A stretch of DNA of 64,000 bases, taken from positions 3,657 to 67,656 of the forward strand of contig SVLY01000002.1 in the NCBI GenBank assembly GCA_015067715.1, read 5' to 3'. Of the stretch, positions 1 to 64,000 are shown piece after piece. The position numbers and the translations under genes were made by a program. The stretch is from Oscillospiraceae bacterium (GTDB lineage: Bacteria; Bacillota; Clostridia; Oscillospirales; QAMX01). Below the pieces are notes generated by a model, which was given only the letters and a program-made list of their open reading frames with translations, did not search any database and was not told where the DNA came from. How positions within the stretch are numbered: position 1 is the first letter of the stretch; the number at the start of each line of letters is the position of its first letter.

Positions 1-807
1 CCCAAGGGCGAATACTCCAAGGGCAAAAACGTCTGAGTTTACAGAGGCAAGGTCGGAGAACAGCCGGCTGAAATCGATCCGGGGGGCATAGGCCTTGGCC
101 CAAAGGCAAATGTCGCATACCTGGCGCAGGCCGAAGCCGGAGTGGATAAAGTGCTTGTAGGCGTGGAGAATGAGGTAGAGCAAGTGGGCTTCCGGCTCAA
201 GGGAGGTAACAGCGCGGCCGGAGCGGAGAATATATTCCCGGGTGGCGGGAGAGGCGAAAAAGCCATTCAGCTCACCCGTTGCAGAGCCATCGGAGGGGAA
301 GAGGCTTTTGTGGAGCTCGATTCGAAGGGGAGTTTTGCCTGATGCAAAGGTGACGACACTGGTGCCCTGGCCGCCGGAAACGAAAAAACCCTGGGAGAAC
401 AGAAAGCTCTCTGCGGCGTCAAAATCCTCCGGCGCGAACAGGTCTTCGTCTCCGCTGGGGCGAAGATATTCCTCCGGGAAAAGATCCCGGCAGAGAACGC
501 CTTTTACGGGGATAAGGGATATTCCTTTTTCTTTTGCCAGGGAGAGAACCTCAAGAACGTCTGCGGTGGCGCGGGTCTGGGTCATTATCTGCAGTGTGGC
601 ACGGCGCTTTGCCTCGGGGAAAAGCTCACGGGGGAAGGACTTGTGGGTGGCGCTGAAAACAAAGGGAAAGAGCTTTTGTTCAAGGCAGAGCCTTGTAAAG
701 GCGGAAAAATCCACGTCGGTAAGCTCCGGCGCGGGCGAGCCGGAAATGGATGAGCTTATGACGGACAGAAGTGCCCTTTGTTCGGGGGTGAGCTTTTTTT
801 CTGTCAT
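1..807 (-). CDS. nucleotidyltransferase-family protein (PF14907-like); C-terminal end runs off the window
   Basis: Absent from the ORF track because it has no in-window stop. A reverse-strand ATG at 807 follows a GGAAAGGAAG SD. My hand translation MTEKKLTPEQRALLSVISS...RPSGDEDLFAPEDFD...LHAYKHFIHSGFGLRQVCDI stays open to position 1. The 242..886 + ORF is its antisense shadow. Confidence 0.6.
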   Translation of the reverse strand, partial: MTEKKLTPEQRALLSVISSSISGSPAPELTDVDFSAFTRLCLEQKLFPFVFSATHKSFPRELFPEAKRRATLQIMTQTRATADVLEVLSLAKEKGISLIPVKGVLCRDLFPEEYLRPSGDEDLFAPEDFDAAESFLFSQGFFVSGGQGTSVVTFASGKTPLRIELHKSLFPSDGSATGELNGFFASPATREYILRSGRAVTSLEPEAHLLYLILHAYKHFIHSGFGLRQVCDICLWAKAYAPRIDFSRLFSDLASVNSDVFALGVFALG

Positions 808-979
808 AAGCAATACTTCCTTTCCTGAAAAATTCCCGTGTTTATTATACCACAACCTCAGGATTTTTCAATACGGCAAAAATTAAACGCCGCCGAGATG
901 TGAGGAGTGGTTCTCGGCGGCGTTTAAGGTGGAGGAGAATATCTGAGATGATATTAAAAAAATGAAGTACCTGTCGGTT

Positions 980-1870
980 TTACTGGCGCTCGTCGCCGAA
1001 GAAGAACACTGCAACTGTTCCGGGGCCGGTGTGGGAGGCAATGATGGTGCCGATGTCGCAGATCCTGATCCTGCCCTCAAGTGCGGGAAAACGCTCTTCA
1101 ATGGCTAAGGCAGTCTCCCGGGCGATATCGGGGCAGTTGGAGTGGCTGATAAAGCACTTTCCGGCATAGTCGACGCCGTTCTCAGCGTGGGCGGTCATTT
1201 CGTCAACGGTGATGCGGATGGCGTTCTTTCTGCCCCTGGTCTTTGAATAGGCAATGATCTTTCCGGCGCGGTCAAGGTGCATTATGGGGCAGATGTTCAG
1301 AACTGTCGCCACAGCGGCAGTTGCGCCGGAAACGCGGCCGCTTCGCCGGAGAAATTTCATTTCGGTGGTGAAGAACTGGGAATGGACACGGGCGAGGTTT
1401 TCTCTGAGCCAGGTCTCGGTTTCTTCCATGGTACAGCCTCTATCCCGCATATCGGCGGCTTCGTCCACAAGCAGACCCAGACCGGAGGAGGCGCAGGTGG
1501 AATCCACAACGCTGATCTTTCTTTCGGGATATTTTTCCTTCAGCATGTCAAGTGCAACGTAGGCACTGCCCACGGAGCCGCTGAGACCGGAGCTGAAGGC
1601 AATGTGGAGCACCTCGTCCCCGTTGGCAGAGATCTTTTCAAGGTAGTCAAAATACTGCTGGGGATTAAGCTGGGTGGTGGTGGGCAGCTTGCCCTGTTGG
1701 AGCATTGAATAGAAATTGGGAAGAGCGTTTTCGTCGCGGCCCATATCGTCCACGTACTGAACACCGTCCACAGTGTAATTATAGAACAAAACCGGAAGTC
1801 CCCGCCCGGAAACGTAGGAGTAGGGCAGGTCGAGAGTGGATTCACAGGAAAGAATAAATTTTGGGGTCAT
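980..1870 (-). CDS. DegV family fatty-acid-binding protein
   Basis: ORF 980..1915 trimmed to MTPKFILSCESTLDLP (ATG at 1870). DegV-like layout: STLDLP N-terminus, SSGLSGS, HTGPGT near the C-terminus. Confidence 0.85.
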   Translation of the reverse strand: MTPKFILSCESTLDLPYSYVSGRGLPVLFYNYTVDGVQYVDDMGRDENALPNFYSMLQQGKLPTTTQLNPQQYFDYLEKISANGDEVLHIAFSSGLSGSVGSAYVALDMLKEKYPERKISVVDSTCASSGLGLLVDEAADMRDRGCTMEETETWLRENLARVHSQFFTTEMKFLRRSGRVSGATAAVATVLNICPIMHLDRAGKIIAYSKTRGRKNAIRITVDEMTAHAENGVDYAGKCFISHSNCPDIARETALAIEERFPALEGRIRICDIGTIIASHTGPGTVAVFFFGDERQ

Positions 1871-2002
1871 AATACGCTCCTCGTTATCATAAAGAGAGAA
1901 ACACCTTGAGAACAAGAGTGAAACTCATTATCATCTAATATGCTATATTATGTTATCACATATCCCGAATTAAATCAAATGGTAAATTTACCGATAAATG
2001 CT

Positions 2003-2030
2003 TGCAAGATACATTGGACTGTGTTATAAT
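2003..2030 (+). promoter_or_regulatory. sigma-A type promoter (TTGCAA-17-TATAAT)
   Basis: TTGCAA at 2002..2007 and TATAAT at 2025..2030 with a 17-nt spacer, upstream of the DUF1836 gene. Confidence 0.5.
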
Positions 2031-2059
2031 TGCCTAAAAGGAAAGGCGGTGTTTTTAAA

Positions 2060-2713
2060 TTGGATTACGATCAGACCGTTGTAGTTGGAAAACTTCGCAG
2101 ATGGGAGCGTTATCTTGAGGTTTTCCGTCTTCCCAAGTGGAGCGAAATTCCCGATATCGGGCTATACATGGACCAGGTCATCCGCCTTATCACCCAGTAT
2201 CTGGACTATTACCCCCCGGAGCTCAAGGACGGGAAATATATCACGGCGACCACCGTTAACAACTACGTCCGCATGAAGATAATGCCCGAGCCCATAAAAA
2301 AGAAGTATTACCGAATTCATATCGGCTACCTTATTATGATATGCACCCTCAAGCACTCGTTAAGCATTGCCATGGTACAAAAGCTTATTCCTGCGGACAT
2401 TGGCGAGGAGGAGTTTTGCCGGATATACGAGGGCTATGCCGAGAGGCACCGTCTTTCGGCTCAGAAGTTTATCTCCCAGGTAAAAGAGATCGGCGCGCCC
2501 CTTTTCCATCCGGAAAACTCCGACGGAAGCGACCTTATGGAGGTGCACGATCTTATTTACGATTACGCCGTGCTTACCGGCTTTTCAAAGCTGCTCACGG
2601 AAAAGCTGGTGCTGTTAAAGAGCGTCACCATGGACCAGGTCGAGGCGGACACCTTTGCCTACAAATCGGACATTCGTCCCGCAGAGGCCTTTTCTGCGGA
2701 TGCTGATGAATAA
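2060..2713 (+). CDS. DUF1836 domain-containing protein
   Basis: ORF 2030..2713 contains IPDIGLYMDQVIRLITQYL...TTVNNYVRMKIMPEPIKKKYYRIHIGYLIMICTLK, typical of DUF1836 proteins that sit next to DegV genes. The TTG at 2030 overlaps the -10 box, so I prefer the in-frame TTG at 2060 after AAGGAAAGG. The start is uncertain. Confidence 0.65.
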   Translation: MDYDQTVVVGKLRRWERYLEVFRLPKWSEIPDIGLYMDQVIRLITQYLDYYPPELKDGKYITATTVNNYVRMKIMPEPIKKKYYRIHIGYLIMICTLKHSLSIAMVQKLIPADIGEEEFCRIYEGYAERHRLSAQKFISQVKEIGAPLFHPENSDGSDLMEVHDLIYDYAVLTGFSKLLTEKLVLLKSVTMDQVEADTFAYKSDIRPAEAFSADADE

Positions 2714-2735
2714 ATCTATCGGAGGATATAAAACT

Positions 2736-3803
2736 ATGGAAAAACTCAGAATAGCCCTTATCGGTGTTGGCGGAATGGGCAGCCATCACCTTTATTCCAG
2801 CCACGCCCGTAACCCCAGAGTGGAGATCGTCGCCCTTTGCGACATCATCGAAGAGCGCTGTGTTGCCGCCGCCAAAAAGCTTGGCCGCGACGACATTGCC
2901 ATCTACACCGACTACAAGGCTCTTATTGACAACGAAGAGCTGGACGCAGTTGACATTGCCACTCCCAACCGTTTCCACTCCATTATCGCGGTATACGCCC
3001 TTGAGCACGGTCTTCACGTTTTCTGCGAAAAGCCCGACGCTATCAATGTTGAAGAGGCTCTCAAGATGAAGACCGCCTCTGAAAAGGCGGGCAAGGTGCT
3101 CATGGTCATGCGCAACAACCGCTACACCCCGGGCTCAAAATACCTCAAAAAGTTTATCGCAGCCGGTGAAGCCGGCGACATCTACTGCGGACGCTGTGCG
3201 TGGATCCGCCGCCGCGGCATTCCCGGTAAGGGAGGTTGGTTTACCACCAAGAGCGAATCCGGCGGCGGTCCCCTTATCGACCTTGGCGTTCACATGATCG
3301 ACCTCTCCATCTGGCTCATGGGCAACCCCACCCCCGTTTCCGTCTCCGGCTGCACCTACTCCAAGTTTGCGGATAACGACGCCGAGTCCGACAGCGAGCA
3401 TTCCAAATTCGGCGATTCCGTCTCCAACGGCACCTTTGACGTTGAAGACCTGGCCATGGGCTTTATCCGCTTCGACAACGGCGCCTGCCTGCAGATCGAG
3501 TTCAGCTGGGCTTCCAACATCGTAAAGGAACAGCGCTACATTGAGCTTCGCGGCACAAAGGCCGGACTTACCTGGTTTGACAACGGCGACGTCGGCATCT
3601 ATTCCGAAGAGGACGGCAAGCTGGTCGACACCGTTCGCAGCTGCGACATGGGCAACGGCCACGACGAAGCCCTGCGCCACTTTACCGCCATCGTTCTCGA
3701 CGGGGCAGAGAAGGACTACGTTCCCCAGCAGGGTCTTGACATGATAAAGATCCTCTGCGCCATCTACGAGTCTGCCCAGACCGGCAAGGAAGTTATTCTC
3801 TAA
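2736..3803 (+). CDS. Gfo/Idh/MocA family oxidoreductase
   Basis: GGAGG at 2721 then ATG at 2736. MEKLRIALIGVGGMGSHH Rossmann N-terminus and an EKP motif (VFCEKPDA). Confidence 0.85.
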   Translation: MEKLRIALIGVGGMGSHHLYSSHARNPRVEIVALCDIIEERCVAAAKKLGRDDIAIYTDYKALIDNEELDAVDIATPNRFHSIIAVYALEHGLHVFCEKPDAINVEEALKMKTASEKAGKVLMVMRNNRYTPGSKYLKKFIAAGEAGDIYCGRCAWIRRRGIPGKGGWFTTKSESGGGPLIDLGVHMIDLSIWLMGNPTPVSVSGCTYSKFADNDAESDSEHSKFGDSVSNGTFDVEDLAMGFIRFDNGACLQIEFSWASNIVKEQRYIELRGTKAGLTWFDNGDVGIYSEEDGKLVDTVRSCDMGNGHDEALRHFTAIVLDGAEKDYVPQQGLDMIKILCAIYESAQTGKEVIL

Positions 3804-4699
3804 TGTTTGACATTTCCATCGGAACACTGATTCCCTATAACGCCGCTTCTGAGATGATACCTCTGCTCAACCCAAAGGGCTTTGAGTGCTACGAGCTTGA
3901 TTTTAACGGAAGCGTTCCGGAAAACGTGGATTTTTCGGCCTACGGGGAGGAGATCCTCCCGCGGCTTGAGGGCAGAAAGATATCTGCCATTGGCTTTTAC
4001 CGCAACCCCATTCTGAACGAGAGCGACAGGCACGGCCTTGAGGTTTTGATCAGAAACGCAAAGACTTTGGGCTGTGACGTGATCGGCGCCTTTGCCGGGG
4101 CAAACCCGGAAAAGACGATACCCGAGACCATCGCCGATTTCAAGCGCGTTTGGGAGCCTTTGGCGGCGCTGGCTGAGGAAAACGGAGTTCGCATCGGCTT
4201 TGAGGGCTGCGGCGGAGGCTGGTACGGCGGAAGCTGGAATATCGGCTACTGTCCGGAAGCTTGGGAGCTTATGTTCGACGCTGTTAACAGCCAGGCTTTG
4301 GGTCTTGAGTGGGAGCCCACCCATGCCATCGAGGGGCTTGCAGACCCCATTGCCCAGCTTCGCCGTTGGGCGAAAAAGGTCGTCCACGTCCACGGAAAGG
4401 ACGGCACCGTTGCCTGGGACGTCATTCGCGAAAGCGGCATAAACGGCCCCAGACCCTACGTGTGGAACCGCACACCGGGCTTTGGCGACACCAACTGGGC
4501 AGATATTTTCACCATATTGCTCCAGAGCGGCTTTGAGGGCGCCTGCGACATAGAGGGCTACCACGACCCCGTTCACTACGACGATATGGAGTGGTCAGCT
4601 CAGGTGGCAAGCCTTGAATATCTCAAAAACTGCCGGGGCGGCAAGGTGTTTTTTGACGCGCCCGGGCTTTACCACGGGTATCAGGGAAAAAGAAAATAA
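3803..4699 (+). CDS. sugar phosphate isomerase/epimerase (xylose-isomerase-like TIM barrel)
   Basis: 298-aa ORF whose start overlaps the upstream stop (TAATG). AP-endonuclease-2/xylose-isomerase-like TIM pattern (GCDVIGAFAG, HVHGKDG, DIEGYHDP). Confidence 0.75.
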   Translation: MFDISIGTLIPYNAASEMIPLLNPKGFECYELDFNGSVPENVDFSAYGEEILPRLEGRKISAIGFYRNPILNESDRHGLEVLIRNAKTLGCDVIGAFAGANPEKTIPETIADFKRVWEPLAALAEENGVRIGFEGCGGGWYGGSWNIGYCPEAWELMFDAVNSQALGLEWEPTHAIEGLADPIAQLRRWAKKVVHVHGKDGTVAWDVIRESGINGPRPYVWNRTPGFGDTNWADIFTILLQSGFEGACDIEGYHDPVHYDDMEWSAQVASLEYLKNCRGGKVFFDAPGLYHGYQGKRK

Positions 4700-4809
4700 A
4701 ATTTTGCCGCAGAGTCCTTTTAATGTGCCGGACTCTGCGGTTTTTCTTGTAATACGCAAAGGGATATGGTATTATATTCCTATCCTGACAGGAAAGCTGA
4801 GGTTTGATT

Positions 4810-6912
4810 ATGCGGGAATACGACAGAAGAGAAGAGCGCACCGGAATTCAGGAGGCTCAGGGCTACCGCCCGGAGTTTGATATGCAGTGTGACTTCGTTA
4901 TGGTCTACGGTTTTCACGACCTTGAATCGCGAATAGCCCGCTGGAAAAAAGAAGGCTACGTGGTTCATCTCATGACCGGTGTTTCCTGGGGACAGTACCA
5001 GGACTATCTCAACGGCGGTTTCGATGGGCTTGACCATTGGGACGAGGGTCAGATGGATTCCCGTGGACAGGTCATTGCCCACGGTGACGATCCAACCGTA
5101 CCCTACATGGTTCCGTCGGTGTCCTTCGCAAAATACCTTGCCCACAACCTCAGAAAGGCTGTGGACGCCGGGGTCGAGGCCATTCACCTTGAAGAGCCGG
5201 AATTCTGGGTTCACGGAGGATATTCCGAGGGCTTTAAGCGGGAATGGCAGATCTACTACAAAGAGCCCTGGTCCGATCCCGAGGCCACTCCCGAGGGGCA
5301 GTACCGGGCATCCAGGCTGAAAAGATACCTTTTTACAAGAACTCTTGACCACCTTTGCGCCGAGCTGAAGGAATATGCCCTTAAAAAATACGGAAGACTT
5401 CTTAGGTTCTACGTTCCAACCCACAGCCTTGTGAACTACACCCAGTGGAGAATCGTTTCTCCGGAATCTGCCCTTGTGGATCTGCCCACAGTTGACGGCT
5501 ATATCGCCCAGATATGGACGGGAACCTCCCGTGCGGTGAACTGCTACAGGGGAAAGGTTGCCGAGCGCACCTTTGAGACCGCTTTTTTGGAATACGGCGC
5601 AATGCAGGAGCTTGTGCGCAACACGGGCAGGAATATGTGGTACCTCCACGACCCCATCGAGGACGATCCGGAGCACACCTGGGAGGATTACCGATACAAC
5701 TACTACCGCACACTGATCGCCTCCCTTTTCCATCCGGAGATCGGCGATTACGAGGTCTGTCCCTGGCCTTCCAGAGTTATGCTTGGCAAATACGCCCTTG
5801 GCGAGGGAAAAGAAAAGGGCTTTATGCCCCCGGAATACCGCACCAACTACGTCGCTCTCACCCATACCCTCCGGGAGATGAAGGATCTTCCCCACCGCTG
5901 GCTCACGGACTCAAAGGAGATCGGCGTGCTCCTTGCAGACAGCGGAATGTACCAGCGCAGATACCCCGTGGGCGATCCAAAGCGCACCGAGACGGACACC
6001 ATCGAGTTCAGCTCTTTTTACGGAATGTGTCTGCCGCTGATGAAAAACGGCGCCTGCGTTCGCCCGGTTCAGCTGGACAACCTGAGAAGATACGCCGACC
6101 ATCTTAAGTCATATGCAACCCTCGTGCTGTCATATGAATTCATGAAGCCCGACAGCCCGGATATCCACTTTGCCCTGAGCCGGTGGGTGAACGGGGGAGG
6201 AAGACTTATGCTCGTGGGCGACGGGAAGGACAGCTTCCACAGTGTCAGAGAGTGGTGGAACGCCGACGGGGAATACGCCACACCCACGGAGCATCTCTGC
6301 GACACGCTGGGGCTTGGAAAGACCCCGGATGAGGGGCTCTACCCCGTAGGACGGGGTTGGGTATCGGTGATGTGCGCCGATCCCATTGACCTTGCCCACA
6401 GCCCAAAGCTTGCAGATTCCTATCTTGAAAAGATGGGAGCAATGTTTGAGGCCTCCGGAGAGGAGCTTGGCTCACACAACGGCCTGCTTATGGAGCGGGG
6501 AGATTTTACGATCGGCGCCGTTTTCGACGAAGGGGAAAACCGGGACGAAATGCAGGTTCTTGGCACCTTTGCGGATATGCTCTCCCACAGGTTCGATATC
6601 GTCACCGACCCGGTGCTGAAGCCCGGTGAGGTGGGACTCTGGCGCGCAGTGCGCCCGGGAGACGGGCCGGATATTCTTGCGGCGTCGGGAAGAGTGAGCG
6701 GCTTTGAGCTCACGGAGAACGGCATGAGCTTCCAACTGCGCGGGCCTGCCGGAATGATTGCTGCCGTAAGAGCAAAGGTCGGGCCGGGAGAGGTATCTGC
6801 CGTTGCGGAAGGCCTTGATGCGACCGTTGAGAAGGAAAACGTCGGAAATACGGTTCTCGTTAACTTTACGATGCCGGACGGCGGGACAAAGGTCTGCATT
6901 AGCTGGAAATAA
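4810..6912 (+). CDS. large conserved hypothetical protein, possibly glycoside-hydrolase-like
   Basis: 700-aa ORF. GAGG at 4798 then ATG at 4810. Contains a GVEAIHLEEPEFW segment. Operon context is the oxidoreductase and TIM-barrel genes. I recognise no family. Confidence 0.6.
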   Translation: MREYDRREERTGIQEAQGYRPEFDMQCDFVMVYGFHDLESRIARWKKEGYVVHLMTGVSWGQYQDYLNGGFDGLDHWDEGQMDSRGQVIAHGDDPTVPYMVPSVSFAKYLAHNLRKAVDAGVEAIHLEEPEFWVHGGYSEGFKREWQIYYKEPWSDPEATPEGQYRASRLKRYLFTRTLDHLCAELKEYALKKYGRLLRFYVPTHSLVNYTQWRIVSPESALVDLPTVDGYIAQIWTGTSRAVNCYRGKVAERTFETAFLEYGAMQELVRNTGRNMWYLHDPIEDDPEHTWEDYRYNYYRTLIASLFHPEIGDYEVCPWPSRVMLGKYALGEGKEKGFMPPEYRTNYVALTHTLREMKDLPHRWLTDSKEIGVLLADSGMYQRRYPVGDPKRTETDTIEFSSFYGMCLPLMKNGACVRPVQLDNLRRYADHLKSYATLVLSYEFMKPDSPDIHFALSRWVNGGGRLMLVGDGKDSFHSVREWWNADGEYATPTEHLCDTLGLGKTPDEGLYPVGRGWVSVMCADPIDLAHSPKLADSYLEKMGAMFEASGEELGSHNGLLMERGDFTIGAVFDEGENRDEMQVLGTFADMLSHRFDIVTDPVLKPGEVGLWRAVRPGDGPDILAASGRVSGFELTENGMSFQLRGPAGMIAAVRAKVGPGEVSAVAEGLDATVEKENVGNTVLVNFTMPDGGTKVCISWK

Positions 6913-6961
6913 AAAAATAAGCAGATCCGGAAGGGGGACTTTTCCGGATCTGCTTTTTTTG
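6911..6961. terminator. bidirectional rho-independent terminator
   Basis: GCAGATCCGGAA (6921..6932) pairs with TTCCGGATCTGC (6942..6953). It is flanked by an A-run upstream and a T-run downstream, between convergent genes. Confidence 0.8.
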
Positions 6962-6973
6962 TCTGTGTGTTTC

Positions 6974-7729
6974 CTATCCTAAAAGCACGTCTGAGACCAG
7001 CATAACGCAAAAGCCCACCAGCAGGGCGTAGGTCGCGCCGCGCTGGGCGCCGTGGGCGTGGGTCTCGGGAATCATTTCGTCGGATATGACGTAGAGCATT
7101 GTGCCCCCGGCAAAGGCCAGGGCAAAGGGGAGTATTGCCGCAGAAACGCTTACGGCAAAATAGCCGATCAGCGTGCCGACCACCTCCACAAGCCCCGTTG
7201 CCAAAGCGCAGATAAAGGTCTTTGCGGGGCTGACACCGGCGGCGAGCATTGGACCGATTATGACCATACCCTCCGGAATGTTCTGAAGGGCAATGCCTCC
7301 TGCGATGATAAGGGCGTCGGCGGTGTTTCCGCTTCCGAAGCCAACACCGGCGGCGATACCTTCGGGGAGGTTGTGGATGGCGATTGCCGCAACGAAGAGA
7401 AGCACCTTACCAAGATTTGCGTTTGTGGAGTGGGACTCGGTCTCGGGGCCTACCAGCTTGTGCAGGTGGGGCACCAGCTTGTCTATAAGGTTAAGGCAGA
7501 GCGCGCCGGCAAAAATGCCCCCGACGCAGATAAGCAGACCGAATTTTCCACCGTAGTCGATGGAGGGCAGAATAAGCCCAAGCACGGCTGCGGCAAGCAT
7601 TACACCCGCCGCAAAGCCAAGGACGATATCGCTGAATTTGTGGGAGATCTTTTTGAACACAAAGCCGATAACAGCGCCGACGACTGTTGCGCCGCCAACA
7701 CCCAGAGCAGTTAAAAGTACGGTTTCCAT
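6974..7729 (-). CDS. ZIP family metal (zinc) transporter
   Basis: 251-aa polytopic membrane ORF with ZIP signatures (HNLPEGIAAG, LQNIPEGM). Confidence 0.85.
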   Translation of the reverse strand: METVLLTALGVGGATVVGAVIGFVFKKISHKFSDIVLGFAAGVMLAAAVLGLILPSIDYGGKFGLLICVGGIFAGALCLNLIDKLVPHLHKLVGPETESHSTNANLGKVLLFVAAIAIHNLPEGIAAGVGFGSGNTADALIIAGGIALQNIPEGMVIIGPMLAAGVSPAKTFICALATGLVEVVGTLIGYFAVSVSAAILPFALAFAGGTMLYVISDEMIPETHAHGAQRGATYALLVGFCVMLVSDVLLG

Positions 7730-7829
7730 GGGTCGTTTCCCTGTTCCTTTCCGTTTGGGATCATACTGTGATTATATCACAAAGACCGGGAAAAAGATAT
7801 ATGTCACGGAGATATTTTTTATTGAGGGG

Positions 7830-7859
7830 TTGACAATATACCCCCTGGGGGTATATAAT
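7830..7859 (+). promoter_or_regulatory. csoR-copA promoter with embedded CsoR operator palindrome
   Basis: TTGACA at 7830..7835 and TATAAT at 7854..7859. Between them lies the 19-bp palindrome TATACCCCCTGGGGGTATA (7837..7855), which matches the GC-core, AT-flanked CsoR box type. Confidence 0.8.
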
Positions 7860-7892
7860 GGTTATGAAGAAAAGCTATGGAGGTGACGGTCT

Positions 7893-8183
7893 GTGGAATG
7901 CTGTCACAAAACTAAGGTGCGGGAACCCGAGGAGCGCAAAGCCCTTATAAACCGCCTGAACCGGATAGAGGGTCAGGTGAAGGGCATCCGGGGCATGGTG
8001 GAAAAAAACGCCTACTGCACGGATATTTTAACCCAGGTCGCGGCTGTGACCGCCGCGCTGAACGCCTTTAACCGGGAGCTTCTGGCAGAGCACATCAAAA
8101 CCTGCGTTGCCTCGGACATCCGCTCCGGAAAAGACGAAACTGTGGACGAGCTTATCGCGACCCTGCAGAAGCTTATGAAATGA
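7893..8183 (+). CDS. csoR: CsoR-family copper-sensing transcriptional repressor
   Basis: GGAGGTG SD then GTG at 7893. 96 aa with RLNRIEGQVKGIRGMVE and the C...H..C ligand pattern (YCTDIL ... HIKTC). Confidence 0.85.
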   Translation: MECCHKTKVREPEERKALINRLNRIEGQVKGIRGMVEKNAYCTDILTQVAAVTAALNAFNRELLAEHIKTCVASDIRSGKDETVDELIATLQKLMK

Positions 8184-8200
8184 TACGGGGAGGAAACGCT

Positions 8201-10708
8201 ATGGAGCAATACGATATAACCGGAATGAGCTGTGCGGCCTGTGTTGCAAGGGTGGAAAAAGCAGTTTCCGCCGTGCCGGGTGTGGAGAGCTGTTCTGTGA
8301 GCCTGCTTACAAACTCCATGGGAGTGACGGGAAGCGCGGACGAAAAGTCCATCATCGCCGCTGTTGAAGCCGCGGGCTACGGAGCGGGGAAAAAGGGCAC
8401 CGCGTCAAAGGGCAAAGCCGAATCCCGGGGGGAAGATGCCCTTGCGGACAGGGAAACTCCCGTTTTGAAAAGGCGGCTGTTCTGGAGTCTTGGATTTCTC
8501 TGCGTGCTGATGTACGTTTCCATGGGGCATGGCATGTGGGGCTGGCCTCTGCCGGGGTTTTTCTGTGATAATCCCGTTGCGGTAGGGCTTTTGCAGCTGC
8601 TTCTTACGGGAGCGGTTATGGTGATAAACCAGAAATTCTTTATCTCCGGCTTTAAGAGTGCATTTAAGCTTTCTCCGAATATGGACACGCTGGTGGCCCT
8701 GGGGGCTTCTGCGGCGTTTATCTACAGTACCGTGGTGCTTTTCGGGCTGTCCGGGGCTGTGGCAGAGGGCAACGCAGAAAAAATTGCAGAGCTCAGCCAC
8801 GAATACTATTTTGAATCCGCCGCAATGATACTCGCCCTTATCACCGTTGGCAAGCTTTTGGAGGCGCGCTCAAAGGGAAAGACGACCTCTGCGCTGAAAA
8901 GCCTTTTAAAGCTGGCTCCCAAAACCGCAACACTTATCCGTGACGGCCGGGAGGAGACCGTTGACGTTGAAGAGGTTCGCCCGGAAGATATCTTCGCCGT
9001 ACGCCCGGGAGAGAGCATTCCCGTGGACGGAGTGGTGGTTGAAGGTCACACCGCCGTGGACGAGTCTGCCCTCACCGGCGAGAGCCTGCCCGTTGACAAG
9101 GACGTGGGCATGACGGTTTCTGCCGGAACTTTGAACCGCTCGGGCTTTGTGAAATGCCGTGCCACGCGTGTGGGCGAAAACACCACCATCGCCGGAATAA
9201 TCAAAATGGTCAGCGATGCCGCCGCAACAAAGGCGCCCATCGCCCGCGTTGCAGATAAGGTCGCCGGGTTCTTCGTGCCGGTGGTGATGGGAATAGCCCT
9301 TGTGACAACGGCGCTCTGGCTCATCTTTGGCTCAGAGGGCGTTGGCTACGCTTTGGCGAGGGGGATCTCCGTTCTGGTAATAAGCTGTCCCTGCGCTATG
9401 GGGCTTGCAACACCCGTTGCCATAATGGTTGGCTCGGGGCTGGGAGCGAAAAACGGCATACTGTTCAAATCGGCCTCCGCCCTTGAAACGGCGGGTCGAG
9501 TGTCCGTTGTTGCGCTGGACAAGACCGGCACGGTCACCCGGGGTACTCCCGAGGTGACGGATATCGTTCCGGCGGAGGGGGTCTCTGAGGCTGAGCTGAC
9601 ACGGCTTGCCTACGGGCTTGAGGCAAAGAGCGAGCATCCCCTTGGAAAGAGCATCGTTTCCCACGCTCAAATGCTGGGCGCAGAGCTTGCTTCTGCGGAA
9701 AACTTTGAGATACTTCCGGGCAACGGACTTGTGGGCACCGTTGAGGGAAGAGCCGCCTTTGGCGGAAACGGGGACTTTGCCGCCCTGCGTGCAGAGGCAG
9801 ACCCCGGTCTTGCAAAAATTGCCGCCGGACTTGCCGCGGAGGGGAAAACCCCCATATATTTCGGTGCAGACGGAAAGCTTTGGGGCGTTATCGCAGTGGC
9901 GGACGCCATCAAGCCCGAAAGCCCCGGGGCTGTCCGGGAGCTTAAAAACATGGGGTTGAGAGTTGTTATGCTCACAGGGGACAACGGCGTTACCGCCCGT
10001 GCCATTGCATCCCGCGCCGGCATAGACGAGGTCATCTCCGACGTGCTCCCCGAGGGCAAGGAGGCAGCCGTGAGAGAGCTTTCTGCCCAGGGGCGCGTTG
10101 CCATGGTTGGGGATGGCATAAACGACGCTCCCGCCCTTACCCGTGCGGACGTTGGCATTGCCATCGGCGCCGGAACGGACGTTGCCATAGATGCGGCGGA
10201 TATCGTTCTTGTGAACAGCTCTCTGTCCGACGTTCCGGCCGCTGTTCGCCTTGGCAGACGGACTCTGCGAATTATAAAGCAGAATCTCTTCTGGGCGTTC
10301 ATATACAATATTCTGGGCATCCCCCTTGCGGCAGGGCTGTTCATTCCTCTGTTGAACTGGGAGCTTTCGCCCATGTTCGGCGCGGCGGCAATGAGCATTT
10401 CCAGCTTCTGCGTTGTTTCAAACGCCCTGAGGCTGAACCTGTTTGACGTTCACGATCCGGTTCACGACCGAAAAATAAAACAAAAAATCAAAAAGGAGAA
10501 AAAACCTATGACCAGGACACTTAAGATCGAAGGCATGATGTGCCCCCACTGCGAGGCGAGAGTTAAAAAGGTGCTGGAAGCCATGGAGGGCGTTGCCTCC
10601 GCAGAGGTAAGCCACAAGGAAGGCACAGCAGTTGTCACACTTTCCGCAAAGGTCTCCGACGAAGCTCTTAAAAAGACCGTCGAGGATGCGGGCTACACGG
10701 TTCTCTGA
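8201..10708 (+). CDS. copA: copper-translocating P1B-type ATPase with N- and C-terminal HMA domains
   Basis: GGGAGG then ATG at 8201. N-terminal GMSCAACV, CPC motif (SCPCAMGLATP), DKTGT, GDGINDAP. The extra C-terminal HMA domain starts at 10508 (GMMCPHCE). Confidence 0.9.
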   Translation: MEQYDITGMSCAACVARVEKAVSAVPGVESCSVSLLTNSMGVTGSADEKSIIAAVEAAGYGAGKKGTASKGKAESRGEDALADRETPVLKRRLFWSLGFLCVLMYVSMGHGMWGWPLPGFFCDNPVAVGLLQLLLTGAVMVINQKFFISGFKSAFKLSPNMDTLVALGASAAFIYSTVVLFGLSGAVAEGNAEKIAELSHEYYFESAAMILALITVGKLLEARSKGKTTSALKSLLKLAPKTATLIRDGREETVDVEEVRPEDIFAVRPGESIPVDGVVVEGHTAVDESALTGESLPVDKDVGMTVSAGTLNRSGFVKCRATRVGENTTIAGIIKMVSDAAATKAPIARVADKVAGFFVPVVMGIALVTTALWLIFGSEGVGYALARGISVLVISCPCAMGLATPVAIMVGSGLGAKNGILFKSASALETAGRVSVVALDKTGTVTRGTPEVTDIVPAEGVSEAELTRLAYGLEAKSEHPLGKSIVSHAQMLGAELASAENFEILPGNGLVGTVEGRAAFGGNGDFAALRAEADPGLAKIAAGLAAEGKTPIYFGADGKLWGVIAVADAIKPESPGAVRELKNMGLRVVMLTGDNGVTARAIASRAGIDEVISDVLPEGKEAAVRELSAQGRVAMVGDGINDAPALTRADVGIAIGAGTDVAIDAADIVLVNSSLSDVPAAVRLGRRTLRIIKQNLFWAFIYNILGIPLAAGLFIPLLNWELSPMFGAAAMSISSFCVVSNALRLNLFDVHDPVHDRKIKQKIKKEKKPMTRTLKIEGMMCPHCEARVKKVLEAMEGVASAEVSHKEGTAVVTLSAKVSDEALKKTVEDAGYTVL

Positions 10709-10716
10709 GAAAAGAA

Positions 10717-10758
10717 ACGCCAACGGAAACAGCTTTTGCTTTCCGTTGGCGTTTTTTG
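10717..10758 (+). terminator. rho-independent terminator of copA
   Basis: ACGCCAACGGAAA (10717..10729) pairs with TTTCCGTTGGCGT (10740..10752), followed by a T-run. Confidence 0.8.
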
Positions 10759-10775
10759 TTGCGGTTTACTTTTTT
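10752..10775. repeat. left copy of an imperfect direct repeat flanking a ~190-bp insert
   Basis: TTTTTTGTTGCGGTTTACTTTTTT recurs as TTTTTTCGTTGCGGTTGACTTTTTA at 10964..10988. Confidence 0.6.
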
Positions 10776-10824
10776 GAGCTGACTCACCAAAATTAACCCC
10801 ATCATCGCGCGTTACCGCACAAAC

Positions 10825-10850
10825 GTAGGGACGCCCCTCCCGGGGCGTCC
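10825..10850. repeat. GC-rich hairpin module of the interspersed repeat family (inverted orientation)
   Basis: GTAGGGACGCCCCTCCCGGGGCGTCC is the reverse complement of the GGACGCCCCGGGAGGGGCGTCCCTAC end of the 114-bp units at 20046 and 20327. Confidence 0.75.
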
Positions 10851-10963
10851 GAAAGGCCGCCATCGGCACACGGCTTAAACCCCGGACGCAAAATCCGAAA
10901 CAGGCTGCAACGGGCAACAGGCTCTGCTTATTAAAAAAATACCCGTTGCTCTTCCCGTGGGAC

Positions 10964-10988
10964 TTTTTTCGTTGCGGTTGACTTTTTA
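10964..10988. repeat. right copy of the imperfect direct repeat; also carries the -35 box of the downstream promoter
   Basis: See 10752..10775. The TTGACT within it is followed 17 nt later by TACTAT, upstream of the 11051 gene. Confidence 0.55.
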
Positions 10989-11050
10989 TCTTTTTTTATG
11001 TACTATATAACTGAAGCTCATAAATGATAGTCTGGGAGGTTTTTGGATAT

Positions 11051-13585
11051 ATGAAGGTAGTTGTTTTGGGAGCCGTTGCCGCAGGAACAAAGACGGCGGC
11101 CAAGCTGAAACGGGCGTGCCCCGGGGCAGAGGTTGAGATATACACGATGGATCGGGAAATATCCCGGGCGGCCTGCGGTCTGCCCTATTACGTTGGAGGG
11201 ATCATAGAAGATGAGGCCGAGCTCAGCGTTATGACCCCGGAAAGGTTTTCTTCCCTCACCGGAGCCTCCGTTCATACGGGCTTTGAGGCCGTCGGGCTGG
11301 ACGGGGAAAAGAAGACGGTTTTTGTAAAAGACCTTGCCGCAGGTGACGTGAGTCCCGTCGCTTACGACAGGCTGGTTATCGCCACGGGAGCTTCGGCCTT
11401 TGTGCCGGACGTTCCGGGACGGGACCTTCCCGGCGCTTTCACCCTGCGCACCCCCAGTGACGCCGTTGAGATCAGAAAGCATATTTCCCAAAAGAACGTA
11501 AAGCGCGCCGTTGTGGTTGGGGGAAGCTTTATCGGCCTTGAAATGGCAGATAACCTTCATTCCGCCGGAATATCCGTTACCGTTGCAGAAGGGGCAGGTG
11601 AGCTTCTTCCCGGTGTCTTCGACCCGGAAATGGCAGCTTATATCCGGCGGCATCTGGAAAAACAGGGCATCCGTACCCTCACCGGAGCAAAGGTGAACGC
11701 CATCTGTGCCGAAGGGGAGATGCTCTCCGTTGAAACGGAGACGAAAAGCCTTCCTGCCGGGGCGGTCATTATTGCCGCCGGAATAAGGCCGAACACCGCT
11801 TTTTTGCGGGACAGCGGCGTTGAGCTTATTTCCGGCAGGATAGCCGTAAACGAATTTATGGAGACCAGCCTTCCGGACGTGTACGCCGCCGGGGACTGTG
11901 CCATGGTAAAAAACCGCATCACCGGAGAAAAACAGTGGTCACCAATGGGCTCTTCGGCAAACCTTGAGGGCAGGGTGCTGGGACGTGTTCTTTCCGGCGA
12001 AAAGGCCGCTTTCCCGGGAGTTCTGGGTACGGCCATACTCCGTCTGCCGGAGCTAAACTGCGCCCGTACCGGCCTGGGAGAGGAAAGTGCAAGGCTTTCC
12101 GGCTTTGATCCGGTGACCGCCCTTGTTGTTTCGGACGACAAGCCCGGCTACTGGCCGGATGCTTCGGTCTTTTTCACAAAGCTAATTGCCGACCGGGCTA
12201 CCCACAGAATACTGGGCGCTCAGATTCTCGGCAAGGGTGCCGTGGACAAAATGGCGGATATCGCCGTTGCGGCAATCTGCTGTGGGGGAACTTTGGAGGA
12301 TCTTGAAAACGGGGATTTTGCCTACGCTCCGCCCTTTTCAACCGCCATTCACCCCTTTGCCCTCACCGTGCAGGTTTTGCAGAACAAGCTCCGGGGGGAT
12401 ACTGTCACCATCACCCCGGCGGAATACGCCGCAGGGGCTGCCGAGGGCTATACTCTCATAGATGCCGGCACTGCCTCCGGGCTTAAGGGCGTACGCCGTC
12501 TGACGGCCTCTGAGGTCAGGGAGCTTCCGGAGGGACTCTCTCAGAGGGACAGGCTTTTGCTTGTGTGCAACCGGGGCAAGGGGGCGTATCTTCTGCAGAA
12601 CCGCCTTATGGCGCTTGGATTTATTAACACCGCCGTGCTTGAGGGCGGCGTGATGTTCAACGAGGTCAGCCTTCCCGTGAGCGCGGAGGAGGTCGCCAGA
12701 ATAAAGGGTCTTGGCTTCCTTTCGGACAAGACCACCAAGGATTGCTTCAACGTAAGAGTTATAACCCGTAACGGAAAGATAACCGCCGAGGAGAGCATTG
12801 CGATCGCCTCCGGGGCAAAGCAGTTTGGAAGCGGTGAGGTGGCAATGACCTCACGCATGACCGTTGAGATCCAGCGTGTGCCCTACGCCAATGTGGACGC
12901 GCTGATTGCTTATCTTGCCGCCCACGGGCTTGAGACGGGAGGAACGGGGCCGAAGGTCAGACCCGTTGTTTCCTGCAAGGGAACCACCTGCCGCTTCGGG
13001 CTTATAGATACCTTCGGCCTGTCCGAAGAGATACACCGCCGCTTCTACAAGGGCTACCACGGGGTAAAGCTTCCCCACAAGCTTAAGATCGCCGTTGGCG
13101 GCTGTCCCAACAACTGCGTCAAGCCGGACATAAACGACATCGGCATTATCGGCCAGCGTGTGCCCTCTGTTGAGGATACCTGCCGGGGATGCAAGGTCTG
13201 TCAGGCGGAAAAGAACTGCCCCATGAAGGCACTGTCGATGGAAAACGGAAAAGCGGTCATCAACAGAGAACTCTGCAACAACTGCGGCAGATGCGCTCCG
13301 AAATGCCCCTTTAAGGCGATCAGGGCGGACAAAGAGGGCTACAGAGTCTTCGTTGGCGGAAAGTGGGGCAAAAAAGCCGCCCGGGGAATTGCTTTGGACA
13401 GGGTGTTTGAGTCAAAGCAGGACGTGCTCGACACCGTTGAAAGCTGTATTCTCTTCTTCCGTGACAAGGGCGAAGCCGGAGAGCGCTTTGGAGATACAAT
13501 TGCCAGAGTCGGCTTTGAGATGGCGCAGAAGCTCATCCTCTCCGGAGAGCTTCTGGAGCGAAAAAAAGAGATAATCGGAAAATGA
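11051..13585 (+). CDS. multidomain fusion: CoA-disulfide/NADH-oxidase-like flavoprotein + rhodanese + sulfite/nitrite-reductase-like 4Fe-4S domain
   Basis: MKVVVLGAVAAG start. Redox Cys motif SRAACGLPYY, second dinucleotide fold VVVGGSFIGLE, and AAGDCA. Rhodanese loop LLLVCNRGKG. C-terminal SCKGTTCRFG...GGCPNNC plus two ferredoxin CxxCxxCxxxCP motifs. Confidence 0.8.
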   Translation: MKVVVLGAVAAGTKTAAKLKRACPGAEVEIYTMDREISRAACGLPYYVGGIIEDEAELSVMTPERFSSLTGASVHTGFEAVGLDGEKKTVFVKDLAAGDVSPVAYDRLVIATGASAFVPDVPGRDLPGAFTLRTPSDAVEIRKHISQKNVKRAVVVGGSFIGLEMADNLHSAGISVTVAEGAGELLPGVFDPEMAAYIRRHLEKQGIRTLTGAKVNAICAEGEMLSVETETKSLPAGAVIIAAGIRPNTAFLRDSGVELISGRIAVNEFMETSLPDVYAAGDCAMVKNRITGEKQWSPMGSSANLEGRVLGRVLSGEKAAFPGVLGTAILRLPELNCARTGLGEESARLSGFDPVTALVVSDDKPGYWPDASVFFTKLIADRATHRILGAQILGKGAVDKMADIAVAAICCGGTLEDLENGDFAYAPPFSTAIHPFALTVQVLQNKLRGDTVTITPAEYAAGAAEGYTLIDAGTASGLKGVRRLTASEVRELPEGLSQRDRLLLVCNRGKGAYLLQNRLMALGFINTAVLEGGVMFNEVSLPVSAEEVARIKGLGFLSDKTTKDCFNVRVITRNGKITAEESIAIASGAKQFGSGEVAMTSRMTVEIQRVPYANVDALIAYLAAHGLETGGTGPKVRPVVSCKGTTCRFGLIDTFGLSEEIHRRFYKGYHGVKLPHKLKIAVGGCPNNCVKPDINDIGIIGQRVPSVEDTCRGCKVCQAEKNCPMKALSMENGKAVINRELCNNCGRCAPKCPFKAIRADKEGYRVFVGGKWGKKAARGIALDRVFESKQDVLDTVESCILFFRDKGEAGERFGDTIARVGFEMAQKLILSGELLERKKEIIGK

Positions 13586-14532
13586 GCAGAAGACTTTGTT
13601 GTTTTCTTTTGGCTGTGAGTGCTGCTTTGGGGATGTTTTCCGCCTGCGGAGAAAGTGACGGGGCACAGACCGGGGCTTATTATACCTTCACCGACGGTCT
13701 TGGGGTAAGCATATCCCTCCCCGAAAAGCCGGAAAGGGTCGCCGTGCTCTTTTCCTCCCTTGGAGATATCTGGCTATTGTCCGGGGGAGAGCTTTGTATT
13801 ACCGTGGGCGAGACCGTGGAGCGGGGGCTTGTTGACGAAGACTCAGTTACCCTCTGCGACAGCGGAGCGGGAAAGACCGTTAACACCGAGGTGCTCCTCG
13901 CCGCCGAGCCGGACTTTGTGATCTGCTCTGCGGATATCGGCGCCCAGAGAGAGGCGGCGGCAATGCTGAATTCCTCCGGGATACCTGCGGCCTGCTTCCG
14001 TGTGGACAGCTTTGAGGACTATCTTGCCATGCTGAAGATCTGCACAGACATCACCCAAAACCGCGAGGCCTACCGGGTTCACGGCGCTGAGCTTGCAAAG
14101 CGTGTGGAACACCTTATCGCCGGAACGGCGGGCAAAGACGGGGGAGAGATCCTCTTTGTTCGGTCGGGCTCCGGGGCGTCCTCTGCAAAGGCAAAGACTC
14201 CGGAAATGCATTTTGCCGCGGCAATGCTTCGGGATATCGGCACGGAGAACGTAGCCTCTGCCGCCCCGGTGCTTCTCGACGGGCTGAGCATTGAGGCCGT
14301 TATCGCCGCAGACCCGGATATTATCTTTATCTCTGTTATGGGAAACGAAGAGGCCGCAAGAGCCCATATGGACTCGGTGCTCGCAAGCGAGCCCTGGCAG
14401 GCCATTTCTGCCGTGAGAGAGGGCAGGGTATATTATCTGCCCCGTGAGCTCTTTCAGTATAAGCCAAACGCCTCGTGGGATGAGGCTTACCAATATCTGA
14501 TCGGAAAGGTTTATGGAGAATCGGAGAAATAA
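13582..14532 (+). CDS. ABC transporter substrate-binding lipoprotein (FecB/BtuF-type, iron-siderophore/cobalamin family)
   Basis: The ATG overlaps the upstream stop (ATGA). Lipobox LGMFSACG. Periplasmic-binding-protein-2 layout (PDFVICS, PDIIFIS). Confidence 0.8.
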   Translation: MSRRLCCFLLAVSAALGMFSACGESDGAQTGAYYTFTDGLGVSISLPEKPERVAVLFSSLGDIWLLSGGELCITVGETVERGLVDEDSVTLCDSGAGKTVNTEVLLAAEPDFVICSADIGAQREAAAMLNSSGIPAACFRVDSFEDYLAMLKICTDITQNREAYRVHGAELAKRVEHLIAGTAGKDGGEILFVRSGSGASSAKAKTPEMHFAAAMLRDIGTENVASAAPVLLDGLSIEAVIAADPDIIFISVMGNEEAARAHMDSVLASEPWQAISAVREGRVYYLPRELFQYKPNASWDEAYQYLIGKVYGESEK

Positions 14533-15502
14533 AACCGGAAAATATCTTCTTGCCGGGGCTGTTTTGGTGACGGCTTTTGTTTTGGCGCTGTTTTTCGGGG
14601 GGACAAGGCTGAGCCCCGGGGAGGTCTTTGGTGGGCTGTTTGGATTTGGGGGAGAGACCGCCGGGGTCATCATGCGCTCGGTGAGATTGCCCCGCGTTCT
14701 GGGCTGTGTGCTGTGCGGAACGGGGCTGAGCGTTTCCGGAATAATTCTGCAGAGCATAACGGACAACGGCCTTGCGGGGCCGAATATCGTGGGCGTGAAC
14801 TCCGGAGCGGGACTTGGGGCGATACTTTTTCTGTTCTTCTTTCCCGGCGCGGTAAAATTAATGCCCCTGTGCGCCTTTGGGGGAGCGTTTCTCACAACTT
14901 TAGGTGTGCTTTGGCTCTCCAAAAGGCTTGGGGGCGGAAGGCACAGCGTGATACTTGGGGGACTTGCCCTTAACGCCGTGCTCAACGCCGGGATATCCTT
15001 CGTCTCTCTTCTGGACGGGGACGTTCTGACCTCGTACAACTATTTTTCTGTTGGCGGCCTTTCCGGGGTCATGGCAGGTGAGCTGGCAGTTCCGGGGGCA
15101 ATAATCGCCCTTGGGTGGACAGCGGCGTTTTTGCTGGGCAAGAGAATGACCGTGCTCTCCCTTGGGGACGGAGTTGCGGCCTCTCTTGGAATTTCCGTTG
15201 AGCGTTTGCGGATCGCGGCGCTGCTGTGTGCAAGCGCCTCGGCGGCGGCTGTGGTGAGCTTTGCGGGTCTGCTTGGCTTTGTGGGGCTTGTGGTGCCACA
15301 TATCCTAAGACGGCTGTTTGGCTCTGGGGTCAGAGAATGCGTGCTGGGAGCGCCCCTTGTGGGCGGCGCTTTGGTGCTGTGCGCCGACCTTTTGGGCAGA
15401 GTTGTCATCGCTCCGGCGGAGGTCCCCGTTGGGATAATCATGGCGCTTATCGGCGCGCCCTTCTTTATTTTCGTGCTGGCAAGGAGGGAAAAACGTGGTT
15501 GA
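14513..15502 (+). CDS. FecCD/BtuC-family ABC transporter permease
   Basis: 329-aa polytopic ORF with PRVL, GLAGPNIVGVNSGAG and IGAPFFI, typical of the FecCD family. Confidence 0.85.
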   Translation: MENRRNKTGKYLLAGAVLVTAFVLALFFGGTRLSPGEVFGGLFGFGGETAGVIMRSVRLPRVLGCVLCGTGLSVSGIILQSITDNGLAGPNIVGVNSGAGLGAILFLFFFPGAVKLMPLCAFGGAFLTTLGVLWLSKRLGGGRHSVILGGLALNAVLNAGISFVSLLDGDVLTSYNYFSVGGLSGVMAGELAVPGAIIALGWTAAFLLGKRMTVLSLGDGVAASLGISVERLRIAALLCASASAAAVVSFAGLLGFVGLVVPHILRRLFGSGVRECVLGAPLVGGALVLCADLLGRVVIAPAEVPVGIIMALIGAPFFIFVLARREKRG

Positions 15503-16262
15503 GATAAGCTCCCTCTCCGTCACTCTCGGGGGCAAAGCTCTGCTCTCCGGGGTGGATATGAAGATCAACAGGGGCAGGCTGAATATTCTTCTGGGCAGAA
15601 ACGGCTCGGGCAAAACGACCCTTATAAACTGCCTTAACCGCACCGTTCCCTACAGTGGAAGAATTCTGATCTCCGGGAAGGACTTATCAAAGCTCTCTCC
15701 CGGGGAAAAAGCCCGGCTTTGCGCCTTTGTGCCCCAACTTTTGCCAACGCCCCGGCTGAAGGTGGGCGAGCTTGTTCCCATGGGGCGCACGCCCCATATC
15801 CCTCTTGGGAAAAGACCCACCGCCGAAGATATTTCCGCTGTGACCGCCGCGCAGGAGCGAATGGGACTTGGTGCGCTTTGGCACAGGGAGCTTTCCTCTC
15901 TTTCCGGCGGAGAGCTTCAGCGGGCGTATCTTGCCATGGCTCTGGCACAGGATACGGAGCTTCTGATCCTTGACGAGCCCACGTCGCACATGGATATCAT
16001 CGCCGCAGAGGAGTTTATGACCCTTTGCCGTGAGCTTGTGGACGGATCGGGCAAGACCCTTCTGGTCACCGTCCACGATATTGCGTCTGCCGTGCGCTTT
16101 GGGGACGATATCACCGTGGTAAAGGACGGACGGCCTGTGTTTTCCGGCGCGAAAGAGGCCTGTCTTGAAGCGCAGATACTGGAAAAAACATTCTCACTTG
16201 AAAGATACACCCATGGGGACAGGATATTCTTCTGCCCTGATGGGGGTGAGGGAGGAATTTGA
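15495..16262 (+). CDS. ABC transporter ATP-binding protein (FecE/BtuD-like)
   Basis: AGGAGGG then GTG at 15495. Walker [10 protein letters not shown], signature LSGGELQR, Walker B LLILDEPT. Confidence 0.85.
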
Positions 16263-16263
16263 A

Positions 16264-17235
16264 ATGCCCTTTGAGATAGTCAGAAACGACATAACGAAAA
16301 TGAAGGTGGACGTTGCTGTCAATGCCGCAAACCCGTCGCTTGCCCCCGGAGGGGGAGTTTGCGGCAGTATCCACCGCGCCGCAGGTCCTGCCCTTGCGGA
16401 AGAGTGCGCCGCCCTTGGGGGCTGTGAGACGGGCAAAGCCAAGGCGACACGGGGCTATAATATGCCCTGCCGCTATATTATCCACACCGTCGGCCCTGTG
16501 TGGAAAGGCGGTAACTCCGGCGAAAAGGAGGCTCTTGCCTCGTGCTACAGAGAGAGCCTCTCTCTTGCCCAAAGTCTTGGGTGCGAAAGCATTGCCTTTC
16601 CCCTTATCTCCTCGGGGATCTACGGCTATCCCGGGGACAGGGCGCTGAAGGTGGCAACAGAGACTATCGAGGCTTTTCTTGCCCACAGCGATATGACGGT
16701 GTACCTCGTTGTGTTCGACAAAAAGAACTTCTCTATAGGCGAGGCGCTCTATGCGGACATTGCGGCTTTTATAGACGATGCCTACGTTCGGGAGTTCGGG
16801 CTTTTCCGACGGGAGGCCGCCGCGCCAATGGCAATGGCACCCTGCATGGCGTCGGAGGACATGGCCGCTCTTCCGGAAATTCCGGAGCTGGACGAGAGTT
16901 TTTCCCAGCGGCTCTTGCGCATGATGGACGAGCGGGGAATGAGCGCTCCGGAGTGCTACAAGAGAGCAAACGTGGACAAAAAGCTGTTCTCGAAGATCAA
17001 AAACCAAAGCCTCCACACCCCGGCAAAAACCACGGTGCTGGCCTTTGCCGTTGCTCTGAGGCTGGACCTTGACGATACGAGAGAGCTTTTGGACAGCGCG
17101 GGATATTCCCTCTCCCGGAGCAAAAAGCTGGACGTTATCGTTGAATATTTCATCTCCCGGGGAAAATACGATATCTTCGAGATAAACGAGGCTCTCTTTG
17201 CCTTCGACCAGAGCCTGCTGGGCGGAAAATACTGA
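16264..17235 (+). CDS. macro domain protein with C-terminal uncharacterised domain
   Basis: GGGAGG then ATG at 16264. [41 protein letters not shown]...[14 protein letters not shown] is a classic macro (ADP-ribose binding/hydrolase) fold, followed by a ~130-aa helical tail. Confidence 0.8.
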
Positions 17236-17246
17236 TAAAAATTTTT

Positions 17247-17279
17247 AAAGGTCGCTTGGTAGGCGACCTTTTGCTTTCC
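17247..17279 (+). terminator. rho-independent terminator
   Basis: AAAGGTCGC (17247..17255) pairs with GCGACCTTT (17263..17271), then TTGCTTT. Confidence 0.6.
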
Positions 17280-17345
17280 CAAAAGAGCTATAATATGCCT
17301 GCGATCGAGAGAAACGCAAAAATACTTTTTGGGAGGAAAACGAAA

Positions 17346-17990
17346 ATGAAAAAAGGACTTACCGAGCTGGTATTCATACTTGACAAGAGCGGATCAATGG
17401 CAGGACTTGAGGCAGACACCGTCGGGGGCTTTAACGCCATGATAGACCGCCAGAAAAAAGAAGAGGGCGCGGCACTTGTGACCACCGTGCTCTTTGCAAA
17501 CTCTGCGGATACCGTCCACGACAGAGTACCCGTTGAAAAGGTTGAGCCCATGGACGGCAGGACGTATTCCGTTGGCGGCTGCACGGCTCTGCTGGACGCC
17601 GTGGGACAGACCGCAGAGCGCATTGCCCTTATCCACAAATACGCCCGGATCGAGGACGTGCCGGAAAAGACGGTCTTCGTTATCACCACCGACGGCATGG
17701 AAAACGCAAGCCGAAGCCACACCTATGAGACCGTTAAGCGCATTATCGAGGAGCGGAAGAAAAACGCCGGTTGGGAGTTTATTTTCCTTGGCGCCAATAT
17801 CGACGCGGCAAAGACAGCCGGAACAATGGGCATAGACAGCCCCAACGCCGTGAACTACGTCTGTGACAAACAGGGCACTGCGGTGAATTTCAGCGCCGTT
17901 GGAAAAGCCATAAGCTCTGTGCGGTCGAAGGGCAAGCTTGACAACAGCTGGCGCGAGGAGATCGACCGGGACTTTGCCAAAAGAAAATAA
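17346..17990 (+). CDS. vWA domain-containing protein
   Basis: GGGAGG then ATG at 17346. MIDAS motif LDKSGSM and later TTDGMEN. Confidence 0.8.
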   Translation: MKKGLTELVFILDKSGSMAGLEADTVGGFNAMIDRQKKEEGAALVTTVLFANSADTVHDRVPVEKVEPMDGRTYSVGGCTALLDAVGQTAERIALIHKYARIEDVPEKTVFVITTDGMENASRSHTYETVKRIIEERKKNAGWEFIFLGANIDAAKTAGTMGIDSPNAVNYVCDKQGTAVNFSAVGKAISSVRSKGKLDNSWREEIDRDFAKRK

Positions 17991-18021
17991 GCATTTTCCC
18001 CCTATGCGCCCCAGGTTTTTC

Positions 18022-18051
18022 TTGACTTGGGGCGCTTTTCTCGTTTATAAT
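18022..18051 (+). promoter_or_regulatory. sigma-A type promoter (TTGACT-18-TATAAT)
   Basis: TTGACT at 18022..18027 and TATAAT at 18046..18051, upstream of the 18094 gene. Confidence 0.5.
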
Positions 18052-18093
18052 GGTCCTGTCAGACCGAATGAGAAAAAACGGGGTGAGAATATC

Positions 18094-19980
18094 GTGTATA
18101 AAATAGCTGTTCCTCTTGTTCGCTATTACGAGCACAGGGAAGAAAATATCGCCCAGGCACGGCGCCTTGGGGCGGAGAGGGTGTTTTTGTGCCCCAGCCG
18201 GGGACTTGGCACGGAGGAGTTTTGCTCCGCCGAGCTTTTGCGGCTGGAGGAGAATATTAAGTTCTACGAAGACGCGGGCTTTGAGGTGGGCGTTTGGATA
18301 TCCACCATCGGCCACGGCGGTGACCTTGCCGGAGCTGTCAACGGCTATTACGGCGGCATGAGAAACCTTGTGGGCATAAGGGGAAGATCCGCAACGGATT
18401 CCTTCTGTCCCATGGACGAGGTCTTTTCGGGAAAGATATGCTCCTGGGTGGCGGGAATTGCCCGTGCCGGAGCAAAGATGATAATGCTGGACGACGATTA
18501 CCGTCTTTCCACCCGTGCGGGGGACAGCTGGTGTGCCTGTGAGGCTCACATGGCCGAATACCGCCGCCGTCTGGGAGAGGATATCTCCCGGGAAGAGGTG
18601 CTTGAAAAGGCCTTCACCGGCGGCCCCAACCGCTACCGCGACGTCTGGCTTGAGCTCATGGGGGACACTCTGCGTGACTTTGCAAAAAAGCTCCGCGCCG
18701 CGGCGGACAGCGTGAACCCGAATATCCGCATGGGCGCGTGCTCGTGCATTACCGTTTGGGACGGGGATGGCGCGGACTCCATTGAGATCGCAAAGATCCT
18801 CGCCGGAAAGAACCGCCCCTTTATGCGCTTTATCGGCGCGGCCTACTGGCCGTCAAGCTGGGGAGGCCCGTGTTCCAGCCTGCCCTACGTTATCGAGCTT
18901 GAAAGAATGCAGCGCTTCTGGTGCGAAAACGAGGATATCGAGATCTTTGCCGAGGGCGACGTTTATCCCCGACCCCGTCACTTTGTTCCGTCGGCCTATC
19001 TTGAACAGATGGACATGGCTCTCCGTGTGGACGGGGGAACGGACGGCATTTTGAAATACGGCATAGACTACGGCGCATCGCCAACCTACGAAACGGGCTA
19101 TGCCGACCGGGCAGAGCGCAACGCCCCACTGTACTGGGGTATTGCGGAGCTTTTTGCCGGAAAAAAGAACGTCGGCGTAAGCGTTGCCTGCGAAATGAAG
19201 CGCCTTGCAAACCGCTTTATTCCGGACTCCGGCATTATCGGCGGCAATGCGGACAACGGATTTTTCCAGCCGGAGCAGTATTTTCTCACGTCCAACTCCA
19301 TCCCGGTCACCTACGGGGACGGAATGGCCGTTAAGATCGCCTTCGGTGAAAACGCAAGATATCTCTCCATGGAGGAAAAGGGCTATATCCTCGACGTTCC
19401 CGGAGCAAAATATCTCGAGGAAAAGGGTGTTGACACCGGTCTTGCCCGGGCAACGGCCATAACCGACGCTCCCGAGGAAAAATATCCGGCGGAGGGTGAG
19501 CATATCTACCTTGGAAATGCAAGAGGGCTTTACGGCCTTGAACCAAAGGCCGGAGCTAAAGCGCACTCATTTATAGGTGAGAACATTTCCTCCTTCACCT
19601 ATGAAAATGCCCGGGGAAAACGGTTTTTGATCCTGGGCTGTGACGGGGAGAGGGCTGTGGACAATACACGGTTTTTCCGCAACTACTGCCGTCAGGCTCA
19701 GTTTATCAGAGAGATAGAATGGCTGGGTGACGAGCCCTTGCCCGCCGTCTGCCCCAAAAACCCGGAGCTTTACGTAATGTGCAAAAGGGGAGAGGGGTCA
19801 CTTTCCGTGGCGCTCATAAACTCTTTTTACGATTCCGTGCTTGACCCGGTGGTAAAGCTGGACAAAGCATATTCCTCCGTGCGCTTTTTGGGCTGTGAGG
19901 GTGAGCTGTGCGGAAACGAGGTTCGCCTTTCCGCGCCCATAGGCGCTTTCAGCCAGGCCTTTTTCGAGGTCACTCTGTAA
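18094..19980 (+). CDS. conserved hypothetical protein (possible TIM-barrel glycosidase-like)
   Basis: ORF 17938..19980 trimmed to the GTG at 18094, which lies downstream of the promoter and follows GGGGTGA. No family recognised. Function unknown. Confidence 0.55.
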   Translation: MYKIAVPLVRYYEHREENIAQARRLGAERVFLCPSRGLGTEEFCSAELLRLEENIKFYEDAGFEVGVWISTIGHGGDLAGAVNGYYGGMRNLVGIRGRSATDSFCPMDEVFSGKICSWVAGIARAGAKMIMLDDDYRLSTRAGDSWCACEAHMAEYRRRLGEDISREEVLEKAFTGGPNRYRDVWLELMGDTLRDFAKKLRAAADSVNPNIRMGACSCITVWDGDGADSIEIAKILAGKNRPFMRFIGAAYWPSSWGGPCSSLPYVIELERMQRFWCENEDIEIFAEGDVYPRPRHFVPSAYLEQMDMALRVDGGTDGILKYGIDYGASPTYETGYADRAERNAPLYWGIAELFAGKKNVGVSVACEMKRLANRFIPDSGIIGGNADNGFFQPEQYFLTSNSIPVTYGDGMAVKIAFGENARYLSMEEKGYILDVPGAKYLEEKGVDTGLARATAITDAPEEKYPAEGEHIYLGNARGLYGLEPKAGAKAHSFIGENISSFTYENARGKRFLILGCDGERAVDNTRFFRNYCRQAQFIREIEWLGDEPLPAVCPKNPELYVMCKRGEGSLSVALINSFYDSVLDPVVKLDKAYSSVRFLGCEGELCGNEVRLSAPIGAFSQAFFEVTL

Positions 19981-19993
19981 ACTCTGTAGAAAA

Positions 19994-20026
19994 GCGAGAC
20001 TTCCCCAAAGGGAAGTCTCGCTTTTC
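19994..20026 (+). terminator. rho-independent terminator
   Basis: GCGAGACTTCCC pairs with GGGAAGTCTCGC, followed by TTTT. Confidence 0.75.
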
Positions 20027-20045
20027 TGCGGTCTTTTTGGTCTAA

Positions 20046-20159
20046 GTAGGGGCGAACTGCGTTCGCCCGTTTGGCGTATCATCCCTGCTACCTTTCCCGG
20101 CGACATTGTGCTGAGGGAGACCTTTTCCGGACGCCCCGGGAGGGGCGTCCCTACATTTC
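20046..20159. repeat. 114-bp interspersed repeat unit, copy 1 (TIR-bounded, two GC hairpins)
   Basis: Differs from 20327..20440 at a single position (T/C in GTGCTGAGGG vs GTGCCGAGGG). Termini GTAGGGGCG / CGTCCCTAC are inverted repeats. Internal hairpins are GGGCGAACtgcGTTCGCCC and GGACGCCCCgggaGGGGCGTCC. Confidence 0.9.
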
Positions 20160-20326
20160 AAATATTCTTTTTGTCTGATAAGTGATATTCTATTCGCCCA
20201 TAAACTTGCGAAGCAAATATCACTGCGTAGCAATATAACTCGCCGAAGGCGAATATAACTGCGAAGCAATATAACTGTGCCGAAGGCACAATACAACTCG
20301 CCGTCAGGCGAATAGAGCCGTACACC
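20160..20326. repeat. array of ~6 mini-hairpins separated by ATATAAC-type spacers, closed by CTATTCGCC/GGCGAATAG
   Basis: The hairpins TTGCgaaGCAA, TGCgtaGCA, TCGCCgaaGGCGA, TGCgaaGCA, TGTGCCgaaGGCACA and TCGCCgtcaGGCGA each precede ATATCAC/ATATAAC/ATACAAC. A long-range complement links 20190..20198 with 20307..20315. Confidence 0.85.
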
Positions 20327-20440
20327 GTAGGGGCGAACTGCGTTCGCCCGTTTGGCGTATCATCCCTGCTACCTTTCCCGGCGACATTGTGCCGAGGGAG
20401 ACCTTTTCCGGACGCCCCGGGAGGGGCGTCCCTACATTTC
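20327..20440. repeat. 114-bp interspersed repeat unit, copy 2
   Basis: See copy 1. It abuts the stop codon of the 20441 gene. Confidence 0.9.
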
Positions 20441-21667
20441 TTATTCTCCGAATTCGGCGCTGTTAATATAGAGCACCTGGCTGAAATTGTAGAGCAGGAT
20501 ATCGTCCAGCTCTTCTCCGGCATCGTACATCTCAAGGCACTTTGTGTACATGTCGATATAAGCCTGGGTCCTTGCGTAGTCTGCCGTTCCGGGAGTCTGA
20601 CCCTTTATGGTCCACTGGGCGCCCTCGAGGTTGGCTTTCGTCTGGGTCAGGAAATAGACCTCGGGGTCGTACATGTCGGGCTGGTTCAGAATATTTCCGG
20701 AGTTCAGGTAGATGGTGTCAAGTCTTTCGTTGATGGCGGCAAGCTCGTCACTCTCTGCCTTTGAGAGCTTTGAAGCGTCCCCCTCTGCGGAGAGCAAAAG
20801 CGCGTCCTTACGGGCGGTGAGCTCTTCGACCTCTTTGACAAGCTCCACCCGGTCTGCCTCGAATTTGGCAAGATCGGCTTTGTAGTCCGAAAGCATGCTT
20901 TCGGGGGTGAGCTCATACCTTCCCTGCATTTTGTTGAGCTGTTCGAAATTGTAAAGGTAAATATCGTCCATGCTCTCGCCGTTCTCGTACATTCGGAGCA
21001 TTTCGGTATACATTTCAATGTATGCCTGTTCCTCCTGCCACTCCTTGGAGCCTTCCTTCATGCCTTTCTGGTTTTTGATGCATCTTTCAAGGCTTGAGGG
21101 GATATTGTTGAGGAAAACGTTTTCCAGGTTGTAAAAATCCGGATCTTCAAGGAATATATCCTGGTTGAACTCCAGATTTTTTATTCTTGACTCAATAAGA
21201 GCCAGCTCTTCTGCTGCATTTTTGGAGAGCTTATCTCTTTCTCCGCCGGCGGTGGCAAGAAGCTTGTCTCTTCTGTTCAAAAGGCTTTCGTAATAGTTAT
21301 TTGTGTTGTCTATGACAGATTGCCTTTTGGCAAGGTCAGCCTTGTATCGCTCAAGCTGAGCCTCGGGAGACATATCCGGAACGATCTTTTCGGGATCAAG
21401 AGTTGTTCCGTTTTCGACAACGACCGGTGCCGTGGTTTGTTCGGGGGAGGCGTTTGGGGTTGGCGCTTCGGTTTGTAAATCCTCAGATCCCTCTGATGTG
21501 GGGGACTCGGTCGTTGTAGCGGTAGTAGGTGCGGTTGTTATTTCCGTTGTATGAGGAGAGACAGCAATGATGCCGTCATTTTCGGGCACAACAGAGCATC
21601 CTGTAAGCAATGCAGCTGTTGCGAGAATAAAGACAACGGAAACGAAGAAAGTAATTCTCTTTTTCAT
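20441..21667 (-). CDS. lipoprotein with an internal ~150-aa tandem duplication, function unknown
   Basis: AGGAGG plus 8 nt then ATG at 21667. Signal/lipobox ATAALLTGCS. Two repeats share YKADLAK...KLSK...QAYI(E/D)MYT...DDI(Y/L)LYNF. Confidence 0.75.
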   Translation of the reverse strand: MKKRITFFVSVVFILATAALLTGCSVVPENDGIIAVSPHTTEITTAPTTATTTESPTSEGSEDLQTEAPTPNASPEQTTAPVVVENGTTLDPEKIVPDMSPEAQLERYKADLAKRQSVIDNTNNYYESLLNRRDKLLATAGGERDKLSKNAAEELALIESRIKNLEFNQDIFLEDPDFYNLENVFLNNIPSSLERCIKNQKGMKEGSKEWQEEQAYIEMYTEMLRMYENGESMDDIYLYNFEQLNKMQGRYELTPESMLSDYKADLAKFEADRVELVKEVEELTARKDALLLSAEGDASKLSKAESDELAAINERLDTIYLNSGNILNQPDMYDPEVYFLTQTKANLEGAQWTIKGQTPGTADYARTQAYIDMYTKCLEMYDAGEELDDILLYNFSQVLYINSAEFGE

Positions 21668-21838
21668 TGACAATTCCTCCTTGTATTTATTGATGGGGAT
21701 TTCTACGTCCCGTTTTTAATACGTATGATAACTGTTATCTGTGTTAAGTTTTGCTTAGTGTATGCCTGGCTGTTTTGGCCGGGGATTCGACTGTTAACCT
21801 CCTTTACGCGGCCCCTGCGGTGTATCTGTTACATTTTA

Positions 21839-21867
21839 ATTATATATTGTGAAAATAATGGTGTCAA
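21839..21867 (-). promoter_or_regulatory. sigma-A type promoter (TTGACA-17-TATAAT) for the 21667 lipoprotein gene
   Basis: On the reverse strand, TTGACA is at 21867..21862 and TATAAT at 21844..21839. This leaves a ~165-nt leader. Confidence 0.55.
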
Positions 21868-22030
21868 GTTTTTTTTTGAGCGTTTTTAACTTTGTTGGAT
21901 TGCACAAAAATTGTGGTCTGTTTTTGTGCATTGTGACGGAGTGTTTGTTACCGTTTTGTTACCAAAACCGATTTCCGGAACAGCTCGGGTTTTGTTTGGA
22001 AAAGGGCTTATTCGGTTGGCCGCGTCCCAC

Positions 22031-22058
22031 TTGATTTTTTGCCTGTTTGTGATATAAT
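22031..22058 (+). promoter_or_regulatory. sigma-A type promoter (TTGATT-16-TATAAT) for azlCD
   Basis: TTGATT at 22031..22036 and TATAAT at 22053..22058. Confidence 0.5.
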
Positions 22059-22121
22059 TTACCCTGCCGCGCGCTCTGCTTTGCGGCGGTACAGATCCGT
22101 TTTTTAAGGGAGTTTTTTGTT

Positions 22122-22832
22122 TTGTACAGCGACAGACCTTTTTTGCGGGGGCTTAAGGCCGGTATTCCCATCGGTCTTGGGTATCTTTCCGTTTCCTTTA
22201 CTTTCGGCATAATGGCCGTGTCCTACGGGCTTTCCTGGTGGCAGGCCATCGTCATATCCGTTGCGACCGTGACCTCTGCCGGTCAGCTTTCGGGCATTGG
22301 CATAATGATCCACCCCGGGCAGTATCTTCAGATGCTCATCTCCCAGGCGGTTATAAACGTGAGATATTCTTTTATGTCCATATCCCTCTCCCAGAAGACT
22401 GAGGAGAAATTCTCCGGGATATGGCGATGGCTTTTGGGCTTTTTCATGACGGACGAGATATTTGCCGTTGCATCCATGCAGCCCGTTGTGACACGTCCCT
22501 TTTTTGCCGGGCTTGCGGTCATCCCCCATATCGGCTGGACGGTGGGCACGGCGGCGGGAGCGCTGCTTGGAAACGTTTTGCCCCAGAGCGTAATGAGCGC
22601 GCTGTGCATTGCGATCTATGGAATGTTCGTTGCCATCGTTGTGCCCCCGGCAAAAAAGAGCAGAGCTTTGCTTTTGGTGGTGGCATTTGCGGTGTTTTTG
22701 GCCTGCGTGTTTCAGTTTGTTCCCGGGGTGAAGGAGCTTTCCTCCGGTCTTTCGGTGAGCATTTGCGCCGTTGCCGCCGCGGTCTTTGGGGCGGTGCTGT
22801 TCCCTGTGGGGGACGAAGAGAGGGGAGAGTGA
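22122..22832 (+). CDS. azlC: AzlC family branched-chain amino acid transport protein
   Basis: 236-aa membrane ORF with a TTG start after AAGGGAG. LRGLKAGIPIGLGYLSVSFTFG is typical of AzlC. Confidence 0.8.
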   Translation: MYSDRPFLRGLKAGIPIGLGYLSVSFTFGIMAVSYGLSWWQAIVISVATVTSAGQLSGIGIMIHPGQYLQMLISQAVINVRYSFMSISLSQKTEEKFSGIWRWLLGFFMTDEIFAVASMQPVVTRPFFAGLAVIPHIGWTVGTAAGALLGNVLPQSVMSALCIAIYGMFVAIVVPPAKKSRALLLVVAFAVFLACVFQFVPGVKELSSGLSVSICAVAAAVFGAVLFPVGDEERGE

Positions 22833-22839
22833 ACAAAAA

Positions 22840-23160
22840 ATGGACAACACTCAGTTTTGGCTCTATCTTCTGGTAATGGCAGGCTCGACCTATCTCATCC
22901 GGGCAATTCCCTTTTCCCTTGTGAAGAAAAAGATCAAAAACCGCTTTATCAGATCTTTTTTGTACTACATCCCCTTTGCGGTGCTTGCGGCAATGACTCT
23001 GCCCTCTGCCCTGTTTGCAACGGACACGGTCATCGGCGCGGCGGTTGGCATCGGCGTTGCGGTGGTGCTGGCGCTGTTCGACAAGGGTCTCACCCTTGTC
23101 GCCCTTGCGGCATCGGCGGCGGTGTTTGTGACCGAGCTTTTGCTTGGACTTATCAGATAA
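22840..23160 (+). CDS. azlD: AzlD family protein
   Basis: ORF 22771..23160 trimmed to MDNTQFWLYLLVMAGSTYLIRAIPF. Small hydrophobic partner immediately after azlC. Confidence 0.75.
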   Translation: MDNTQFWLYLLVMAGSTYLIRAIPFSLVKKKIKNRFIRSFLYYIPFAVLAAMTLPSALFATDTVIGAAVGIGVAVVLALFDKGLTLVALAASAAVFVTELLLGLIR

Positions 23161-23162
23161 AT

Positions 23163-23200
23163 AAAAAAAGCCCCCCTTCGGACAGGTTACGAAGGGGGGC
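23163..23200 (-). terminator. rho-independent terminator for the minus-strand 25797..23324 operon
   Basis: GCCCCCCTTCG pairs with CGAAGGGGGGC. An A-run on the plus side gives a U-tract in the minus sense. Confidence 0.7.
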
Positions 23201-23260
23201 AAATTGCCTGCCAAAGAAAGCAGTGAGGAGAGAGAGGGGGCTTTCTTTGGTGGGGAAGTC

Positions 23261-23287
23261 GCCGGAGCGGATCTCCGGCTTTTATTT
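23261..23287 (+). terminator. rho-independent terminator (plus strand, after azlD)
   Basis: GCCGGAG cggat CTCCGGC followed by TTTTATTT. Confidence 0.6.
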
Positions 23288-23323
23288 ATGCTCGTGCAGC
23301 TTTAAACTGACCATGGAGCCCGG

Positions 23324-25084
23324 TCAGTATGCTTCAAATTCGCCGGAGGCAGAGCCAACGGTTATGAGATAGGTCTCGCCGATGACAATATCGGGACTTG
23401 AGAGAATGACCACCCCAAAGGAGAGCACCGGAGAGTGGGAGATAATCAGGTTTCCGTTTTTATCCGAAAGTGTGATGGGCGTGTTTTGCGCCTGGTTTCC
23501 AACGCTTACGGCGATAACGCCCTGGGAGGTATGGGTGAAGGACTGTGCCATGCCGGAGGCTCCCGTGCCGATGAACGTGCCCCCGGAGACGGTTGCGGAA
23601 ACGTCGAAGTCAAGGGTGGCTGTGTCGCCCTGGGTGGGGCCGCAGACGGTGGTGTAGCCCCCGGATATCTCCAGTGTGCCGTTTGCATCAATTCCGTCGC
23701 CGGATGCGGTTATATCAAGCTCGCCGCCGGAAATAACAATGCTTCCGTCGGATGCGCCAAGACCGGGAGTGCCGCGAAAGCCGCTTTGGTCGGTACCCCC
23801 TGCGGCATTCAGCCCGTCGTCTGAGCAGACGAGCTTTGCTTTTCCGCCGGAAAAGAGCAGGTGCAGGGCTTCTAAACCTTCGTAGCTTTGGCGGACCGTA
23901 ATTTCGCCGCCGGAAACCCGGAGAGTCCCGTCCGCGTGAAAGCCGTCGTCCCCGGTGAGAATATCAAAAACGCCGCCGGAAAGGTCAATGTGGGAGTTTG
24001 AATGCACCCCGTCGTCGGCGGAGTTCAGAGAGTAGCTTCCCCCGGCAAGAGTCACGTTTCCTGCGGCCTTGAGAGCCTTCGTGCTGACGGCGTCTTCTTC
24101 GGTCTGTGTGCCCGGAAGGCTTCCGGGGGCAAAGCCGCCGTGACCGCCGGGTCTGCCCATACCCCCCGGCCCTCCGAAGGACTCCGTGTGGGCTTCGCCG
24201 TTTTCATATCCGCCGCCGCAGTTGAGGGAGAAGCTTCCGTTTTCGATATACAGCCAGCTTCCCGCGCTGATACCGTCGCCCTCTGTGACGGCGGTGAGGC
24301 TTACCCCGGAGATATAGATAAATCCAAGCCCGGCACCGTCGCTGTTTTCAGCGTGGAGAGCGTCCTTTCCGGAGGAGATGTCAAGCTCTCCGGCGGCGAT
24401 GCGTATGCTGTCGTTTGCGTCAAGCCCGTGAGCTGCGGCGGTTATAGTGTAGCTTCCCCCGGATATGACCAGATCGTCCTTACAGGTCACGCCGTGACCG
24501 CCGGGGGAGGAGACGGCGAGACTTCCCTCGCCCTTCAGCGTGAGGTCGGCCTTGGAAAATATTGCGGCGTCCACCTTGTTCTCATCCCGCAGAGCAAAGC
24601 TTTCCCCGGCGGTAAGGCTGTTTTCCGTGGCTTTCGCAAGGGTGATAAAGACCTTGTCTGCGTTTTTTACGTAGATAGGGGCAAAATCACTGCAGGAGAT
24701 ATTTGCTCCCGAGAGCACGAGAGTGAGCTTTGCGCTGTCCGGTGCGTCCACGGTGATACTGCCGTTTTCAAGCGTTCCTGTGAGGATATAGGTGGCCTCC
24801 TCGGTCAGAACGGCGTTTGTGCCGGAGATCATAACGGAGTCCGAGGTGGAGCTTATGCCGTTTTCCCCAAAGCTGAGGTATACCGCTGTGCCGTCTTCGG
24901 TGTCTGCCTGCAGATCCTTTTCCGAGAACATATCCTCCGGAGAAATGCTCCCGTGAACTACGGAAGAGGTGGAAGGAGCTTCGGTTGTGCCGGATGAAGT
25001 ATCGGAAACCGGCTCTTTGGACGAGCAGGCGGAAAGCGCCAATATAAGAACGAGACAAAGGGAGAGAAGATAGCTTTTTTTCAT
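23324..25084 (-). CDS. secreted lipoprotein, carbohydrate-binding/beta-helix repeat protein (Cthe_2159-like)
   Basis: MKKSYLLSLCLVLILALSACSS lipobox at ATG 25084. Repetitive G/S/D-rich beta-helix-like segments (ISGGSYTITAA..., ISGGELDITASGDGIDANG). Confidence 0.7.
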   Translation of the reverse strand: MKKSYLLSLCLVLILALSACSSKEPVSDTSSGTTEAPSTSSVVHGSISPEDMFSEKDLQADTEDGTAVYLSFGENGISSTSDSVMISGTNAVLTEEATYILTGTLENGSITVDAPDSAKLTLVLSGANISCSDFAPIYVKNADKVFITLAKATENSLTAGESFALRDENKVDAAIFSKADLTLKGEGSLAVSSPGGHGVTCKDDLVISGGSYTITAAAHGLDANDSIRIAAGELDISSGKDALHAENSDGAGLGFIYISGVSLTAVTEGDGISAGSWLYIENGSFSLNCGGGYENGEAHTESFGGPGGMGRPGGHGGFAPGSLPGTQTEEDAVSTKALKAAGNVTLAGGSYSLNSADDGVHSNSHIDLSGGVFDILTGDDGFHADGTLRVSGGEITVRQSYEGLEALHLLFSGGKAKLVCSDDGLNAAGGTDQSGFRGTPGLGASDGSIVISGGELDITASGDGIDANGTLEISGGYTTVCGPTQGDTATLDFDVSATVSGGTFIGTGASGMAQSFTHTSQGVIAVSVGNQAQNTPITLSDKNGNLIISHSPVLSFGVVILSSPDIVIGETYLITVGSASGEFEAY

Positions 25085-25104
25085 TTTTGTACAGTACCTT
25101 TTTA

Positions 25105-25797
25105 TCAAAGCTCCTCAGAGGAACTTTCTCTGTCCGAGAGGGTGATCTCAAGATTTCCGTTTTTACAGCGGAGCATATCCAGCATTTCCTTTTCGGAAAC
25201 TGAGCTTTTCATTGTTATATTGTAGGTAAGGCGGAACATGCTGCCCATGTTGACCGTCTTTACCCGTATCAGCCTGTGCTCTGAGGTAAAGTCGGCAAAT
25301 ATTCCGTCAAATGCGCCAGGATATTCCAGATCCTCGGGGACTGTGATCTTCAGCGTCCGCCGGAGTGCGGCTTTTCTGCCCTCCCCAAAAGCGGTGACGG
25401 AGTAGACCGTGAACACACCGCACATGATCAGCGTGAACAGAGCGCCGTAGGCGATATAGCCCATGCCCACGACAAGTCCCGTTGCCATGGCCAGAAACAG
25501 CATGCAGATATCTCTGGCAGTTCCCGGAACGGAGCGGAATCGCACAAGGCTGAACGCCCCTGCAACGGCAACTCCGGCGCCGATGTTTCCGTTTACCAGC
25601 ATAATAACAACGCAAACCACCCCGGGAAGCAGAGCCAGAGTGAGCACGAAGCTCTTTGTGTGGGGAGAGCGGAACGTATACGTCAGTGCGATCACCAGCC
25701 CCAAAACAAGTGATGCGAAAACGCAGAGCAAAAAGTCGCCTGCCGGTACGACGGAGGTGAGGTCGCTGTCGAAAATGCCTTTGAAGATTTCGGTCAT
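25105..25797 (-). CDS. DUF4956 domain-containing membrane protein
   Basis: 230 aa with 4-5 TM helices then a soluble tail. Overlaps the upstream gene by 4 nt. Composition and context match DUF4956 partners of bacterial VTC proteins. Confidence 0.7.
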   Translation of the reverse strand: MTEIFKGIFDSDLTSVVPAGDFLLCVFASLVLGLVIALTYTFRSPHTKSFVLTLALLPGVVCVVIMLVNGNIGAGVAVAGAFSLVRFRSVPGTARDICMLFLAMATGLVVGMGYIAYGALFTLIMCGVFTVYSVTAFGEGRKAALRRTLKITVPEDLEYPGAFDGIFADFTSEHRLIRVKTVNMGSMFRLTYNITMKSSVSEKEMLDMLRCKNGNLEITLSDRESSSEEL

Positions 25798-26516
25798 GTC
25801 AGTTCTCCTTTGGAAATTTCGGGGGCAATGTAGCCGGTATAGGCTTTGCCGTATTTGGAAAACGGGGTCTTATAGAGCTTCTCCCGGGACAAAAGCCGTG
25901 CCATCCAAAGGGGCATTCCTCCGGAGCATTTCAGCTCCATAAGCCACAGCCCGTCTTCAAGCACGGGATGCCCCCCGGGTTCGGAATCGAGGGTGAGACC
26001 GTCGGGGCGAAAGGCAATATCCCTGTCGAAGGTGACGCGAAAACCGGGATCCTCGGCGGAAAAGAAAGCCTCCCGCCGGTAAGAGAGAAATACTTTGGGC
26101 TCAAGGTGTCCGTAAAAGCTGAGAAAGCTGTCTATCTCCCGGGATATCTGGGTGTTTTGGGGGCAGGGGACGTCTCCGTTGAGCCAGCGCATTGCCATCT
26201 CCTGGGGAAGACCGATCCGCCTTTTGAATACCGTGCCCTTGTATTTCTTTTTCAGCTCAACGAAGACCGGGGAGTCCGCATCTGCCCTGGAATAGGCGCG
26301 CAGGCGGAGCTTTTCCTTGTAGATGGGCTTTTCAACAGACCTGCGGATAAGCCGGAAGGAGTCGGTGTCGTAATAGAGGTTTCTTATAACCGTCACTCCG
26401 TGCTCGTCCGGGCGCATACGGGATGAGAGCTCCCGGGTGATAAGGTGTTTGGCTTCGTCTGTGAGGATATATTTGAGCTCTTTTCGCTTGAAAACAAACT
26501 GGTTTGCCGTGGTCAC
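25794..26516 (-). CDS. VTC (polyphosphate polymerase-like, CYTH/triphosphate-tunnel) domain protein
   Basis: FKRKELKYILT...RNLYYDT...YKEKLRLRAY...VELKKKYKGTVFKRR...WLMELK is the alternating charged beta-strand pattern of the VTC/CYTH tunnel fold. Confidence 0.75.
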   Translation of the reverse strand: MTTANQFVFKRKELKYILTDEAKHLITRELSSRMRPDEHGVTVIRNLYYDTDSFRLIRRSVEKPIYKEKLRLRAYSRADADSPVFVELKKKYKGTVFKRRIGLPQEMAMRWLNGDVPCPQNTQISREIDSFLSFYGHLEPKVFLSYRREAFFSAEDPGFRVTFDRDIAFRPDGLTLDSEPGGHPVLEDGLWLMELKCSGGMPLWMARLLSREKLYKTPFSKYGKAYTGYIAPEISKGELT

Positions 26517-26678
26517 ACCTTCTTTCGCTGTGGATTATACAGCCCTTAGCTTAAACGTAGCAAAAAGAAGACCCGGAGTTTTTTGGTGGCTTTAAGGTTG
26601 GAGGAGTAAAATATAGACGCGAACGGAAAAAATATGATATAATAAGTAAAAATGCGGTGAAAGGACGGTGAGAGAACC

Positions 26679-27350
26679 GTGCGCGTGCTTTTGGCAGAGG
26701 ACGAAAAAAGCCTTGCAAGGGCGCTGGTGAAGATTTTTGCGGCCAATAATTTTTCTGCGGACGCGGTATACGACGGGCGGGATGCCCTTGACTATATCGA
26801 ATCCGGAAGCTACGATGCCGCCGTGCTTGACGTTATGATGCCGGGAATGGACGGCTTTGAGGTCCTGCGTGAGCTTCGGAGAAGGGGAAATACCGTCCCG
26901 GTTCTCATGCTCACCGCCAGATCCGAGGTGGAGGATAAGGTCAACGGGCTTGACCTTGGGGCAAATTACTACCTCACAAAGCCCTTTGACGCCCGGGAGC
27001 TTGTTGCCGCTCTTCGTGCCATAACCCGGAAAGGCGGAGAAACGGATTCCACCCTGCGCCTTGGAAATACCCTGCTTGACAGATCAACCTACGAGCTTTC
27101 CGCCCCGGGGGGTAGCTTTCGCCTTGCAAACCGGGAATTTCAGATGATGGAGATGTTCATGAGCGCCCCGAAAAAGATTATTTCCGGCGAGCGGTTCATG
27201 GAGGTCATATGGGGCTTTGACAGCGACGCTGAGATGAGCGTGGTCTGGGCGTATATTTCCTATCTCCGGAAAAAGCTTTCCGCTTTGGGTTCCGATTTGA
27301 GCATAAAGGTCCACAGAAACGCGGGCTATTCTCTGGAGGAGCAGAAATGA
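26679..27350 (+). CDS. OmpR-family response regulator
   Basis: MRVLLAEDEKSL with receiver Asp in LDVMMPGMDG. C-terminal winged helix (YISYLRKKL...VHRNAGYSL). Confidence 0.9.
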   Translation: MRVLLAEDEKSLARALVKIFAANNFSADAVYDGRDALDYIESGSYDAAVLDVMMPGMDGFEVLRELRRRGNTVPVLMLTARSEVEDKVNGLDLGANYYLTKPFDARELVAALRAITRKGGETDSTLRLGNTLLDRSTYELSAPGGSFRLANREFQMMEMFMSAPKKIISGERFMEVIWGFDSDAEMSVVWAYISYLRKKLSALGSDLSIKVHRNAGYSLEEQK

Positions 27351-28573
27351 TAGACAGGCTGAAAAGACGTTTTTCTGTTCTTGCCGTTGGGGCGCTGACG
27401 GCGGCGGTGGCTCTGATGGTGCTGGGCATGAACCTTATAAGCTTTGGAGCGCTGGTGCGGGAGGCGGACGGAACGCTGGCGTTTATGTCGGAAAACCGGG
27501 GGCGTTTTCCCGAGCCGGACAGGGGTGCTCCGGGCAAGCTTCCCCCGGGAATGTCCCCGGAGGTGCCCTATGAGTCAAGGTATTTTTCCGTGACCGTCTC
27601 TCCGGACGGGGGAATAATGCAGCCCGAGACCAGCAAGATCGTCGCTGTGGACAGGGATACTGCCCTTGAATACGGAAAAAAAGCCCTTGACCGCCGGACG
27701 GAAAAGGGCTTCGTCGGTAAATTCAGATACCTGAAATATGCCGAGGGGGATAATACAAAGATACTGTTTCTGGATTGCAGAAGGTCGTTTGATGCCTTTA
27801 CCTCGTTTTTCTGTTCGGGGCTGGCCGTTTCCGCAGTTGGACTTGGGGTGCTGTACGTTGTAGTGCTGTTCTTTATCCGGCGCATACTTCGCCCTGTTGA
27901 GGAGAGCTACGAAAAACAGAAGAGGTTCATAACCGACGCCGGACACGAGATAAAAACTCCGCTTACGGTAATAAACGCAAACGCCGCACTGCTGGAGCTT
28001 GAGCTGGGTGAAAACGAATGCGTAAGCGATATTTGCACGCAGACAAAACGGCTGACCGCACTTACAAACGACCTTGTTGAGCTTTCCAGAATGGATGAGG
28101 GCGATGCCTCCCGGGAGATGAGCCTGCTTCCTCTCTCCGAGCTGACATCAGAGGCCGCAGAGCGATTCCGTGGGCCGGCAAAGGCCGCTCAAAGACAGCT
28201 TTTTGTAAGCGTGGAGGAGGGTATCTCCCTTCGGGGAAACGGAAAGAGCCTGATGCGGATGTTTGATATTCTCCTTGAAAACGCGCTGAAATATTCGCCG
28301 GAGAAGGGGAGCATCAGCCTTTCACTTGAAAAACGCGGCCGGACGGCGGAGCTGAGGGTCGAAAACGACACCGCACGCCCCGTTCCCGAAGAGTCGCTTT
28401 CCCGGGTGTTCGACAGGTTTTATCGGGCAGACGCCTCGCGAAATTCCGAAACCGGAGGCTTTGGCATCGGGCTTTCCGTTGCAAAAAGCGTTGCCGATGC
28501 CCACGGGGCAAAAATATTTGCTTTCTCTGATGGGGATCACCGCTTTGGGATCTCCGTTCGCTTCCAGATATGA
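27347..28573 (+). CDS. sensor histidine kinase
   Basis: Overlaps the response-regulator stop. Two TM helices flank a ~140-aa extracytoplasmic domain. H-box DAGHEIKTPLT. N and G boxes (LENALKYS, GGFGIGLSV). Confidence 0.9.
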   Translation: MIDRLKRRFSVLAVGALTAAVALMVLGMNLISFGALVREADGTLAFMSENRGRFPEPDRGAPGKLPPGMSPEVPYESRYFSVTVSPDGGIMQPETSKIVAVDRDTALEYGKKALDRRTEKGFVGKFRYLKYAEGDNTKILFLDCRRSFDAFTSFFCSGLAVSAVGLGVLYVVVLFFIRRILRPVEESYEKQKRFITDAGHEIKTPLTVINANAALLELELGENECVSDICTQTKRLTALTNDLVELSRMDEGDASREMSLLPLSELTSEAAERFRGPAKAAQRQLFVSVEEGISLRGNGKSLMRMFDILLENALKYSPEKGSISLSLEKRGRTAELRVENDTARPVPEESLSRVFDRFYRADASRNSETGGFGIGLSVAKSVADAHGAKIFAFSDGDHRFGISVRFQI

Positions 28574-28628
28574 GCAAAAAACGAGCCGCAGATTTAGCGT
28601 GATACTCTTTTCGGAGTATCACGCAACT

Positions 28629-28779
28629 CTATTCGCCTGACGGCGAGTTATATTGTGCCTTCGGCACAGTTATATTATGCTACGCATAGTGATATTGTCC
28701 TGCGGACAGTTTATGGCGAATAGAATATCACTATTCACGCTGACGCGTACGAGCATATCACTTAACAGACAAAAAGAAA
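28629..28779. repeat. second copy of the mini-hairpin array, opposite orientation to 20160..20326
   Basis: CTATTCGCCtgacGGCGAG TTATATT GTGCCttcGGCAC AG TTATATT ATGCtacGCAT AG TGATATT GTCCtgcGGAC ... GGCGAATAGAATATCACT ... ACAGACAAAAAGAA. The same ends and spacers appear in the reverse complement of the 20.2-kb array, with different hairpin stems. Confidence 0.85.
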
Positions 28780-28817
28780 GAGAAGACTCGTTATGATACG
28801 AATCTTCTCTTTCTGTC
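28766..28817 (-). terminator. rho-independent terminator for the 29435..28938 gene
   Basis: AGAAAGAGAAGACT (28775..28788) pairs with AATCTTCTCTTTCT (28801..28814). In the minus sense the stem is followed by UUUUGUCUGUU. Confidence 0.6.
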
Positions 28818-28937
28818 GTTATAAGGGTTTGGGCAACTGCCCATATTTGCGTTTGACTGGTCAAATGCGATGCTTGCACTTTGCTCAAAGCATAAATTCT
28901 CCGATAAGGACATCACCCATTACTCTGCGGCGTTTTT

Positions 28938-29435
28938 TTAGTACCGTTTTGCGGAGCGGACTCTTTCGGCGACGGATTTTTTGCGTTCCCGGGCTTCGGC
29001 GGAGAGCTTTTTGAAGAGCTGGAGTGTGTCCCGAACGGAGAGCCAGCCGGGAATTATCATATAAGCCCCGATGAGGATATAGGTCACGGTCTCGCCGGCT
29101 ATTGCGCCGAAGGAGCCGGGCTCGAAGGTGACAAGCACAACGCACATCACCAGTGCTGCCAGCAGCACCGCCGCGCCTCCAACGAAGCTCCACACGGTTT
29201 GGCGGCGGAAAAATTTGGTCTGAAAGCTTGAGAAGAACAAAAACGCAAGGCAGACAAAGTCCAGCGCGACCGAGCCTATGGCAAGTCGGGAGACGGTTGA
29301 TGCGGACAGGTCAACCGGAAGCAAAAAGAGCACCAGCGCACAAACCGCGCCAACCAGACAAAGCGCCCGGATGCAGAGGGCAACAACGCTGGACCAGGCC
29401 AAAAATTTATATCCCGGAGTTTCGTATTTGAACAT
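28938..29435 (-). CDS. hypothetical membrane protein
   Basis: 165-aa ORF with four hydrophobic helices and a basic C-terminal tail. No family recognised. Confidence 0.6.
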   Translation of the reverse strand: MFKYETPGYKFLAWSSVVALCIRALCLVGAVCALVLFLLPVDLSASTVSRLAIGSVALDFVCLAFLFFSSFQTKFFRRQTVWSFVGGAAVLLAALVMCVVLVTFEPGSFGAIAGETVTYILIGAYMIIPGWLSVRDTLQLFKKLSAEARERKKSVAERVRSAKRY

Positions 29436-29605
29436 TTTTTACTTGACCTTTCAAAGGAAGATTTTGAATATATTATACCAAGGACAAGTTGGTTAATCAA
29501 GTCTTTTTTGTGACAGAGCCACATGAAAAAAACTTTTTTTCGGTACTTGTATTTTTATTCGTCATCTGTTATAATCACTCTGTAAGGCAAGGGAGGTTTG
29601 CAATT

Positions 29606-29935
29606 ATGGGTCTTTTCAAAAGACGGGCTCCCTCGAAGGAGGGCGTTCATACGGACAAGGGCCTTGCTCATCTTTGCAACAGGTCTGTTAAATACGTCAC
29701 AGTCCGAAAGCTGGGCGAAAACGGGGAGACCGTTATCGGCCGAAGCGGCTATATCAACTGTGTTGACGGAAGAATTATTATCTGTTGCGGAAGCGTTGTT
29801 CCCTTTGACCGCCCTTTGGAAGAGCTTGTTGTCGGCGAGCTTATGAGCCACAACGGAGCGACCTTTACCTTTGTTGACCGGGCGGACGGACGGAAAAAGA
29901 CCGTCACCGCCTATTATACCAGCTTTGTGAAATAA
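29606..29935 (+). CDS. small hypothetical protein
   Basis: GGGAGG then ATG at 29606 (MGLFKRRAPSKEG...), downstream of TTGTAT...TATAAT. 109 aa, no family recognised. Confidence 0.5.
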   Translation: MGLFKRRAPSKEGVHTDKGLAHLCNRSVKYVTVRKLGENGETVIGRSGYINCVDGRIIICCGSVVPFDRPLEELVVGELMSHNGATFTFVDRADGRKKTVTAYYTSFVK

Positions 29936-29965
29936 AAAGCTTATTTAGTAAACGGAGGCGAAAAA

Positions 29966-31060
29966 ATGGAAAAGAAGCTTAGAGTCGGCATTATCGGCAC
30001 CGGCGGAATTGCCCGTGCACATGCCCAGAAGTACATGATGATGGAGGATGTCGAGCTTGTTGCCGGTGCGGACATCGTTCCCGGCAAGGCGAGAGATTTT
30101 CTTGACGCCCGTGATCTGACCAAGGCAGAGGCCTTTGAGAGCGCACAGGAAATGCTGGAAAAGATGGAGCTTGACGCTGTCAGCGTCTGCACCTACAACC
30201 AGACCCACGCCGAGTGTACCGTTGCCGCTCTTGAGGCAGGTCTTCCCGTTTTGCTTGAAAAGCCCATGTGCGTCACCATGGAACAGGCAGGGGAGATCCT
30301 CCGTGCCGAGAAAAAGTCCGGAAAATTTGTTTCCGTCGGCTTCCAGCCCAGATATGACCCCAACTCCAAGAAGATCAAAGAGATCGTCCAGTCCGGCGAC
30401 CTCGGCAAAATATACTACGTCCAGACCGGCGGCGGCCGTCGCCGCGGCATTCCGGGAGGCACCTTTATCCGTAAGGAAACTGCCGGTGTGGGCGCTCTGG
30501 CAGATATCGGCTGCTACGGCCTCGATATGCCTCTGAACGCCCTGGGCTATCCCAAGCCCCTCACGGTCTCTGCCACCGCTTTTGACCACTTTGGCAAGAG
30601 CCCCGAAAACTCTCCCCAGTTCTGCAAGGATTTCTCCGTCGACGACTTCTCCGTGGCTCTTGTCCGCCTTGAGGGCGGCATCACCCTGGACTTCAGAATG
30701 TCCTGGGCAATGCACATGGACACCACCGGCGCGACCTTCTTCCTGGGCGACAAGGCCGGATTTAAGGTCATGCCTGCCGGCAAGGGTCAGCTCTGGGGCG
30801 GCGCATGGGACGGCACCGTTGGTTCCATGACCCTCTACCACGACAGCTACGGTATCCCCACCGAGACTCCCATTCCCTACATCACCCACAAGGTGGACGT
30901 TTTCTACGAAAAGGTCCGCGCCTTTGTTGAAGCTGTTAAGAACGGCGGCAGCGCCCCCATTCCCACCAGCGAGATCATCTACAACCAGGCCATCATCAGC
31001 GGCATTCTCGAATCCTCCCGTCTCGGTCACGAGGTCGAGGTCGTCCTGCCCGAGGTTTGA
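29966..31060 (+). CDS. Gfo/Idh/MocA family oxidoreductase
   Basis: MEKKLRVGIIGTGGIARAH Rossmann N-terminus and LLEKPM motif. Confidence 0.85.
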   Translation: MEKKLRVGIIGTGGIARAHAQKYMMMEDVELVAGADIVPGKARDFLDARDLTKAEAFESAQEMLEKMELDAVSVCTYNQTHAECTVAALEAGLPVLLEKPMCVTMEQAGEILRAEKKSGKFVSVGFQPRYDPNSKKIKEIVQSGDLGKIYYVQTGGGRRRGIPGGTFIRKETAGVGALADIGCYGLDMPLNALGYPKPLTVSATAFDHFGKSPENSPQFCKDFSVDDFSVALVRLEGGITLDFRMSWAMHMDTTGATFFLGDKAGFKVMPAGKGQLWGGAWDGTVGSMTLYHDSYGIPTETPIPYITHKVDVFYEKVRAFVEAVKNGGSAPIPTSEIIYNQAIISGILESSRLGHEVEVVLPEV

Positions 31061-31102
31061 GCCAAACAGAATTATCTGAACGTATAAAGGAGATTTTTAA
31101 CC

Positions 31103-32107
31103 ATGCTTAATATTGCAGTATGCAGCCGTTGGCATCCCCATGCAACCGGCTACGGCAGAGATTTTGCCGCACATCCCGAATGCAACGTCACCGTTATCTG
31201 GGACGAGGATCCTGTTCGCGGCGCCGAGTGGGCTAAAGAGCTCGGCTGTGACTTTGAGCCCGACTTTGACAAGGTTCTTGCCAGAGCCGACGTGGACGCT
31301 ATCTGCTCCACCGCTCCCACCAGCATGCACAAGGAGCTTTACGTAAAGGCCGCCGCCGCAGGCAAGCACATCTTCACCGAAAAGGTTCTTTCCGCCACCA
31401 AGGCCGAGGCCCTTGCCGTTAAAGAAGCAGTTGAGAAGTACGGCGTTAAGTTCGTCATCTCCTACCCCTTCCGCACCAGCGCCTCTATCATCTACGCCAA
31501 GAAGCTTATCGAGGACGGCACTCTTGGCAAGGTGAACTACGTTCGCGTTCGCAACTGCCACAACGGCATTTCCGACAACTGGCTTCCCGCCGACTTCACC
31601 AACCCCGAGACCACCGGCGGCGGCGCTATGATGGACCTTGGCGCCCACCCCATGTACATTCTCTCCTACCTGCTGGGCAAGCCCGAAAACGTCGTCTCCT
31701 GCTACAACAAGCTCTATAACACCCCTGTTGACGACAACTGCGTTTCCGTTATCGAGTTCGAGAACAAGGTCATCGCCGTCTCTGAGACCGGCTTTGTCAC
31801 CTGCGCCGATCCCTTCAGCCTCGAAGTTCACGGCACCGAGGGTTCCTTCTGCACCGGCGGCGCAGCCGGCGGTACCTGGCTCTACACCAGAAAGACCGAG
31901 GGCATGGGCGAAAAGGCCTGGATCAGACCCAACGTTCCCAAGCCCACCGTTCCCTCTGCCATCAACCAGTTTGTCGGCGCTTGCCTCCGCGACGAAGAGA
32001 TCGTCTTTGGTATCGACGACGCCATTAAGCTCTCCGAGCTTATGGAAGGCGCCTACAAGGCATGGAAAGAAGGCCGCAAGGTCGAGTTTTCCGAGCTTGA
32101 CGCTTAA
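31103..32107 (+). CDS. Gfo/Idh/MocA family oxidoreductase
   Basis: 334 aa with an FTEKV motif and the family's C-terminal alpha/beta domain. The N-terminal dinucleotide motif is degenerate. Confidence 0.75.
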   Translation: MLNIAVCSRWHPHATGYGRDFAAHPECNVTVIWDEDPVRGAEWAKELGCDFEPDFDKVLARADVDAICSTAPTSMHKELYVKAAAAGKHIFTEKVLSATKAEALAVKEAVEKYGVKFVISYPFRTSASIIYAKKLIEDGTLGKVNYVRVRNCHNGISDNWLPADFTNPETTGGGAMMDLGAHPMYILSYLLGKPENVVSCYNKLYNTPVDDNCVSVIEFENKVIAVSETGFVTCADPFSLEVHGTEGSFCTGGAAGGTWLYTRKTEGMGEKAWIRPNVPKPTVPSAINQFVGACLRDEEIVFGIDDAIKLSELMEGAYKAWKEGRKVEFSELDA

Positions 32108-32190
32108 GTTAAAAGTTTTTTGGAACAAAAAATATTCCCCCGGGTCTCCGGGGGGATATTTTGACTTTTACAGCAAAGGCAGAATCTGAT

Positions 32191-33264
32191 ATGAAAAAGC
32201 TTAACGTTGCCATAATCGGCCAGGGCAGAAGCGGTCTGCTCATCCACGGAGAGTTTTTCCTCAGCCCGGCCAACGAAAAGTTCAACGTGAAATACGTTGT
32301 GGACTACGATGAATTCCGCCGGGAAAAGGCAGAGCGGCTTTTCCCCGGGTGCGAGACCTTTGATTGCTACACAAAGCTTTTCGGCAAAACGGATATCGAC
32401 CTTGTGGTCAACGCTTCGTTTTCCGAAATGCACTATCCCATCACCCTTGATCTTTTGAACCACGGCTTCAACGTGCTGGTGGAAAAGCCCATGGGCGCAA
32501 CGGAGGAGCAGTGTTTGCGGCTTATCAAAACCGCAAAGGAAAAGGAGCTCACCCTTGCGGTCTTCCAGCAGACCTTCTTTGCCCCCTATTACGTCCACGC
32601 CAAAAAGGTTGCGGACAGCGGCCTGCTTGGGGATATCCAGCAGATAAGCGTGCGGTTCAACGGCTTTTCCCGGAGATGGGACTGGCAGACTCTTCAGAAA
32701 AAGTGCGCCGGAGGTCTTTACAACACCGGCCCCCACCCCGTGGGCATTGCTCTCGGACTTCTGGACTTTGACCCGGAGGCGCGGCTTGTGTTCAGCAGGC
32801 TTGGCCGGGCGCTGACAAGCGGCGACGCGGACGATTACGCAAAGCTGATAATCTCCGCCCCGGGAAAGCCCGTTGCGGACGTTGAGGTGAGCTCCTGCGA
32901 CGCTTTCTCTCCCTACAACATCAAGATAACCGGCTCAAAGGGCTGTCTTAAATCCACCACCACCCATTGCGACCTGGTCTGGCTTGAGGATGGCGAAAAT
33001 CCCCCCAGACCCGCAACGGAGATACCCCTGAGAAACGAAGCGGGCGAGCCCATATACTGCTCGGAAAATCTTATCCGCCACACCGAAAGCATAGATTTCA
33101 CCGGTACGGCCTTTGACACCGGCTCGAAATGTATGTACGACCAGATTTACGACAAAATCACCTCCGGCAAGCCCATGACGGTCACGCCGGAGATGGCCGC
33201 AAGGGTCGTGGGCGTTATTGCCGCGGCTCACGCTCAGAACCCCTTGAGCGTTGAATTCCTGTGA
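32191..33264 (+). CDS. Gfo/Idh/MocA family oxidoreductase
   Basis: ORF 32161..33264 trimmed to MKKLNVAIIGQGRSG. LVEKPM motif. Confidence 0.8.
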   Translation: MKKLNVAIIGQGRSGLLIHGEFFLSPANEKFNVKYVVDYDEFRREKAERLFPGCETFDCYTKLFGKTDIDLVVNASFSEMHYPITLDLLNHGFNVLVEKPMGATEEQCLRLIKTAKEKELTLAVFQQTFFAPYYVHAKKVADSGLLGDIQQISVRFNGFSRRWDWQTLQKKCAGGLYNTGPHPVGIALGLLDFDPEARLVFSRLGRALTSGDADDYAKLIISAPGKPVADVEVSSCDAFSPYNIKITGSKGCLKSTTTHCDLVWLEDGENPPRPATEIPLRNEAGEPIYCSENLIRHTESIDFTGTAFDTGSKCMYDQIYDKITSGKPMTVTPEMAARVVGVIAAAHAQNPLSVEFL

Positions 33265-33292
33265 CCCCACCTCTTTTGAAAGGATATTTCAG

Positions 33293-34048
33293 ATGAAGTC
33301 ATACACCGTAGATAAGCTCAGCGTTAATATTTATTCCGACCGCCCCGAAATGGGCGCGGCCGCCGCGGCGGATATTGCCGCAAAGATCAGGGAGCTTCTT
33401 GCCCACCGGGACGAGATCAACATGATCTTTGCCGCCGCACCCTCTCAGAACGAGGTTCTGGCCTCCCTCGTGGCAGATGAGAGCATTGAGTGGGGGAGGA
33501 TAAACGCCTTCCACATGGACGAATACATCGGCCTTGCCGCCGATGCGCCCCAGAGATTCGGCAATTTCCTGGGAGAGCATATTTTTGACCTTGTGGGCTT
33601 TAAGTCCGTGAACTATATCAACAGCGAAAACTCCGTTGAGGCAGAGTGCGAAAGATATTCCGCCCTGTTAAAGGCCCATCCCATTTCCATCGTCGTTATG
33701 GGCATCGGCGAAAACGGACATATCGCCTTTAACGATCCTCCCGTTGCGGATTTTGGGGACAAGGCCCTTATCAAGCCCGTTAAGCTGGACGATATCTGCC
33801 GCAACCAGCAGGTGAACGACGGTTGCTTTGCCGAAATTCAGGACGTTCCGGAATATGCCCTCACCCTTACCGTACCCATGCTCATGTCCGGAGAGAGCCT
33901 GTTTTGCATCGTTCCCGCCAAAACCAAGGCCTGGGCCGTGAGAGAGACTCTCACAGGCTCCGTGGACGAGCATTGCCCGGCAACCGCACTTCGTACCCAC
34001 CCCGACGCAAAGCTCTACCTCGAGCCGGACAGCGCCTCGCTTTTGTAA
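33293..34048 (+). CDS. glucosamine-6-phosphate deaminase / 6-phosphogluconolactonase family protein
   Basis: ORF trimmed to MKSYTVDKLS. AAAPSQ, FHMDEYIGL and MGIGENGHIAFNDP motifs of the NagB/Pgl superfamily. Confidence 0.8.
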   Translation: MKSYTVDKLSVNIYSDRPEMGAAAAADIAAKIRELLAHRDEINMIFAAAPSQNEVLASLVADESIEWGRINAFHMDEYIGLAADAPQRFGNFLGEHIFDLVGFKSVNYINSENSVEAECERYSALLKAHPISIVVMGIGENGHIAFNDPPVADFGDKALIKPVKLDDICRNQQVNDGCFAEIQDVPEYALTLTVPMLMSGESLFCIVPAKTKAWAVRETLTGSVDEHCPATALRTHPDAKLYLEPDSASLL

Positions 34049-34056
34049 AGCAAACT

Positions 34057-34106
34057 AAAAAAACGCCCTTTCCCGGGATGTTGTACATGGGAAAGGGCGT
34101 TTTTGG
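34057..34106. terminator. bidirectional rho-independent terminator
   Basis: ACGCCCTTTCCC (34063..34074) pairs with GGGAAAGGGCGT (34089..34100), with an A-run before and a T-run after, between convergent operons. Confidence 0.8.
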
Positions 34107-34117
34107 TTTGACAGATC

Positions 34118-35779
34118 TTAGCGGTATATACCTTCGTAGATCGCAAGCTGGCGCTGGACTGAGGCGCGAAGGGCTTCGATGTCCGGGTAAGCGGGGTCTT
34201 CAAGGAAGGTGCGCATGTTGTAACCATAGGCCTCTGTAGACTCGGCGTCGAAGATCCACAGGGCGTTTTTATATCTCTTGGCCCACTGGCTAAGGGCGAG
34301 AGCCTCTTCGCGGCAGTCGGAAAAGTCGGCGTTGAAATTTTCGTAAAGGTCAAAGGTTGCCCCTGTCTGAAGCTCTGCGGCGATCTCCAGGGAGTTTTCA
34401 AGGTCGAATTCCGTGGGAATGCGGTAGAGGGGATTGGGGTAGATAACGGCGTCCATGGGGTTTGCAAGGTCTGTGCGGACGCCGTTTTCAACGGTATAGC
34501 TCACGCCCTCGAGCCCCATGCACAGCGCCTGACCCAGAGCTTTGTCCGTAAGCGCAGAAATTGCAAAGTCCAGAGCCAGCTCTTTGTTTTCAGAGCCGCT
34601 TGCCACGAAAAGCGAGCATTCCGGGCCGGTTACCGAGGGGATATTGCTCAGGGGTACAACAACTCTGGGGGCGTTATGCTTTTGAAGCTCAGCATCCTTT
34701 TCAAGCTGCTTCTGGGCGATCTTGGGGTCGGTGTAGGATTCAAAATAGTAGTACATGGCGGAATCTGCCGGGTCGTTCAGCGAAAGATAACCCTCTTCCA
34801 CGATCTCTGCGTAGCCCTGCATTATCTCTTCGAACATGGGCACCTCCCAAAGGGCGAGCACCTCGGGTCCGTTTTCGGTTTCGTGGACGTAGAGCGGAAG
34901 CATGTTTATCTGGGTATAGCTTTCGTCCAGCAAAACGGAATTTATAAGCCCTTCGACGCTCGCGGTCGCCGCCAGGGCCATTTTGTTGGAATAGAGATCA
35001 CCTATGTGTGCTATTTTGTCGAGGTATGCTCTGCCGGATGTGAACCTTGATAATCTATGCTCCGGAGCTATGTTCAGAAAAACGATGTCACGAACGCTTT
35101 GGGGCTCTTCTCCCGGGAATCCGTAGCCGTTTCCGCTGGCAAGATAGCCTGCCATGCTGCTGACCTCAAGGGTGGTGGCCGAAAAACCGTATATCCTGCC
35201 GTTGTCGGAGTTTACCTTCAAAAAGGCTTCCCCGTAAATATCGCTTACGGCTTTAAGCTGGTCTTCGGTTGCCATTGAGTCGACGGGAACGATAAGCCCG
35301 TCGTTAACGTAGTCCCAAAGGGTGTCGCCGGGAATGCCCGCAAGGCCGGAAATATTGGGTCCGGGGGCAATAATGTCGCATCTGCCGCCGGCATCAACGT
35401 ATTCTCTGACCTGCATTTCAAAGGTCTTTCCCTTGCTGAGTCCGTAGTTTCCAAAGCTGTAGACCATGAGGGAAAAACCGTAGCCGTTGTCAGAGAGCCA
35501 GGTGTTGAGGGCATCGTTAAGCTCAAGGGGATAGACGTTTCCGCTGTAGCTCTGGCGGATCAGCACCAAAACGGGCTTGCCGGGGTAAGCCTTTGAGATC
35601 GCATCGTAGAGTTCGTTTGTATCGCGCACGACGTTTCGCATGCTGTATTTTTGGTTCAGATCAAATTTTTGGGGATATTGAAACTGTGTTTTCAGGTCAG
35701 GGTTTGCCGGCGCCTTTCCGCAGGCGGCAATGGACAGGGCAAGCACCAGACATAAAATTATCAAAGCTGTCTTTTTCAC
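34118..35779 (-). CDS. large extracellular solute-binding-like lipoprotein (orphan, no adjacent permeases)
   Basis: GTG at 35779 after AGGAGG. Lipobox LALSIAACG. 553 aa. Size and composition resemble family-1 solute-binding lipoproteins, but the assignment is weak. Confidence 0.65.
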   Translation of the reverse strand: MKKTALIILCLVLALSIAACGKAPANPDLKTQFQYPQKFDLNQKYSMRNVVRDTNELYDAISKAYPGKPVLVLIRQSYSGNVYPLELNDALNTWLSDNGYGFSLMVYSFGNYGLSKGKTFEMQVREYVDAGGRCDIIAPGPNISGLAGIPGDTLWDYVNDGLIVPVDSMATEDQLKAVSDIYGEAFLKVNSDNGRIYGFSATTLEVSSMAGYLASGNGYGFPGEEPQSVRDIVFLNIAPEHRLSRFTSGRAYLDKIAHIGDLYSNKMALAATASVEGLINSVLLDESYTQINMLPLYVHETENGPEVLALWEVPMFEEIMQGYAEIVEEGYLSLNDPADSAMYYYFESYTDPKIAQKQLEKDAELQKHNAPRVVVPLSNIPSVTGPECSLFVASGSENKELALDFAISALTDKALGQALCMGLEGVSYTVENGVRTDLANPMDAVIYPNPLYRIPTEFDLENSLEIAAELQTGATFDLYENFNADFSDCREEALALSQWAKRYKNALWIFDAESTEAYGYNMRTFLEDPAYPDIEALRASVQRQLAIYEGIYR

Positions 35780-35804
35780 GTTGTGTCCTCCTTTTTTTGT
35801 GTGT

Positions 35805-35959
35805 TTATTGCAGAACGAAGGAATAAGTCTCGGGATCGTAGAACCAGGGCTCGTCTATTGTTCCGTCGAGAATATCCTCTTTGGTGACGTAGAGAAGTTT
35901 CTGGGGGTAGAAATAGGTCACGTCCCTGTAGTTTTCCTTTACGGTGTAACAGTCGGGCT
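35805..35959 (-). repeat. near-identical ~155-nt 3' coding segment shared by paralogs A, B and C (copy A)
   Basis: By-eye alignment with 38338..38492 and 39476..39630 shows only a handful of substitutions. Similarity collapses immediately upstream. Confidence 0.85.
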
Positions 35960-37157
35960 CAAGGGTTCCGTCCGGGAGTATAAGATGATAGGTGAATATC
36001 AGCCCCTTTTCTGTTTCGCTGAAGAGTGTCATGGCATAGCCGGGAATGTCTACAGTTATTCGCTCGGCGGAGTCCGTGTTAACCAATTCAAAGGACTCAA
36101 AGCCGGGGTCTATAGAATAGCGGACTCCGTTGTGGTGAAATTTTTGACTGTAAGATTCTGTTTCGATGGTTAACTCAGACGGGTCGATAAGCTCTTTGGT
36201 GCTTATCCGGCAATATGACGTTTTCCCACCTGCGTAGCAGCAAAAATAATCCCTCAGGGGGTATATATCAAATATTTCAGTCCCGATGGGGAGCTTATTC
36301 CGGGATATCAGCTCATCAAGTATCACGGCACAGTCGTATACTTCGGTTTCCCCGGTTTCGATGTCAAAAGTGTACGCAGTTGCAGATTCTTCGTAAGCAA
36401 AAGAAAACTTATCTTCTGTTGCATCGTTGATTATAAAGGAGTTACTGGGAATAGTGACAGGCCTGGCAGAAACCATCCCCCATTCCTTTTTTTCGAGGTC
36501 GTAACGTGCCACCCAGTACGAATAGCGGAATTCATCCTGATTCATGGATGTCAATTCATCGATGGTCAGATTGACGTCGGTTGCAAGAGCGAAAAGACTG
36601 AGGTATATTTGTGTTCCGTAAATAACGTAAGATGATGCTGTGGAGCTGAAGTGTTTATCGAATATTTCGCCGTCATAACCCAACAGCTCTGGAGTAAAAC
36701 TAACTGTTTCGTGCTTGATTCCGTCGAGTCCGTAGTAAACCGCTTCGAGCTGGCCGTTTTTGTTGTGGGCATCTCTTATTGAAAAGATGTTGTCTTTATA
36801 TATGCCTGTGATAAGCGACGGACAAAATCCTTCGTATACCGTTCCGAAACAATCTGTTGAAGAATGGTCACAGATTGCATTGGTGCACAATGGGATGAAT
36901 GACTTCAACTCTTCGTTGAACAGATGCCTCATGATCACCCTCGTTTTTTCTCCGCCGTATTCCTTGCCTTCAAGGTCGTTAATTGCCATTTCAAGGTATG
37001 CACCGCCTTTTACGGCCATACCGTTGTCAATGACGGGGATGCGAACTGTGGGAAAGTCGGTGAGAAAAATATCGTAGGCATATTCTTCGCCCCTTCCGCA
37101 GGCGGCAAGGGGGAGTATGCTGAGGAGGGCGAGGAGGAGAAATAGAATACGTTTCAA
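35805..37157 (-). CDS. lipoprotein paralog A of an uncharacterised family (Cys/His cluster, conserved C-terminus)
   Basis: AGGAGG plus 7 nt then TTG at 37157, by analogy with paralogs B and C. Lipobox ILPLAACG. LCTNAICDHSSTDCFG. C-terminal YTVKENYRDVTYFYPQKLLYVTKEDILDGTIDEPWFYDPETYSFVLQ. Confidence 0.75.
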   Translation of the reverse strand: MKRILFLLLALLSILPLAACGRGEEYAYDIFLTDFPTVRIPVIDNGMAVKGGAYLEMAINDLEGKEYGGEKTRVIMRHLFNEELKSFIPLCTNAICDHSSTDCFGTVYEGFCPSLITGIYKDNIFSIRDAHNKNGQLEAVYYGLDGIKHETVSFTPELLGYDGEIFDKHFSSTASSYVIYGTQIYLSLFALATDVNLTIDELTSMNQDEFRYSYWVARYDLEKKEWGMVSARPVTIPSNSFIINDATEDKFSFAYEESATAYTFDIETGETEVYDCAVILDELISRNKLPIGTEIFDIYPLRDYFCCYAGGKTSYCRISTKELIDPSELTIETESYSQKFHHNGVRYSIDPGFESFELVNTDSAERITVDIPGYAMTLFSETEKGLIFTYHLILPDGTLEPDCYTVKENYRDVTYFYPQKLLYVTKEDILDGTIDEPWFYDPETYSFVLQ

Positions 37158-37226
37158 ACTGTGGCCTCCTTTTTTGGGGAGATAGGGGAGCGGCATTGGT
37201 TAGCCACTCCCCTAAGATTACTGCTT

Positions 37227-37715
37227 TTACTCTGTTACGACCGGGGGAGTGTATGCGAGAGGAATGTTGCCGTCGTTGCTTCGAGCTTGGCTTGCATACT
37301 CTACTCCGTTATGTGTTACGGAGATTTTGTAGTAGTTTTCAACTCCAAGAAGAGCAACTGAATAGTCATCAAGATTTTTTGTGACATTGGCTATAGCTTC
37401 ATTGGGGTTGGAATCTGATGCTGTGAAAGTCATGGATCTGTAATTGTTGAGATTGCTCCAAGGAGCTACCCAACATTTCACAGAAACATAAGCGAATGCA
37501 GATTCGCATTCGTGAGTTACATCGGCGGTTGCGCTTGCGATTTGGGTGCTATTTCCATATACGCCACCTCCGTACTGACCGCTGAAGTCTGCGCTACAAC
37601 CGCAATTAGGACGGGAGAAATTCATGTGGCTTATGGGAGCGGCGCTTGCCGGGATGGAGAGGAGAGCGGTCATTGTTATTACGGCGACAAGGACCAGGGT
37701 GAGTGTTCTTTTCAT
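37227..37715 (-). CDS. small secreted protein, function unknown
   Basis: AAGGAGG then ATG at 37715. Signal peptide MKRTLTLVLVAVITMTALLSIPASA. 162 aa with 5 Cys. No family recognised. Confidence 0.65.
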   Translation of the reverse strand: MKRTLTLVLVAVITMTALLSIPASAAPISHMNFSRPNCGCSADFSGQYGGGVYGNSTQIASATADVTHECESAFAYVSVKCWVAPWSNLNNYRSMTFTASDSNPNEAIANVTKNLDDYSVALLGVENYYKISVTHNGVEYASQARSNDGNIPLAYTPPVVTE

Positions 37716-37915
37716 TGTTTGTCGTCCTCCTTAAGATGAGTATAAATAGGTTATAAGGGTGTGTGCTTCAAAACAGACACAAAAAAACAGCCGCATTACT
37801 CCTGTGTTTTTGTGGCGGCAACCGCGAATGGACGGTGTGCGCTTTCCCAAAAGCAGGAATTAATACGGCTGCCTTAAAAATGTCGGGTGTGTTTTGAAGG
37901 TCAGTCTGATTGGTC
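37716..37915 (-). promoter_or_regulatory. conserved structured 5' leader, copy 2 (rod-like hairpin, U-tract, flanking inverted repeats)
   Basis: About 185 nt are nearly identical to 40826..41016. In the minus-sense RNA, CUUCAAAACACAC pairs with GUGUCUGUUUUGAAG and CAGCCGUAUUAAUUCCUG pairs with CAGGAGUAAUGCGGCUG, followed by U7. Confidence 0.6.
37781..37871 (-). terminator. terminator-like long hairpin + U7 inside leader copy 2
   Basis: 17-bp stem between 37854..37871 and 37788..37804, with a GC-rich base (CAGCCG/CGGCUG). The A-run at 37781..37787 on the plus strand gives U7 in the transcript. It lies ~65 nt upstream of the start codon. Confidence 0.5.
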
Positions 37916-38156
37916 TGCAACATATGCCCGTATCAGTCCATGGCATATGAGGGGTTCTTAAGTTGGGTTGACTACTTCTGATTGGAGCCGTTCTTAAAGA
38001 GGAACGGGTTCTGACTCTCCTTAGAGCTCGAACGGCTGAAGACTCCAAGGGGAGGCGTTGATGTGGAGGATATGGAAAACCAGTTTGCACATATCTTGTT
38101 ACCTCCTGACAGATATGGATTTTAAATTTTCAGAGGAATATATTCCCTCTAAAAAT

Positions 38157-38185
38157 ATAATAACATAAACTGTTTAATGTGTCAA
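38157..38185 (-). promoter_or_regulatory. sigma-A type promoter (TTGACA-17-TATTAT) of the 37715..34118 operon
   Basis: On the reverse strand, TTGACA is at 38185..38180 and TATTAT at 38162..38157. The near-palindrome AGAGGAATATATTCCCTCT (38132..38150) follows immediately. Confidence 0.55.
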
Positions 38186-38337
38186 TAGGTGATTTTGAAA
38201 AATCCGCTGTATAAGAATAAAACTTAGAAATAATTACCGGGCGGGGAGTAAAACTGGGTGTGACCTGAGGCAAGTTGTCAGGGAAAATTGAGAGGGAGAA
38301 ATTGACTTCTTGTTTCGCTGTGGTATTATGAGGCTAT

Positions 38338-38492
38338 TTATTGCAGAACGAAGGAATAAGTCTCGGGGTCGTAGAACCAAGGCTCGTCTATTGTTCCGTC
38401 GAGAATATCCTCTTTGGTGACGTAGAGGAATTTCAGGGGGTAGAAATAGGTCACGTCCCTGTAGTTTTCCTTTACGGTGTAGCTGTCGGGCT
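38338..38492 (-). repeat. near-identical 3' coding segment (copy B)
   Basis: See 35805..35959. Confidence 0.85.
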
Positions 38493-39450
38493 CGAGTTTT
38501 CCGTCTTCTGAAATTGTTCGCCAATAAAAGATCATGCCCTTTTCGGTTTCAGAGCAAAAAGTCAGAGAGCGGTTTTCTGTGGGTACCGACTGTTGTTTAC
38601 CCGTGACGATATTGGTCAGTATGAGCTTTTCGGAAATGGGTTCGACCAGATACAGCTCTCCGTTTTGTTCGAAGCGGTTTATGTTTTGGGCAAGCGCAAG
38701 GTAGGGGGAGTCGATGCTGAGCAGATCATTCTCAGAAAAATCCGTGAAATGTTCGAAAGAAAGATAGGGTTCGGAATTCAATTGGGTCCAGTTTTTTTCT
38801 TCAAGATCGTAGCAGAGTATCCAGTGGGCATATTCGATTTCTCCGTTTTCGAGAAACAGTGAGTCTTCGTAGCCGGGGGCTACTGTTGATATTTCGAAAT
38901 AAAGCTTTGTTCCGAAGCTGAGGTAATCGTTGTTGAGCATAGACCCGTTTTTGAGGGATTCTCCGTTGGGCATTGTAAGCTCAGGGGTGTAATCCACCGT
39001 GTCTCGGATCATCCCGTCGAGATCGTAATATATAACTTCTACACGGTCCTTATCGTTAGGTGACTCTCTTACGTCGAAAATAAGATCCTTATAAACGCCG
39101 GTTATTGTGAGGGAGTAATTTCCGTGGTAGGCATTGCCGAAACAGTCTGCGTTGCCGTGAGCGCAGGACGGTTCCATGCACAGGGGCATGAGGGTTTTTG
39201 TTTCTTCGTTAAAGAGACATCGCATTGCAACCCAGCTTTCTTCGGAATTTCGTTCTTTTCCCTGAAGGTCTTGTATATGGGTGTTAAGAAATGCGCCTCC
39301 CTTTATCGGCATACTTCTGGATATAATTGGTACATACATTTTCGGGTATTCCGGTGGGATGTAATCGTAGGTGTATTCCTCCGTCTTCCCGCAGGCGGCG
39401 AGCGGGAGTAAGCTGAGAAGGGTGAGAAGAATAAGAAGAATGCGTTTCAC
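38338..39450 (-). CDS. lipoprotein paralog B
   Basis: AGGAGG plus 7 nt then GTG at 39450. MKRILLILLTLLSLLPLAACGKTEEYTYDYIPPEYP, LCMEPSCAHGNADCFG, and the same C-terminal ~47 aa as A and C. Confidence 0.75.
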   Translation of the reverse strand: MKRILLILLTLLSLLPLAACGKTEEYTYDYIPPEYPKMYVPIISRSMPIKGGAFLNTHIQDLQGKERNSEESWVAMRCLFNEETKTLMPLCMEPSCAHGNADCFGNAYHGNYSLTITGVYKDLIFDVRESPNDKDRVEVIYYDLDGMIRDTVDYTPELTMPNGESLKNGSMLNNDYLSFGTKLYFEISTVAPGYEDSLFLENGEIEYAHWILCYDLEEKNWTQLNSEPYLSFEHFTDFSENDLLSIDSPYLALAQNINRFEQNGELYLVEPISEKLILTNIVTGKQQSVPTENRSLTFCSETEKGMIFYWRTISEDGKLEPDSYTVKENYRDVTYFYPLKFLYVTKEDILDGTIDEPWFYDPETYSFVLQ

Positions 39451-39475
39451 GTTGTGTCCTCCTTTTTTTGTGTGT

Positions 39476-39630
39476 TTATTGCAGAACGAATGAATAAGTC
39501 TCGGGGTCGTAGAACCAGGGCTCGTCTATTGTTCCGTCGAGAATATCCTCTTTGGTGACGTAGAGGAATTTCCGGGGGTAGAAATAGGTCACGTCCCTGT
39601 AGTTTTCCTTTACGGTGTAGCAGTCGGGAC
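39476..39630 (-). repeat. near-identical 3' coding segment (copy C)
   Basis: See 35805..35959. The 25 nt downstream of the stop (39451..39475) are identical to 35780..35804. Confidence 0.85.
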
Positions 39631-40825
39631 CTATACTTCCGTCTTCAAGCAGATCTCTGTAGCTGAATATTATTCCGTTTTCGGTCTCGCTGAAAAATGA
39701 CATGATTATCCCGGGAGTTTCAACGTCTGTTCTTTCGTTGGTGTTACAGTTGGTAAAGGTGAACTGACCTGCCATTGATTCTGTTGTGTAAAGGCATTCG
39801 CTGTACGTGAATCTATTGGTTCCGCCAACGGTCAGATAACGTGCTTCAGACGGGTCAATAAACTCTTTTGTACTGATGCGGATATAATAAGTTTTGTCTC
39901 TCTGATAGCAGTCGAAGAAATCTCCCGTGGGATAAATACCGGCGATCATAGTTCCTGTTGGCAGCTCGCCTTTGGCGATCTTTTCGTCAAGAATTGCGGC
40001 ACAGTCATATTCCGTGACTTCTCCGGTGGATATATCCACTGTATATCCCACACCGTTGTTTTGAAGTGTAAGCATACTTTCGTTTGCATCTCTGAAATTC
40101 AAAAACTGGGCATCGGTGGAATGGGGGAAGGTGGCAATATAGCTCCATTCCCTGTTGTCAAGGTCATAACACACGACCCAATGGAAGTACTTAAGCTGTG
40201 ACTGGTCTAACAACACCCATTCGTTATCTCCGGTGTTCAGTGCAGATAGCTGTATATATACTTTTGATCCAATAACAGTGAATATTTGGGACATATATAC
40301 TGTGTTTTCCAAAGGGGAGCCGTCGGGGAAGAAGAGCGCCGGAGTGAATAGAACGGTATCCTTTATTGTGCCGTCGAGACCGTAGTAAACTGTCTCAAGC
40401 AAACCGTTTGCGTTAGTGTGCCCTTTTTGTTTATACGTCTCTTTAATAATAAACACACTGTCCTCGTAAATTCCGGAATAGGACGTATTTGAATGACCGT
40501 ATAAATCACCGAAGCATCCGACGGTATCGTGAGTGCAGTTCGGGTCTGTACACAAGGGGGCAATGGTTTTTGTATGTTCTGAAAATATGCTGACCATGGC
40601 CACATCAGACTGCTCTGAGTTTTTTTCCTTTCCGTCAAGTTCGTGTTTAGCTATATACAGAAAGGCGCCGCCTTTTATCTTTTTGTTTGCAAGACTTCCG
40701 AGACTCATTCTGATCTCGGGGTATTCCGGTGGGATGTAATCGTAGGTGTATTCCTCTGTCTTCCCGCAGGCGGCGAGCGGGAGTAAGCAGAGGAGGGCAA
40801 GAAGAATAAACAGAATGCGTTTCAC
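39476..40825 (-). CDS. lipoprotein paralog C
   Basis: AAGGAGG plus 7 nt then GTG at 40825. MKRILFILLALLCLLPLAACGKTEEYTYDYIPPEYP, LCTDPNCTHDTVGCFG, and the conserved C-terminus. Confidence 0.75.
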   Translation of the reverse strand: MKRILFILLALLCLLPLAACGKTEEYTYDYIPPEYPEIRMSLGSLANKKIKGGAFLYIAKHELDGKEKNSEQSDVAMVSIFSEHTKTIAPLCTDPNCTHDTVGCFGDLYGHSNTSYSGIYEDSVFIIKETYKQKGHTNANGLLETVYYGLDGTIKDTVLFTPALFFPDGSPLENTVYMSQIFTVIGSKVYIQLSALNTGDNEWVLLDQSQLKYFHWVVCYDLDNREWSYIATFPHSTDAQFLNFRDANESMLTLQNNGVGYTVDISTGEVTEYDCAAILDEKIAKGELPTGTMIAGIYPTGDFFDCYQRDKTYYIRISTKEFIDPSEARYLTVGGTNRFTYSECLYTTESMAGQFTFTNCNTNERTDVETPGIIMSFFSETENGIIFSYRDLLEDGSIGPDCYTVKENYRDVTYFYPRKFLYVTKEDILDGTIDEPWFYDPETYSFVLQ

Positions 40826-41016
40826 GTTGTGTCCTCCTTAAGATGAGTATAAATGGGGAATACGGGTGTGTGCTTCAAAACAAACACAAAAAACAGCCGC
40901 ATTACTCCTGTGTTTTGTGGCGGCAACCGCGAATGGACGGTGTGCGCTTTCCCAAAAGCAGGAATTAATACGGCTGCCTTAAAAATGTCGGGTGTGTTTT
41001 GAAGGTCAGTCTGATT
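40826..41016 (-). promoter_or_regulatory. conserved structured 5' leader, copy 1
   Basis: Over the ~150-nt core it matches 37716..37915 apart from one substitution and two 1-nt homopolymer indels. A short divergent block lies near the SD. Confidence 0.6.
40888..40976 (-). terminator. terminator-like long hairpin + U6 inside leader copy 1
   Basis: Stem between 40959..40976 and 40894..40910. The A-run at 40888..40893 on the plus strand gives the U-tract. Confidence 0.5.
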
Positions 41017-41084
41017 AAATTTCGTCATGCGCCCAATCAGAGTAATGGCACATGAGGGAGTATTTGGTTATTGTTCACAGGTAT

Positions 41085-41113
41085 ATGATAACACATAATA
41101 TTGAGTATGTCAA
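41085..41113 (-). promoter_or_regulatory. sigma-A type promoter (TTGACA-17-TATCAT) of the 40825..38338 operon
   Basis: On the reverse strand, TTGACA is at 41113..41108 and TATCAT at 41090..41085. Confidence 0.55.
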
Positions 41114-41196
41114 CAGCTTCGCTGTGGATCTGCAAAAATTTATTTTATTTTCAGGGGATTATCCGGATCTGAATTGGCGGACGGAAAATGCGGAGC

Positions 41197-41234
41197 AAAT
41201 TAAACCGCCCGAAGAGAAAAAACTCTCCGGGCGG
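41197..41234 (-). terminator. rho-independent terminator of folD
   Basis: CCGCCCGAAGAG (41205..41216) pairs with CTCTCCGGGCGG (41223..41234). In the minus sense it is followed by UUUAAUUU. Confidence 0.65.
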
Positions 41235-41240
41235 CGGGCG

Positions 41241-42092
41241 TTATTTTGCGTTTTTTGCGGCAAGCGCGGTATGGGCGGCGAGAATGGCGGTGGTGACGGA
41301 GCCGACACCTCCGGGAACGGGGGTGATGGCCGAAACGATGGGCTCGGCGGCGTCGAAATCAACGTCACCGCGAAGGCGGCCGGCGGCATCGTCCCAGTTT
41401 ATACCGACGTCAACGATGACCTGTCCCGGGGAAACGTGGTCTGCGCTTATCATGTTCATGCATCCGGCGGCGGCCACGACGACGTCCGCTTTTTTTGTCA
41501 CGGCGGCAATGTCCGGGGTGCGGGTGTGGCAAACGGTGACGGTGGCGTTGCGGGCAAGCAGAAGCATTGCGGCAGGCTTGCCAACGACGAGGCTTCTGCC
41601 AACCACGACGGCGCTCTTTCCGGTGCAGTCAACGCCGTAATGGTCCAGCACCCTTACCGCCGCCTCGGCGGTACAGGGGCAAAAGCCCTTTCCGGAGCCT
41701 GTGAACACGCCGGCAAGACTGCCCTCGGTGATGCCGTCAACGTCCTTTTCGGGGAGAAGAGCATCACGGACGGCCTTGAGATCAAGGTGGCGGGGCAGGG
41801 GGCTGAACACCAGAATACCGTGGACGGAGGGGTCGGAATTCAGCCTTTCAACGGCGGCCATAAGCTCCTCCTGGGTGGCGTCTGCGGGCAGAAGCTCCCG
41901 GCGGAAGGCTATGCCAACGGTCTCACAGCGCTTTGCGGCGCCACGCTCATAGGCGAGATCGTCGCTCCGCTCACCAACGCGGAGCACGGCAAGGGTTGGG
42001 GTCGTGCCTTTTTCCTTAAGCTGGGCAACCAGCGCAGAGGTCTCCTGGTCGATGGCGGCGGCAACCTCGGCGCCTTTCAGTAAAGTGGCCAT
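41241..42092 (-). CDS. folD: bifunctional methylenetetrahydrofolate dehydrogenase/methenyltetrahydrofolate cyclohydrolase
   Basis: MATLLKGAEVAAAI...PTLAVLRVGERSDDLAYERGAAKRCE...VHGILVFSPLP...GRSLVVGKP...TPVPGGVGSVT is a full-length FolD pattern. Confidence 0.9.
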   Translation of the reverse strand: MATLLKGAEVAAAIDQETSALVAQLKEKGTTPTLAVLRVGERSDDLAYERGAAKRCETVGIAFRRELLPADATQEELMAAVERLNSDPSVHGILVFSPLPRHLDLKAVRDALLPEKDVDGITEGSLAGVFTGSGKGFCPCTAEAAVRVLDHYGVDCTGKSAVVVGRSLVVGKPAAMLLLARNATVTVCHTRTPDIAAVTKKADVVVAAAGCMNMISADHVSPGQVIVDVGINWDDAAGRLRGDVDFDAAEPIVSAITPVPGGVGSVTTAILAAHTALAAKNAK

Positions 42093-42112
42093 AGTGTTTT
42101 AATCCTTTCGGG

Positions 42113-42727
42113 TCATTTTCTGACTCTGCGGGCGGTCTCGATGGCAATACCGTCGGCAAGGGGTACGTATTTGTCAAGAAGTGCGTCCGCCTCGGCGTTC
42201 AGCGCCTCTGCGGTGGCGGCGTTTTTCATAAGGCCGGTGTTGATGAAAACGTTAAGGCTTGCGCCCTTCATTGCCGCGGCGGCAAGTGCGGCGCCAACGC
42301 CAACGTCGGAAACGGCAAGAACGCTGCCCTTGTTCAGCATTTCAGAGAGGACGTCCGTAACCTCGGCGCAAACGCGCATCATCTCAAGGGGAGGCTGAGA
42401 TGCGTCGTACAGGGCTTTTTCCATAATGCCCTCCCGGGCGGGATCGTCTTTTGGAATGCCGTAGGCCCGTGAGAGGGGCTCAAAGGCCCGCGCGTCCTCC
42501 TCGATAAGGGAGAGAAGCTTTTTCTCCGCGGCCTTTGCCCGGAGCATAAGGGCTTTGACGTCCTCCTCAACGGCGGCGTATTTGGGCTTGCCCACGGTGA
42601 GATTGCCAACCATGGAAGCCAGCGCGGCGCCAAGAGCGCCCACAAGGGCGGATGCTCCGCCTCCGCCGGGAACGGCGGCTTTGGAAGACAGCTTTTCGGT
42701 GAAATCGGAAAGAGAAAGCTCAAGCAT
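42113..42727 (-). CDS. fchA: cyclodeaminase/cyclohydrolase family protein (FTCD C-terminal-like, FchA type)
   Basis: PGGGGASALVGALGAALASMVGNLTVGK is the hallmark N-terminal motif. 204 aa, adjacent to folD. Confidence 0.8.
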   Translation of the reverse strand: MLELSLSDFTEKLSSKAAVPGGGGASALVGALGAALASMVGNLTVGKPKYAAVEEDVKALMLRAKAAEKKLLSLIEEDARAFEPLSRAYGIPKDDPAREGIMEKALYDASQPPLEMMRVCAEVTDVLSEMLNKGSVLAVSDVGVGAALAAAAMKGASLNVFINTGLMKNAATAEALNAEADALLDKYVPLADGIAIETARRVRK

Positions 42728-43478
42728 TTTGTGTTTCCTCCTTAAGTCTGTAAAGATAGTATCTGCCGCTTTTACCAGTACGCTGGGTTATTCCGGCGCG
42801 GGTGAGAAGGGTGAGTGCGCTCTGGGCAACGGCGGGCTTTACCCTGCCAAGCTTTGCAAGCTGGGCGGAGGTGAACTCCAACGGAAGCTCCGGGGGCAAA
42901 AGCAGAGCCAGATCGGCCTGTGTGCGGATGAATATTTCGTCCGTAAGGTCGGAAGGTACCCTGTCGTAGCGCACCGTGCCCCGGCGGGAGTGTTTTTTGT
43001 CCGGAACGCGGTAATCGTCCACGTGGAAAAACATAAGCCGGAGGGTGAGATTTTCGTGGCCGATGTATTTTTCGATCTTGCAAAGCTCGGCAAAGGCGGA
43101 AAAGGCCGTTCCGGTCACGGGACTTTTCCGTCCGCCGGAGACAGAGCCGTCCTCCGGGGAGATATGCCACACCCGTCGGCTCTGGGCGATGGGCAGTACA
43201 ACGGTGACCCGGACGAGGGGCAGAAATTCCTCAAGCTTTGGTCTGAGCTTTTCAAAGGCCCGTGTCTGGATCTCGATCACCCCGTCCTCTCCCGCGATGT
43301 CTGCGGTGCGGCGGCCGAGGGTAACCTCCCGGCAGAGCTCGCTGGGCTCGAGATACAGCTTTATTGTGGCGTGGAGCGTGCGTTCGTTAAGAACGCCGAT
43401 ACCGCCGGCAGCTTTCTCACGGGCGAGAGCTTCGTCCCGGGCAGAGAGAAAGCGCCGGCGGTCTGTATCGGTTATCAT
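42720..43478 (-). CDS. hypothetical protein, possible PD-(D/E)XK nuclease-like fold with C-terminal winged-helix-like tail
   Basis: 252-aa ORF overlapping the fchA start by 8 nt. The segment RRTADIAGEDGVIEIQT resembles a D...E.Q/K nuclease core. The assignment is tentative. Confidence 0.55.
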   Translation of the reverse strand: MITDTDRRRFLSARDEALAREKAAGGIGVLNERTLHATIKLYLEPSELCREVTLGRRTADIAGEDGVIEIQTRAFEKLRPKLEEFLPLVRVTVVLPIAQSRRVWHISPEDGSVSGGRKSPVTGTAFSAFAELCKIEKYIGHENLTLRLMFFHVDDYRVPDKKHSRRGTVRYDRVPSDLTDEIFIRTQADLALLLPPELPLEFTSAQLAKLGRVKPAVAQSALTLLTRAGITQRTGKSGRYYLYRLKEETQNA

Positions 43479-43492
43479 TTTATTGATTTTTC

Positions 43493-44668
43493 TTATTCGG
43501 TGGCGAAGTTGGTGAAGTAGCCCTTGATGAAGACAACGGGTGTGCCGCGGTCGCCGCTGCCGCTTACCAGGTCGCAGAGAGAACCGATAAGGTCGGAGTA
43601 ACGGCGGGGAGTGGTGCCCTGGCTCTGCATGCTGCCAACAAGGCTTCCGTCCTTTTCGGCGATGGCGGAGCGCATTGCCTCTTCAAGCTCTTCGCCGGAG
43701 AGGTTGGCAAAGTCGTTGTCGGCAAAATACTTCAGCTTCAGCTCGTTGGGAGTGCCGTCCAGACGGGGAGTGTGGGCAGGGGAGACAACGGGGTCTGCAA
43801 GCTCCCAGATGCCGCCGATGGGATCCTTAAAGCCGCCGTCACCGTAGACGAGGACTTCGATGGTGGTGCCGGTGAGCTCGCGGACCTTTGCCTGAAGTGC
43901 GGAGACAAACTCGTCACAGGCGCGGGGGAAGAGCTTAACGGTGGTGTCGGTGGCCTTGTTTGAGCCAAGGAGACCGTACTTTTCGTTGTAGCCGCTGCCG
44001 TCAACGGATTCGGTCAGGAGCTGGTCAAGGGAGAAGACCTTTTCGGCGCCTGCGGCAACAAGACGGCGACGGGTGCGGAAACGGGTGTGAATGTCGCAGT
44101 TGATAACGTTTTTGGTGTACTTAAGGATATTGGTGGGGTCGTTGGAGAAGACGATCTCGATATTGTCCCCAAGGGATTTATAGTATTCTATGTAGTCGAT
44201 GCCGGTGAAGCGGTGGACAGTCTTTCCGAAGGTGGCGCGGAAATCGGCCTCTTCGAAGCAGGCATTGGGAAGAACGCCGCGCTCGTCCATAAGATCGGGG
44301 TCGAAAAGCAGGTTGCCGACCTCGTCAGAGGGGAAGGAGAGCTGAACGTAAAGCTTTTCGCAGGACATTGCGAATGCCTTGAGAACGGTTGCGAAACGGT
44401 TGCGGCTGAGAATGGGGAAAACAATGCCCATGTCCTTGCCGCCAAGACGGGCTTTGGTATCTTTTGCGATCTGCTCGATCGTGGCGTAGTTAGACTGGGT
44501 ACGGGCGACGACTGCCTCGGTGATGCCGACGATATCTCCCTCTTCGATGGGGAAGCCTTCGTTGTTTGCGGCCCTGAGAAGATTTTCAGCCACCAGGCTG
44601 ACAAGATCGTCTCCGGCGCGGAATACGGGCATGACGATACCTCTTGCTGTGACACCGGTGTAACGCAT
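43493..44668 (-). CDS. F420-0:gamma-glutamyl ligase (CofE) family protein
   Basis: ORF trimmed to MRYTGVTARGIVMPVFRAGDDL (ATG at 44668, downstream of the promoter). GDIVGITEAVVARTQ, YGLLGSNKA and GDRGTPVVFIKGY match the CofE-domain pattern. Confidence 0.7.
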   Translation of the reverse strand: MRYTGVTARGIVMPVFRAGDDLVSLVAENLLRAANNEGFPIEEGDIVGITEAVVARTQSNYATIEQIAKDTKARLGGKDMGIVFPILSRNRFATVLKAFAMSCEKLYVQLSFPSDEVGNLLFDPDLMDERGVLPNACFEEADFRATFGKTVHRFTGIDYIEYYKSLGDNIEIVFSNDPTNILKYTKNVINCDIHTRFRTRRRLVAAGAEKVFSLDQLLTESVDGSGYNEKYGLLGSNKATDTTVKLFPRACDEFVSALQAKVRELTGTTIEVLVYGDGGFKDPIGGIWELADPVVSPAHTPRLDGTPNELKLKYFADNDFANLSGEELEEAMRSAIAEKDGSLVGSMQSQGTTPRRYSDLIGSLCDLVSGSGDRGTPVVFIKGYFTNFATE

Positions 44669-44722
44669 TGTGTGGTTCCGACCTTTCATGGTAAAACTTA
44701 TCGCAGTAAAACTGCACTCTAC

Positions 44723-44751
44723 AGTATAATGCCATTTTGTCTGTTTGTCAA
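44723..44751 (-). promoter_or_regulatory. sigma-A type promoter (TTGACA-17-TATACT)
   Basis: On the reverse strand, TTGACA is at 44751..44746 and TATACT at 44728..44723. Confidence 0.5.
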
Positions 44752-44838
44752 GTGCGAAGTTTGGGATTAAGTGTAATTTTAACATAATTAACTAATTGGA
44801 ATCCGGGAGCAAAAAAAATAATTGGCATAATTTGAGTG

Positions 44839-44867
44839 TTGACACGGGAGAAAAACAGTAATATAAT
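44839..44867 (+). promoter_or_regulatory. sigma-A type promoter (TTGACA-17-TATAAT) of the thrS T-box leader
   Basis: TTGACA at 44839..44844 and TATAAT at 44862..44867. Confidence 0.7.
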
Positions 44868-44874
44868 AATATAA

Positions 44875-45131
44875 AAGCGGAGAAGGGGACATGTCCTCTT
44901 TGGGTCTGCTTCCCACCCCAGAGATAAGAGCCTTGGCTGTGAGCTCTTTGCCGGGAAGTCCCAGGAGCGGTACCGCCCCGGAGCTCCTCCGGCGAAGGTT
45001 TTTATTCTGCGTAGCCGAAGGCGGATGCGTCCGTTACAGCGCGTTAAGTGACAAATCAGGGTGGAACCGCGGGTTATGATCTTTATCGCCCGCCCCTTGG
45101 ATTTAATTCCCGGGGGCGGGCTTGTTTTTTT
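44875..45131 (+). promoter_or_regulatory. T-box riboswitch leader (threonine) with terminator
   Basis: AGAGA box (CCAGAGATAAG ~44918). T-box sequence AATCAGGGTGGAACCGCGGG (~45054..45073). Terminator GCCCGCCCC...GGGGGCGGGC (45088..45121) plus a T-run. Candidate ACC (Thr) specifier at 44972..44974, with low certainty. Located upstream of thrS. Confidence 0.85.
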
Positions 45132-45169
45132 GCCGCCCGGGAGAAATTTGAAAGGAACGGTTTATCACT

Positions 45170-46936
45170 ATGGAAAACTACGACGAACTGCGCACACTGC
45201 GCCACACGGCCTCCCATATTATGGCTCAGGCTGTGAAACGCCTCTTCCCCGAGGTAAAGCTTGCCATCGGTCCTGCAACGGACACCGGCTTTTACTACGA
45301 TTTTGACAATGCCGAGGCCATCACTGCCGAGGATCTTCCCAAAATCGAAGCCGAGATGAAAAAGATCGTCAAGTCCAACCTTCAGCTCAAGCGCTACGAG
45401 CTCCCCAGAGCCGAGGCTATCGCCTTTATGGAAGAAAAGGGCGAGCCCTATAAGGTCGAGCTCATCAACGACCTCCCCGAGGACGCCGTTATCAGCTTCT
45501 ACGAGCAGGGCGACTTTACCGACCTCTGCGCAGGCCCCCATCTGCGCTACACCAGCGGCGTAAAGGCCTATAAGCTTCTCAGCATCACCGGCGCTTACTG
45601 GCGCGGAAACGAAAAGAACAAAATGCTCCGCCGCATCTACGGCACTGCCTTCAAGACCAGGGACGAGCTGGATGCCTATATCGCCGCCCAGGAAGAAGCC
45701 CGCCGCCGCGACCATAACAAGATCGGCAGAGAGCTTGAGTATTTCACCACCGTGGACGTTATCGGCCAGGGTCTGCCCATCCTTCTGCCCAAGGGCGCAA
45801 AGGTCATTCAGCTTCTCCAGCGCTTCGTTGAGGACGAAGAGGCCAGACGGGGCTATCTGCTCACCAAGACCCCCCTTATGGCAAAGCGCGAGCTCTACAA
45901 GATCTCCGGCCACTGGGATCACTATCTTGACGGTATGTTCATTCTGGGCGACCCCGCCGACGAGACCAAGGAGTGCTTTGCCCTCCGTCCCATGACCTGC
46001 CCCTTCCAGTATCAGGTCTATCTCAACAGAATGCGCTCCTACCGCGACCTGCCCATGAGACTGGGTGAGACCTCCACCCTTTTCCGTAACGAGGATTCCG
46101 GCGAGATGCACGGTCTTATCCGCGTTCGCCAGTTCACCATTTCCGAGGGTCACCTCGTCCTCCGTCCCGAACAGCTTGCAGAGGAGTTCAAGGGCTGTCT
46201 TGATCTTGCCAACTTCATGCTTGACGCCGTCGGCCTGAGAGAGGACTGCTCCTACCGCTTCTCCCAGTGGGATCCCGCAAACCCCAACAACAAGTACGAG
46301 GGCACCGCAGAGCAGTGGGAAGAGGCTCAGAGGATCATGAAGGAGCTTTTGGACGACTGCGGAATCGACTATTCCATCGGCATCGACGAGGCCGCCTTCT
46401 ACGGACCCAAGCTTGACATTCAGATCAAGAACGTCTTCGGCAAGGAAGACACCCTCATCACCATCCAGATCGACATGCTCCTGGCCGAAAGGTTCGGCAT
46501 GGAATATATAGACACCGACGGCTCAAAGCGCCGCCCCTATATCATCCACCGCACCTCTCTGGGCTGCTACGAGAGAACTCTCGCCCTCATCCTCGAGAAG
46601 TACGCCGGCGCTCTGCCTGCATGGATCGCTCCCGAGCAGATCCGCGTTCTGCCCATCACCGACAGAGCCCACGAATACGCCAAAGAGGTTCTTGCCCGTC
46701 TCCGGGCCGAAGGCTTCCGCTGTGACATTGACCTGCGCAGCGAAAAGATCGGCTACAAGATCCGCGAGGCTCAGATGCAGAAGCTGCCCCTCATGCTCAT
46801 GATCGGCGACAAGGAAGTTGAAAGCGGCTCCGTCTCAGTCCGTGAACGCGCCGAGGGCGACAAGGGTGCAATGTCCCTTGAGGACTTCATCGCCTTTGCC
46901 AAAGAATACGCCGCCGCTCCCAGGGCAAAGAAATAA
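45170..46936 (+). CDS. thrS: threonine--tRNA ligase (short form lacking the N-terminal TGS domain)
   Basis: 588 aa starting MENYDELRTLRHTASHIMAQAV (second-additional/editing domain HxxxH). Class II core (FRNEDSGEMHGLIRVRQFT) and C-terminal anticodon-binding domain. Confidence 0.9.
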   Translation: MENYDELRTLRHTASHIMAQAVKRLFPEVKLAIGPATDTGFYYDFDNAEAITAEDLPKIEAEMKKIVKSNLQLKRYELPRAEAIAFMEEKGEPYKVELINDLPEDAVISFYEQGDFTDLCAGPHLRYTSGVKAYKLLSITGAYWRGNEKNKMLRRIYGTAFKTRDELDAYIAAQEEARRRDHNKIGRELEYFTTVDVIGQGLPILLPKGAKVIQLLQRFVEDEEARRGYLLTKTPLMAKRELYKISGHWDHYLDGMFILGDPADETKECFALRPMTCPFQYQVYLNRMRSYRDLPMRLGETSTLFRNEDSGEMHGLIRVRQFTISEGHLVLRPEQLAEEFKGCLDLANFMLDAVGLREDCSYRFSQWDPANPNNKYEGTAEQWEEAQRIMKELLDDCGIDYSIGIDEAAFYGPKLDIQIKNVFGKEDTLITIQIDMLLAERFGMEYIDTDGSKRRPYIIHRTSLGCYERTLALILEKYAGALPAWIAPEQIRVLPITDRAHEYAKEVLARLRAEGFRCDIDLRSEKIGYKIREAQMQKLPLMLMIGDKEVESGSVSVRERAEGDKGAMSLEDFIAFAKEYAAAPRAKK

Positions 46937-46963
46937 TATATTAAATAGGAAGTTGGCTTACTG

Positions 46964-47677
46964 ATGATCCGACTGGACCGATACCTTTCGGAGGCCGGAG
47001 TGGGAAGCCGCAGTGAAGTTAAAAAGCTTATCGCGTGGGGAAGGGTCACGGTGGACGGAAAGGTCTGCCGTGACCCCTCCGCAAAGATAGCGGAAAACTC
47101 TGCGGTCACCGTCGACGGCAAACCGGAAATAAGAACTGAATTCCGAACCATTGCAATGAACAAGCCCGCAGGCTATCTGAGCGCCACGGAGGATAAGAAT
47201 CTTCCCACCGTTTCCGACCTGCTTACCGACCGCTATGCAAGATTCGACCTGAAGCCTGCAGGCAGGCTGGACAGGGACACCGTTGGTCTGCTTATCATGA
47301 CAAACGACGGCGCTCTGAACCACGGCATTATCTCTCCGGGCAGGGGAGTGAGCAAGGTCTACGAGGCTCGTCTTGACGCGCCCCTTCCGCCGGATGCCGC
47401 AGAACGGCTTGCCTCCGGCGTTACTCTTGAGGACGGGTATACCTGTCTTCCGGCGGAGCTGATGTCTTACAGCGCCGAAGAGGACCTTGCCCGCATAAAG
47501 GTGCACGAAGGAAAGTACCACCAGGTAAAGCGCATGTTTGCCTCCCTTGGGGCAAACGTTGTTGCGCTGAAGCGTTTGTCGGTGGGGCCCGTGGAGCTGG
47601 GGGACCTGGCCGAGGGTGAATTCCGGGAGCTTTCCGGCGAAGAACTGGCCGGATTATACCGCGCGGCGGGCCTGTGA
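46964..47677 (+). CDS. RsuA/RluB-family pseudouridine synthase
   Basis: MIRLDRYLSEAGVGSRSEVKKLI (S4 domain) and catalytic GRLDRDTVGLLIMTNDG. Confidence 0.85.
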   Translation: MIRLDRYLSEAGVGSRSEVKKLIAWGRVTVDGKVCRDPSAKIAENSAVTVDGKPEIRTEFRTIAMNKPAGYLSATEDKNLPTVSDLLTDRYARFDLKPAGRLDRDTVGLLIMTNDGALNHGIISPGRGVSKVYEARLDAPLPPDAAERLASGVTLEDGYTCLPAELMSYSAEEDLARIKVHEGKYHQVKRMFASLGANVVALKRLSVGPVELGDLAEGEFRELSGEELAGLYRAAGL

Positions 47678-47891
47678 ATATTGCCCATAATGACGGACGA
47701 AAACCAAAAATTGAGTTCAAATTTGAATAGACTATGTCTTAATTATGAACGGAATGTAAACGACCTCTGGAATACGGACATATTGCCTAAAAATTGGCTC
47801 CGGTTTTTGTTGACTTAAACAATTTACAAACCGCCTGAAATATGGTATCCTTTATGCAGTTAAATCACTCGCTTTTGGAGGATGGAGAAAA

Positions 47892-49004
47892 ATGGCAAGT
47901 TTGAAGCTTCAGGGTATCTACAAGAAGTACCCCGGCGGCGTTGTCGCTGTTTCTGATTTTAACCTTGATATCAAGGACAAGGAATTCATCATCTTTGTCG
48001 GACCTTCCGGTTGCGGCAAGACCACCACACTTCGTATGATCGCCGGTCTCGAAGAGATCACTGAAGGCGACCTGTTCATCGGCGATAAGTACGTTAACGA
48101 CATCGCCCCCAAGGACAGAGACATCGCGATGGTTTTCCAGAACTATGCTCTGTACCCCCACATGAGCGTTTTCGAGAACATGGCTTTCGGTCTCAGACTC
48201 CGCAAGACCCCCAAGGAAGAGATCAAGCGCCGCGTTGAAGAAGCCGCTAAGATTCTTGACATTGCTCACCTGCTCGACAGAAAGCCCAAGGCTCTCTCCG
48301 GCGGCCAGAAGCAGCGTGTCGCTCTGGGACGTGCTATCGTCCGTAACCCCAAGGTCTTCCTTCTTGACGAGCCTCTGTCCAACCTGGACGCCAAGCTCCG
48401 TGCTCAGATGAGAACCGAGCTCACCAAGCTCCATCAGAAGCTGGCCACCACCTTTATCTACGTTACCCACGACCAGGTCGAGGCTATGACCATGGGTACC
48501 CGTATCGTCTGCATGAAGGACGGTATCATCCAGCAGGTCGCAGCTCCCCAGGTTCTGTACGAATATCCCGCTAACCTGTTCGTCGCTACCTTTATCGGCA
48601 CTCCCCAGATGAACATCTTCGACGCAACTCTCCTCGACGAGGGCGGCCACACTTACATCAAGTTTGGCGAGAACAAGCTCATGCTCCCCGACGAGAAGGG
48701 CCGCAACCCCGAAGTTCTGGCTTACGCCGACCAGCAGGTCATCATCGGTATCCGTCCTGAGTGCATCAGCGACGATCCCGCCGACCTGGAGAAGAACAAG
48801 GACGCCATCGTCACTTGCGACGTCGACGTTGTCGAGCAGCTCGGCTCCGTCACCTACCTCTACCTCACCTGTGAAAAGGTCAACCTCACTGCCAGCGTTA
48901 ACGCCCGCAGCAAGGCCCGCCACGGCGACACCGTTAAGGTCGCCCTTGATATGAACAGAGTCCATCTGTTCGACAAGGAAACCGAGCACGTTATCGCAGG
49001 CTGA
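47892..49004 (+). CDS. sugar ABC transporter ATP-binding protein (MsmK/UgpC/MalK type)
   Basis: GPSGCGKTT, LSGGQKQRVALGRA and LLDEPLSNLD, plus a C-terminal TOBE-like regulatory domain. No adjacent permeases. Confidence 0.9.
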   Translation: MASLKLQGIYKKYPGGVVAVSDFNLDIKDKEFIIFVGPSGCGKTTTLRMIAGLEEITEGDLFIGDKYVNDIAPKDRDIAMVFQNYALYPHMSVFENMAFGLRLRKTPKEEIKRRVEEAAKILDIAHLLDRKPKALSGGQKQRVALGRAIVRNPKVFLLDEPLSNLDAKLRAQMRTELTKLHQKLATTFIYVTHDQVEAMTMGTRIVCMKDGIIQQVAAPQVLYEYPANLFVATFIGTPQMNIFDATLLDEGGHTYIKFGENKLMLPDEKGRNPEVLAYADQQVIIGIRPECISDDPADLEKNKDAIVTCDVDVVEQLGSVTYLYLTCEKVNLTASVNARSKARHGDTVKVALDMNRVHLFDKETEHVIAG

Positions 49005-49026
49005 TAAAAAAGCGTTGTTAATAAAA

Positions 49027-49055
49027 CCGAAGGGATTTTTCCCTTCGGTTTTTTA
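49027..49055 (+). terminator. rho-independent terminator
   Basis: CCGAAGGG attttt CCCTTCGG followed by TTTTTT. Confidence 0.8.
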
Positions 49056-49084
49056 TTTTTCCTCTTCCGCATATCCATATTATT

Positions 49085-50467
49085 GTGAACGATCCGGAAT
49101 GGGGAGATGATTGGGTTTTGAGTTGGGCAGGTGTTTTGCTTGAGAATATTTCGGCGGCCTTTTGGGGAGTTCCGGCTATTTTGCTGTTCGTGGGGGGAGG
49201 CGCCTATGCCACGGTGAGGCTGGGGTTTGCTCAGTTCAGATTCCTTGGCAGAGCCTTTGTAACCGCGTTTAAGCCTGAGAAGGGTAAGAACTCGCTTTCT
49301 GCCCTTGCGGCCTCTCTGGGGGCTGTTATGGGGCCGGGGAACATCGTTGGAGTTGCCTCTGCATTGCTTCTTGGGGGAAGCGGAGCGATATTCTGGATGT
49401 GGGTCTCTGCGTGGCTTGGAATGGCGCTGAGGTATGCCGAGAGCTTTCTTGCGGTTAAATACCGTGTAAAGAAAAACGGGATCAACCGCGGGGGAGCGAT
49501 GTACGTTTTCCAGGAAAAGGGAATGAGAGGCATGGCCGTCTTTTTTGCGGTATCCGGTATCGCCGTATCCCTTATCATGGCCTGTGCCGTGCCCTCTTCT
49601 GCCGTTGGCAGATCCTTTGAGCTCTCCCGGGGGATCCCCACGGTATTAACCGGAGCTGTGCTTTCGGCATATACTGCAATTGTGGTGTTCGGCGGAGCAA
49701 AGCGGATCGTCGCCGCGGCGGAGGTTATCGTTCCGGCGGTGTGTATCTTCTACGGGGGAATTTCTCTTGCGGCTTTTGCCGTTCACCCCGGTGAGCTTAT
49801 AAATGCTTTTGCATCAATATTCACTTCGGCCTTCAGTTTTAAGGCGGGACTTGGGGGGCTTCTTGGGGGTGCGGTGCGCTTCGGCCTTTCCCGGGGTGTT
49901 TTCTCCCATGAGGCCGGAATGGGCACGGACCCCATGTTTGCCGCTTCCACTAATGAGGAAGACCCGTGCTCCCAGGGGCTCGTTTCAATGCTGGGACCCT
50001 TTCTGGACACGGTCGTCTTTTGCAGTCTGACGGGGATTGCGGTGCTTATTTACGGCGGCTCCGGGGGAGAGGAGGCAGATCTTGTGAGATCGGCATATTC
50101 TTCATTCTTTCCCGGATTTGGAGCTTTTGCCTTGGATGCGGTGCTGCTTTTGTTGGTTTTGGCAACACTTTCCTCCTGGGCGTTTTACGGGGAGAGCTGT
50201 GTTTATTACCTTTCGGAGAAGCCGCTCTGGACTTATATTTACAGGGGCTTTTACGCTGCAGTTCCGCTTTTTGCCGCAGGTGTCCGCCCGGGAATATTGC
50301 TGACCCTGGGGGACATTGCTACTGCCTGTATGGCGGTTCCAAACGTGATATTGTGCATTTTGTTTATATGTGAGGTAAAATGTCCTCCAAAAAACCGATT
50401 TATCAGCACATCTTCCGTTGACAAAATACGTGTAAAAAGGTATCATATGGACAATGAAAAATTATAG
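49085..50467 (+). CDS. alanine/glycine:cation symporter (AGCS) family transporter
   Basis: 460-aa polytopic ORF. LLFVGGGAYATVRLGFAQFR and FSHEAGMGT motifs of the AGCS family. The GTG start is uncertain. Confidence 0.8.
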   Translation: MNDPEWGDDWVLSWAGVLLENISAAFWGVPAILLFVGGGAYATVRLGFAQFRFLGRAFVTAFKPEKGKNSLSALAASLGAVMGPGNIVGVASALLLGGSGAIFWMWVSAWLGMALRYAESFLAVKYRVKKNGINRGGAMYVFQEKGMRGMAVFFAVSGIAVSLIMACAVPSSAVGRSFELSRGIPTVLTGAVLSAYTAIVVFGGAKRIVAAAEVIVPAVCIFYGGISLAAFAVHPGELINAFASIFTSAFSFKAGLGGLLGGAVRFGLSRGVFSHEAGMGTDPMFAASTNEEDPCSQGLVSMLGPFLDTVVFCSLTGIAVLIYGGSGGEEADLVRSAYSSFFPGFGAFALDAVLLLLVLATLSSWAFYGESCVYYLSEKPLWTYIYRGFYAAVPLFAAGVRPGILLTLGDIATACMAVPNVILCILFICEVKCPPKNRFISTSSVDKIRVKRYHMDNEKL

Positions 50468-50484
50468 GTATTACGGAGCAATTC

Positions 50485-51768
50485 ATGGAAACATACGAAG
50501 GCACTAAGCTGCCCTTTATCACTCGTGAGCAGGTGGATGAAATTGTAAAGAAATATCCCACCCCATTTCACATATATGACGAAAAAGGTATCAGGGAAAA
50601 CGCCCGCAGACTTATGGACGCTTTTTCCTGGAACCCGGGTTACCGCGAGTATTTTGCCGTAAAGGCAACTCCCTCGCCTGTTATTTTGAAAATGCTCTGT
50701 GACATGGGCTGCGGTCTTGACTGTTCTTCCATGACCGAGCTTATGCTCTCCAACGCCATTGGTGTTAACGGCGAGAAGATCATGTTCTCTTCCAACGCCA
50801 CCCCGGCAGAGGAGTTTGTCTACGCAAGAAAGATCAACGCCATTATCAATCTTGACGATATCACCCATATAGATTTTCTTGCCCAGAACGGCGGTATTCC
50901 CAAGCTTGTTTCCTGCCGCTTTAACCCCGGCAAGTTCGCCATCAGCAACGCCATTATGGACGCGCCCTCCAACGCCAAGTACGGTTTCACCAAGGATCAG
51001 ATCCGCTTTGGTTTCAAGCGCCTTAAAGAGCTGGGGGCTGAAAAGTTCGGCCTTCACGCTTTCCTTTCCTCCAACACCTCCACTGAAGGGTACTATCCCG
51101 CTCTGGCAAGAGTCCTTTTTGAGCTTGCCGCTGAGCTTGCAGATAAATACGGCTATGAGATCGACTTTATAAACCTCTCCGGCGGTATCGGTGTTCCCTA
51201 TTACCCCGACCAGAAGCCCAACGACATCTACCGCATCGGTGACGGTGTGAGAAAGGTCTTTGAAGAGGTCATGGTTCCCGCAGGACTTGGCAAGACCAAG
51301 ATCTATACCGAGCTTGGCCGTTATATGCTTGCACCCTACGGCGCTCTCGTTGCAACCGCCATCCACTCCAAGCACACCTACAAGGAATATATCGGTCTTG
51401 ACGCATGCGCCTGTGACCTTATGCGCCCGGCGATGTACGGAGCCTACCACCACGTTACCGTTCTTGGCAAGGAAGACGCTCTTTGCGACCACGTTTACGA
51501 CATCACCGGTTCTCTCTGCGAGAATAACGACAAGTTCGCCGTTGACCGCGCCCTTCCCCGCATTGACAAAGGTGACTATATCTACATTCACGACACCGGC
51601 GCCCACGGCCACAGCATGGGCTACAACTACAACGGCAAGCTCCGCCATGCCGAGCTTCTGCTCCGCGAGGATGGCTCCGTTGACATGATCCGCCGGGCCG
51701 AAACTCCCAGGGACTATTTTGCAACCCTTGATTTCCTTGGACTTTTTGACTGGGGCGCAGAGAAATGA
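50485..51768 (+). CDS. lysA: PLP-dependent group IV decarboxylase, most likely diaminopimelate decarboxylase
   Basis: YPTPFHIYDEKGI, FAVKATP (PLP Lys), GCGLDCSS, LSGGIGVPY and CENNDKF match the Orn/DAP/Arg decarboxylase family 2 pattern. Substrate is inferred, not proven. Confidence 0.7.
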   Translation: METYEGTKLPFITREQVDEIVKKYPTPFHIYDEKGIRENARRLMDAFSWNPGYREYFAVKATPSPVILKMLCDMGCGLDCSSMTELMLSNAIGVNGEKIMFSSNATPAEEFVYARKINAIINLDDITHIDFLAQNGGIPKLVSCRFNPGKFAISNAIMDAPSNAKYGFTKDQIRFGFKRLKELGAEKFGLHAFLSSNTSTEGYYPALARVLFELAAELADKYGYEIDFINLSGGIGVPYYPDQKPNDIYRIGDGVRKVFEEVMVPAGLGKTKIYTELGRYMLAPYGALVATAIHSKHTYKEYIGLDACACDLMRPAMYGAYHHVTVLGKEDALCDHVYDITGSLCENNDKFAVDRALPRIDKGDYIYIHDTGAHGHSMGYNYNGKLRHAELLLREDGSVDMIRRAETPRDYFATLDFLGLFDWGAEK

Positions 51769-52736
51769 ACTATATTGAGATCCGGATCGAAACCACTCCC
51801 GAGGGTATAGAGCCCCTTGGAGACCGTCTTACCATGATCGGAGCAGATGCCTTCTCTGTTCAGGACGAGACGGACATGCTCTCTTTTTTGGACAACAACC
51901 GTAAATACTGGGACTATATCGACGAGAACCTTCTTACAAATATGAAGGGCGTCTCCCGTATCGTCATCTACGTTTGTGACGACGAAGCGGGTCACACCCT
52001 TCTGGATATTCTTCCCGGTGAGCTTGCCGAGCTCCGTGCGGCAAGACCTGACGTTGATTTTGGCACCCTTAACACCGTCTGCTCCATGGCGGACGATGAC
52101 GAGTGGCTGAATTCCTGGCGCAAGTATTACAAGCCCTTTGCCGTTGGCGACCGTATTTATATCTGTCCCGAATGGGAAGAGCCTGTTGACGCCGGCGACA
52201 GAGTTGTTTACGTTTCCGAGCCCGGACTTGCCTTTGGCAGCGGCATTCACGAGACCACAAGGCTCTGTATGGAGCTTCTGGAAAAGAACCTTCCTGAAAA
52301 CGGCACGGTTTTGGACATGGGCTGCGGAAGCGGTATTCTTGCCGTTGTCGCCCTGCTTTTGGGCGCAAAGAGCGCCTTTGGCGTTGACGTTGACGATAAG
52401 GCCGTCTCCGCCTCCGAGCACAACGCCGCGCTGAACAACGTCACCGACAGATGCACCTTCGTGTGCGGCGACCTTACCTCCGACGTTGAGCTTGTCAAGA
52501 CCCCCGAGGGCGGATTTGACGTTGTCTGTGCCAATATCGTGGCGGACGTTCTGATCTTCCTTGCGCCCTACGTTTGCGGCTACCTCAAGGAGGACGGCGC
52601 ATTCCTTGCCTCCGGTATTATCGACACAAGACTCACCGAGGTCTGCGACGCCTTTGAAAACGCAGGTCTTCGTATTGCTTCCATCCGCCGGGAAAACGGC
52701 TGGTGCGCCGTTTTGGCTCACCGGAACCTGGATTAA
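51765..52736 (+). CDS. prmA: ribosomal protein L11 methyltransferase
   Basis: The start overlaps the upstream stop. WLNSWRKYYKPF, FGSGIHETT and DMGCGSGILA motifs. Confidence 0.85.
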   Translation: MNYIEIRIETTPEGIEPLGDRLTMIGADAFSVQDETDMLSFLDNNRKYWDYIDENLLTNMKGVSRIVIYVCDDEAGHTLLDILPGELAELRAARPDVDFGTLNTVCSMADDDEWLNSWRKYYKPFAVGDRIYICPEWEEPVDAGDRVVYVSEPGLAFGSGIHETTRLCMELLEKNLPENGTVLDMGCGSGILAVVALLLGAKSAFGVDVDDKAVSASEHNAALNNVTDRCTFVCGDLTSDVELVKTPEGGFDVVCANIVADVLIFLAPYVCGYLKEDGAFLASGIIDTRLTEVCDAFENAGLRIASIRRENGWCAVLAHRNLD

Positions 52737-53908
52737 TACAGCGAAAGCCGGGCAAGCATTCTGCAAAACGCCCCGAAGAAGCCGAGCTTTTCCACATCGT
52801 GGGCGGCAAGAATGGGCACGGTGAGAATTGTCTCTCCGTTTTGGCTCACTGTGACATGTCCAAGCTCTGCGCCTGCCGTTACGGGAGCTTTGATCTCCTG
52901 GGGGTATTCCGCCGAGATAACAAGGCTGTCCCCGGTTCCTTTTTCGATAATAATGTGACTGTGCTCTCCCGTGATCAGGGAGAGCGTCTCATTTTTGCCC
53001 CCTTTCACCCCTATCTCCGGGAGCGTAAGGCCGCCCAGCGGGTCAACTGACTCGTAATTTGCAAAGCCCAGGTTCAAAAGGGCGGTTGCGCATTCAAAGC
53101 GGATTTTCGAGGTCTCTGCGCCCATGACCACGGCGCACAGGCGCATTCCGTTTTTCTCTGCGGTTGCGGAAATGCAAAAACCCGCATCTCCCGTTGAACC
53201 GGTCTTCAGCCCGGTTATGCCCTTATAACTCCGGATGAGCTTATTGGTGTTTGTGAGAACGAATTCGCCGTTTCTGATGGAGTCCATCCAGGTTGTGGTG
53301 AACGCAAACGCCTGGCTGTGGCGGGCGAGGGCGGCGCTCATTATTGCGATGTCCCGGGCGGTGGTGTAGTGACCCTCGGTGTCCAGACCGCAGGCATTTT
53401 TGAACTGTGTGTTCACCATTCCAAGCTCCCGTGCCCGTGAATTCATTTTTTCCACAAAGAGCTCTTCGCTTCCCGAAACGTGCTCTGCAAGGGCAACTGC
53501 CGCGTCGTTGGCAGAGGCAATTGAAACGCATTTGAACATCTCAAGCACGGTCATCTGCTCTCCGGGCTCTAAGAACACCTGGCTTCCTCCCATTGAACAG
53601 GCGTGTTCTCCGGCGGTCACGGTGTCCTGAAGGCTGATTGCCCCGGAGTCGCAGGCCTCAAGCACCAAAAGCATGGTCATTATCTTGGTCACGCTGGCCG
53701 GGGCGCGTTTTTCGTCGGCGTTTAGCTCGTAGAGCACCTTTCCGCTGTCCAGATCGCACAGCACCGCCGAGGGGCAGTTAAGCTGTGACAGGCTTGCAAC
53801 GGTAAGGGCGCTGTCGTAGTCGATGACGTCCCCGGTGAAGACGTCCGTTGCGAATACGGACAGTGTCGTGCAAAGCAAAATCAGAATTATTGCCGCCGTT
53901 CTTTTCAT
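52733..53908 (-). CDS. D-alanyl-D-alanine carboxypeptidase (S11 family, PBP5-like)
   Basis: Signal peptide, SVTKIMT (SxxK), SANDAA (SxN), KTGST (KTG), and a C-terminal PBP5_C-like domain. Confidence 0.85.
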   Translation of the reverse strand: MKRTAAIILILLCTTLSVFATDVFTGDVIDYDSALTVASLSQLNCPSAVLCDLDSGKVLYELNADEKRAPASVTKIMTMLLVLEACDSGAISLQDTVTAGEHACSMGGSQVFLEPGEQMTVLEMFKCVSIASANDAAVALAEHVSGSEELFVEKMNSRARELGMVNTQFKNACGLDTEGHYTTARDIAIMSAALARHSQAFAFTTTWMDSIRNGEFVLTNTNKLIRSYKGITGLKTGSTGDAGFCISATAEKNGMRLCAVVMGAETSKIRFECATALLNLGFANYESVDPLGGLTLPEIGVKGGKNETLSLITGEHSHIIIEKGTGDSLVISAEYPQEIKAPVTAGAELGHVTVSQNGETILTVPILAAHDVEKLGFFGAFCRMLARLSLY

Positions 53909-53988
53909 GTTGATCCACTTCCCTTGAATTATCTCTTACCACAATATATATGCCCCCAAAGGTTCCTTAATTACGGAGGATAAACAGC

Positions 53989-55284
53989 TTGAAGATATCC
54001 TTTTACACTCTCGGTTGCCGCACGAATCAGTTCGAGACCCAGGCCATGGAAAAGCTTTTTTCTGCCCGGGGCTTTTCCCTTATGCCCTGGGGCAGGGGAG
54101 CGGACGTTTACGTTGTGAATTCCTGCACCGTAACGGCAACTGCAGATCAGAAGACCCGTCAGCAGATAAGACGGGTCAGACGTGAAAACCCGGAAGCCGT
54201 AATCGCACTTTGCGGATGCATGGCTCAGAACTCCTCCGACGAGATAAAAGCCCGGCTGGGTGTTGACGTTCTTGGGGGAAACCGGGATCATATTGCTTTT
54301 GTGGACGCTGTATGCGATCATCTTGAGGGTAAAAATGCGGAGAACACCGGAAGAGTTTCGGATGGCTTCGTTGAGCTTCCCTCCGGCGGTCTTGCGGAGC
54401 GGACGAGAGCTCTGTTGAAGATCGAGGACGGCTGTGACTATTACTGCACCTATTGCGCCATTCCCTATGCCCGGGGGCACGTGCGTTCCGTTTTGCCCCA
54501 CCGCGCCGAAGAAGAGGCCGCAAAGCTTGCCTCACAGGGCTTTGGAGAGATCGTTATAACCGGAATAGAGATCTCTGCCTACGGCGCGGATATCGGCTTT
54601 ACAGAGGGTCTGGGAGGCATTACAGAGCGTATCGCAAAAGCCGCTTATCCTGCCAGAGTCAGCCTTGGCTCCCTGCGCCCCACGGTTATAACCGAGGATT
54701 TCTGCCGCAGGCTGTCTTCTCTTGACAATTTCTGCCGGCATTTTCACCTTTCCATCCAGAGCGGCTCCGACGGGGTGCTTGCCCGTATGAAGCGCAGATA
54801 CGGCGCGGATCAGCTCAGAAAGGCAGTTGAGCTTCTGAACCGGTATTTCGACCGTCCCAACATAACCGGAGACGTTATCTGCGGCTTTTGCGGCGAGACG
54901 GAGGAAGAGTTCCGGGAGACTCTCTCCCTTGTAAAGGAGCTGAACCTCGGCGGGCTCCACATTTTCCCATATTCCCGGAGAGCCGGAACCTTTGCGGCAA
55001 AAATGGAGGACAGCGTTGAAAAGGCGGAAAAAGCACGCAGATGTGCGCTTTTGTCCGGCGTGAGCCTGGAAAACTACGGAAACTACCTTGCCAAACAGGT
55101 TGGAAAGACCTTTACGGTGGTCTTTGAGCACAGCTCGGACTCCGGACGGGTCGGGGGATATACGGACAATTACCTCTACGCCACCGCGCCCGTCGGTCTT
55201 GCAGAGCCCGGAGAGGTGAGAAAAGTGGAGATAACCGGAGTTGATCCAGACGGGGAAAGCCTTTTGTGCATCCCCCTGGAATAA
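53989..55284 (+). CDS. mtaB: tRNA t6A37 methylthiotransferase MtaB
   Basis: GGAGGA then TTG at 53989. YTLGCRTNQFE (UPF0004 domain), radical-SAM CDYYCTYC, and a C-terminal TRAM domain. Confidence 0.85.
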   Translation: MKISFYTLGCRTNQFETQAMEKLFSARGFSLMPWGRGADVYVVNSCTVTATADQKTRQQIRRVRRENPEAVIALCGCMAQNSSDEIKARLGVDVLGGNRDHIAFVDAVCDHLEGKNAENTGRVSDGFVELPSGGLAERTRALLKIEDGCDYYCTYCAIPYARGHVRSVLPHRAEEEAAKLASQGFGEIVITGIEISAYGADIGFTEGLGGITERIAKAAYPARVSLGSLRPTVITEDFCRRLSSLDNFCRHFHLSIQSGSDGVLARMKRRYGADQLRKAVELLNRYFDRPNITGDVICGFCGETEEEFRETLSLVKELNLGGLHIFPYSRRAGTFAAKMEDSVEKAEKARRCALLSGVSLENYGNYLAKQVGKTFTVVFEHSSDSGRVGGYTDNYLYATAPVGLAEPGEVRKVEITGVDPDGESLLCIPLE

Positions 55285-55327
55285 GTTTATTTACAGCGGC
55301 ATATGCTTTGTCTGGTGGTGAGACAGA

Positions 55328-55915
55328 ATGAAAAGACCGAACTTTCTTATAACCCTTGTGGTGTGCCTTTCGGTTGCCCTTGTGGCATATTTTTCCTACC
55401 CGGTCATAACCGGGATCGTGGACAGGCGGCGGCAGGACTACACCTTTTATTCCTCCGACACCGCTCAGAAGATACCTGAGGGTGAGCTTGTGGTGGTGAT
55501 GTCCGCAGAAAAGGCCACGGAGCTTATAAATTTAGCCGTGGACGAAAGCTTTCCGGTGCAGGATATTTCCGTTGCCTTTGGGGACGGGGTCATTGTTCTG
55601 GACGGCGTTGCCTCCCGGGACAGGCTCATGTCTGAGGAGCTTATGGCAAAACACCCCAACCTGTGGCTTATAAAGCCCTTTATTCCGGAGTCTGCCCGGC
55701 TGGGGGTGAGCTTTACGGTCTCCGTTGAGCGCGGCGAGCTTAAGGTCAATCCCGAGACCTTTACGATTGCGGAGATAAACCTTCCCCTGAGCTTTCTGCC
55801 TCTTGAAGTGCGGGATGCAGTTGGGGAGATGATAACCGGGCAATACCTTCCCGAAAACCTCTCTCTGCGTTCCGTTGAGGTGACGAAGGGCCGAATTACA
55901 GTTGCAATGGACTAA
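55328..55915 (+). CDS. membrane-anchored hypothetical protein (DUF2140/YpmS-like, tentative)
   Basis: 195 aa with an N-terminal TM helix (FLITLVVCLSVALVAYF). No strong motif. Confidence 0.55.
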   Translation: MKRPNFLITLVVCLSVALVAYFSYPVITGIVDRRRQDYTFYSSDTAQKIPEGELVVVMSAEKATELINLAVDESFPVQDISVAFGDGVIVLDGVASRDRLMSEELMAKHPNLWLIKPFIPESARLGVSFTVSVERGELKVNPETFTIAEINLPLSFLPLEVRDAVGEMITGQYLPENLSLRSVEVTKGRITVAMD

Positions 55916-56039
55916 ATACCTTTCCCCCTGTTTGCTTTACCGGCCGGAGCAGACAGGGGTTTTTTTCTGTTGACAAATGATTTTCGCTGTGGTAGAGTAT
56001 AGACCGTGACCCCGTTATTTTGCTTTGGGAGGGTTAAGA

Positions 56040-57746
56040 ATGAGCTTTTTGTTTGACCCCGTTCGCCGGCCGGTTTTCCTTGGCGGAGAGTGGTTTTTGC
56101 GTGAGGACAGAGATGAAACCGGGCTGGATTTTGACCGCCCCGTGGACGGAAGCTACCGACGGGTGAACGTGCCCTCGGATGTTTCCGTGTCCATCCCCGA
56201 AAGACCGGATGCAACCGGTGTTTTCTGGTATAAAAAGACCTTCACCCCGGAGGGTGACCTTGGCTCCAAACGTGGGGTCTTGCACTTTGAGGCTGTTAAC
56301 CACACAGCTCACGTGTGGCTCAACGGGAAATATCTGGGCATGAATTCCCAGGGCTATCTGCCCTTTGAGCTGGATGCCACCGGTGCCATTCTTCCGGGGC
56401 GGGAAAACGACCTTACCGTCCGCGTGGACACCCGAAGATGCCAGGGTCAGCTCCCGACCTCGTTCTACTGGAAGAACTACGGCGGAATTATCCGGGACGT
56501 GTGGCTGTATTCAACGGAAAAGGAAAACTATATTCAAAACGCTTTTGTTTGCGCCCGGGCGGACGGAACTGCGGTCTTCACCGTCAGCTCAAAGGGTGCA
56601 GAGGGCTTTCGCCTTGAGGTCAAAGACGGCGAGGGCAACACGGTCATAGCCCGGGACGTCGAGGGAGCTTCCGTCTCCACAGAGCTCGACGGTGTAAAGC
56701 TCTGGTCGCCGGAGGAGCCGAATCTCTACACCGCAGAGATCAGCCTTATCAGTAACGGCGCTGTTTTGGACAGGTCGGTCTTTTGCTACGGCTACCGGGA
56801 CTTTGAAGCCCGGGATGGCAAACTCTGGCTCAACGGAAAAGAGATATTCTTAAAAGGCTTTAACCGCCACGAAGATCACCCGGACTTTGGCGGCGCGGCA
56901 AACCGGGAGGTCATTGAGCATGATCTTGCCATGATAAAGGCCTCCGGCGCGAACTTTATCCGCATGTGCCACTATCCCCACGACCGCTACGAGCTTGAGC
57001 TGGCAGACAGGCTCGGCCTCTGCCTTTTGGTTGAGATACCCCTTTGCGCCTATCTTGGCCCCACCTTTGGTGTGGAAGGCACGGAAAACAAGCCCCAAAA
57101 CGAGCTCGTCTACGCAAACGCAGTCGATTCTCTTCGCCGGATGATCGCCCGGGACAGAAACCATCCAAGCGTTGTGATATGGTCTGTGAGCAACGAAAAC
57201 AACGAGCCTGCAGACCCCTGTGTTTTGGACAACCACAAGGGGCTTATCGCCCTTGCCAAAAAGCTTGACCCCTCCCGGCCTGCGGTCCACGTTTCGACCT
57301 ACAGCACCCACGCCGATCGGGATAAGTATTTTGAGCACGACGATATCATCTGCTTCAACGCCTACCCCGTGCAGAATACCAGAGTTGAACAGCGCAGACG
57401 GGACGTTTCCAGCCGTGAGTCTGCACGCATGATCCCCGAGACCGTTGAGGCTCTGCGGAAGCTCTACCCCGGAAAGCCGGTCATCATAACCGAGTTTGGC
57501 AGCCGCACGGGAGTGCCGGCGGACTCTGTGGACGACGAAATGCTCCAGGAAGCGGGTGTTGCGGCGGAATATCTTGCCGCGGCGGAATGTGCCAACGGCG
57601 CCAGCGTATGGGTCTTTGCCGACCACCGCTGGCCCCGCCATCCGGAGCTTTTGAGCGATATAAGCAGATTCGGCCTTCTGTGGCCGGACAGAACGAAAAA
57701 AGCCGCGTTTGACGTGTACAGCCAACTGCTGAAAAACACGCAGTAA
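56040..57746 (+). CDS. glycoside hydrolase family 2 protein (beta-glucuronidase/beta-galactosidase-like)
   Basis: GGGAGGG then ATG at 56040. FNRHEDHP, NFIRMCHYP and NHPSVVIWSVSNE (acid/base Glu) with TEFG (nucleophile region). Confidence 0.85.
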   Translation: MSFLFDPVRRPVFLGGEWFLREDRDETGLDFDRPVDGSYRRVNVPSDVSVSIPERPDATGVFWYKKTFTPEGDLGSKRGVLHFEAVNHTAHVWLNGKYLGMNSQGYLPFELDATGAILPGRENDLTVRVDTRRCQGQLPTSFYWKNYGGIIRDVWLYSTEKENYIQNAFVCARADGTAVFTVSSKGAEGFRLEVKDGEGNTVIARDVEGASVSTELDGVKLWSPEEPNLYTAEISLISNGAVLDRSVFCYGYRDFEARDGKLWLNGKEIFLKGFNRHEDHPDFGGAANREVIEHDLAMIKASGANFIRMCHYPHDRYELELADRLGLCLLVEIPLCAYLGPTFGVEGTENKPQNELVYANAVDSLRRMIARDRNHPSVVIWSVSNENNEPADPCVLDNHKGLIALAKKLDPSRPAVHVSTYSTHADRDKYFEHDDIICFNAYPVQNTRVEQRRRDVSSRESARMIPETVEALRKLYPGKPVIITEFGSRTGVPADSVDDEMLQEAGVAAEYLAAAECANGASVWVFADHRWPRHPELLSDISRFGLLWPDRTKKAAFDVYSQLLKNTQ

Positions 57747-57769
57747 GGCCGGACGGAATGCAAAAAGAT

Positions 57770-57818
57770 CCCCTCACGGCAGGAGCACAAAACCTGCTGT
57801 GAGGGGTCATTTATTTGT
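57770..57818. terminator. bidirectional rho-independent terminator
   Basis: CCCCTCACGGCAGG pairs with CCTGCTGTGAGGGG, between convergent genes. A/T-rich runs lie on both sides. Confidence 0.7.
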
Positions 57819-57829
57819 TGGGGACGGGG

Positions 57830-58486
57830 TTATTTCTTCTTTTTTATCTGAACGCCCAGCTCGGTGGTGTAGTTGTCGCCCTGCATGCGCTTTACCATGA
57901 GGATGGTCTGACCAACGGCGGCGCAGACCATTATAAGGCCGAAGGCAACGATGAGCACCAGCCAGCAGTTCTGGAACAGGGCGAGGATGGTCTCGCCTGC
58001 GCCGGGCTGGAACATGACGGCAACGATGAAGTTCAGCCAGCAGAGGAAGATGAACAGATAGGTCGCGGGGATAACGTAGAGCAGGTTTTTGATGAACCAC
58101 CAGTTTTTATGTTTCAGGTTGTAGCGGGTGTGGTTGTAAGTAAGAATGGCGGGTATTGCCACCGCGCCGATATAGGGTGTGTACTGGAGCATGAGGTTTC
58201 GCGCCATGTAAGCAAACTCTGCCGTTTTGGGAAAGGGGAGCAAAAGGCTTGCGAAAAACCAGAGCACGCAGTAGAAAAGGTAGAGCATCATGACCGGGAA
58301 ATAGGACATAAAGCCCCGGGGAGCACTGTCCTTCCAGATGTTCAGAAGGTTTACGACGAGAAATCTGGAGGTGTATTTGGTTTTGAAATTGTACTCGTCC
58401 TCTTCCGTGACGGTGATGGGCTGGCGGTGTTTGGCCGTGTTGGCGACCTTTTTAACAGGGCCGCTCTTTTTTCTGGACTTGGGCAT
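57830..58486 (-). CDS. hypothetical membrane protein
   Basis: 218 aa with a basic N-terminus, 5-6 TM helices and a KKKK tail. No family recognised. Confidence 0.6.
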   Translation of the reverse strand: MPKSRKKSGPVKKVANTAKHRQPITVTEEDEYNFKTKYTSRFLVVNLLNIWKDSAPRGFMSYFPVMMLYLFYCVLWFFASLLLPFPKTAEFAYMARNLMLQYTPYIGAVAIPAILTYNHTRYNLKHKNWWFIKNLLYVIPATYLFIFLCWLNFIVAVMFQPGAGETILALFQNCWLVLIVAFGLIMVCAAVGQTILMVKRMQGDNYTTELGVQIKKKK

Positions 58487-58526
58487 GACTTTTTTCTCCT
58501 TTGTAATAGTAAGGGCAGGGGAGAGC

Positions 58527-60824
58527 TTACAGGGCGTTTACCGCGAGAACGCCGTTTTCGGCGGTGACGCTGATGGCGGTAACGGGATCGTCAAAGCGGC
58601 TGATAATGGCAGATGCCGCCGCATCCTCGATCTCCTTCTGAATAACGCGGCGAAGGTTTCTTGCGCCGTATTTGACGGAGTAGGACTTGTCGGTGAGATA
58701 GGCCACCGCCTCGTCGGAGACGGTGAGGCTTATGCCGCGAAGGGCAAGATTGTCGGCAAGCTCGGAGAGCATGAGCCGTGTGATGTCTGCAAAGTTCTCC
58801 CTGGAGAGCTGGTTGAAGGTGATTATCTCGTCCACACGGTTCAAAAACTCGGGGCGCATTATCTCTTCAAGTGCCTTCATGGTCTTGGCCGTACTCTGTT
58901 CGGTGAGGTTCTGGCCGAATCCCGCAGAGCCGGAGGAGAGGGAGCTTCCCGCGTTTGTGGTCATGACGATAACGGTGTTCTCAAAGCTTACCAGCCTGCC
59001 GTGGGCGTCGGTGATGTGGCCGTCGTCCAGGATCTGGAGCAGAATGTTGAGAACGTCGGGGTGAGCCTTTTCAATCTCGTCGAAGAGAACCACGGAATAG
59101 GGTTTGCGGCGGATCTTTTCGGTGAGCTGTCCGGCCTCGTCGTAGCCCACGTAGCCCGGAGGCGAACCGATGATCCGGGACACGGCGTGCTTTTCCATGA
59201 ACTCAGACATATCAAGGCGAATGAGGGACTCGGGGGAGTCGAACATATCGGCGGCAAGGCGGCGCACAAGCTCGGTCTTGCCAACGCCCGTGGGGCCGGC
59301 AAAGATGAAGGACACGGGCTTTCTCTTGGGAGAGATCCCGGCGCGGCTGCGCTTGATGGCGGCGGCAACGGAGGCGATAACGTGATCCTGGCCGATAATA
59401 TGTCCCTTAAGACGGTCCTCAAGGCCGTTAATGCGGTGGTATTCGGTCTCGGTGACCTTCGAGGCGGGGATCTTCGTCCACAGCTCGATAACGTGGGCAA
59501 GGTCGTTTACGGTGACGGGCAGACGGGTGTTGGAAAGGGCTTCGATCTCTTCCTGGATCTTGGCCTCTTTTGAGCGGATGTCCGCAAGCTCGCGGTAGAG
59601 CTCGGGGGAGTCGGCGTTTATCTTTTCCTCACGCTGGGCGCGGAGAGCGGTGAGCTCTTCGTTGAGCCGTGCGGTGTCGGAGATGGCGGTGTTGCGCAGG
59701 TTAACGGCGCTGCCGGCCTCGTCGATAAGGTCGATAGCCTTGTCGGGCAGGTATCTGTCGGTTATATATCTCTCAGAGAGCAAAACGGCCTGACGGACGA
59801 TCTCGGGAGAGATGGTGACGAGGTGGTAGGTCTCGTAATAGTCGCGGATGCCCATGAGGATCTTTATACTGTCCTCAACGGAGGGCTCTGCCACGGTTAC
59901 GGGCTGGAAGCGGCGCTCGAGAGCGGCGTCCTTTTCGATATATTTCCGGTATTCGTTGAAGGTGGTGGCGCCCACGACCTGAACCTCGCCCCGGGAGAGG
60001 GCGGGCTTTAAGATGTTTGCGGCGTTCATAGAGCCTTCGGCATCTCCTGCGCCCACAAGGTTGTGGACCTCGTCGATAACGAGAATGATGTTGCCCAGCT
60101 TTTTGACCTCGTCTATGAGACCCTTCATTCGGCTTTCGAACTGGCCGCGGAACTGGGTGCCGGCGATACAGGCGGTGAGGTCCAGCTGCCAGACCTCTTT
60201 GGTGCGGAGCTTTTCGGGGACGTTGCCGGAGAAGATCCTCTGGGCAAGACCCTCGGCAATGGCGGTCTTGCCAACGCCGGGCTCACCGATAAGACAGGGG
60301 TTGTTCTTCTGGCGGCGGTTGAGAATTTGGACAACGCGCTCTATCTCCTCGTCACGGCCGATGATACGGTCAAGACGGCCGGAGGCGGCCTTTTCGTTGA
60401 GGTTGACGCAGTAGGTGTCCAGAAATTTGTATTTCTTTTTCTGTTTTCCGTCCTTTGACGGCGCCTGACCCTGTTCGGGACGGGGAGCGCTCTGGGAAGG
60501 GTCTGCGGGAAGGCGTCCCTGGCCGAAGAGCTTGTCGAGGAAGGGGAAGGTGGCCGCGTTGGTGGTGCGGTCCTCGTCGGAGTCGCTGTCGTCGTCGGCA
60601 GAGGGAGCTTCGGAGGTGGCGGAAAGAGCGGTCATCATCTCCTTGGACATGTTTTCAAGATCGTCCTCGGAAATGCCCATTTTTTCCATCATGTCGGAAA
60701 CGGGCTTTATGCCAAGCTCTCTGGCGCATTTGAGGCAGATACCCTCGTTTTTCGTCTCTCCGTTTTCAAGTCTGGTTATAAAAACGGAGGCTATGTTCTT
60801 TTTGCATCTTGCGCAGATAACCAT
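58527..60824 (-). CDS. ClpA/B/C-family double-AAA+ ATPase with N-terminal CxxC...CxxC zinc-ribbon instead of a Clp_N repeat
   Basis: Two Walker A sites (GEPGVGKTAIAEGLA, GPTGVGKTELVRRLA). N-terminus MVICARCKKNIA...GICLKCARELG. Confidence 0.9.
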   Translation of the reverse strand: MVICARCKKNIASVFITRLENGETKNEGICLKCARELGIKPVSDMMEKMGISEDDLENMSKEMMTALSATSEAPSADDDSDSDEDRTTNAATFPFLDKLFGQGRLPADPSQSAPRPEQGQAPSKDGKQKKKYKFLDTYCVNLNEKAASGRLDRIIGRDEEIERVVQILNRRQKNNPCLIGEPGVGKTAIAEGLAQRIFSGNVPEKLRTKEVWQLDLTACIAGTQFRGQFESRMKGLIDEVKKLGNIILVIDEVHNLVGAGDAEGSMNAANILKPALSRGEVQVVGATTFNEYRKYIEKDAALERRFQPVTVAEPSVEDSIKILMGIRDYYETYHLVTISPEIVRQAVLLSERYITDRYLPDKAIDLIDEAGSAVNLRNTAISDTARLNEELTALRAQREEKINADSPELYRELADIRSKEAKIQEEIEALSNTRLPVTVNDLAHVIELWTKIPASKVTETEYHRINGLEDRLKGHIIGQDHVIASVAAAIKRSRAGISPKRKPVSFIFAGPTGVGKTELVRRLAADMFDSPESLIRLDMSEFMEKHAVSRIIGSPPGYVGYDEAGQLTEKIRRKPYSVVLFDEIEKAHPDVLNILLQILDDGHITDAHGRLVSFENTVIVMTTNAGSSLSSGSAGFGQNLTEQSTAKTMKALEEIMRPEFLNRVDEIITFNQLSRENFADITRLMLSELADNLALRGISLTVSDEAVAYLTDKSYSVKYGARNLRRVIQKEIEDAAASAIISRFDDPVTAISVTAENGVLAVNAL

Positions 60825-60865
60825 TTTGTTTTTCCTTTTTTGTTGCAGAAGTTATATGTTGTTTT

Positions 60866-61546
60866 CTAACCTATAAGCAGGTAGAAGGGATTTATCTTTT
60901 CGGTGGCGGAGATGAGGAAGGACCTTTCGCATATCATCGAGGCAAAGCCCGTGTCAAAGGACGCGTCGATAAGGGGGAGGGTCCAGCTCACAAAGAAGCA
61001 GATAAGCAGTATTGAGGCAAAGGCCATAAGGGCCGCCACAGCCGTGCCTACGATCCTGTCCGGAAGAGACAGGGCAGAGCGGTCGAGGGCGTTGCTTATC
61101 ATCATGTAGAGGAACAGGGCGATTATAAGGAAGGTCAGCAGAATGAAGGCAAAGATAACGGTCTCGGTCATAAGAGAGTCAACGTATTCCGAGAGAGTCT
61201 TTGCAATTGAGCGCTCAAAATCGTCGCTTCTGCTGAGAACAAAGTTTTCAATGCCCGTTGCGGCCTTTGAGCAAAAGCCCCAGGAGCGCATAAGCTCGGA
61301 AATGTCGGTGAGGGGGTCTTCGATAAGGGTCGTGGCGACAAAGGACGAGAGCTTCGTTCCCACGCCGGGCATGGGAAGAGCCTCGGAGAGCACCGGAGTA
61401 ATGGCCTTGGTGAGACGGCTTGCCCCAAAAACGGACAGCGCCGCAAGCCCCAGGCGGATAAGGCTTCGGATAACTCCGCGCTTATATCCCCGCCAAAGAG
61501 AATATGCCAGTATTCCGATCATCAGAAGGTCAAACAGTAGAGCCAA
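60866..61546 (-). CDS. CvpA family membrane protein
   Basis: MALLFDLLMIGILAYSLWRGYKRGVIRSLIRL is a typical CvpA N-terminus. 4 TM helices. Confidence 0.7.
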   Translation of the reverse strand: MALLFDLLMIGILAYSLWRGYKRGVIRSLIRLGLAALSVFGASRLTKAITPVLSEALPMPGVGTKLSSFVATTLIEDPLTDISELMRSWGFCSKAATGIENFVLSRSDDFERSIAKTLSEYVDSLMTETVIFAFILLTFLIIALFLYMMISNALDRSALSLPDRIVGTAVAALMAFASILLICFFVSWTLPLIDASFDTGFASMICERSFLISATEKINPFYLLIG

Positions 61547-61571
61547 GCTATCACCTCGCAGTCTGGGCGGT

Positions 61572-62780
61572 TCAGTTAAGGGTCAGCCCGTCCTCTGAGA
61601 AGAGCACGGCCGTCCCGCGGCGGATAACCGCAATATTTATAATGTCTGGTTCTGTGGATATTATCCGCTCAACGTCCAAAGCGGTGTTGTAGATGACCGC
61701 ATCCCGGCCGGTGAGAATTGCAAGACGGCCGAAAGAAGCGTGGATGGAGAGGATGTCCTCGTTGAGGGTGACTGTACCAGAGAGAACTCCCTGGGAGTCG
61801 GCGTGGATAAGGGAGTATTTTTCGTCGGGGGAGAAGGGGGCAAGCAGGAAGAACATTCCCCCCTGTCCGTCCGGGCAGATGCCCTGCAAGGGCTCTGCAA
61901 AATCACGGCTGACACAGAGCGACCCGTTTACGTCGATAAAGTCGGCGCCGGTTCGGGTGGCAACGGTGAAGCCCAGGTCGGAAACGTAAACGTCCGTGGG
62001 AACGGCGTGACCCAGCTCAACGGAGTGGGCAATTCCCTCGGCGGTGACGTCGAAGATCAGAAAACGTCCCCCAAGGCTTCCCTCGCGCTCCATAACAACG
62101 GAAACGCCAACCTTTTGACTGTCATCATGGTATGCGGAGGCGATGCAGTAATATTCCGAATTGTACCAGCGGTAGACAAGCTGGAATTTTTCGCTGTAGA
62201 CCGTAAGGCAGGAGATATAGCCCTCTGCTTCGCTTATGACCGAGACGATGCCATCCTCGCTGACGGATGCGGATATCACGTTTCCAACGGCCTCTCCGGA
62301 GGAGATAAGTCCGTTTTTGTCGAAGAGCATGAGTGCGCTTCCGCCCCGGTCGTAGGCCAGAAGATATTCTCCGGAGACCCGGAGAGAGGGCTTTGTTATC
62401 ACTGCGGCGTGGGAAAAGCCGCCGCGCCCGTCGGGTGTGGCATAGCGCACGGAGGTGGTCGTTGCAACGGCAAGGCCGTTTTCAAAGGCGGCGTAGACGG
62501 AGCTGTTTCCGCCCACCACGTCTGCCGCGCCCCCAAGGGTGTTAAGGGAGTTTCCGGAGCTTACGTTAACGTACTGCCGCAGAGATTCGGGGGTGAGACG
62601 GTCGCGGTAGTGCACGGCAAGGTAGACCATCGCCACCAGTACCGCCGAAAGAACGGAGATGACAACGGCACGGATTATCCTTGTGCGCCGAACACGGACC
62701 TTACGCCTGGCGGCAAATTCCGCCTCAAGCTGAGCGGTCTCTTCCGGTGTGGTATTAAGTTTTTCCTGCTCGTTGTTCAT
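61572..62780 (-). CDS. membrane-anchored hypothetical protein (DUF5711-like, tentative)
   Basis: 402 aa with a charged N-terminus, a single TM helix (AVVISVLSAVLVAMVYLAV), then a repetitive beta-rich ectodomain. Confidence 0.6.
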   Translation of the reverse strand: MNNEQEKLNTTPEETAQLEAEFAARRKVRVRRTRIIRAVVISVLSAVLVAMVYLAVHYRDRLTPESLRQYVNVSSGNSLNTLGGAADVVGGNSSVYAAFENGLAVATTTSVRYATPDGRGGFSHAAVITKPSLRVSGEYLLAYDRGGSALMLFDKNGLISSGEAVGNVISASVSEDGIVSVISEAEGYISCLTVYSEKFQLVYRWYNSEYYCIASAYHDDSQKVGVSVVMEREGSLGGRFLIFDVTAEGIAHSVELGHAVPTDVYVSDLGFTVATRTGADFIDVNGSLCVSRDFAEPLQGICPDGQGGMFFLLAPFSPDEKYSLIHADSQGVLSGTVTLNEDILSIHASFGRLAILTGRDAVIYNTALDVERIISTEPDIINIAVIRRGTAVLFSEDGLTLN

Positions 62781-62789
62781 TTTTGCTCC

Positions 62790-63578
62790 TTAAAAGAAGA
62801 GTCTTACGTTTGAGTTGATGCCGTCCAGCCCGGGCTCGTCCCCGTACCAGACCTGTTCAAGCCTGAGTCCGCAGGGGGGAAGGGTGATGCCGGCCTCGGT
62901 GCGGTCGCCGGAGAGAAGAAGCTTTTTCACAGCGTCCGGAGGAAGCTTGCCCTCGGAGACGGAAACCAGAGTTCCGGCGATAATGCGCACCATGTTGTAA
63001 AGAAAGCCGTCGGCGCAGATGCGTATCTCAACGCGGTCACAGTCTCCGGTAACGTTGCAGTGGAAAACTGTTCTCACCGGGCTTCTCACAGCGCTTCCCG
63101 ATGCGCAGAAGGCAGAGAAATCGTGGGTGCCAACAAGATCCGCCGCAGCAGATCGCATCAGATCCACGTTAAAGGGGTATGGGCGGAAGGCGGCGCGGTT
63201 TCTCTCGAAGGGGTGGGGGAGAAAGCTGTGGTAAAGGGTGTAGACGTATTCCTTTTTAATGCAGGAGAATCTGGCGTGGAAGCCGTTTGGCACCTGCTGC
63301 GCCCGTCTTACGGAGATATCCGGGGGGAGAAAACCGTGTATCGCCCAGGGAAAGCGGTCAGGGGGGATGGGTGTCTCCGTGCGGAAGCTGGCAATATAGC
63401 TTGCGGCGGAAACTCCGGCGTCCGTTCTGCCGCAACCGGAAAGCTCCGGGCCGGGCCATGCGCCGGTTGCGCGCTGAATGGCCTTTGAGAGGGTCTCCTG
63501 AACGGTGACGGCGTTTTTCTGGATCTGCCAGCCGTGGTAGGCGCTTCCGTCGTAGCAGAGCTCAAGGGCGAGGGTCAT
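62790..63578 (-). CDS. truA: tRNA pseudouridine(38-40) synthase
   Basis: [12 protein letters not shown] and catalytic [11 protein letters not shown]. Confidence 0.9.
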
Positions 63579-64000
63579 ATGCCAAACCTGCCTATTCCAA
63601 AATACCCCAGAACGATCACGGCGGCAAGCACCAGAACGAACAGCCCAAGGGCGATATAGTCTCTGGGGGCGGACTTCATGACCTTATACTTGCTTCTTCC
63701 CTCGCCGCCCCGGTAACAGCGGCTCTCCATTGCGGTGGCAAGCTCGTCTGCCCGGCGGAAGGCGCTTACAAACAGGGGGATCAGCAGGGGAATAAGGGAT
63801 CTTGCCCGGCGTATGAGGTTTCCGCTGTCGAAATCGGCGCCGCGGGAACGCTGGGCGGACATGATCTTGTCGGTCTCTTCGATGAGGGTGGGAATAAAGC
63901 GGAGGGCAATGCTCATCATCATCGCAAGCTCGTGGATGGGGAGCTTAAGCTTTTTCAGCGGGGAGAAAAGCTGCTCGATGGCGTCGGTGAGCATGATGGG
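63575..64000 (-). CDS. ecfT: energy-coupling factor transporter transmembrane protein EcfT; N-terminal part lies beyond the window
   Basis: The reading frame is open to position 64000. [28 protein letters not shown] is the conserved EcfT coupling-helix region. Overlaps the truA start by 4 nt. Confidence 0.85.

Follow-up and report, generated by a model that had tools for sequence, protein, structure and literature searches.

Two operons of secreted-protein and lipoprotein genes, both within a 64-kb stretch of DNA from an uncultured rumen Oscillospiraceae lineage (hereafter the window), are preceded by almost the same ~190-nt leader, and the question is what this leader is and what it does for the genes behind it. 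The original prediction was of a shared, undescribed cis-regulatory switch, acting either as RNA or as DNA. In our reading, which we hold to be probable without being confident of it, the duplicated segment is a lineage-restricted, uncatalogued 5'-leader attenuator, the core of which is a predicted intrinsic terminator. The reading builds on direct observations of the duplication, the fold, the terminator anatomy, the conservation with compensatory change and the strand bias.

The duplicated leader and its parts

The segment at 40826-41016 is present again at 37716-37911 (both on the minus strand, as are all leader features and genes described here), and the duplication of the leader before two operons was borne out both by a repeat search of the window and by base-by-base comparison. 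The repeat search gave a 104-nt exact repeat (37808-37911 = 40913-41016) and further blocks of 29 nt (exact) and 63 nt (at 92 %) between the two leaders. The differences within the first ~150 nt are confined to the run lengths A4/A5 and T6/T7 and a single T/C change, i.e. the one substitution and two 1-nt homopolymer indels already reported for the core; four more substitutions are found at 154-162 of the segment, and small differences adjoin the start codon. The common part begins at 41016/37911, 4 nt inside the limit of 37915 originally given for the second copy, while the recurrence itself stands. The duplicated unit extends through the Shine-Dalgarno sequence to the start codon and does not end at the termini of the palindrome. 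In copy 1 the proximal leader (40826..40872), with the Shine-Dalgarno AAGGAGG at 40833-40839, reaches up to the GTG of the gene for a 449-aa lipoprotein, and in copy 2 (37716..37765, Shine-Dalgarno at 37726-37732) up to the ATG of the gene for a 162-aa secreted protein.

Both copies are placed between a near-consensus promoter and the ribosome-binding site of a secreted-protein/lipoprotein operon. The promoters, predicted at 41085..41113 (P1, TTGACA-17-TATCAT) and 38157..38185 (P2, TTGACA-17-TATTAT), are different, as had been claimed. Each is TG-extended with 11 of the 12 consensus positions, and together they are the top two promoter-like sites within 34-43 kb. A terminator-like hairpin of folD (41235-41204) is located upstream of P1. 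Both leaders contain an upstream hairpin, H1 (copy 1, 41026..41054, CAUGUGCC / GGCGCAUG; copy 2, 37921..37949, CAUAUGCC / GGCAUAUG), with loops of 13 nt (AUUACUCUGAUUG and AUGGACUGAUACG). Its stem has the sequences and the compensatory changes that were originally described, one pair being altered on both sides between copy 1 and copy 2 (G-C to A-U) and another on one side (U.G to U-A). An 8-nt box, AGACUGAC, is found at 41005..41012 in copy 1 and at 37900..37907 in copy 2, and it occurs within the 64 kb at these two leaders only.

At minimum free energy, the gene-sense RNA of both leaders folded into the single long rod that had been predicted, with an outer helix, a 17-bp helix, a UUUUG/CAAAA helix and an apical hairpin (leader 1, -76.6 kcal/mol, z -5.52; leader 2, -133.4 kcal/mol, z -6.89; equalled by no shuffle in either case). 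The prediction had missed a U6/U7 run and more U's directly 3' of the G+C-rich base of the rod (GGCAGCCG.../...CGGCUG), which make the rod look like an intrinsic terminator in a 5' leader. In copy 1 the entire rod, including the outer A-rich/U-rich helix, spans 40873..41004 (-56.4 kcal/mol in the sense strand). The terminator hairpin proper (GGCAGCCG ... CGGCUG) occupies 40894..40978 (-37.9 kcal/mol) and the U-rich tail, UUUUUUGUGUUUGUUUU, occupies 40877..40893, with a tail score of 5.62 compared to a random 99.9th percentile of 4.76. The rod of copy 2 (37766..37899, -58.5 kcal/mol) has its terminator hairpin at 37788-37873 and a U7 tail starting at 37787 (tail score 5.78). The transcribed strand carries both the G+C-rich stem and, directly 3' of it, the U-rich tract that define an intrinsic terminator, and the terminator is located between the predicted promoter and the start codon of the regulated gene, the position of an attenuator; the end of the rod is 47-50 nt from the start codon. 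A simple terminator scanner made no call on the rod, the loop and stem being beyond its limits.

No riboswitch or leader class had originally been recognised in the core, and three Rfam scans, empty at the leaders, agreed with this: the rod matched no family in the window or in homologous loci. With Rfam 15 at gathering thresholds the sole match in the whole window was Gut-1 at 28624-28700, not on the leaders. In 37600-41300 at E <= 10 there were two chance matches, one in distal leader 2 (38094-38184) and one on the opposite strand within the gene of the 449-aa lipoprotein, and none on the common rod. Ten homologous loci at E <= 1 gave no match on the leaders. A small-molecule riboswitch, with an aptamer hidden in the rod and the terminator as its expression platform, would go well with a 5'-leader terminator behind a strong promoter, and also with a conserved GGCAG that can pair instead with an apical CUGCC-like segment, MAFFT-aligned across lineages. 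However, the sequence enclosed by this alternative helix is not conserved between lineages, the rod found no Rfam match even at E <= 10, and the regulated genes are those of surface proteins without a metabolic link. In addition, the consensus is one unbranched rod (0 branch points), with no multi-stem junction and no core of conserved unpaired nucleotides, and conserved positions are found only in the box, the stem base and the tail. A riboswitch is exceedingly improbable in our view. The rod is no enigmatic riboswitch-like fold, and its conserved parts have the anatomy of an intrinsic terminator.

Homologous leaders and conservation of the RNA

A generic mobile repeat had been named as one of the findings that would speak against a regulatory element. 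A dispersed palindromic repeat (REP or MITE-like) would have many copies in unrelated surroundings, but within the 64 kb the segment is present only twice and in a like context each time, the 28-nt apical sequence being confined to the same two sites, and its homologues are always upstream of one gene family. A scan with the DNA pattern AGACTGAC-N-GGCAGCCG-N-CGGYTGCC gave 36 metagenome, 21 genome and 2 viral matches, all in unrelated, mostly G+C-rich sequence, and none of them passed the covariance model. The exact apical core was not found in viral contigs, and no relatives came from GTDB representative genomes in a protein-guided scan based on the lipoprotein alignment.

Diverged homologues of the leader were found upstream of homologues of the small-secreted-protein gene in four other metagenome lineages. 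The rod and the U-rich tail are kept in all four, with different stem sequences, and three of them (L009, L016/L017 and L020, with small secreted proteins of 46-60 % protein identity) also keep the box AGACUGAC and the stem base, whereas the inner stems differ. The box is invariant in the window copies, L008, L009, L016 and L020, and has the form AAGCUGAC in L015 and L018, where a hairpin akin to H1, GCCAUAUG.../GGCAUAUGGC, is present as well. L018 and L020 have a TG-extended TTGACA-17-TAATAT promoter roughly 150-320 nt upstream of the box. A G+C-rich stem base precedes the U-rich tail in every lineage, and across the lineages the terminator hairpins have energies of -16 to -38 kcal/mol and tail scores of 3.8-6.1 (random mean 2.13, 95th percentile 3.27), the U-tail being interrupted in L016 and L009 (UUUGCGAUUUUUU, UUGUGCUUUUUU). 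At 57-86 nt in four lineages and 35 nt in L015/L018, the hairpin has an unusual length for an intrinsic terminator.

RNAalifold predicted 31 pairs from a MAFFT alignment, 5 of them changed on both sides. Paired cells amounted to 93.4 %, compared to 47-59 % with slid partners, and the covariation score was 0.363, compared to at most 0.16 with slid partners and reached by none of 500 shuffles, with only about four independent lineages contributing. The covariance model gave 93-96 bits on the diverged homologues, L015/L018 being too diverged for it. Alignment, covariation score and covariance model all returned homologues with structure-preserving variation, in keeping with the original prediction. 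The gene-sense fold was more stable than the antisense fold in 9 of 9 sequences, e.g. -56.4 vs -45.9 kcal/mol in window copy 1, -43.4 vs -25.5 in L009, -41.7 vs -35.1 in L020 and -34.7 vs -24.6 in L015, with a slight margin in L016 (-48.7 vs -46.0). The sense fold also has more G.U pairs everywhere but in L016, where there are 3 on either strand. Since the gene-sense strand is always the stabler one, selection acts on the RNA.

The strand bias bears on the DNA switch, which would be an invertible switch of the cwpV type with the outer inverted repeats (CTTCAAAACA.CAC / GTGT.TGTTTTGAAG) as sites of a site-specific recombinase. The present orientation would give the terminator (OFF) and the flipped one a hairpin without following U's (ON), with CTTCAAAACACAC|AAAAAACAGCCGCATTAC, also written CTTCAAAACACAC|AAAAAACAGCCG, as the flipped junction. 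The geometry is like that of cwpV of C. difficile, the right repeat ending 47 nt before the start codon, and variable surface proteins are typical targets of phase variation. The computed flipped orientation does lose the U-tail (score 2.04 vs 5.62), but every terminator loses its tail on flipping and the loss therefore does not discriminate. Outside the terminator base the DNA has perfect repeats of no more than 7-10 bp, and these are the base of one continuous rod. The G.U pairs that keep this rod are found on one strand only, an asymmetry which a recombinase repeat would lack and which speaks against inversion. One orientation was seen in all ten assemblies spanning the rod (window twice, L001, L002, L004, L006, L008, L078 and the homologues L009, L016/17 and L020), although these are consensus assemblies in which a minority orientation could be hidden, and a Pfam scan found no recombinase domain among 30 ORFs of 20.4-55.3 kb. 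We regard inversion as highly improbable. The RNA part of the predicted switch is supported, with no Rfam match, with homologues and without dispersed copies in the 64 kb, while the DNA part, with one orientation in the assemblies and no recombinase among the scanned ORFs, has no positive evidence. Given its place in both 5' leaders, the element may fairly be called a shared, undescribed cis-regulatory element.

In the window, in L016/L020 and in L009 one and the same hairpin, box:AAGG(G)CAG, arises from the 5' part of the nascent RNA, and for window transcripts that stop short of the 3' arm the minimum-free-energy fold contains this hairpin. Its loop is 10-11 nt, or contains an extra stem in L009, and L015/L018 have instead a separate 18-bp upstream segment complementary to the 5' arm of the terminator. 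At -5.5 to -7.9 kcal/mol (z between -0.4 and -2.2) the hairpin is weak, and as its pairs are mostly invariant they carry no real covariation. Such a weak antiterminator would suit a structural RNA with no conditional switch, i.e. a constitutive, leaky terminator of a short leader RNA or sRNA, an RNase III site or an mRNA-stabilising hairpin, which in each version would set the expression level and sense nothing. The rod is also plain and almost fully paired, with no junction and no conserved loop nucleotides, and helices of its length are classic RNase III substrates. Small ORFs with a strong Shine-Dalgarno sequence directly 3' of the promoter, one of 23 aa in distal leader 2 (38021..38092) and an analogous but unrelated one of 34 aa in L015 and L018, could fit as well. 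However, they show no sequence conservation and are absent from leader 1, L016/L017 and L020, and the 23-aa ORF is at most a possible part of the mechanism. The 8-nt box outside the rod is conserved where other leader sequence has diverged beyond alignment, which needs a reason beyond stem formation, and in Firmicutes regulated attenuation is usually recognised by a strong terminator behind a near-consensus promoter. We consider a purely structural RNA unlikely.

Some other candidates were rejected. In L015/L018 and in L009 a small ORF (34 aa and 16 aa, respectively) stops at the UGA of the box, but no ORF ends there in the window copies, L017 and L020, and a leader peptide was therefore dropped as a general mechanism. 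A small ORF within the 3' arm of the rod was rejected because the T6/T7 difference shifts its frame between the copies. By inspection, a possible promoter located 3' of the rod and ahead of the Shine-Dalgarno sequence (TTGAAG ... TATACT) has a spacer of 21 nt and a motif that is not conserved in the homologues. An integron attC-like site has the R'/R'' core consensus GTTRRRY / RYYYAAC; by inspection the rod ends show no such core, the scanned ORFs include no integrase, and the "cassette" has its own promoter.

Genes behind the leaders and variation of the locus

Five genes (34118..40825, lipobox LAACG) are downstream of the two leaders. Leader 1 precedes lipoprotein C (39476-40825, the 449-aa protein with a GTG start) and, behind it, lipoprotein B (38338-39450). 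Leader 2 precedes the small secreted protein (37227-37715, 162 aa, ATG start), followed by lipoprotein A (35805-37196) and a 553-aa lipoprotein (34118-35779). Searched by sequence against Pfam, NCBIfam and PDB, the regulated proteins gave matches to lipoprotein signal peptides only. In AlphaFold2 models lipoprotein C is a beta-propeller and the small secreted protein, which contains cysteine, a beta-sandwich, and Foldseek gave only generic beta-propeller and beta-sandwich matches to them. No candidate regulator gene was found in the Pfam scan of the 30 ORFs of 20.4-55.3 kb.

Contigs L001 and L004 lack the 3.1 kb that separate the direct copies: P1 and distal leader 1 run by way of the identical core straight into the gene for the small secreted protein, and the flanks of this clean deletion match the window at 100 %. 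L002 has the arrangement of the window. As the join crosses the 104-nt exact repeat, a chimeric assembly may account for it. Contigs L008 and L078 follow the window at 97-98 % DNA identity across folD, the leader and the signal peptide, after which the lipoprotein is only 43-47 % identical to that of the window; this places the leader at the 5' edge of a hypervariable region.

The deletion join, together with the lipoprotein replacement directly behind the conserved leader in L008/L078, could also mean that the leader is a recombination module or is left over from a mobile palindrome, the copies being substrates or products of cassette shuffling or deletion and the hairpin incidental or acting as DNA. 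Besides the possible chimera and the window-like L002, this is countered by a duplicated unit that reaches the start codon and not the palindrome termini, by the absence of other copies from the 64 kb and the related loci, and by a constant position before the same gene in diverged lineages with pairing kept up in the RNA. A mosaic of this kind would also arise from homologous recombination at any conserved flank. As an explanation of the element this is very unlikely; it is compatible with the attenuator, which it does not replace.

A broader version of the attenuator reading, which we put forward as doubtful, is that a new antitermination system, working through a protein or an RNA and dedicated to hypervariable surface beta-propeller lipoproteins of rumen Oscillospiraceae, has the module as its recognition element, the leader copies being the recombination points at which cassettes are swapped or deleted. 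The box AGACUGAC and H1 would then recruit a factor, and the cassettes would lie behind a fixed expression site. If true, this would join attenuation control with population-level antigenic variation in a Gram-positive commensal.

Proposed attenuation and likeness to known systems

In the attenuator reading, a strong sigma-A-type promoter, P1 or P2, would begin the transcript, and the RNA would fold to the long rod after the variable H1 and the conserved, single-stranded box AGACUGAC. With the G+C-rich rod base (GGCAGCCG.../...CGGCUG) followed at once by the U-rich tail, RNA polymerase would by default stop ~50 nt before the ribosome-binding site, leaving a short leader RNA of ~200 nt from P1 or ~375 nt from P2, and the genes for the beta-propeller lipoprotein and the small secreted protein would be expressed only on read-through of the terminator. 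With the same module at both operons, a joint response would follow. That termination happens, that it is conditional and what relieves it are points we infer. The read-through signal would most likely be a trans-acting antiterminator recognising the box and/or H1. It might stabilise the small hairpin in which AAGGCAG (5' base of the terminator stem) pairs with the box (CUG[A]CC), or it might alter the elongating polymerase in the manner of LoaP and other NusG paralogues.

If this is right, the leader is an uncatalogued cis-regulatory family from an uncultured rumen Oscillospiraceae lineage, and the beta-propeller lipoprotein family and the cysteine-containing beta-sandwich protein are likewise absent from Pfam and NCBIfam. 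The 8-nt box and the terminator common to two operons provide a handle for a regulator search, and a locus where near-identical strains replace surface lipoproteins wholesale may matter for phage or host evasion. No new principle is involved, as leader terminators are among the commonest regulatory devices in Firmicutes.

The BglG/SacY/LicT RAT leaders follow the same principle, in that a protein-stabilised short hairpin overlaps the 5' base of the terminator and prevents termination; the box:AAGGCAG hairpin would be the counterpart here. Its loop, however, is large (10-11 nt, or an extra stem in L009), no similarity to the RAT consensus was established, and there are no PTS genes and no PRD-domain regulator among the scanned ORFs (20.4-55.3 kb). 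In cwpV of Clostridioides difficile, a promoter is located upstream of an invertible segment with imperfect inverted repeats 57 bp before the start codon, and only the OFF transcript contains the intrinsic terminator (PMC2784873). The upstream promoter, inverted repeats flanking a 5' UTR segment ~50 nt before the start codon, an orientation-dependent intrinsic terminator and a variable cell-surface protein as target are the same here. The perfect repeats outside the terminator base, in contrast, are 7-10 bp compared to 21 bp in cwpV, the rod is continuous with G.U pairing specific to the RNA strand, and no assembly has the inverted orientation.

The dfn and mln operons of Bacillus velezensis, the targets of the NusG paralogue LoaP, have a nearly identical leader element in which a small hairpin with a UNCG tetraloop lies upstream of a 5'-leader intrinsic terminator, and read-through depends on a trans-acting protein that binds the hairpin (PMC12691694). 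Two operons with one leader element and a small hairpin upstream of the leader terminator are found here as well. The present H1 differs in its 13-nt loops and is not conserved in sequence across lineages, no NusG-like gene is among the scanned ORFs (20.4-55.3 kb), and the genes are those of surface proteins and not of polyketide or polysaccharide pathways. Compared to the leader attenuators of Firmicutes in general (riboswitch, T-box or protein-controlled), the present leader has no recognisable sensor domain (no Rfam match) and a far longer terminator hairpin, which runs into an A-rich/U-rich outer helix. It has in common with them the sigma-A promoter, the long untranslated leader, the G+C-rich hairpin and U-tract shortly before the Shine-Dalgarno sequence, and a 5' segment able to pair with the 5' arm of the terminator.

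The duplicated leader and its surroundings

The leaders and the genes downstream of them are all on the minus strand. The folD gene (41241-42092, −), which has its own terminator-like hairpin (41235-41204), is followed by a predicted near-consensus, TG-extended promoter (P1, 41113-41085, −), a leader of ~250 nt (leader 1) and the genes of a 449-aa lipoprotein (lipoprotein C, 39476-40825, −) and a 370-aa paralogue (lipoprotein B, 38338-39450, −). A second predicted near-consensus promoter (P2, 38185-38157, −) precedes a leader of ~440 nt (leader 2) and the genes of a 162-aa secreted protein (37227-37715, −), a 463-aa lipoprotein paralogue (lipoprotein A, 35805-37196, −) and a 553-aa lipoprotein (34118-35779, −). 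Other neighbours, identified with Pfam among 30 ORFs at 20.4-55.3 kb, are folate enzymes, ThrRS, oxidoreductases, an OmpR-type two-component pair and ABC components.

The final ~190 nt of the two leaders are a common sequence, with a 104-nt exact match (40913-41016 = 37808-37911) and flanking blocks that are 100 and 92 % identical. The original prediction of a duplicated, structured and covarying leader was borne out. At single-base resolution, the copies differ over their first ~150 nt by two 1-nt indels (A4/A5 and T6/T7) and one T/C change, and four further substitutions are found just upstream of the Shine-Dalgarno sequence. The gene-sense RNA of both leaders folds into the proposed long hairpin, or rod (z = −5.5 for leader 1 and −6.9 for leader 2), and the small hairpin upstream of it (H1) shows two compensatory differences between the copies, one involving both sides of a pair and one a single side. 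The apical 28-mer and an 8-nt box between H1 and the rod occur in both leaders and at no third site in the window.

Neither leader was matched when the whole window was scanned against Rfam 15 at gathering thresholds, nor were the leaders matched in scans of the leader region (E ≤ 10) or of ten related loci (E ≤ 1), in agreement with the earlier failure to recognise a known leader class. The duplicated leader is a real, conserved and uncatalogued structured leader. The sole match in the window at gathering thresholds was a Gut-1 RNA (RF01706, 28624-28700, +; 54.9 bits, gathering score 50), located just 3' of the histidine-kinase gene of the two-component pair (27347-28573), which fits a gut or rumen Firmicute source.

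Two further features were seen at the locus. The RNA predicted to start from P2 would begin with a perfect 13-bp hairpin (38122-38160, −), UUUUUAGAGGGAA UAUAU UUCCUCUGAAAAU, which has no counterpart in leader 1 and may stabilise the transcript at its 5' end. The stop codons of lipoproteins C and A are each followed by the spacer UAAACACACAAAAAAAGGAGG (39450-39476 and 35779-35805, −). These spacers show ~80 % complementarity to the U-rich 3' rod arm and were scored as inverted repeats I1, I2, I4 and I5 in the repeat search, probably a low-complexity coincidence.

Terminator anatomy and its conservation

In an intrinsic terminator, the transcribed strand has a U-tract after a G+C-rich stem. The base of the 17-bp helix of the rod is GGCAGCCG.../...CGGCUG, and directly 3' of it is UUUUUU(U)GUGU(U/C)UGUUUU, a U-tract overlooked in the original prediction. 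As judged from sequence, the rod base and U-tract have the anatomy of an intrinsic terminator, placed ~50 nt upstream of the Shine-Dalgarno sequence. The U-tail scores of the two copies by the standard score were 5.6-5.8, compared to a random mean of 2.1 and a 99.9th percentile of 4.8. The outer helix of the rod arises from pairing between this U-tail and A-rich sequence on the 5' side of the stem.

The lipoprotein and small secreted protein families are represented by 16 and 8 clusters, respectively, among 5.8 billion sequences, and one member is labelled as coming from a Ruminococcaceae/Oscillospiraceae MAG. Pfam and NCBIfam matched only signal peptides in the regulated proteins. As no relatives were found among GTDB representative genomes, homologous leaders were taken from metagenome contigs encoding homologues of the regulated proteins. 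The leader downstream of folD is the same in two close strains (L008 and L078), and a recognisably homologous one precedes the genes of diverged small secreted protein homologues (46-60 % identity). L009, L016/L017 and L020 retain the box AGACUGAC, the stem base GGCAGCCG...CGGYUGCC and the U-rich tail, while the inner stems vary in sequence and length. The more diverged L015/L018 have AAGCUGAC in place of the box, an H1-like hairpin GCCAUAUG.../GGCAUAUGGC and a compact terminator CGGCGGCAAAAG.../...CUUUGCAGCCG followed by U7. TTGACA-17-TAATAT promoters with TG are predicted in L018 and L020, some 150-320 nt 5' of the box. Together with the elements retained in the diverged leaders, these predicted promoters indicate a conserved architecture of strong promoter, long leader, terminator and Shine-Dalgarno sequence.

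The structure-preserving variation looked for in homologues of the leader was found. In a plain MAFFT alignment of six leaders, RNAalifold gave 31 pairs, five of them with both sides changed. Paired cells amounted to 93.4 %, compared to 47-59 % when partners were slid by 1-3 columns, and the covariation score was 0.363, compared to at most 0.16, and was reached in 0 of 500 shuffles. With a covariance model from the same alignment, the diverged leaders scored 93-96 bits and no additional copy was detected in the window or the other loci. Descriptively, these results from ~4 independent lineages support conserved rod pairing well, but they fall short of statistical proof.

Strand asymmetry and variable surface proteins

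The original prediction allowed for either an RNA or a DNA switch. The gene-sense fold was more stable than the antisense fold in all nine sequences, with a clear margin in four lineages: −56.4 and −45.9 kcal/mol, respectively, for window copy 1, −43.4 and −25.5 for L009, −41.7 and −35.1 for L020, and −34.7 and −24.6 for L015; L016 is near-symmetrical (−48.7 and −46.0). G·U pairs numbered 6-10 in sense and 1-5 in antisense folds, except in L016 (three on each strand), and beyond the terminator base, inverted repeats that are perfect in the DNA reach only 7-10 bp. This asymmetry points to selection acting on the RNA and speaks against a recombinase site, cruciform or mobile palindrome. The layout does resemble that of C. 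difficile cwpV, where inverted repeats lie in the 5' UTR, 57 bp before the start codon (PMC2784873), the promoter is outside the invertible segment and only the OFF transcript contains a terminator (PMC2784873). A flipped window segment would likewise lose its U-tail (score 2.04), but this holds for any terminator. As every assembly retrieved has a single orientation and Pfam detected no recombinase among the 30 ORFs of 20.4-55.3 kb, we consider it very unlikely that the rod segment flips to place a terminator in one orientation.

The regulated proteins are variable. Across folD, leader and signal peptide the L008 and L078 DNA is 97-98 % identical to the window, while their lipoprotein alleles (L008 2952-4292, L078 1317-2531) are 43-47 % identical to that at 39476-40825, at the same chromosomal site. 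Similarity resumes over the final ~45 codons, and the repeat search found a 199-nt 3' block (D1) and a 121-nt 5' block (D2) common to the three window paralogues. The sequences suggest cassette-like replacement between conserved ends. Two independent JGI metagenome contigs lead from P1 and distal leader 1 through the identical core (L001 728-920, L004 158-350; corresponding to 40826-41016 and 37716-37911 in the window) into the gene of the 162-aa protein. Their flanks have 100 % identity to the window, and the 3.1 kb separating the direct copies is precisely deleted, and with it lipoproteins C and B and P2. This may be a real subpopulation variant or recombinant, or a chimeric assembly path through the 104-nt exact repeat; whichever its origin, the leader is the 5' boundary of the variable region.

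AlphaFold2 gave a beta-propeller for the lipoprotein (pLDDT 84), with structural matches only to propellers in general, and a beta-sandwich for the small secreted protein (pLDDT 72). The lipoprotein family (in the window 35805-37196, 38338-39450 and 39476-40825) has an invariant Cys-x4-Cys-x-His-x4-Cys, possibly a metal site or disulfide cluster, located in the 449-aa protein at C91, C96, H98 and C103 near the N-terminus of the predicted propeller. The small secreted protein (37227-37715) and its homologues P0018-P0024 have four invariant cysteines and an invariant C-terminal PPVVTE, a low-confidence region of the model that may be a sorting or processing signal. An intergenic ~45-nt element, GTCATTCCGAG...GTGGGAATCCGT, is common to the related contigs L009 (1-45) and L011 (955-1000), and TTTTGCGAGACGG occurs just before the Shine-Dalgarno sequence in L009 and in the distal leader of L017 and L020; both may be small dispersed repeats of the lineage.

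Possible control of read-through

We lean towards reading the leader as a transcription attenuator on an unusually long intrinsic terminator, a predicted device whose action would be conditional. A putative attenuator common to two variable surface-protein operons, in a rare Oscillospiraceae lineage of the rumen, is the best explanation of the leader. The box, as the only conserved element outside the terminator, would be the candidate control site for read-through. In the nascent 5' part of the window, L016/L020 and L009 leaders the same small hairpin is predicted, formed between the box, CUG[A]C(C/U)..., and the terminator stem at its 5' base, ...AAGG(G)CAG. When window transcripts are cut off upstream of the 3' arm, their minimum-free-energy fold includes it. 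The hairpin is weak (−5.5 to −7.9 kcal/mol) and does not covary, and a factor would therefore be required to hold it and so allow read-through. The apical CUGCC-like segment could likewise compete for the 5' arm of the terminator, and L015/L018 have an 18-bp upstream segment complementary to that arm.

Small ORFs with a strong Shine-Dalgarno sequence directly follow the promoter in leader 2 (38021-38092, −; 23 aa, MCKLVFHILHINASPWSLQPFEL) and, unrelated in sequence, in L015 (246-350) and L018 (345-449; both 34 aa). The 34-aa ORF and a 16-aa ORF of L009 end exactly at the UGA in the conserved box. A leader-peptide mechanism was rejected as a general explanation: neither window copy, L017 nor L020 has an ORF with its stop codon at this site.

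The nearest functional analogue of the putative attenuator is found in the target leaders of LoaP, which are protein-dependent antitermination leaders; there, two operons have a common small hairpin upstream of the leader terminator (PMC12691694). The defining UNCG hairpin is however absent here, as is a loaP gene among the ORFs scanned (20.4-55.3 kb), and the likeness is thus one of working alike rather than of membership. The proposed device, with its putative effector, is of a very familiar type, and the leader itself lies outside the catalogued families.
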